Shown here piece after piece: positions 1 through 27,251 of a stretch of DNA of 27,251 bases. Source of the stretch: a virus. Taxonomy: Duplodnaviria; Caudoviricetes. The notes under the pieces were generated by a model. The model did not search any database. It saw only the letters and a program-made list of their open reading frames with translations, and was not told the DNA's origin. The position numbers and the translations under genes were made by a program. The stretch spans positions 1 to 27,251 of the IMG/VR virus record IMGVR_UViG_3300005573_000248; one strand, given 5' to 3'. The first letter of the stretch is position 1. The number at the start of each line of letters is the position of its first letter.

Positions 1-754
1 GTGCTAATTGATAGGTTGTATAAGCATTAAAAGTGCTTGTTAAATCATTATCCAAATAAGTAGTACTACCTGATGTTAAATTTGAATAACTATATACAGT
101 GCCTATTAAACCACCTCCACCACCAGTAGTTCCACTTGATGATCCATAAGCCGACACTGATCCAGTGGCATACACATTACCAGTTATAACTAAATTCCCA
201 TTTGAATCAACACTAATCGGTACTGAATTTGCGCCATTTTTTAGTGTTAAAGATGTTATTCCATCCAGTGTTGTTGATGTACCGCCTATCTTTATTGCCG
301 TTGAACCTATTGTGATTGGTGTATTTTGTAAATTATTTATTTGCCCTTGTGTTTTTTCAAAAGCACTTAAGATAGTATCGCTTGCGGTAATAGGAGTATT
401 TCCTCCAGCTGTATAACCGCTTAACGTTGAGCCTATTGCTCTTCCACCTGTAAAATACATATTAGATCCTTCTGGAACAACTGAAGTATTAAGTGTTTGC
501 CATGATTTGTCCCCTCTCCAATATTGTGCGGTTGAACCTGATGCAATTGCTGGTTCACCGCCTAAATCAGCCAATGTATTACCCATCGGTGTCCATGCAG
601 TACCATTCCAATATTTAAGTTTCTTTATACTTGAATTATAAATTAATTGACCTGCAATAGGTGAGCTGGGATCGGTTGCCAAATTTTGAATTACTGAGTT
701 TAATAATTGATTTTGGTTTAAATCTATATCAACCAAAAATGTTTTTTTTGCCAT
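1..754 (-). CDS. Tail fibre / tail spike protein, N-terminal part (runs off left edge; absent from ORF track)
   Basis: ATG at 754 opens an uninterrupted frame to the edge: MAKKTFLVDIDLNQNQLLNSVIQNLATDPSSPIAGQLIYNSS...GSTAQYWRGDKSWQTLNT...GNLVITGNVYATGSVSAYGSSSGTTGGGGG. G/S/T-rich and located at the end of the tail module. Confidence 0.8.
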   Translation of the reverse strand, partial: MAKKTFLVDIDLNQNQLLNSVIQNLATDPSSPIAGQLIYNSSIKKLKYWNGTAWTPMGNTLADLGGEPAIASGSTAQYWRGDKSWQTLNTSVVPEGSNMYFTGGRAIGSTLSGYTAGGNTPITASDTILSAFEKTQGQINNLQNTPITIGSTAIKIGGTSTTLDGITSLTLKNGANSVPISVDSNGNLVITGNVYATGSVSAYGSSSGTTGGGGGLIGTVYSYSNLTSGSTTYLDNDLTSTFNAYTTYQLA

Positions 755-783
755 AATTGTTTTATTTATTTATTTATTATATA

Positions 784-1077
784 TTAATTCAAATATGCTG
801 TTCCAGTAAATTGTGCTGAAAAAGATATTGTTAATGTATTTAAATCCATATATGTTATACTTCCTTCTACAACTGTATTTGCTGAATCAACTACAGATAC
901 AGAAGGATATTTATTTAGATTATGTAAAATAATCCATGTTGATGATGGTGTATTTTGTGTATATACAAAATTTTTATCATTTATTATTGTACTATTATTA
1001 GTATTAATATTATTACCATTATTAATAATAACATTATTATTTGATGAATTCGGTATGTCGTATTGTATAAAGTCCAT
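784..1077 (-). CDS. Small tail-associated structural protein
   Basis: Asn-rich N-terminus, then a beta-rich domain (TWIILHNLNKYPSVSVVDS...GTAYLN) of a type seen in phage tail-region genes; lies between the minor tail and fibre genes. Confidence 0.6.
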   Translation of the reverse strand: MDFIQYDIPNSSNNNVIINNGNNINTNNSTIINDKNFVYTQNTPSSTWIILHNLNKYPSVSVVDSANTVVEGSITYMDLNTLTISFSAQFTGTAYLN

Positions 1078-1123
1078 TTTATTATTTTATTTATATAATA
1101 TTTATATTATATTTATATTATAT

Positions 1124-3370
1124 TTATACCACATTTCTTATTGTCAATAAATTATTATCCATTTGATAATCAATTGCCATTTTTGTAATTATATAATTAT
1201 CACCAGGAAATAAATCATTCAATTTTAATAGCGAATAAGGTTTATATTTATTTTCAAGTGTTAAATTTATAATTTTTTGCGGAGATGAATATTGATTCAC
1301 ATAATTTTCAATAATATTGTATTCTTGTTTTTGTGAAACATGTAAACTATTATCAAATAGTGAATTACAATAAGTAAATGTATCTCCAGATGCTTGTATT
1401 ACACTTGAATAAGATATACCTTTATTTGTATCGGTTGCAACAGTTAAATTGATATTATTAAATATATTAACAAAATTATCATTAATTACATTAACATATT
1501 GCGTATCTGTTGTATTTACTTTATCTGTTTGAGATGTAACTATTTGAATAGAAAAATTCTTTAACCACACTGCTTCTACTCTATAAGCCGGAATAATGTT
1601 TTGAGGTGAATATAATGTAAATTTAATATCACCTACCAATCCATCTGTTACACTAATTGGTATTAATTGTCCTTTTGTATTAAAAAAATTAGAAGCATAA
1701 TCCGTATCTAATACATCAAAAAAATTATAATATAAATGAGTATTACTTCCTTTATCAAAAAATATTTTAAATGTAGAATTGTCAAATGTCCATTCTGTTC
1801 CATTCCAAAATTTATTACCAATTGATAATGATGCAGTTAGAAATAATGTTTGGCTTGTAAAATTAGTATCATCTTTTCGAGAAGTCCATTTATCATACAT
1901 AAACATTGGTGGATCAACAATTTGAGTATCTCCAAATTGATTTACATCACTCCAATAAGCACTACCATTTATAACTAAACCCATTTTAGACATTAAATAG
2001 CCAGACTCTGGTACTGCATTTAAATTAAGCGTTAAAACAGGCATAAGTGCATTTTGTGCACTAGTTGGATTTGCAGGTAAATGACTATGTAATAGAATAT
2101 ATTTTTCAAATGATAAAGTGGAAATAGCTGGAGGCGTTGAACCAACTGGATACTCATTCCAATTTACTGAAGGAGCATAATAATCTAATATAGTGGCTCC
2201 AATATATTTTTGTGTTGCTGTATAATCAACATTATCAATATTTTGTGTAGTCCAATTCAAATTATTATTATAATAATAGGAAGTATAATTTTCATGTTTA
2301 TAATATTTAAAAAAATAGTCATAACCTATTTTATCGCTATTTAAATAAGTAACAGGCAAACTATAAGCATTCCAATCTCCTTGATAATTAATTAATAAAT
2401 TATTATCAAAAAAATCAGGTAATAAATTCTTTTTTGAATTTAGCTTTGAAGTAATAACAATTTGATTGTATGTTGTATCAAGTTCTAAATTAGTATCTGA
2501 CTTTCTAAATGAATCTTTATCAATATATTGAATATCATAAAAACTAACTTGACTTGTTGTATAATTATTCCAATTGTCTGTGGTTGAATATAAAGTATAA
2601 TTTGATTTACCACTTTTTATATAGTTATAATTTAGAATATAAACCGAATCACCCCAGGCTACTATGGTATAATTAAGATATTCTAATATAGCCTTTAATA
2701 CATCAGCATAATATACAAATTGATTTGCCAAAATATATACATTATCATTATTAATATTTACTGAATTATCAATTATGGTTGAATTATTTGCAGTATAAAA
2801 ATTAGCTTCAGCTACATATAATTTTTCAATTACATTTGTAATTAAACTTGAATTTTGAAATGTACTAGGATCTTCAATAGAATAATTTTGGTTTACATAA
2901 ATATTTGAATAACAATTACATTTAGAAATACAATGTATAATTATATCTCTAAAAGATTTTACTTTTATATTATCACTATCAATTTGTGTATATATATAAT
3001 TTTTTAATGTTGATAATCCATCTATGGCTTCAATTGTTATTCTTTCATATTCATTTTTAAATGGTTGATTATAAGCATTGGGAGTTACATATCCAATCCA
3101 TTCTATTTCATTTGTATCTAAATTGCTTAATGTACATTTAACATCTTGAGCCTTGCTACTATATAAATCAGTTAATAAAACATCAGTAATAATTTCAATT
3201 GAAGCATTAGATAATTTAAATGGTTCATATATATTATTATCATTATTATATTCAACTCTAATTGGTGCTTCTGAAAATATTATTTCAGTAGTACCACTAG
3301 CACTTTGAGTATCAAATTCAATTTGATAATTTGTTCCGCTTATATTTTGAAATTGTCCTATATATGTCAT
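1124..3370 (-). CDS. Minor tail / tail-tip (hub-like) protein
   Basis: 748 aa directly after the tape measure gene; EWIGYVTP...ITIEAIDGLSTLK motif typical of Bacteroidota siphovirus tail-tip proteins. Confidence 0.65.
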   Translation of the reverse strand: MTYIGQFQNISGTNYQIEFDTQSASGTTEIIFSEAPIRVEYNNDNNIYEPFKLSNASIEIITDVLLTDLYSSKAQDVKCTLSNLDTNEIEWIGYVTPNAYNQPFKNEYERITIEAIDGLSTLKNYIYTQIDSDNIKVKSFRDIIIHCISKCNCYSNIYVNQNYSIEDPSTFQNSSLITNVIEKLYVAEANFYTANNSTIIDNSVNINNDNVYILANQFVYYADVLKAILEYLNYTIVAWGDSVYILNYNYIKSGKSNYTLYSTTDNWNNYTTSQVSFYDIQYIDKDSFRKSDTNLELDTTYNQIVITSKLNSKKNLLPDFFDNNLLINYQGDWNAYSLPVTYLNSDKIGYDYFFKYYKHENYTSYYYNNNLNWTTQNIDNVDYTATQKYIGATILDYYAPSVNWNEYPVGSTPPAISTLSFEKYILLHSHLPANPTSAQNALMPVLTLNLNAVPESGYLMSKMGLVINGSAYWSDVNQFGDTQIVDPPMFMYDKWTSRKDDTNFTSQTLFLTASLSIGNKFWNGTEWTFDNSTFKIFFDKGSNTHLYYNFFDVLDTDYASNFFNTKGQLIPISVTDGLVGDIKFTLYSPQNIIPAYRVEAVWLKNFSIQIVTSQTDKVNTTDTQYVNVINDNFVNIFNNINLTVATDTNKGISYSSVIQASGDTFTYCNSLFDNSLHVSQKQEYNIIENYVNQYSSPQKIINLTLENKYKPYSLLKLNDLFPGDNYIITKMAIDYQMDNNLLTIRNVV

Positions 3371-3406
3371 AATTATATTATATTAATTTATGTATGCTTT
3401 ATATAT

Positions 3407-3426
3407 ATGTATATATAACGTCAGAT
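3407..3426 (-). promoter_or_regulatory. Putative phage late promoter, copy 1 (ATCTGAC-gttatata-TACAT)
   Basis: Intergenic; ends about 37 nt upstream of the ATG at 3370; one of six identically spaced copies. Confidence 0.7.
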
Positions 3427-3431
3427 TTATA

Positions 3432-3472
3432 ATAAGAGAATAATATATGATTTATATATATTATCCTCTTAT
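3432..3472 (-). terminator. Hairpin after tape measure gene (possible terminator, weak U-tail)
   Basis: Minus strand ATAAGAGGATAATATAT...ATATATTATTCTCTTAT forms an inverted repeat with a G-U pair. Confidence 0.5.
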
Positions 3473-3492
3473 ATATATAGTTATATAATTTA

Positions 3493-6400
3493 CTATCTAG
3501 CTCTACTTTTTATATTATTATAATTATCTAATGTTGCCTTTAAATATTTTCCATCTATAACAAATTCTATTTTTTCGGGTTTATTGTTTATTGTTTTATT
3601 ATTATTATTATTTAACATATTAAATAACGTTCCTTGTTGATTAGTATTCAATATCATTTCACCAGAATTTACACGTGCAATCAATTGGTCTCCAGATGTT
3701 TGATTACCTCCAACAATACCACCATCTTGAAATTTTGGAATTTTTGAAAAAATTGCCATAGCTGCTGCTGCTGCTGATGCCATTAAAATTAAGTTAAGCG
3801 GAAATGGAAATTTAGAAGCGGACGCAATTGCTGTTGATGTTCCCTTTGCTTGTTCTGATCCTGCCTCTACTGCATTTGCAGTAACATTTGCATTTGTATT
3901 TGCAATATTAGTAGTAGTTGCTACAGTACTAGCCGTTGCAGAAGCAGCACTATTCTTTATTTGTTCTGCTGCTGATTCTTTATCTATTGCAGCTTCAACT
4001 TTTTTTGCAGCTGATAGAGCATTTGTTGCACTTGTTAACTCTTTAACCATTTTAACCATTGACATTATGTTGTCCAATGTGTTTGTAAAAGCGTCCCAGA
4101 GTGCCAAAAATTTTTGAAATTCATTTGTATGAATATCATTTATAACATTTTTAACATTATTAAATGATTCGTAAAGATTTTTTGCACCACCTGCAACATT
4201 TTTTATTCCTTCGTATAAGTTTTCATTCAACTGATTTTGCATATCTTTAATATCTTGCTTTACTTCTTCAATTTTAAGAGCTTTATCAAGACTATCAACT
4301 TCTTTCATTTTTTTGTTAAGATAATCAATTAGATCATCAGCCTTATGATGAAATTTTTCTTTTAATTCATCTAGTGTTCCATTTTCATCTGCTTTTCTAA
4401 TTTCTTCTTGAATATCTACATCTTTAAATTTACCACTTGCTGATTCAATATCTGATTTATCATTATCAATTTTATCTTGTATTTTTTCTGTATTAGTTTT
4501 TTTATAATCAAATGTGTGATCAATAGGGGTTTCTTTTATGCTTGAAATTGAATATTCAGTTTTCAATATATTATCTCTTTGTCCTTTTAATCTTTCCAAT
4601 GTTTCTTTTTGTTCATCCGTAAGTTTATCTAAACTTAACAAATTTTTTATTTGTGAATCTATTAAACTTAATGTACTATCATTTAATTCATATTGATTGA
4701 TAATACCATGTTCAAATTCTTTATTAAGTAAATTAATATTTTTATTAAACTCATCTGTATGTTGTGTATAATCGAAATTATCGCTTTGTTCTCTTAATTT
4801 CTTAAATAATTCATCATTTGCTAAATTAATATTTCCAGTACTTATTAAACTTTTTATAGTTTCTTCAGTTAATTCTTTCATTGAAGAGTTATATTCATCT
4901 TGTCTAATTATCCCTTTATCAAGCTGTTCCTTTAATTTTGCTGCTTCATCAGTATAAATTTCTTTTATATGATCCTCTGGATTTAGGGATTTTTTAATTC
5001 CTTGAAGGAATGGATCATGTTCTAATTTTTCTTTTGATTCAATAGCAGCCCCTTTTTTATAACTACTATCTCGTAATTCATAAGATAGTTTATTAAATTC
5101 TTGTTGAGTAATAACTTTATTTTCTAATTGATTTTTTAATTCTATTAATTTTTTATAATATTCTTCTTCTAACTTTTGTCTTTCAGATTTAGGTTTTTCA
5201 CTATTGCCATCACCACCTTCTAAATTAATTGGTTCTTTGGGTGTCAATTTATTGACATTTTTAGCAGCATCGTTAACCTTGAATTGTGCATCATTAATAA
5301 CTTGCATATCTGCATATACCGCACTTAAATCTTGGTCAATAGAACTGGGTACGTCAAGGAGAGTTTTTCCATTAAATGTTTTAACTAATTCAGTTTGAAA
5401 ATTTAGACTAAATCCTTCTTTTTTTCTTGTCTCTGCAAGATTTTTCATTGTATCACTACTTAAATGGTATTTAGCACCTATATCATTAATTTCAGCATTT
5501 TTTTGTACAATTCTATTAATATAAAAATCTTGCGTTGCTGTTGCTTCTAATAATTTAATTCTATCTGCAACTAATTGATTAATATCGCCTTCATATTTTT
5601 TTTCAATTCCCAATATTTCTAATATTTTTTTACGTGCTTCCTTTGTTTCATCTATTGTGCTTTTTTTATCATTCATTATTGACAATTCTGCTTTCAAAGT
5701 CAATATTTCACCACTATTATCAACATTATTTTTTATATTTTTTTCTTCCTTTAAATAATCAGAAAAAGTATTATTAATTTCTTTTTGTCTTTTATTCCAT
5801 TCAATCACATGACTGACTATTTCAACTATACCGCTGATAATCAACATAGGTAAAAAAGAAGACATCATTTCACGAATAGAATTTTTAACAGCAATAAAAG
5901 CTAATTTCATTTTTGTTGCTGCTTTTTCAGCTGCTGATGCCTGTTCGTTAAAAGATAAAATGGCAGCTTCTCCTTGTTCTTTATAATTTATTTTAGCTAA
6001 TCTTAATAATGAGTTATAGGATTCACGAAGTCTATTAATTCCTTTTGAAATTATTACGCTAATTATTACTGAAACTATAAAATTACCTACTTCTTGGATA
6101 TGTTCTTTAATAAAATTAACAACATTAGTTGCTCCATCAATTATACTTTTATAAAATTCCTCAAAATTTGAGCTTTTAGTCAATTCGTCAAAGGCATTTT
6201 GAAGTCTATTTATAGAGCCTTCTAGCGTATTAGTTTCAACTCCTTTATTAATTTCATTTAAATATTTTCCAACCTTCACTAAAACATCACTTGCTACTGC
6301 TTTTCCACTTTTTAACATTGTGGCAAATTGTGAGTTTGTCATTCCTAAGGCTTTGGCAAAAATATTAGTAGCTCCAGGTATTTGATTTATTAGTTTTTGA

Positions 6401-6888
6401 AAATTTCGACCCGAAATTGTACCCATCGTCATCATTTTTGTCAGGCTCTCAAATGTAGCATCCAACATTTCAGTGCTACCACCCATTTTTGTGACTTGAC
6501 TTGCAAAACCTGAAAATACAGTTTGTTGATCCTTCATGCTCATATTGCTTCCTTTGGCTGCCTGTGAAAAGCGTGCATACTTCATTGTTAAATCATTCAC
6601 AGAAAGACCGTATTTATTTGCAGTATCAATTAAAAATCGTTGACTTTCAACAAGTTCAGCACTAGTATTACTTACATTTTTAAGTACCTGATTTGCAGCT
6701 GATGATTCTTTTGTTACTTCTATCATTTTTTCAACTAGAGCACTAAATCCCAGTCCTATACCAAATATACTAGCCAACTCCATACCTTTCATTTTAATTT
6801 CATTAAAACTACTCAGCAATTTGTTTTTACCACTTTGAAATTTTTCTGTTAAAAGATTTACAGCAACTGCGAAACTTAAATTAGCCAT
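3493..6888 (-). CDS. Tape measure protein
   Basis: 1131 aa, helical/coiled-coil; N-terminal tape-measure domain (FLIDTANKYGL...LINQIPGA...FAKALGMT); C-terminal IPKFQDGGIVGG...GDQLIARVNSGEMILN motif. Confidence 0.92.
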   Translation of the reverse strand: MANLSFAVAVNLLTEKFQSGKNKLLSSFNEIKMKGMELASIFGIGLGFSALVEKMIEVTKESSAANQVLKNVSNTSAELVESQRFLIDTANKYGLSVNDLTMKYARFSQAAKGSNMSMKDQQTVFSGFASQVTKMGGSTEMLDATFESLTKMMTMGTISGRNFQKLINQIPGATNIFAKALGMTNSQFATMLKSGKAVASDVLVKVGKYLNEINKGVETNTLEGSINRLQNAFDELTKSSNFEEFYKSIIDGATNVVNFIKEHIQEVGNFIVSVIISVIISKGINRLRESYNSLLRLAKINYKEQGEAAILSFNEQASAAEKAATKMKLAFIAVKNSIREMMSSFLPMLIISGIVEIVSHVIEWNKRQKEINNTFSDYLKEEKNIKNNVDNSGEILTLKAELSIMNDKKSTIDETKEARKKILEILGIEKKYEGDINQLVADRIKLLEATATQDFYINRIVQKNAEINDIGAKYHLSSDTMKNLAETRKKEGFSLNFQTELVKTFNGKTLLDVPSSIDQDLSAVYADMQVINDAQFKVNDAAKNVNKLTPKEPINLEGGDGNSEKPKSERQKLEEEYYKKLIELKNQLENKVITQQEFNKLSYELRDSSYKKGAAIESKEKLEHDPFLQGIKKSLNPEDHIKEIYTDEAAKLKEQLDKGIIRQDEYNSSMKELTEETIKSLISTGNINLANDELFKKLREQSDNFDYTQHTDEFNKNINLLNKEFEHGIINQYELNDSTLSLIDSQIKNLLSLDKLTDEQKETLERLKGQRDNILKTEYSISSIKETPIDHTFDYKKTNTEKIQDKIDNDKSDIESASGKFKDVDIQEEIRKADENGTLDELKEKFHHKADDLIDYLNKKMKEVDSLDKALKIEEVKQDIKDMQNQLNENLYEGIKNVAGGAKNLYESFNNVKNVINDIHTNEFQKFLALWDAFTNTLDNIMSMVKMVKELTSATNALSAAKKVEAAIDKESAAEQIKNSAASATASTVATTTNIANTNANVTANAVEAGSEQAKGTSTAIASASKFPFPLNLILMASAAAAAMAIFSKIPKFQDGGIVGGNQTSGDQLIARVNSGEMILNTNQQGTLFNMLNNNNNKTINNKPEKIEFVIDGKYLKATLDNYNNIKSRAR

Positions 6889-6890
6889 AA

Positions 6891-7544
6891 TTATTGTATT
6901 TTATTATTTGTATTATTTATTCTATCTATTAATTCTTTGGAATTTTTCATTATTTCATTAAAATTATTTTTGATTTCTTCATCTGTTTTTTTAATTTCTT
7001 CACTTTCTTCTTCAAGTTCCCAAAAGAATGGATAAATTTTTTTTGGACTATCAAATTTTTTTGTATCAATATGCGGTAACATAGTTAAATACGCAAATAA
7101 TCTTTCTTCTTCTAATTCTTCTTTTCTTTTTTTATTATATGCATCAATATAAAGATGTAATTCTTCAATTTTTAATTCATTCATAACATAATTAACATCC
7201 ATTTTTAAATATACAACTAAATAAGATGCTATATCTTTTATATATATAATTTCTTTATTTTCTTCATTTTTATTATCTTTAATTTCATTTACATTGGTTA
7301 CAAATTGATTTGTATATGATAATAATTTTAAAAATTTATCAGTTATTTCTTTGGATAATTTATCACCATTTTTCATTATATCATAAAATTCTTCATATAA
7401 CATTATTATATCGTTATTACTTACAACAATACAATATAATAAATTCATAACATCATCTACATCATTATAATCAATATTATTGTAACTTTTTTTAGTTAAC
7501 AATTCATATTTTATCATGCTTTTTATATTTAATTTTATATTCAT
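6891..7544 (-). CDS. Tail assembly chaperone (single ORF)
   Basis: Lies between major tail and tape measure genes; acidic and helical, with a C-terminal PHID...PFFWE motif. Confidence 0.7.
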   Translation of the reverse strand: MNIKLNIKSMIKYELLTKKSYNNIDYNDVDDVMNLLYCIVVSNNDIIMLYEEFYDIMKNGDKLSKEITDKFLKLLSYTNQFVTNVNEIKDNKNEENKEIIYIKDIASYLVVYLKMDVNYVMNELKIEELHLYIDAYNKKRKEELEEERLFAYLTMLPHIDTKKFDSPKKIYPFFWELEEESEEIKKTDEEIKNNFNEIMKNSKELIDRINNTNNKIQ

Positions 7545-7593
7545 AGTATATAAATTTATATTTTTATTTTTTAATTTCTATTATATATTATAT

Positions 7594-7613
7594 ATGTACT
7601 TTTTATGTCAGAT
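7594..7613 (-). promoter_or_regulatory. Putative phage late promoter, copy 2 (ATCTGAC-ataaaaag-TACAT)
   Basis: Intergenic; about 50 nt upstream of the ATG at 7544 and just downstream of a terminator. Confidence 0.7.
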
Positions 7614-7622
7614 GAAATATAT

Positions 7623-7661
7623 AAAAAAAAAGATTGATATAAATCAATATATCAACCTTTT
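7623..7661 (-). terminator. Rho-independent terminator after major tail gene
   Basis: Minus strand AAAAGGTTGATATA-ttgatt-TATATCAATC followed by T9. Confidence 0.8.
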
Positions 7662-7688
7662 CTATTTTAAATGTTATTATTTTTATTA

Positions 7689-8126
7689 TTAAGTGGTAAC
7701 TTGTACAAGTTCTCCACTACCTTGTAGGCTAATAGAACATGTAACTATTTGATTATCTTCAGCCTTCAATGATAAACTCGTTATGTTAGCAGTTCCTGAA
7801 TATAAACCTTTTGTCATTGAAAATGCGGTTGAATCCGTAGTTGTTCCAACCACAAAATTAAGTGATTGTCCAGCTAACATAATACCTAACAATGTATTAT
7901 AAGATGTATCACCGCTTGCTGGAGTGTACAAAAAGTCTGATGATATAGTATAAGAAAGCATACCACCAATGCTTGCTTTGAATCGACCGCTCATTTTATT
8001 TGTGGTGTCAATTTCAGCCCCAGTTACTGTTAAATCAAGAGTCTTTGCAAAGGCAATAGGTTCATTATTAACATATAACATTAAACTATTACCTAAAATT
8101 AAATCTGTATTTACGTTGTATCCCAT
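7689..8126 (-). CDS. Major tail protein (TP901-1 family-like)
   Basis: ILGNSLMLYVN...EIDTTNKMSG...YSGTANITSLS...CSISLQGSGEL; position in tail module. Confidence 0.88.
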   Translation of the reverse strand: MGYNVNTDLILGNSLMLYVNNEPIAFAKTLDLTVTGAEIDTTNKMSGRFKASIGGMLSYTISSDFLYTPASGDTSYNTLLGIMLAGQSLNFVVGTTTDSTAFSMTKGLYSGTANITSLSLKAEDNQIVTCSISLQGSGELVQVTT

Positions 8127-8169
8127 TTTTCTATTATTTTAATTGTTTTATTATTTATTATATTTATTT

Positions 8170-8565
8170 TTATATTACTTCAAATAATAATATTTGAATA
8201 TATTTTTTATCTTGATAGTCTTCTGTACTATCTTTTAATAAGCATTTATACATATAATTATCTGTATTATAATGTGTTCCTTCTATAATTTTATTTACTA
8301 ATTCTGTTATTTGAATTGACCTATCGTAGTCTTCACTTACAATAGCAAAAAATATTTTACATGCTTCTAAAGTTATTATATCACCTGCATATTCCTTTGA
8401 ATATTGATCTCTATAATATATTATAAAATCTCCATTTGTTTCCTCGGGTGCTATGACTGGAAATATATTTGTTCCAACCAATGATGCTAATTCTTCATTT
8501 TGTAACAATAAATTTCTTATATCGGTTGTAATAGAAAACTTTGAGAATCCATTTATAATTGTCAT
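8170..8565 (-). CDS. Tail terminator / completion protein (DUF3168-like)
   Basis: IRNLLLQNEELASLVGTNIFPVIAPE motif; located before the major tail gene. Confidence 0.8.
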   Translation of the reverse strand: MTIINGFSKFSITTDIRNLLLQNEELASLVGTNIFPVIAPEETNGDFIIYYRDQYSKEYAGDIITLEACKIFFAIVSEDYDRSIQITELVNKIIEGTHYNTDNYMYKCLLKDSTEDYQDKKYIQILLFEVI

Positions 8566-8570
8566 AATTA

Positions 8571-9005
8571 TTATCTATTAAGTATTCTTGTTATTGCTCT
8601 TTCAATTCCTGTAAATATATTTTCGATTGCTTCATTTTTATTGTTTTCTATTGAATCAGTCCAGAATCTATTACCTTCTACCTTGCCTCTATTGTATCCT
8701 TTTTTGGTTGTTCTTTCTTGTGTTCCTCTATCAACTAAGTGTGCATGTGAACCTTTTGAGTTAAATCCAGCCAAGACTCCTAACTTTTGGTGCTTTAATT
8801 TATTTCTAAATGATCTTAATAAATTTCCTGTTACACCGCTTCTATTTTTCATTCTTTCTTTCAAATTAGCACGTCCTTTTCGTATAAATAAAGCCCCAGC
8901 GTACCTTAAACCAGTTTGAACTGCTTTGTCTTTTTGAAAACTATTTAAATTTTCAATTGAACGATATACTCTTTCTAAATCAATAATGCTAATTTGTAAT
9001 TCCAT
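8571..9005 (-). CDS. HK97 gp10-like tail completion protein
   Basis: TGNLLRS...HAHLVDRGT...RFW motifs. Start moved to ATG 9005 (MELQISII), just past the upstream stop at 9007. Confidence 0.85.
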   Translation of the reverse strand: MELQISIIDLERVYRSIENLNSFQKDKAVQTGLRYAGALFIRKGRANLKERMKNRSGVTGNLLRSFRNKLKHQKLGVLAGFNSKGSHAHLVDRGTQERTTKKGYNRGKVEGNRFWTDSIENNKNEAIENIFTGIERAITRILNR

Positions 9006-9006
9006 T

Positions 9007-9327
9007 TTATGTATTAATTTTTTGAATCGTAATTGAAATAGTATTATCAAATTTATTGTTTTCAGATGATATGATTCTATATTCGGTGTTATTATAATTA
9101 ACTATTAAATTATCATTAAATAATTTATTATATCGTATTTTAAATTCTAAATAATTTTCGTGAAATATTTCCTTTGCTTCAACTTTGAAACCTCCCTTTT
9201 CACTTATTTTTGCTGCTTTACAATTAAATATATTATTTTTTACTTTTGTAATTGCACCAGAAGAACTTTGTTGTGATACAATTTCAAAAAAATTCAAATA
9301 ATATTTCATTGTTCCAATTGTTAACAT
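9007..9327 (-). CDS. Head closure / head-tail adaptor (SPP1 gp16-like)
   Basis: GTMKYYLNF...FKIRY...IVNYNNTEYRIIS; gene order. Confidence 0.8.
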   Translation of the reverse strand: MLTIGTMKYYLNFFEIVSQQSSSGAITKVKNNIFNCKAAKISEKGGFKVEAKEIFHENYLEFKIRYNKLFNDNLIVNYNNTEYRIISSENNKFDNTISITIQKINT

Positions 9328-9332
9328 ATAAT

Positions 9333-9644
9333 TTAATTATTATAGTTTTTATAAAAATCTACCAAATATTCAAAATTGTATGGTATTGCTAATGTTTTAG
9401 TTGAAAAACTTACCACTTCACGATTATTGTACAAATTACCAACCATTAACAACATTGCCTGCATTAAAGGTTTAGGTAACACACCTTTATTATCAGCAAT
9501 TATATCATCTAAATTAGAATTAACATGAAGTTCTACAACTTCCTCAGCAACATCACCCAGTTGATTTAGAAAATCATCCTCATCAACAAAATTTTGATCA
9601 ATATTAAGTTGATCTTTTATTTGCTTTAGTGTCAAATATTTCAT
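9333..9644 (-). CDS. Head-tail connector (HK97 gp6-like)
   Basis: LTLKQIKDQLNID...EDDFL...QAMLLMVGNLYNNRE signature. Confidence 0.92.
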   Translation of the reverse strand: MKYLTLKQIKDQLNIDQNFVDEDDFLNQLGDVAEEVVELHVNSNLDDIIADNKGVLPKPLMQAMLLMVGNLYNNREVVSFSTKTLAIPYNFEYLVDFYKNYNN

Positions 9645-9672
9645 GTTAATTCTAATATTAATATATTTATTA

Positions 9673-10866
9673 TTAAGCTATTACAGCAGCAACAAATGAA
9701 TCACGACGAGCTTTTGCGTCAAAATAAGCATTAACAACAAGCCTTACATTGCCAACATTTGCTTGACTGTATGGATCAACCGTTATATCCACAGAAGACC
9801 ATTGTCCAATAACAAAGTCGCTAAAATCACCCAAAATTAAACCATTTTGATATACATTTGCAGTAGTGAATGTTTTTACTCCATCTATCATATCATCTTC
9901 AAAGATCATTTGAGCCAAATTCTTAGCAGTAGATTTCAGCAATGCTTTTGTCTTTGGATGTACAATAAAAGAATAATTTTTTACATTTTTGCTTTCCAAT
10001 TGTGCTTCAAGTGCAACAATATTTGAATAACTTAAACCACTAGCTGGTATTGATATATAATTAGAACTATTTGCAAAAAATCCTTGTGGTTGGTTTGCTC
10101 CAGATGCATTTCCCAAAACCGTTGCTTCGAGTTTTTCACTGATAGCCATTAAAATATCACGAGTTAAAAGTGCTTCAGCGTCAACGGTTTGTTGTGCTAA
10201 GAATTGTTTGCTAACATCCAAAATTGCTGTCAATCTATGAGGATTCAACATTACTTTACTAAATACACCACCTCCATCTATTGCTTCTATATTTTCGGAT
10301 TCCCATGCAACATTTGAGCCTGAATATAAAGGGATCTGAATGTTTCCAGATAAGCCGTTAAGTGTTTGAGCACCTGCTGCTGAAAGTGTCAGATTGGCAT
10401 ATAAAGGAGCTAAAATATTGAGAACATCAAGATCAACTACTTCTGCACCTTGTCCAACTCCAGTTGCACTGATTGAACGTTGATTTACAGGTAATTGTAT
10501 TTGACCCGAAGCACTTAAACCTGCTTGTATCATTTGTTCTTTTCCACGATTTATTATTTCAAGTGAAACTTCATTTAATGAGCGATTATTAGCTACATCA
10601 TTTATTGTTTTGATTAAACTAAATTTTTCCATTCTTTTTTCTGTTTTAATTGTTTTATTATTATTAATTAACCTTTTATTTTCTTCTTCTATTTTTTTTA
10701 TTTCATCATCAATTTCTTTTTTTCTAATATTAATTTCGTCAAATTCTTTTTTTTCTGTTTCATCTAATTTTCTTTTTTCTGTTTTTCCTTTTTCAATCAT
10801 ATTTTTTTGTTTTTCAGATAGTTGATTTTTTTCATCAATCAACTTCAATATACTTTGTTCTTCCAT
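9673..10866 (-). CDS. Major capsid protein, HK97 fold, with N-terminal coiled-coil scaffold (delta) domain
   Basis: Charged coiled-coil N-terminus; AWESEN, LNPHRLTA...VSKQFL, GDFSDFVIGQW...VDPY motifs. Confidence 0.95.
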   Translation of the reverse strand: MEEQSILKLIDEKNQLSEKQKNMIEKGKTEKRKLDETEKKEFDEINIRKKEIDDEIKKIEEENKRLINNNKTIKTEKRMEKFSLIKTINDVANNRSLNEVSLEIINRGKEQMIQAGLSASGQIQLPVNQRSISATGVGQGAEVVDLDVLNILAPLYANLTLSAAGAQTLNGLSGNIQIPLYSGSNVAWESENIEAIDGGGVFSKVMLNPHRLTAILDVSKQFLAQQTVDAEALLTRDILMAISEKLEATVLGNASGANQPQGFFANSSNYISIPASGLSYSNIVALEAQLESKNVKNYSFIVHPKTKALLKSTAKNLAQMIFEDDMIDGVKTFTTANVYQNGLILGDFSDFVIGQWSSVDITVDPYSQANVGNVRLVVNAYFDAKARRDSFVAAVIA

Positions 10867-10894
10867 AATTTTATTTTTATATAATTATATTTTT

Positions 10895-11488
10895 TTATTG
10901 AATTTCTTTTTCTAATTCATTATAATATTCTTCTAATTCTTTTTGCCTTTGTTCTTCTAATATTTTTTTATTTTCTTCTTGAATTTCAGCAAATCGCTTC
11001 AAATTTACAGAGGTTTGCTCATAGGCAGGTTGAAATACTGGTGAAACATCATATAATTTGTCAATTTGTAAAATGGTACGAACATAAGAACCATCTGGTT
11101 GTAATTGCCAATCATCTCCAGCAACGGTAAAGGCAAAAGAACTTGCTGTAATATCACCTCTTTTGATCATTTCTATTGTTTCATCACCTACTGCGGTTTG
11201 AGGTGCTTCAAAATTATATTTCAATCCTCTTTCATCAACGGTAAGTTGTAATGTTCCTTTTCCAAATTTTGAACGAGCCAACACTCCCTTTTCTTTGTTA
11301 TGATCGAGCGTTGCAAATACATCCGATTTTTCAATTACACCATCAAGTGCGTTGGAATCAATTTTTTCAATAAAACCACCTAAATCTGTAGATAAAGAAT
11401 TAAATAACAGTGCATAACCTTCGACATTTCTTGTACTACCGCTTGCAATTGAAATTTCATTTTCTAATTTTCTTATTTCTTGTTCCAT
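10895..11488 (-). CDS. Prohead protease, HK97 family
   Basis: VEGYALLFNS...FIEKI, DHN, VDERGL, RGDITASSFAF and DVSPVFQPAY motifs. Confidence 0.95.
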   Translation of the reverse strand: MEQEIRKLENEISIASGSTRNVEGYALLFNSLSTDLGGFIEKIDSNALDGVIEKSDVFATLDHNKEKGVLARSKFGKGTLQLTVDERGLKYNFEAPQTAVGDETIEMIKRGDITASSFAFTVAGDDWQLQPDGSYVRTILQIDKLYDVSPVFQPAYEQTSVNLKRFAEIQEENKKILEEQRQKELEEYYNELEKEIQ

Positions 11489-11517
11489 AAATATATTTTT
11501 TTAGCCTTTAATTATAT

Positions 11518-11537
11518 ATGTATCTAATTTGTCCGAT
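11518..11537 (-). promoter_or_regulatory. Putative phage late promoter, copy 3 (ATCGGAC-aaattaga-TACAT)
   Basis: In the 72-nt gap between portal and protease genes; about 30 nt upstream of the ATG at 11488. Confidence 0.7.
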
Positions 11538-11560
11538 ATTTATTATTTTATAATTTAATT

Positions 11561-12844
11561 TTAATTAACATTATTTACAGGTTTAATTTCACTAGGTGTA
11601 GCAGATTGAGATGGTAAAATACCATTTACAATATTTTTTAACGTTGTCATATTAAGTTGTATCATAAGATCATCACCATTTTCTAATTCACTATATGATA
11701 GAGCCTTACGAACTTCATTTGGTGTTAAAATGCCATTAGTTTCAAGTTTAGTATAATATTCTGCCATTGATTGTTTATCTGTATTTAAAAACTGACTAAC
11801 ATCAAAATTTGCACTAATATTATTTTCGGATGGCAACCATAATTTTCTGTTTATTTCTTGTTCAATTAAAGTTAAATATGGTTGAACTGTATCGCTTAAA
11901 AATTCCAACTGTGTTTGTTCAAGTGTACTATATGAAGAATTTTTCAAGTCAAATAATTTCACTGGTGATATATTAAAAAACCGAGCAATTTCAGTATTTG
12001 AAAATTCTCTACTTTCTAATAATTGTGCATCTTTTGCATTAATAGAAATAGGTTGATAATCAAGACCACCAGGAATAATCGCAATTCCACCAGAATTTGA
12101 ACCATTTTCAAATGCTTGTCTCCAACTATTCCTAATTTGTTCTTTTTGTGTTTCAGTAAGAATCGCAGAAGATTTTAGAATACCTGATAAACTTGCTCCA
12201 GATTTATAAAAATTATTTGCATAATGTTCACTGTCTTTTGATAAACTTAATGTATCAATTGCGTGTTGAATAATTGAGATACCACGAACTCCATCAATGC
12301 TATACATCCAAAAATGCAACATATTTTCAGAACTAATTATCTGATCCTCACCAGCTCCAGCTACAATATAAAGAACTTTATCTGTTTGATAATCATAAGT
12401 AACAGTTACCAATTCACTTGCTAAATATCGTAAAGAAACAACTTGTCCTTTTGAATTTCTTTGAATATAAGCATATCCGTTACCTTTTAACATTATGCTA
12501 CTAACTAATAATTTAAAAAAATTAAATCTAGAGAGATTTGAACTAGGTTGTTTATTTAAAATATTAAAGGCATAATGTTCATAAAAAATATTTTTATAAC
12601 CTTGTGTATCACTCTTATATATGTATAAGGGTAAAATAGCAACTGCGTTACTAATTTGATTTACAGCACTATATACAGCACTTAATTTCATTGCTGAATT
12701 TGCTTGAAAACTTGAAACACTAGAAAAATTTAATGCACCAGATAACAAGCCAACACTTCTTTCTTCTGTATTTTCTGTATTTTGGTTATTTACAGTTGTT
12801 TTTTCAATATTAACATCTTTATTTTTTGTTCTAAATAATTTCAT
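11561..12844 (-). CDS. Portal protein, HK97 family
   Basis: AVYSAVNQISNAVAILP, GNGYAYI, DAQLLESR...EIARFFNISP, ILTPNEVR. Confidence 0.96.
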   Translation of the reverse strand: MKLFRTKNKDVNIEKTTVNNQNTENTEERSVGLLSGALNFSSVSSFQANSAMKLSAVYSAVNQISNAVAILPLYIYKSDTQGYKNIFYEHYAFNILNKQPSSNLSRFNFFKLLVSSIMLKGNGYAYIQRNSKGQVVSLRYLASELVTVTYDYQTDKVLYIVAGAGEDQIISSENMLHFWMYSIDGVRGISIIQHAIDTLSLSKDSEHYANNFYKSGASLSGILKSSAILTETQKEQIRNSWRQAFENGSNSGGIAIIPGGLDYQPISINAKDAQLLESREFSNTEIARFFNISPVKLFDLKNSSYSTLEQTQLEFLSDTVQPYLTLIEQEINRKLWLPSENNISANFDVSQFLNTDKQSMAEYYTKLETNGILTPNEVRKALSYSELENGDDLMIQLNMTTLKNIVNGILPSQSATPSEIKPVNNVN

Positions 12845-12866
12845 ATGTATATTGTATTTAATTATA

Positions 12867-12886
12867 ATGTATTAATAATGTCAGAT
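12867..12886 (-). promoter_or_regulatory. Putative phage late promoter, copy 4 (ATCTGAC-attattaa-TACAT)
   Basis: In the 48-nt terL-portal gap; about 23 nt upstream of the ATG at 12844. Confidence 0.72.
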
Positions 12887-12892
12887 TTTTTT

Positions 12893-14524
12893 TCAAAATG
12901 TATATATTGATGTATCATATTTAGGAATTTGTAAATAGCCTCCCAAAGCCGTTAACATTGAAATAACTCCATCTATTTTATTTTTGTTTGACATTTTTGT
13001 TGGTTTAACGTTATCATTATGATCATATTTTAGAACAACATTTGAAAAACAAAATCTAGTTATTTCGTTATTATCAATTATTACTTTACCAGATCTCAGC
13101 AATCTCTCAAATTCTTTTGTTGGTCTATTGAAATTTGCCAATGACTGAGAAAATGGTTGCATATTTAAACCTTGTTCCGTTGCATTAATTGCAAACTGAG
13201 TAGCGTTATAAGTGTCATAAAAAACTGCATATATTGGACATATTTTATTAATTTTCAATATATCGGCTAAAATATAATCGTAATCCACAGCATTTCCACT
13301 AGTTAATATAATTTGTTTTTCAAAATGCCATTTCTTATATAATTCCTTTTGTTCATGTTCAGCCAAAGCTGTATAATGTAAATAATATTTAGTAGTAAAT
13401 ATATATTTATCCATTGTAGAATCATAAATAAGAACGCTAACTGCCGTTAAGTCTGATACGGCACTTAAATCAACACCAACATAACATGGTTGTCCTCTAT
13501 ATTGTTCTAAATCAACATTTTTTGTACTGTCTAATATTAATTTATTGGAAATCCAATTTTCATAACTAGAACACCAAATATTTAACAATTTTGTTTTTAC
13601 ATTTACATCAGCAGAACTATTATTTTTTGCGTTAATTACCTCTCTTTTTATATATTCTTTGGTTGTAGTAACACCGATGTTTGGATTAGCCTTTATCCAT
13701 TTTGTTTCATCATCCCATGAATCATCTTCGTCCATTTCAAATATAAAAATAGCATATGAATCATCATTTTTTACACCCTGTAAAATTTCTTTTGATGTAT
13801 CATACAACTTTTTGCATGGAGAAAGTTGATTAAAACCAGCAGTAGTAATAATCATTCCCAACGGTTCTTCACGCATACCCTGTGAAGATGTTAAAACATC
13901 AATCATTTTTGTATCCTTTGCTTCGTGATACTCATCAATTATAAAACTACTTAGGTTTAGACCATCCAATTTAGAGGTATCAGCTGCTACAATTTTGGCA
14001 TGTCCTTTGTTTGCATCAACTTTTATATCATTTCGTAATATTTTAATTATTTTTCCCTTAGGATCAATAGACTTTGCAAAATTTGAAGTAATTTCAAGTA
14101 AAATTCTAGCCTGTTCACGAGAGTTTGCTGCAAAAACAACCTCAGGTGATTGTTCTCCATCTGCAATTAAAAGATACAATGCTATGGCAGATGCAAAAGA
14201 TGATTTTCCGCTTTTTCTTGCTATTTCAATGAATACATTTCTTGTTAATCTTTTTTTTGTTTTAACACTGTGAATACCAAACACATGAGCAATTATAAAT
14301 TTTTCCCAAGGTTCTAAAACAAAATTTTCATTTGCATGTCTTCCAATATAATGCCTTATGTTTGATATAAATCTAATTACATTTTGCACTTTATTTTCAT
14401 CAAAATATAAATCATCCCTTGATTTTAGTTCCAAATATCTTTGTGCAGCTAATTTAATTGAGTTTCCAGCTATTACATTACCATTCAGAACATTATATGC
14501 ATATTCATCATAATTACTAATCAT
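12893..14524 (-). CDS. terL: Terminase large subunit (cos-type, Terminase_1-like)
   Basis: LEPWEKF, Walker A IARKSGKS, Walker B FIIDEYH, ITTAG, WIKANP, nuclease GVDLS...DLTA and KIDGV. Confidence 0.97.
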   Translation of the reverse strand: MISNYDEYAYNVLNGNVIAGNSIKLAAQRYLELKSRDDLYFDENKVQNVIRFISNIRHYIGRHANENFVLEPWEKFIIAHVFGIHSVKTKKRLTRNVFIEIARKSGKSSFASAIALYLLIADGEQSPEVVFAANSREQARILLEITSNFAKSIDPKGKIIKILRNDIKVDANKGHAKIVAADTSKLDGLNLSSFIIDEYHEAKDTKMIDVLTSSQGMREEPLGMIITTAGFNQLSPCKKLYDTSKEILQGVKNDDSYAIFIFEMDEDDSWDDETKWIKANPNIGVTTTKEYIKREVINAKNNSSADVNVKTKLLNIWCSSYENWISNKLILDSTKNVDLEQYRGQPCYVGVDLSAVSDLTAVSVLIYDSTMDKYIFTTKYYLHYTALAEHEQKELYKKWHFEKQIILTSGNAVDYDYILADILKINKICPIYAVFYDTYNATQFAINATEQGLNMQPFSQSLANFNRPTKEFERLLRSGKVIIDNNEITRFCFSNVVLKYDHNDNVKPTKMSNKNKIDGVISMLTALGGYLQIPKYDTSIYTF

Positions 14525-14546
14525 ATTAATTATTAATCATTAATTA

Positions 14547-14942
14547 TTAATCATTAATCATATTTTTAGTTAATCTTTTTTCTATTGAATTACTTTTTGT
14601 TAAAAATTGCGCTAAAGGACTATCATCAATAACAGAATCAGCATTCATTTCTGAACTACTTTTCAGAGTTAATCCAAATTGAATCAATAATTTAACTGCT
14701 TGTATTTGTGCATCAGTCTGAACTTTTAAAAGAGGATGTTTCTGTATTACTCCAAATCGATCCTTTACTGTTAAACCCTCTTTCTTAATAATTTTTGAAC
14801 ACATTACAAAAGTATTATAGTTTTCTTCTAACATATACAATGCAGCATTCCATGTTTCATCATATGTTTTAAGACTTTTCAAAACAGTCTTCATAAAATT
14901 TTGACATTCAATTTCATTTTCTGTATTAATTTTGTATTTCAT
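14547..14942 (-). CDS. terS: Terminase small subunit, P27 family-like
   Basis: IKKEGLTV...QKHPLL...QFGLT motif, immediately upstream of terL. Confidence 0.88.
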   Translation of the reverse strand: MKYKINTENEIECQNFMKTVLKSLKTYDETWNAALYMLEENYNTFVMCSKIIKKEGLTVKDRFGVIQKHPLLKVQTDAQIQAVKLLIQFGLTLKSSSEMNADSVIDDSPLAQFLTKSNSIEKRLTKNMIND

Positions 14943-14965
14943 ATGTATATTGTTTTTGATATATT

Positions 14966-14985
14966 ATGTATTAATATTGTCTGAT
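14966..14985 (-). promoter_or_regulatory. Putative phage late promoter, copy 5 (ATCAGAC-aatattaa-TACAT)
   Basis: About 24 nt upstream of the terS ATG; shares the leader/start sequence ACAATATACATATGAAAT with the portal gene. Confidence 0.72.
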
Positions 14986-14994
14986 TTATAGTTA

Positions 14995-15077
14995 TTAGGC
15001 TATATAATGTATTTATTTTTAATAGTAATACTTTGATATTACCTTCTTATTATATTGCCTAAAATCGCCTTAAAATG
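14995..15077. repeat. Structured repeat family B, copy 1 (diverged)
   Basis: TTAGGC...GTAATA-ctttga-TATTAC...TTCTTATTATATTGCCTAAAATCGCCTTAAAATG; homologous to the copies at 15491 and 15887. Confidence 0.75.
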
Positions 15078-15101
15078 GTTAATAAATACATATATTTTTT
15101 T

Positions 15102-15380
15102 TTATGTATTTGATTTAACCGTTAATTGAGATGTTCCAGCAATAGCTGCACAAATTGCAATAAGATAACTTAACGCCGTAATTAAATTTATATTTAAATT
15201 TAGTTGAGTTGTTGAATTTATTATAACAACCGCAGATGCTGAACCACCTATTTTAATTGATAATTTCTTTATTTTCTTGAAAAATTCAGGTGATTCTGCT
15301 TTCCATCTATATTTTATTACTTCAATTACTTTGTATAATAATAATATTTTATTTTGATAATATGTTTTTAATTTATCCAT
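15102..15380 (-). CDS. Putative holin (two hydrophobic segments)
   Basis: RWKAESPEFFKK basic segment followed by two hydrophobic stretches (IGGSASAVVII; LITALSYLIAICAAIAG). Confidence 0.5.
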   Translation of the reverse strand: MDKLKTYYQNKILLLYKVIEVIKYRWKAESPEFFKKIKKLSIKIGGSASAVVIINSTTQLNLNINLITALSYLIAICAAIAGTSQLTVKSNT

Positions 15381-15412
15381 AATGTTTACATTTATTTTAA
15401 TTATTATTTCTA

Positions 15413-15442
15413 TATATAAATATCATTATATTTTAAAAAGTA
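15413..15442 (-). promoter_or_regulatory. Candidate second promoter class, TACTTTTT-N11-ATATTTATATA
   Basis: About 33 nt upstream of the ATG at 15380; same motif and spacing at 18209-18238 and a variant at 18537-18566. Confidence 0.45.
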
Positions 15443-15490
15443 TATATTATATAGAAATTTATTTTTATATAATATATTTTATAATACTTA

Positions 15491-15576
15491 ATTTAAGGCT
15501 CTATAAGCTCATAAAATTATATGAGTGGTAACTTTATACTACTTTTCTATTATACTGTCTTAAATCGCCTTAAAAT
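15491..15576. repeat. Structured repeat family B, copy 2
   Basis: TTTAAGGCTCTATAAGCTCATAAAATTATATGAGT...GTCTTAAATCGCCTTAAAAT; near-identical to the copy 396 bp downstream. Confidence 0.9.
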
Positions 15577-15743
15577 GATTATTTTGGATATTTTATTGGA
15601 TTATATTAATATCGTTATTTAATAACACTATTTTATAACCTTTTTTTTATATCATTTTTTTTTATTATATATTGAATTATTATATAACATTCTTTATATA
15701 ATATAACATTCTTTATATAATATATTATTATATTTATATCTTC

Positions 15744-15836
15744 AAAAAAAGGACATTTAAAGTGCATTTACTCTAATGTATTATTTTTTTTTTTCTATAT
15801 AGTTATTGTTATTGCACTATCGATGTCCTTTTTTTT
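15744..15836. repeat. Structured repeat family A, copy 1
   Basis: A7-GGACAT-ttaa-AGTGCA-ttta-CTCTAATGTATT...TATAGTTATTGTTAT-TGCACT-atcg-ATGTCC-T8. Confidence 0.92.
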
Positions 15837-15886
15837 ATATTATCATATTATTATATTGTTTTGTTAAATATATTTTGTTATACTTA

Positions 15887-15972
15887 TTTTAAGGCTCTAT
15901 AAGCTCATAAAATTATATGAGTAATATCTTTATATTAATTTCTTATTATATTGCCTTAAATCGCATTAAAAT
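15887..15972. repeat. Structured repeat family B, copy 3
   Basis: TTTTAAGGCTCTATAAGCTCATAAAATTATATGAGT...GCCTTAAATCGCATTAAAAT. Confidence 0.9.
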
Positions 15973-16093
15973 GACTATTTTGAATGTTTTTATTGGATTA
16001 TATTAATAACCTAATTTTATAATCTTATTTAATAACATATTTTTATATATAATATCTTTATTTAATATCATTATTTTATATTTATATCTTCTT

Positions 16094-16196
16094 AAAAAAA
16101 AAGTATCATTTAAAGTATCTTGTCTCTAATGTATTGTTCTTCTTTTTTTATATATATATATAGTTATTGTTAAGATACTATCGATGATACTTTTTT
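16094..16196. repeat. Structured repeat family A, copy 2 (both arms compensatorily changed)
   Basis: A9-GTATCAT-ttaa-AGTATCTT...CTCTAATGTATT...TATAGTTATTGTT-AAGATACT-atcg-ATGATAC-T6. Confidence 0.9.
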
Positions 16197-16288
16197 ATAT
16201 TGTATTTTATTATATAATGATTTATTTAAATTGAAATAGATTATTAAATAAAAATATATAGTATTTTATTATTAGTATTATATTTTAT

Positions 16289-16371
16289 AAAAAAAGGACA
16301 TAAAAGTATCTTTACTCTAATGTATTGTTTTTCTATAGTTATAGATAAGATACTTCGATGTCCTTTTTTTT
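16289..16371. repeat. Structured repeat family A, copy 3 (mosaic arms)
   Basis: A7-GGACAT-aa-AAGTATCTT...CTCTAATGTATT...TATAGTTA...AAGATACTT-cg-ATGTCC-T8. Confidence 0.9.
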
Positions 16372-16482
16372 ATATTATTATTTTTATTTAAATTGAAATA
16401 TATTATTAAATAGGTTATTAAATATAATAATATATTATATAATGTGTTATTAAATATGGTTATAAAATAAATTATTATATAT

Positions 16483-16509
16483 AAAAAAAAGGACATGAAG
16501 TCCTTTTTT
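16483..16509. repeat. Minimal family A hairpin (outer arms only); may act as bidirectional terminator
   Basis: A8-GGAC-atgaa-GTCC-T6. Confidence 0.75.
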
Positions 16510-16545
16510 ATTATATTATGTTATTTTATATTTATATCATTTTAT

Positions 16546-16629
16546 AAAAAAAGGACATTTAAAGTGCATTTACTCTAATGTATTGGTCTTTATAGTTATT
16601 GTTATTGCACTCTCAATGTCCTTTTTTTT
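16546..16629. repeat. Structured repeat family A, copy 4, overlapping the last ~20 codons and stop of rep
   Basis: A7-GGACAT-ttaa-AGTGCA...CTCTAATGTATT...TGCACT-ctca-ATGTCC-T8; read on the minus strand it encodes KKKDIESAITITIKTNTLE*. Confidence 0.92.
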
Positions 16630-18087
16630 ATTATTAATATTATTATCAATATTATTATTAGAAAAAGATTTATTGAATATATTGTTATTCAATTTTTTAT
16701 CTAACTTAATATTATTATTATGTTGTTTTATTATATTCTTCATATTATCATCTAAATTTCTATTAATTGTTTTTTCTGATAAATTCAAATAATTAGCTAT
16801 ATATTTATTAGTTATTTTTTTATCTATATTATTCATTTCATTATATATAAAATTAGATATTAAAATAAATGATTGATTATCAAATTGATTATCAAATTTA
16901 TTATTATGTTCTTCTATCATATTTTTCATTTCATCTTCTATTATATTGTTTATAGTTCTTACAGATAATCCAGTATATTCTGATATTGTCTTATATGTTA
17001 TTTTTGAATTTATATTATATATAATATCTCCAAAAAATTCATGTAATTTTATTTTAGTATTTTCTCCTCTTTTATTATGATATGCATTATATTTATTATT
17101 GGATTTTGGATTAACCCAATATTTTTTCATTCGTGAATTTATTGGTTTAAGATTGTCTTTATTCTTCAATTTATAATCTATTATATTATATAACTCCTTA
17201 TCATTTAATTTATTAATAGAATATTTATTTTGAAGATTAGATAAAACAAAATATAATTGTTTTCTATCAACTTGAGGATTTAATAATATAAGATTGTTTA
17301 TATATGATGAGTATATTAATTCTCTATTTCCTTCTTTTATTTCTCTAATTTTCTTATTATCAAAAGGTATAAAACATTCATAATATAATTTTCCTTCTGC
17401 AATATAAATGCATTCTTCATTATTATAATTATCTAATTCAACTTTATATTTTAATTTAATAAAATTATTATTAGAATATTCTATTGAAATATTATTATTA
17501 TTTATTTCATTATTAATATTATTATTTATCTCAATATCATTATTTATTTCAATATTAATAATATTATTAGCATCAAAAATATAACTATTACTATTTATAT
17601 AAATGTTTGGATCATAAGATATAATATTAAATTGACTTTTTTTTGCTGCATTTTTATCGATAAATTCATTGATATTTAATATTTTAGCTATTTCATAATA
17701 ACTATTTTCAAAATTATCTATATTAATATTATTAACTCGAACTATAATTGCATATCCATTACCTCCAACACTTTTATAATAACAATATACAAAATCTTTA
17801 TTTAATAAATTGATATTAAATAAATTATCATGATTATCAATATCATAATATAGATAACCAGTTGGTTTGATGATATTTGAATCTTTTTTGTATTTGTGGA
17901 ATTGAAAATTCCATGTTACCGCAGGCAGTGTTTGTTTTACAGTCTTTTTATCTAATTCTTTTCTTCTTATTTGTTCAATAAGTTCGCTGTAAGGTGAATT
18001 TTTTATGAGTTGAAGATAATCTTCTACTTCAATATTTTGTGAAATTGTAGGCTTTGTAACGCTCTCAAAGTAGTTAATTGTGTTCAT
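16570..18087 (-). CDS. Replication protein: BT4734-like/VirE-N primase(-polymerase) domain, PriCT-like region and two tandem HTH repeats
   Basis: KQTLPAVT...TGYLYYDID, KSVGGNG, DKNA...ISYDPNIYIN motifs; Asn-rich linker; EGNRE; two homologous C-terminal HTHs (KITYKTISEYTGLSVRTINNII / KITNKYIANYLNLSEKTINRNL). Confidence 0.8.
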   Translation of the reverse strand: MNTINYFESVTKPTISQNIEVEDYLQLIKNSPYSELIEQIRRKELDKKTVKQTLPAVTWNFQFHKYKKDSNIIKPTGYLYYDIDNHDNLFNINLLNKDFVYCYYKSVGGNGYAIIVRVNNINIDNFENSYYEIAKILNINEFIDKNAAKKSQFNIISYDPNIYINSNSYIFDANNIINIEINNDIEINNNINNEINNNNISIEYSNNNFIKLKYKVELDNYNNEECIYIAEGKLYYECFIPFDNKKIREIKEGNRELIYSSYINNLILLNPQVDRKQLYFVLSNLQNKYSINKLNDKELYNIIDYKLKNKDNLKPINSRMKKYWVNPKSNNKYNAYHNKRGENTKIKLHEFFGDIIYNINSKITYKTISEYTGLSVRTINNIIEDEMKNMIEEHNNKFDNQFDNQSFILISNFIYNEMNNIDKKITNKYIANYLNLSEKTINRNLDDNMKNIIKQHNNNIKLDKKLNNNIFNKSFSNNNIDNNINNKKKDIESAITITIKTNTLE

Positions 18088-18209
18088 TTTTGGTATTTTA
18101 TTGCTTTTATTCGATATTTTTTTATTAAAAAAAATAAAGGGATTAATGAAATCAAGGAAATACCAAAAAAACTTGTTTCAAAAGATCTTGCAAAATCCTC
18201 CCTTTATTT
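18087..18209 (-). promoter_or_regulatory. Structured 5' leader of rep (attenuator / pseudoknot candidate)
   Basis: 11-bp stem 18132-18142/18199-18209 followed by a U-run; inner stem 18147-18156/18172-18180; loop 18158-18169 is the exact complement of 18087-18098. Confidence 0.7.
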
Positions 18210-18238
18210 ATATAAATATTATGTTATTTCAAAAAGTA
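18209..18238 (-). promoter_or_regulatory. Candidate rep promoter, TACTTTTT-N11-ATATTTATATA
   Basis: Ends where the structured leader begins; matches 15413-15442. Confidence 0.5.
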
Positions 18239-18277
18239 TATATTTTTTTTTATGTTATACAACATATAATTTATAAA

Positions 18278-18368
18278 AATCATAATTGCCTCAAATATTA
18301 ATGCTTATTATATTATTATTATTCTATTATCATTATTCAATTTATGCATTTATGAGGCAATTATGATT
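18278..18368. repeat. Perfect 16-bp inverted repeat in divergent intergenic region
   Basis: AATCATAATTGCCTCA (18278-18293) and TGAGGCAATTATGATT (18353-18368), with a 59-nt spacer. Confidence 0.85.
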
Positions 18369-18536
18369 GGAACATATCATTTATCTATTTATTTATCACA
18401 TAAAATATACTATATTATTTTAATAAATCAAAATATATAAAAAAATATTTTATAATATTGATTTTATAATGCATTGTATATCAATGTTATATATATTATT
18501 ATAAAAAATAATTTAAATATATTTAACATTTTTTAG

Positions 18537-18566
18537 TATTTTTGGAATTATTGTGATATTTATATA
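18537..18566 (+). promoter_or_regulatory. Candidate promoter of plus-strand operon, TATTTTTG-N11-ATATTTATATA
   Basis: Shares GATATTTATATATAGAAATA with the minus-strand site at ~15420; upstream of the ATG at 18629. Confidence 0.4.
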
Positions 18567-18628
18567 TAGAAATAGGAAATAATAATTTCAATATAAATAA
18601 TAATAATAAAAATAAAATTAAAAGAACT

Positions 18629-18835
18629 ATGAAAACAACAGAAAAATTAAAATTAATGGAAAGAATAATAATAAATAGAATTATGAATATAAAAGATAAA
18701 ATATATAATAAAATAAATATAAAATTATTATTATTTCTTTCAATAGCATTAAATATTTTCTTTTATTTATATATAATTGAAATATTATCAGTTATAAATT
18801 GTTATCATGCATTAGTTTTAAAATTAATCAAATAA
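18629..18835 (+). CDS. Small membrane protein, function unknown
   Basis: ATG after an A-rich leader; basic N-terminus and one hydrophobic segment (LLLFLSIALNIFFYLYIIEILSVI). Confidence 0.45.
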   Translation: MKTTEKLKLMERIIINRIMNIKDKIYNKINIKLLLFLSIALNIFFYLYIIEILSVINCYHALVLKLIK

Positions 18836-18882
18836 AATCACAAATTAAATTAATAAATAATTCAAAATAAAAAAAATACAAC

Positions 18883-19446
18883 ATGAATATAACAGTAACA
18901 GCAACTAAACCAACTGTTTGGGATGAAAAATCAATTAATTATTCGGATAAAATGGAACAAATGAACAAAGAATATATTAAATTTTTATTCAATAAAATGT
19001 TTATCAATTCTTATAACAAAATAATTGAATTAGAAAGATTTAGCGAGATAGATTTTTTGTTTGAAAATTTTTATTATGAAGATAAAAGTATTAAAAAAGG
19101 AATAATTGAAAGCAAAATAAGATCAATATCATATGATCAATACCCTTCAATTCTAATAGAAGAAGACAAATATAGAAAATTATGGGAGAATGAATATTCA
19201 AAAGATTATACTATATCACTTTATATCAACTTTTTAGAAAATTCAAAAGAAAAAGTATGGATTTGCAATATAAAAGATATAAAAGAAAATGAGTACATGC
19301 TAGAATATAAAGAAAATATGAGAATAAAAATAAAGTCCTTAGGAAATAAATATACTTATTACGAAAATAGAATTTTGATACCTAGAGAATTAGGCAAATA
19401 TTACGAATTCAAAAAGGATTTAAATAAATATATATTAATAAAATAA
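18883..19446 (+). CDS. Putative PD-(D/E)XK nuclease-fold protein
   Basis: FSEIDFLF...GIIESKIR...YPSILIEEDKY gives a D...ExK pattern. Confidence 0.6.
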   Translation: MNITVTATKPTVWDEKSINYSDKMEQMNKEYIKFLFNKMFINSYNKIIELERFSEIDFLFENFYYEDKSIKKGIIESKIRSISYDQYPSILIEEDKYRKLWENEYSKDYTISLYINFLENSKEKVWICNIKDIKENEYMLEYKENMRIKIKSLGNKYTYYENRILIPRELGKYYEFKKDLNKYILIK

Positions 19447-19471
19447 ATAATAATACTATAAAATACAAATT

Positions 19472-19672
19472 ATGCAAGAAAAAGAAAAAATTACAGTTAG
19501 ATTTTCTCAAAACACACTTTTACAGCTTTCAGAAATAAAAGATTCTCTTAATGTATCTTACTCTTTATTAATAAGAACAATAGTATCCGATTTTTTAATA
19601 AGAAATGAAGAACGATTATATCAATTGATTGATAATAAAAATAATAATAATAAAAAATATAAATCTAAATAA
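19472..19672 (+). CDS. Ribbon-helix-helix (CopG/Arc-like) DNA-binding protein
   Basis: KITVRFS beta ribbon, then helix-LNVSYSLLIRTIVSDFL. Confidence 0.75.
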   Translation: MQEKEKITVRFSQNTLLQLSEIKDSLNVSYSLLIRTIVSDFLIRNEERLYQLIDNKNNNNKKYKSK

Positions 19673-19673
19673 A

Positions 19674-20024
19674 ATGCCTACTATTCCCAAACTCCCAAAA
19701 GCAAAAAGACATACTGAAAACTCAGAAAAGCGAGTAGAAAGACAAAAGTATTACAACACTAGCCGATGGCACCGCCTCAGGGCTGAAAAATTGAGACAGT
19801 CACCACTATGCGAGGATTGTTTGAAGGATAATATAGTTACACTTGCAACTGATGTACACCACAATATTTCATTTATGAGTAGTGATAATGAAGAAGTCAG
19901 ACAGTATTTATTTTTTGACTTTGAAAATTTAGTTAGTCTTTGTAAAACTTGCCACCAAAAAAGACATAACTCACATATAATAGATGATCCAGATAATAAT
20001 AACGACGATAAAAACAAAAAATAA
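19674..20024 (+). CDS. HNH endonuclease (HK97 gp74-like terminase cofactor)
   Basis: YNTSRWHRLR...PLCEDC...ATDVHH...NLVSLCKTCHQKRH; start moved to ATG 19674 (MPTIPK). Confidence 0.93.
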   Translation: MPTIPKLPKAKRHTENSEKRVERQKYYNTSRWHRLRAEKLRQSPLCEDCLKDNIVTLATDVHHNISFMSSDNEEVRQYLFFDFENLVSLCKTCHQKRHNSHIIDDPDNNNDDKNKK

Positions 20025-20025
20025 A

Positions 20026-20343
20026 ATGAATATAAATGATATTATAACATTGAAATATAATGAATTAGCAGCTTTATGTAAAAAAAACATTATTATTCGC
20101 TGCGAAAACAAATCTGGAGTTCGTGATATTGAACAAATTGACATTTTACACACCATAATTCTTAGATTTCTTAAAAAATATCGTCATAAGGATGATTTAA
20201 ATGTTGATGAAGTATATAATAGTCTAAAAATGACATTTTTAGGTGAAATAAATAATTATTTAAAGCTAAAAAAACCAGAAAGTTTAACATTCATCTCAAT
20301 GGATGAAATTAAATTTGAACATAATAATGAAGAAACAACATAA
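20026..20343 (+). CDS. 105-aa protein resembling an isolated sigma70/ECF region-2 domain
   Basis: ATG 20026 follows the HNH stop. Pattern KYNELAALCKK...IDILHTIILRFLKKY...VYNSLKMTFLGEINNYLK...ISMDE echoes ECF sigma2 helices; no room for a sigma4 domain. Confidence 0.5.
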   Translation: MNINDIITLKYNELAALCKKNIIIRCENKSGVRDIEQIDILHTIILRFLKKYRHKDDLNVDEVYNSLKMTFLGEINNYLKLKKPESLTFISMDEIKFEHNNEETT

Positions 20344-20349
20344 CATAAT

Positions 20350-20390
20350 AAAAAAAAATGACTATCTATTTATGTAGGTAGTCATTTTTT
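20350..20390. terminator. Bidirectional terminator between convergent genes
   Basis: A9-TGACTATCTA-tttatg-TAGGTAGTCA-T6. Confidence 0.85.
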
Positions 20391-20409
20391 ATTGTATTAA
20401 TACTTGAAA

Positions 20410-22188
20410 TTAATTAGAAAATGATATTATAATATCAAAAGGTATTGTTCCTATTGCAATATGTTTTTGTGTTTCAGTAAATGGATGATAAGTAATAAAA
20501 TCAGCTTTATTATCATTGAATAATTTAGTAATTTCATCTATAGTATTAGATATTTTTTCATTACCATATTCAAATATAAATACTTTATTATCACTATCAT
20601 ATGATATATTTATATCATTAAAATATGATTGTATATAAAATATTTTTTTCATTATTTTAACTCTTGAATTATAAAACAAATAAGTAATACTGTTATTATT
20701 TATATCCTTATTCCAATCCACTTTTATTATATTTATAAATCTGTAATTAGATTGTAAAATCGTTATTTTTTTGATTAATATATTTATATAATGTTTAACT
20801 AAATTTCTATCATTCTCTATAATTTCAATGTTCCTATCAATCTCACTTGCAATATCTATATCTATATTTTTTAATGAAATTAAATATCTTTTATTCTCGC
20901 TTTCTTTGTCTGAAATTATTTTATTTTGAATTTTTATATCGCTATCAATTATCGCAATTTTCTTTTTTATTGATTCTATATCACCGCCAAATAACTGATA
21001 AGAGTTTATTATTCTTTCTCTTTTATTATTTAACTCTTTGATTATCTTATTTTTAATATTCTGTATTTCAATATTATTTTCTTCTATTTTTTTATTCACA
21101 TTTTCTTTTATATCAATTTTTTTTTCTATTTCTATTCTAAAATCAAATATTTTATTTTTTACTAGTATCCAGATAGCATTCTCAATTTTTTCAATTTCAA
21201 TATTTTTTGAATCACATTTATTATTTTGACCAAATAGATAATTCACATTTTTTTTACACATATATATGTGTGTGTTTGTATTCTTACTTCTTGGAATCAT
21301 TTTGTTACCGCAGTGACAAAATAATTTTTCATTTAATATGTAATTAAATTTTCTAGGTGTAAACTTTGTTTTATTTGTATTTAATAGTTGCTGAGCCTTC
21401 TCATATTGGTCTTTTGAAATGAAAATAAGATTTTTATCCAGATTAATTATCTCATTTTTATATTGACGAAATCCATAATACCATGAGTTTTTTAAAATGA
21501 AACTTATTGTTTGAGGATACCAAATAGTTTTTGTTTTTGTAGAAAAAATATCTTTATTGTTATTTAAATCTATACAAATTCTCCTTAATGATTTTTCATC
21601 CTCAACAAATGACTTAAAAATATATTGAACAATTTTTTTCTCATTTTCATCAATGACTATCTGTTTAGTTTTTTTCTCAACATCGTTGACATACGTATAA
21701 CCTAATGGAAGGACACCGCCAACATAATTCCCAAATTTTACTTTTGTTGCCTTTCCTTGTATTAGCTTGTCTTTCATGTTTTTAGCGTCCATTTCAGCAA
21801 ATTGAGACAAGATAGTTAACAACATATTTAATATAAAGTTAAGCTCTCCACCCTCTAATGAGTTGATATTCTGGTTTTTGAAATATATATTAACGCCTCG
21901 TTCTGCACAAAAGCGAACTATTTTCATTAGTCCCAAAGCTGATCGTGAAAGTCTAGTAAATTCGTTGACCCAAATCTCGTCAACCAATTTATTTTCTACA
22001 GCGTCCATTAATTTTCGCATTTCAGGACGTTCTTCTTCTGATTTAAAACCACTTATTTTCTCATGAAATACTTTGACTAATTCAACATCATTTCTACTTT
22101 TGAGTGAATCATTTAATGAATCTAATTGATATTGATAATCTTGTGATTCTGTTGAATTTCGCAAGTAAAAAGCAATTCTATGTTTCAT
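20410..22188 (-). CDS. Large serine recombinase (phage integrase)
   Basis: FYLRNST catalytic motif, EKISG...RPEM, TRLSRS, GGVLPLGY, recombinase domain, CHCG...C...C zinc ribbon and coiled coil; likely start ATG 22188 (MKHRIAFY). Confidence 0.93.
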   Translation of the reverse strand: MKHRIAFYLRNSTESQDYQYQLDSLNDSLKSRNDVELVKVFHEKISGFKSEEERPEMRKLMDAVENKLVDEIWVNEFTRLSRSALGLMKIVRFCAERGVNIYFKNQNINSLEGGELNFILNMLLTILSQFAEMDAKNMKDKLIQGKATKVKFGNYVGGVLPLGYTYVNDVEKKTKQIVIDENEKKIVQYIFKSFVEDEKSLRRICIDLNNNKDIFSTKTKTIWYPQTISFILKNSWYYGFRQYKNEIINLDKNLIFISKDQYEKAQQLLNTNKTKFTPRKFNYILNEKLFCHCGNKMIPRSKNTNTHIYMCKKNVNYLFGQNNKCDSKNIEIEKIENAIWILVKNKIFDFRIEIEKKIDIKENVNKKIEENNIEIQNIKNKIIKELNNKRERIINSYQLFGGDIESIKKKIAIIDSDIKIQNKIISDKESENKRYLISLKNIDIDIASEIDRNIEIIENDRNLVKHYINILIKKITILQSNYRFINIIKVDWNKDINNNSITYLFYNSRVKIMKKIFYIQSYFNDINISYDSDNKVFIFEYGNEKISNTIDEITKLFNDNKADFITYHPFTETQKHIAIGTIPFDIIISFSN

Positions 22189-22221
22189 AATTAACTGTTT
22201 TAGATATGATATTTTTGTTTG

Positions 22222-22229
22222 CAAATATA
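22222..22229 (-). promoter_or_regulatory. Bacteroidota primary-sigma -7 box (TATATTTG) upstream of integrase
   Basis: Matches TAnnTTTG about 34 nt before the ATG at 22188; no clean -33 TTTG seen. Confidence 0.55.
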
Positions 22230-22260
22230 TATATTTTAATCCACAGTTATTATAAACAGA

Positions 22261-22303
22261 TGGTATCTTTATAAGCAGTTTAAATGGCTTTTATAAATAA
22301 CCA
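22261..22303. other. Candidate attP (imperfect 43-bp dyad)
   Basis: TGGT-atc-TTTATAA-gcag-TTTAAA-tggc-tt-TTATAAA-ta-ACCA, just upstream of the serine integrase. Confidence 0.3.
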
Positions 22304-22469
22304 CCTTTTATAATAGATTGATATATAGATATATATAAATATAATTCCTTTTTTTATTACATTTTCTGTTTTTGTATTTTTATGCTTATTTATTGTTATT
22401 TATGGCATATTACTAATGTGCTTTATTTCAACTATTTATCAAAAAATGGAAACTTTGAAAGTAACAAAT

Positions 22470-22536
22470 CGTACAAAGAAGAGAGGGGGTGAGGTTTAAC
22501 TGCCTGACCTTCAAATTTTTATGCACCCCCCTGCCT
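22470..22536 (-). other. Candidate cos (packaging/cleavage) region
   Basis: Conspicuously GC-rich non-coding island: GGCAGGGGGGTGCATAAAAATTTG...AAACCTCACCCCCTCTCTTC, with a GGGGGTG/CACCCCC dyad like cos regions of HNH/P27-terminase phages. Confidence 0.6.
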
Positions 22537-22590
22537 TTTTCTAATTTCTTCTTGAACCAAAGACAGCCACCCAAACCCAATGATAATCAA

Positions 22591-22729
22591 TTAATTATAT
22601 AACAATCTATATATTAATTTATTATGTATTGAAATGAAATATAAAATAAATTATTAATATAACTATCTACATATTAATATATTATATAATATAATATCAA
22701 TTATATAATGTGTTATTAATATAACTATC
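22591..22729. repeat. Three ~60-bp-spaced copies of TTAWTWATATAACWATC
   Basis: Copies start at 22591, 22651 and 22713. Confidence 0.55.
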
Positions 22730-22768
22730 ATATAATCAATAATATATATAAATATAAATATCTAATTA

Positions 22769-22860
22769 TAATATAAGATATGATATATAATATATGATAT
22801 GTAAGTTGTGATATATAAGTTATGATATATAAGATATGATATATAAGATATTATATATAA
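22769..22860. repeat. Tandem 14-bp repeat, ATATATAAGATATG x6
   Basis: Units start at 22769, 22783, 22797, 22811, 22825 and 22839 with a few substitutions. Confidence 0.85.
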
Positions 22861-22898
22861 ATTAATATATAAACAAAAAAAACCCCTTAACTAACAAA

Positions 22899-22936
22899 GT
22901 GATAAGGAAGTGTTAAGGAAGTGTTAAGGAGGTGTT
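22899..22936. repeat. Tandem 11-bp repeat GTGTTAAGGAA x3.5, enclosed by CCCCTT/AAGGGG
   Basis: gtgataaggaa-gtgttaaggaa-gtgttaaggag-gtgtt. Confidence 0.8.
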
Positions 22937-23002
22937 TCGTGGAATAAAGGGGTGGTATTTTATATTTTATTATATTTGATAGTACGCTGATATTATATTA
23001 TA

Positions 23003-23072
23003 TTGATAATACATTAATAATAACTTGACAATACATTTGATAATACATTTGATATTACATTTGATATTATAT
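23003..23072. repeat. 12-bp repeat TTGATAATACAT (1 isolated + 4 tandem)
   Basis: Units at 23003, 23025, 23037, 23049 and 23061. Confidence 0.8.
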
Positions 23073-23170
23073 TAATAATATATTTAATAATACATTGATA
23101 ATATATTGTGATCTAAACAAGTATAATAATTATATTTTATTATTATAACATTAATATAACATTAAGCGTT

Positions 23171-23299
23171 AAGGCGGTTATAAGGAGCTCCCAATAAATC
23201 GTTAAGATAATTGTAATGATAAAGCATTCGGACGGTTATAATGAGCCCCTTTAATCCACCCACAATAAAGCGTTAAGATAATTGTAATGATAAAGCATT
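23171..23299. repeat. Direct duplication including the methyltransferase 3' end
   Basis: CGTTAAGATAATTGTAATGATAAAGCATT is identical at 23200-23228 and 23271-23299; each copy is preceded by CGGTTATAAkGAGC...CAATAAA. Confidence 0.9.
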
Positions 23300-24040
23300 A
23301 TTGATTTGTTGAACTGCAATATCAAAGTATTCTTCATTTAATTCAATTCCAATGAATTTTCTATTTGTATTGACACATGCAACCCCAGTACTTCCACATC
23401 CCATAGTATTATCTAATACTATATCATTTTCATTAGAGTATGTTTTAATCAAATATTCCAATAATGGAATTGGCTTTGCAGTAGGATGATGCATGTTTTT
23501 TTTATATCCGTTGTTGAAACTTAATATTGAAGTTGGATATGCTTTATCTATTGGTATCTTTCTAAAATTACCATCAACCATTTTTCCGTAATTAGGACTT
23601 TGTCTATTTATTTTATTTGTAATAGATATTTTTCTTATGTTTTTTGCTGGTTTATCTACAAATTGCGGATTATATGTAGGTAATTTTTTATAGAATACTA
23701 ATATATTTTCGTGTTTTCGTAAAGGCATTTTATTAGCATTCAGAAAACCTGTTGAATTTGATTTGTTGTATATTAATTCATATCTAAACATTTTTATATT
23801 GCTCATTATTAAAGCACTACTAAAAGGTTGACACCCAAAAAGTACAATAGCACCATTATCTTTAATTATTCTTTCATATTGTTTCCACAGCGGTTCAAAT
23901 GGTATTATTACATCCCATTTATTGGCAGTAATTTGATAAGGTAAATCACACAGTATTAGATCAATAGATTTATCTTTTATGTTTTGCATCTCGATTAAAC
24001 AATCACCTTTAATCAGTTCAATATCATCATTTATTTTCAA
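23273..24040 (-). CDS. N4/N6 DNA methyltransferase (beta-class motif order)
   Basis: GDCL...DLILCDLPY catalytic motif, HPTAKP, VLDNTMGCGSTGVA SAM-binding motif, FIGIEL; TTG start. Confidence 0.95.
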   Translation of the reverse strand: MKINDDIELIKGDCLIEMQNIKDKSIDLILCDLPYQITANKWDVIIPFEPLWKQYERIIKDNGAIVLFGCQPFSSALIMSNIKMFRYELIYNKSNSTGFLNANKMPLRKHENILVFYKKLPTYNPQFVDKPAKNIRKISITNKINRQSPNYGKMVDGNFRKIPIDKAYPTSILSFNNGYKKNMHHPTAKPIPLLEYLIKTYSNENDIVLDNTMGCGSTGVACVNTNRKFIGIELNEEYFDIAVQQINNALSLQLS

Positions 24041-24239
24041 TTTAATATAATTTAATATATATTATTATTAATATAAAATATAACGTAATTTATAATAATA
24101 TTCATTATTTAATCCATTATTTATTTCATTGTCATAATAATTATTTATATAATTATCATTTAATTCAATAACAATATTGATATTATCAATTAATTCTATA
24201 TATACCTTTTTTTCATTTATATTATTATCCATAATATTA

Positions 24240-24560
24240 TTATATTGGTTGTATTATATTTATATGAAATCTATCGGAAGTCTTTCTATAAGTTTCATTA
24301 CTTACTGTAATATCACAAAATAAAAGACCTGGTATCAATTGACTTGATTCTTCAGATGTAAAGTTGAATACAATAGGACTATTATCAATAGAATTTATTA
24401 TTTTATGTAAGTCTATTGTACTTCCAGATTCTACATATTTTCCATTCAATTCACTTGTGAATCCTGTATTATTTTCTTCTAAACCATTCATTGTAATTAC
24501 AACAGGTATAGAAAAAGTATCACCTTGTTTTACTGTAATTGTTTTTATATTATTATTCAT
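24240..24560 (-). CDS. Small beta-rich protein (BppU-N/Ig-like, structural?)
   Basis: ITVKQGDTFSIPV...FTSEESSQL...LFCDITVS pattern. Confidence 0.5.
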   Translation of the reverse strand: MNNNIKTITVKQGDTFSIPVVITMNGLEENNTGFTSELNGKYVESGSTIDLHKIINSIDNSPIVFNFTSEESSQLIPGLLFCDITVSNETYRKTSDRFHINIIQPI

Positions 24561-24573
24561 ATTATTTTATATA

Positions 24574-25119
24574 TTATTCTATTATTAATAAAGCTTTTTG
24601 ATAATATTTATATCTTTCTCTATAACCATTTAAACCTCCATTTATTTTTTTTGTAATTTCTATAAAACTAAAATTATCTGCTAAATCATTGAGTTTGTGA
24701 ATATTCCAAAACCAACACGCACTTCTTGTTGCTAAATCTGGTTCCTCTAATAACTGATAGTTATTTATTAAATCAATATTAAATGCTTTTGAAAGCAAGG
24801 TATAATTATATCTACCAGTAAGTTGAATTAAACCTCGACCCTTGAATTTAATTCCATCACCTTTATTTATATTTCCTAAATCTTTCCTACCTTCATATTC
24901 AGCACCACTTGATATTTCTTTTGTACAAGAAAGACAATCACTTTCGTAAAGAATTTGAGATATAAATGCGCTTTCTCTTAATCTTTTAACTATATCATAT
25001 TCAGCCATATATTTATTTAATAATGGAAAATATATATCTATTCTTTTCTTTAATTTCAATAAACTATCTTCACTTGAATAAGTTATTGATGCTATTTTAT
25101 ATAATTCTTCTTTTGTCAT
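24574..25119 (-). CDS. Endolysin, glycoside hydrolase family 19
   Basis: AFISQILYES, YEGRKDLGN...GDG.KFKGRGLIQLTGRYNY, SACWFW, ITKKINGGLNG. Confidence 0.95.
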   Translation of the reverse strand: MTKEELYKIASITYSSEDSLLKLKKRIDIYFPLLNKYMAEYDIVKRLRESAFISQILYESDCLSCTKEISSGAEYEGRKDLGNINKGDGIKFKGRGLIQLTGRYNYTLLSKAFNIDLINNYQLLEEPDLATRSACWFWNIHKLNDLADNFSFIEITKKINGGLNGYRERYKYYQKALLIIE

Positions 25120-25126
25120 AATATAA

Positions 25127-25585
25127 TTATTTATTTAATATATTATTATTATTACTATCTGTTATATTATTATTATCTAGTATATTATTTAATTTGTTTC
25201 TATATTTACAGTCTAAATTATAGCATATAACATTTTTTAAGTTATTGATAGTAACATTATTATTAAATATATTAGATTGAAGTATAAGAACTTGTTCTCT
25301 TAATTTTTCCAATTGTGCAGAATAGTTATCTAGTTCTTTTTGTTTAACATCCAATTGTTTTTGAAGTATTTCTATTTGACTTGAAAAAAATATAATTTGC
25401 TTTTCGTATATATCACTTGAAGTATTTTGAATTTCTAAATCTTCTTTATCATTTTGATATTCAACAACTTTTTTAATTCTAAATATTTTTTTAAAAAATG
25501 GAATAATCCATTTACTAAGTGCTATATAGCTTAATATAGAAGTTCCAGCACTTCCTAACATTTGAAAGTCTATTAACATTGACAT
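25127..25585 (-). CDS. Membrane-anchored coiled-coil lysis-module protein (holin-like)
   Basis: N-terminal hydrophobic segment followed by KKIFRIKK, a long coiled coil and CYNLDCKYR; directly upstream of the endolysin. Confidence 0.6.
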   Translation of the reverse strand: MSMLIDFQMLGSAGTSILSYIALSKWIIPFFKKIFRIKKVVEYQNDKEDLEIQNTSSDIYEKQIIFFSSQIEILQKQLDVKQKELDNYSAQLEKLREQVLILQSNIFNNNVTINNLKNVICYNLDCKYRNKLNNILDNNNITDSNNNNILNK

Positions 25586-25641
25586 TGGTATATATTATAT
25601 ATTACATTATATATTACATTATTTTTAAGTGTTTATATAAT

Positions 25642-25661
25642 ATGTATTAAATATGTCTGAT
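25642..25661 (-). promoter_or_regulatory. Putative phage late promoter, copy 6 (ATCAGAC-atatttaa-TACAT)
   Basis: About 57 nt upstream of the lysis-module ATG at 25585, downstream of a terminator. Confidence 0.72.
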
Positions 25662-25678
25662 TTATAGCCATTCATATT

Positions 25679-25718
25679 AAAAAAAAAATAACTGATATAA
25701 ATAAATATATCAGTTATT
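25679..25718 (-). terminator. Rho-independent terminator after adhesin-like gene
   Basis: Minus strand AATAACTGATATA-tttatt-TATATCAGTTATT followed by a T-run. Confidence 0.8.
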
Positions 25719-25743
25719 ATAATTGTTATTATATAATTAGTAT

Positions 25744-27072
25744 TTATTGATATGTGTATTCTGTCCAAGTTGCTGTATTAAATCCAACAACTTTGCCCCC
25801 TGAATATTGGCTAACGCTTCTTGTATATACTTTATATTCATTAGATGTTCCTTTATTATAAGTTTTAGAATCTGGAAGTCCTGGAGGTGTATATAATCCA
25901 TCAGCAATATAAGCAGATGTAGGCGCTTCAGTTGCACTCATTGATGTATCAGCATATAGATATTGTTGATATTGTGTATTATTTGCAGTATTTGAATCTC
26001 TTCCAGCGTTATAACTATATGCTATAGCATTATAGTTTAGACTTGAATTAGTTTCAACAAGTTCACTTACATTATTTATATCTGTAGAAGTAAGTTTGTA
26101 AAAATATACTATTGTAAATGAAGCTGATACAGGAGGATTAGTTACATTTAATACCACTGAGCCAGTAGAAGTTGCTCCAGCCAATGAATTAATGTCTATT
26201 AGTGAACTTAATCCATCATTTGATAAAAATACTTTAAAATAATATGTATAAGTACCAGTTGAACTTTGTGCAGGTAATTGAAGTGGTATAGATATACTAC
26301 CATTTTGAGTAATACCAGATAAACTTGCTGCATTTTTATTTGCTATATAATTATAATTATTATCAAAAGCTGGAGTACAACTTGTTAATATACAATTTGT
26401 AACCGTCAAAAGATCACCATTTGTATTTGCGCCGCCGCTTGTACTAGAATTTGTTGGGTTTAAAGTAATATTAACAGTTTGTTTAGTTGAATTAGACATT
26501 GTACAAAGAAAAGAAAATGTTAATGTTGATCTAACGGGTGATGTTGGTGTATTAGATGCCTCTATTCCAATGGAACCTGTTGCATCCCAGTTTGTTGTAA
26601 AATAAATATTTGGTAAAACAACTCCCGAACTATTAGTCATTAACAACATTGCATAAGGGAGTGTAGGCAAATTACTCATTGCTGGATGAAAACTATTTTC
26701 TGTTTTTAACCAATCTATTTCTCCTATCATAAATTGTACATTTGCCACAGATGAAGTATTAGTATATGCAGTAACTGTTCCAGGAGATGTCACTGATGGA
26801 GCTGTTGCTGTATGATTATAACCCCTAAAATCTCCTAAATTATATCCTTCATCAGTTCTACCTAAATATGATCCTCGAGGGTCTGCATATCCCATTCCTC
26901 TGGGTAATTGAAATTGCATATGATTATTTGAATCTACATATAAATATCCTGGTTTATATCTTGACCATGGATTTATTTTTGTGCTTTTGCATAATGTTCC
27001 AACATCATTAGAACCCAAACCAATTGTTTGACCTACTAAAGTTGTTGTTATGCCAGATTGAGGTATTGCCAT
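25744..27072 (-). CDS. Putative distal tail-fibre adhesin / receptor-binding protein
   Basis: N-terminal DVGTLCKSTKINPWSRYKP...YNLGDFRGYNH module, S/T/N-rich beta body; follows an S74-type fibre gene. Confidence 0.6.
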   Translation of the reverse strand: MAIPQSGITTTLVGQTIGLGSNDVGTLCKSTKINPWSRYKPGYLYVDSNNHMQFQLPRGMGYADPRGSYLGRTDEGYNLGDFRGYNHTATAPSVTSPGTVTAYTNTSSVANVQFMIGEIDWLKTENSFHPAMSNLPTLPYAMLLMTNSSGVVLPNIYFTTNWDATGSIGIEASNTPTSPVRSTLTFSFLCTMSNSTKQTVNITLNPTNSSTSGGANTNGDLLTVTNCILTSCTPAFDNNYNYIANKNAASLSGITQNGSISIPLQLPAQSSTGTYTYYFKVFLSNDGLSSLIDINSLAGATSTGSVVLNVTNPPVSASFTIVYFYKLTSTDINNVSELVETNSSLNYNAIAYSYNAGRDSNTANNTQYQQYLYADTSMSATEAPTSAYIADGLYTPPGLPDSKTYNKGTSNEYKVYTRSVSQYSGGKVVGFNTATWTEYTYQ

Positions 27073-27094
27073 AATAATTTAATTTATTTTTATT

Positions 27095-27251
27095 TTATTT
27101 ATTTTTTAATATATTTATTTCTTCTGTTAATTCTTGAATAGCAGCAACTAAATAAGGTATTATTTGAATATAATTTATACCTTTATATTTTCCATCATAC
27201 ATATTTTTAACTGTATTTGGTAATATTTTTTCTAATTCCTGCGCTATCATT
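27095..27251 (-). CDS. Tail fibre C-terminus with Peptidase_S74-type intramolecular chaperone (enters from right edge; absent from ORF track)
   Basis: ...MIAQELEKILPNTVKNMYDGKYKGINYIQIIPYLVAAIQELTEEINILKNK* contains the IAQE...Y...L..AIQEL signature. Confidence 0.88.
   Translation of the reverse strand, partial: MIAQELEKILPNTVKNMYDGKYKGINYIQIIPYLVAAIQELTEEINILKNK

Follow-up and report, generated by a model that had tools for sequence, protein, structure and literature searches.

A leader RNA with one loop and two partners before a predicted replication gene of a temperate phage

How temperate phages of the Bacteroidota hold a replication gene down is poorly known, and so is the action of base-pairing RNAs in a phylum whose ribosomes ignore Shine-Dalgarno (SD) sequences. 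Both questions are raised by the locus described here, where a structured leader RNA precedes a replication-type gene and carries a loop complementary to that gene's translation start. What does this pairing do, and on which transcript?

The phage and its predicted replication protein

The window (the whole stretch of DNA analysed, 27,251 nt) is a complete virus record of about 27 kb. It codes for a terminase, portal, prohead protease, capsid, tape measure, HNH protein and large serine recombinase; because structural genes and the large serine recombinase are present, the element is a temperate phage. The plasmid setting assumed in an earlier note, made from the letters of this DNA, was wrong, with no plasmid match for the window. 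Nearly all of the stretch is present in two hot-spring metagenome runs, a possible source. Homologues of the protein described below are almost confined to Bacteroidota records; SD-like 4-mers stand ahead of none of the 23 window genes and A is found at -3 in 17 of the 23, a pattern that agrees with initiation in Bacteroidia as given in the available parts of PMC13000457 and PMC7797042. The phage host is likely a member of the Bacteroidota, and the host without SD use that the note had proposed is borne out by these counts. Three ORFs of 187, 66 and 119 aa (18883-19672, 19984-20343) have no Pfam or PHROG match, and a CI-type repressor was not recognisable among the scanned ORFs, despite the serine recombinase of this phage.

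The gene behind the leader encodes the following protein.

16570..18087, minus strand: 505-aa protein; BT4734-like AEP primase fold, PriX/PriCT-like helical domain, HTH region

PF08800 (BT4734-like) is matched in the N domain (E 1.3e-9, 38.8 bits vs a cut-off of 22.4), and HTH matches are also present. AEP motifs I and III are represented by D84 and D144, invariant in 19 of 19 aligned proteins; the motif II histidine is unconserved in this alignment. The predicted structure (mean pLDDT 81.6, pTM 0.41) has its best fold match, of middling score, in the S-2L PrimPol (Z 8.8, rmsd 3.8, 138 residues aligned), and RepB' is also matched (Z 6.7); residues 226-319 match PriX, again with a middling score (Z 6.2). 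Foldseek gave no match for the model at E ≤ 0.001, and no PHROG was found for the protein. We infer a replication initiator (the 'Rep' of the earlier note) from domain architecture only. ColE2 Rep and RepE-RepS share the order AEP, PriCT-like domain and HTH without a helicase, as far as the available text of PMC5862659 goes; the window protein differs in being BT4734-like and phage-borne, with an unconserved motif II histidine and an activity that is predicted.

Downstream of the primase-fold gene, and overlapping its end, lie four cassettes of about 85-105 nt (15738-16635), with a short fifth at 16478-16515. Each is an inverted repeat with A/T tails, of which the arms vary two-sidedly between copies and the inner words are conserved; similar cassettes occur in the related locus L001. 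They are candidates for an origin or a small-RNA array.

The leader in the window

Leader features are given as coordinates, strand and description.

18205..18218, minus: promoter-like TATTTAT motif in a perfect 14-bp palindrome; inferred promoter, at a motif peak in homologous leaders
18199..18209, minus: P1 5' strand, 11 bp with 18142-18132
18183..18198, minus: P2 hairpin, 6 bp (18198-18193/18188-18183) with 2 G.U, loop UGCA, -2.3 kcal/mol
18147..18180, minus: P3 hairpin, 9 bp plus bulged A18152 (18180-18172/18156-18147), carrying the anti-start loop
18158..18169, minus: anti-start strand in the P3 loop, 12 nt, exact complement of 18098-18087
18132..18142, minus: P1 3' strand, running into U8
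18127..18134, minus: U8 tract, candidate terminator tail; three U shared with P1, 7/8 U after P1
18115..18136, minus: P4, 9-bp A-U hairpin with a 3-nt loop, -3.4 kcal/mol
18110..18119, minus: decoy, second loop partner, 10 bp with 2 G.U, -5.7 kcal/mol, 32 nt upstream of AUG
18087..18098, minus: start-site target, -11 to the A of AUG; helix -10.4 kcal/mol

All elements of the earlier note were recovered on the minus strand base for base, including the exact 12-nt complement between loop (18169-18158) and start (18098-18087) that ends on the A of AUG. Its single loop partner stands; a second partner, the decoy at 18119-18110, had been missed. The predicted junction P1-P3 spans 78 nt (18209-18132). 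The P3 loop measures 15 nt (18171-18157), P1 starts with AAAU and has U-rich tails on both strands, and P4 competes with the end of P1 and with the decoy. P2 is the weakest element and is missing from the distant clade described below; its 4-nt loop forms no helix of score ≥ 15 with the start region. A simple terminator scan did not call the branched, 11-bp P1 with its U8. The last 60 nt of the leader contain no ATG, GTG or TTG, so there is no uORF there.

That a candidate promoter ends at P1, as had been proposed, is supported by homologous leaders: among 143 of them, 25 of 74 occurrences of TATTTAT fall at -140..-121, on the sense strand only, the distribution on the antisense strand being flat. 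The motif is unlike the TAnnTTTG consensus given in the available part of PMC7366714. The palindrome at 18205-18218 may serve the divergent operon (18883 onward) as well as the leader, or it may be an operator; upstream of the leader, the divergent intergenic region also holds an inverted repeat with TTGCCTCA-type arms (18286-18360).

In folding, the nascent leader takes the junction as its minimum free energy structure (-17.3 kcal/mol), pairing with a probability of 0.66-1.0 in P1, 0.42-0.67 in P2 and 0.53-0.65 in P3, and P1 reaches at least 0.94 in nascent RNA for eight 5' ends, two temperatures and 3' ends 18127 and 18105. The junction alone is near chance (z -1.81; 50 of 1000 dinucleotide shuffles fold as well). 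The opposite (+) strand folds better (z -2.84; 9 of 1000), and because it does, the G.U pairs from which the transcribed strand had been argued are insufficient by themselves. Nested folding with the start included, which cannot model pseudoknots, lets the loop:start helix displace P1 and P3, with a probability of 0.99-1.00 at 37 C and 0.58-0.99 at 55 C (3' end 18060, eight 5' ends), and gives the decoy pairing a probability of 0.00. A match of at least 12 nt arises in 300 of 20000 shuffles, and in 25 of 20000 when at least two G/C are demanded; this gene is the only one of 23 in the window to reach 12 nt (others ≤ 10). The genome is rich in repeats and in A+T, and outside its coding parts 63 of 972 overlapping positions also have a match of that length. 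The decoy match is weak taken alone (1800 of 20000 shuffles, 9%). The window sequence by itself leaves the matter unsettled: the 12-nt match is uncommon, not decisive.

Compensatory change in related leaders

A close strain (L001; 85% protein identity) carries differences that recur in contigs of runs X3 and X6; they were read from difference tables that hide some rows, and the L001 leader itself reaches only 55 nt before the start, where its contig ends. The loop change 18160 U>C is matched at the start site by 18096 A>G and in the decoy by 18117 A>G, the partner of 18160 there; it was because 18117 A>G called for an explanation that the second partner was found. A further change at 18112 turns a decoy U.G into U-A, and no P1 substitution is listed. 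Pairs are also lost at the ends: 18167 U>C and a 2-nt deletion trim the start and decoy helices, leaving nine contiguous start pairs, and P4 loses one pair. At the gene start of L001 (56-75), a 9-nt duplication adds three residues and one more A before AUG.

One X6 contig (depth 4.45) joins 18258 back to 18129, giving a tandem unit of promoter, junction and U tract with no gene start behind it. The unit rests on that single contig and on the assignment of X3 record 13, which would be the upstream tandem copy and has a depth of 36, similar to the other contig of the strain; in that record P3 is rebuilt by changes in both arms and the loop is altered. A pattern scan of viral contigs for the leader found none.

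In a FastTree phylogeny of 145 proteins, the window groups (SH 99) with L028, P0008 and L097-L099. The leader of L028 (Bacteroidales) has an 11-bp GC-rich terminator-like hairpin with a U tail 140 nt before AUG, and its loop is an exact, GC-rich 10-nt complement of -9..+1, again ending on the A of AUG (0 of 200 shuffles). The pairing register is that of the window and the letters are unrelated; the tract after P1 or the hairpin has 7/8 U in both. L028 is without a decoy (its own ranks 10 of 12), and a second promoter-like stretch before its gene fits what an RNA acting in trans would need. L097-L099 are built on a different scaffold, in which a single strand faces two copies of its target (-29, -11). 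The proteins of L028 and P0008, used as queries, led to no additional locus.

Ten more distant leaders, nine from one protein clade (SH 100) and L318, which was found after the idea had been noted, are of Mucilaginibacter type, and several, L033, L318 and L319 among them, sit in prophages of cultured Mucilaginibacter. In all ten, P1 encloses P3 and the loop pairs with a decoy at -26..-32. The window has the same topology, in that P3 lies within P1 and the loop can pair with a decoy and with the start, at the same spacing (loop at -82 vs -77..-88, decoy at -32 vs -26..-32). Among 31 pairs, 16 change two-sidedly, which none of 500 shuffles reached and which lies above all slid controls; the structure was drawn from the same ten sequences and kinship inflates the shuffle test. 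These counts come from a plain MAFFT alignment of the ten, in which 82.6% of 298 cells pair. The loop follows the start codon, reading CAU against AUG, CAC against GUG (L116) and CAA against UUG (L008), with starts assigned by script and two candidate UUG in L008. L122 fails, its own start ranking 8th of 12, and L318 is weak (7 bp, own start 4th). The decoy scores about as high as the start helix, or higher, in seven of the ten (L003, L007, L008, L035, L122 and L318 clearly; L006 within one point). U tails are poor throughout (1-6 U of 8), and termination is for that reason not general.

In the clade, the linker from P1 to P3 also pairs with the loop of P4 as a second pseudoknot, and there are extra competing helices; in the window the P2 hairpin sits at the place of this linker, the P4 loop is 3 nt long and the pseudoknot is missing. 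A covariance model of the ten leaders (R1) had no match on 18087-18209 among its 58 matches at E ≤ 10 with filters off, so that we claim a shared design, not membership; homology between the window and the ten rests on topology and spacing only. Two further candidates were rejected: coupling to a leader peptide as a general feature (uORFs of 3-16 codons with unfixed stops, none in the window), and an alternative helix Pb of the distant clade, which was non-significant (34 of 500).

Loops were also exchanged among leaders. A loop scored 21.2 with its own start vs 12.6 with the starts of other leaders; none of 100000 permutations did as well in a set of 12 leaders, and 13 of 100000 did in the 10 chosen by protein clade. 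Loops likewise favoured their own decoy (0 and 9 of 100000, respectively). A loop-borne start helix scoring ≥ 20 is present in 8 of 148 distinct homologous leaders, that of the window included, vs none of 290 neighbouring genes; when the helix need not lie in a loop, the counts are 15 of 148 and 19 of 290. Strands with two targets scoring ≥ 17 occur in 16 of 148 leaders vs 6 of 290 genes, and within the leaders in 16 of 85 of one large clade vs 0 of the 63 others. The cut-offs of 20 and 17 were chosen once the data had been seen, and the leaders, being related, are not independent. Viral loci matching mostly the N-terminal domain only, and L176-L374 except L318, are left out of all counts; groups of 401, 17, 401, 229 and 401 genomes were searched, and no further leader entered the analysis. 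The loop design is counted in three lineages: the window with L001, L028, and the ten.

One loop has two mutually exclusive partners, kept through compensatory change, and one of these is the initiation region. The covariation of loop and start among homologues that the earlier note had named as a check was found in the close strain, L028, the ten leaders and the exchange of loops, and it supports the note's structured leader with a loop pairing to the downstream start. The loop:start pairing is very probably a functional RNA element.

A second leader type was seen in L010, L021, L025, L030-L032, L037, L043, L045, L066, L097, L105, L107 and L115: a hairpin with GUAAUUAC/GUAGCU/GUUGCU-like loops, then a short strand able to pair with two repeated sites, which lie 10-45 nt ahead of the start; those scanned had no Rfam match. 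In five other leaders (L009, L029, L179 and L312 at -13, L101 at -11), an out-of-frame AUG lies just before the assigned start and an upstream UCAUU strand is complementary, which may reflect an overlapping uORF or a mis-assigned start.

A possible switch, its rivals and its nearest parallels

Taken together, these observations incline us, a little beyond an even balance, to a repressive anti-start RNA switch with a decoy that limits the predicted replication protein. Transcription would begin near 18209, and P1-P3 would fold first. Some transcripts may end at U8, giving an RNA of about 80 nt with a free loop and without the decoy. In read-through mRNA the decoy would emerge first and park the loop of that same transcript; for a time the A-rich, unstructured start that SD-blind ribosomes of Bacteroidota need would stay open. 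Later the start would be closed, either in trans by the terminated RNA, which would sense dose and act as a brake for copy control or immunity, or in cis, the loop shifting to its stronger partner; masking of the initiation region would repress translation. Since P3 cannot stay closed while a 15-nt loop forms all 12 pairs, the loop would nucleate the helix and P3 would then open, as it does in the nested fold. The action in trans is suggested by the layout of L028, the tandem unit and the 7/8 U after P1 in the window and L028, and is weakened by the 1-6 U of 8 in the ten.

The layout could also work purely in cis, as a folding timer: the mRNA would be translatable until the loop moves from decoy to start, and the protein made per transcript would be capped. 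A start helix stronger than the decoy (-10.4 vs -5.7 kcal/mol) makes the flip expected in the window as well, and it takes over the full-length fold; the ten-leader clade, with weak U tails and extra competing helices, would suit a timer too. The stand-alone terminator-like hairpin of L028, which lacks a decoy, and the target-less tandem unit nevertheless fit action in trans better, and in the seven distant leaders in which the decoy equals or exceeds the start helix the flip is unfavoured; we hold a pure timer to be unlikely. Such a two-state design needs a trigger, and this might be an outside ligand, either a cis-antisense RNA (IncI-like, of opposite sign) or the protein itself, whose HTH domains would be in keeping with that role. 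The better folding of the + strand (9 of 1000) and the U-rich tails of P1 on both strands point the same way. Against it, neither TAnnTTTG nor TATTTAT occurs on the + strand from 17800 to 18204, and TATTTAT has no positional peak on the antisense strand of the 143 leaders; G.U vs A.C cells are 29:20 family-wide (p 0.13), and the cells of P3 and loop:decoy, a subset picked after that non-significant overall test, favour the sense strand with 16 G.U vs 4 A.C. An outside ligand appears improbable to us.

That the repeats act as DNA, as a protein-binding site or a single-strand priming hairpin, or are due to chance in a sequence of 85% A+T, would agree with the modest z of the junction (-1.8), the 63 of 972 non-coding positions that reach 12 nt, the primase fold of the gene and the inverted-repeat cassettes downstream; it accounts poorly for a partner that tracks the translation start in unrelated sequences, for a single loop change compensated at two sites and for G.U in the decoy pairing, and has very little probability in our estimation. 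Plasmid rep genes of the pT181/pIP501 type are controlled by attenuators in which an antiterminator fold competes with a terminator in the nascent RNA, an intrinsic terminator lying upstream of rep. Attenuation of this kind, in which antisense RNA picks between the two folds, had been suggested for the present leader, and U8 after P1 would be its terminator tail. It is unsupported: P1, at 0.94 or above, has no competing fold ahead of the U tract for any of the eight 5' ends, the + strand before the leader has no promoter motif, and the covariation of loop and start would go unexplained. We give it scarcely any credence.

The proposed anti-start switch with a decoy has closer parallels among phage RNAs than among plasmid leaders, the descriptions of which are taken here from the available parts of the papers cited. 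C4 of phages P1/P7 (RF01695) is a same-strand RNA of about 77 nt with three stems, of which a loop that varies with its target occludes a translation start (PMC5320573), comparable with the predicted 78-nt junction of the window. C4 has two loops (a', b') and is cleaved by RNase P at a GGW 5' end (PMC5320573); the window has a single loop for targeting, with a decoy downstream of it and a U tail, and its P1 begins with AAAU, not GGW. The RF01695 covariance model gave 0 matches at E ≤ 10 in the genome that contains the leader. The CI RNA of phage P4, with seqA/seqC, likewise derives from a leader, has two sites complementary to it and keeps replication genes switched off; it is made by processing, causes premature termination and is flanked by its sites on both sides (PMC4825925). 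In the window both sites are downstream, one of them over the initiation region of the replication-type gene. IsrK of Gifsy-1 resembles the proposed arrangement in that a single promoter yields two transcripts, a short one that terminates and a long mRNA from read-through, on which the short one acts in trans; IsrK activates translation (PMC4825925), whereas the action inferred in the window is repression. In repZ of ColIb-P9 (IncI-alpha), with its Inc RNA, a leader loop about 80-100 nt upstream pairs near the rep start and two partners compete for the loop (PMC4705826). The ColIb-P9 pseudoknot is activating, forms upstream of the SD and depends on a leader peptide as well as an RNA from the other strand (PMC4705826). 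The effect proposed for the window is of opposite sign, and its pairing covers -11..+1; no uORF lies in the last 60 nt, and no antisense promoter motif was found. The IncI/IncB likeness drawn in the earlier note is to be corrected in this respect, for the pairing of the window lies over the initiation region.

Rfam gave nothing on the window at gathering, with only sub-threshold miRNA/lncRNA matches in 15300-19000; tRNAs only on 20 chosen homologue loci; and nothing at E ≤ 0.5 on L028, L318 and L358. These leaders are undescribed in the literature covered (subscription papers and the 224-motif supplement of PMC5737381 fall outside it, and the latter could bear on novelty), and the available parts of PMC2864571 and PMC5737381 contain no such leader. 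The leader is likely an uncatalogued RNA switch, without an Rfam family, that would work most like C4, CI and IsrK.

Bacteroidota prophages with BT4734-HTH proteins may share an undescribed principle, which we advance tentatively and with more doubt than belief: one antisense strand would have two targets, the decoy disarming the mRNA's own loop and the decoy-less terminated leader silencing the start in trans, rebuilt on several scaffolds, with strains adding leader units with altered loops. If this two-target principle is true, it would be a same-strand system of copy-number control and immunity without a repressor or an opposite-strand RNA. The leader is a small system open to testing, and natural compensatory variants of it are already available. 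Should the decoy work as proposed, this would be a new way for one transcript unit to be both regulator and target, and swappable loop/start pairs would be possible orthogonal translation controls for Bacteroidota.
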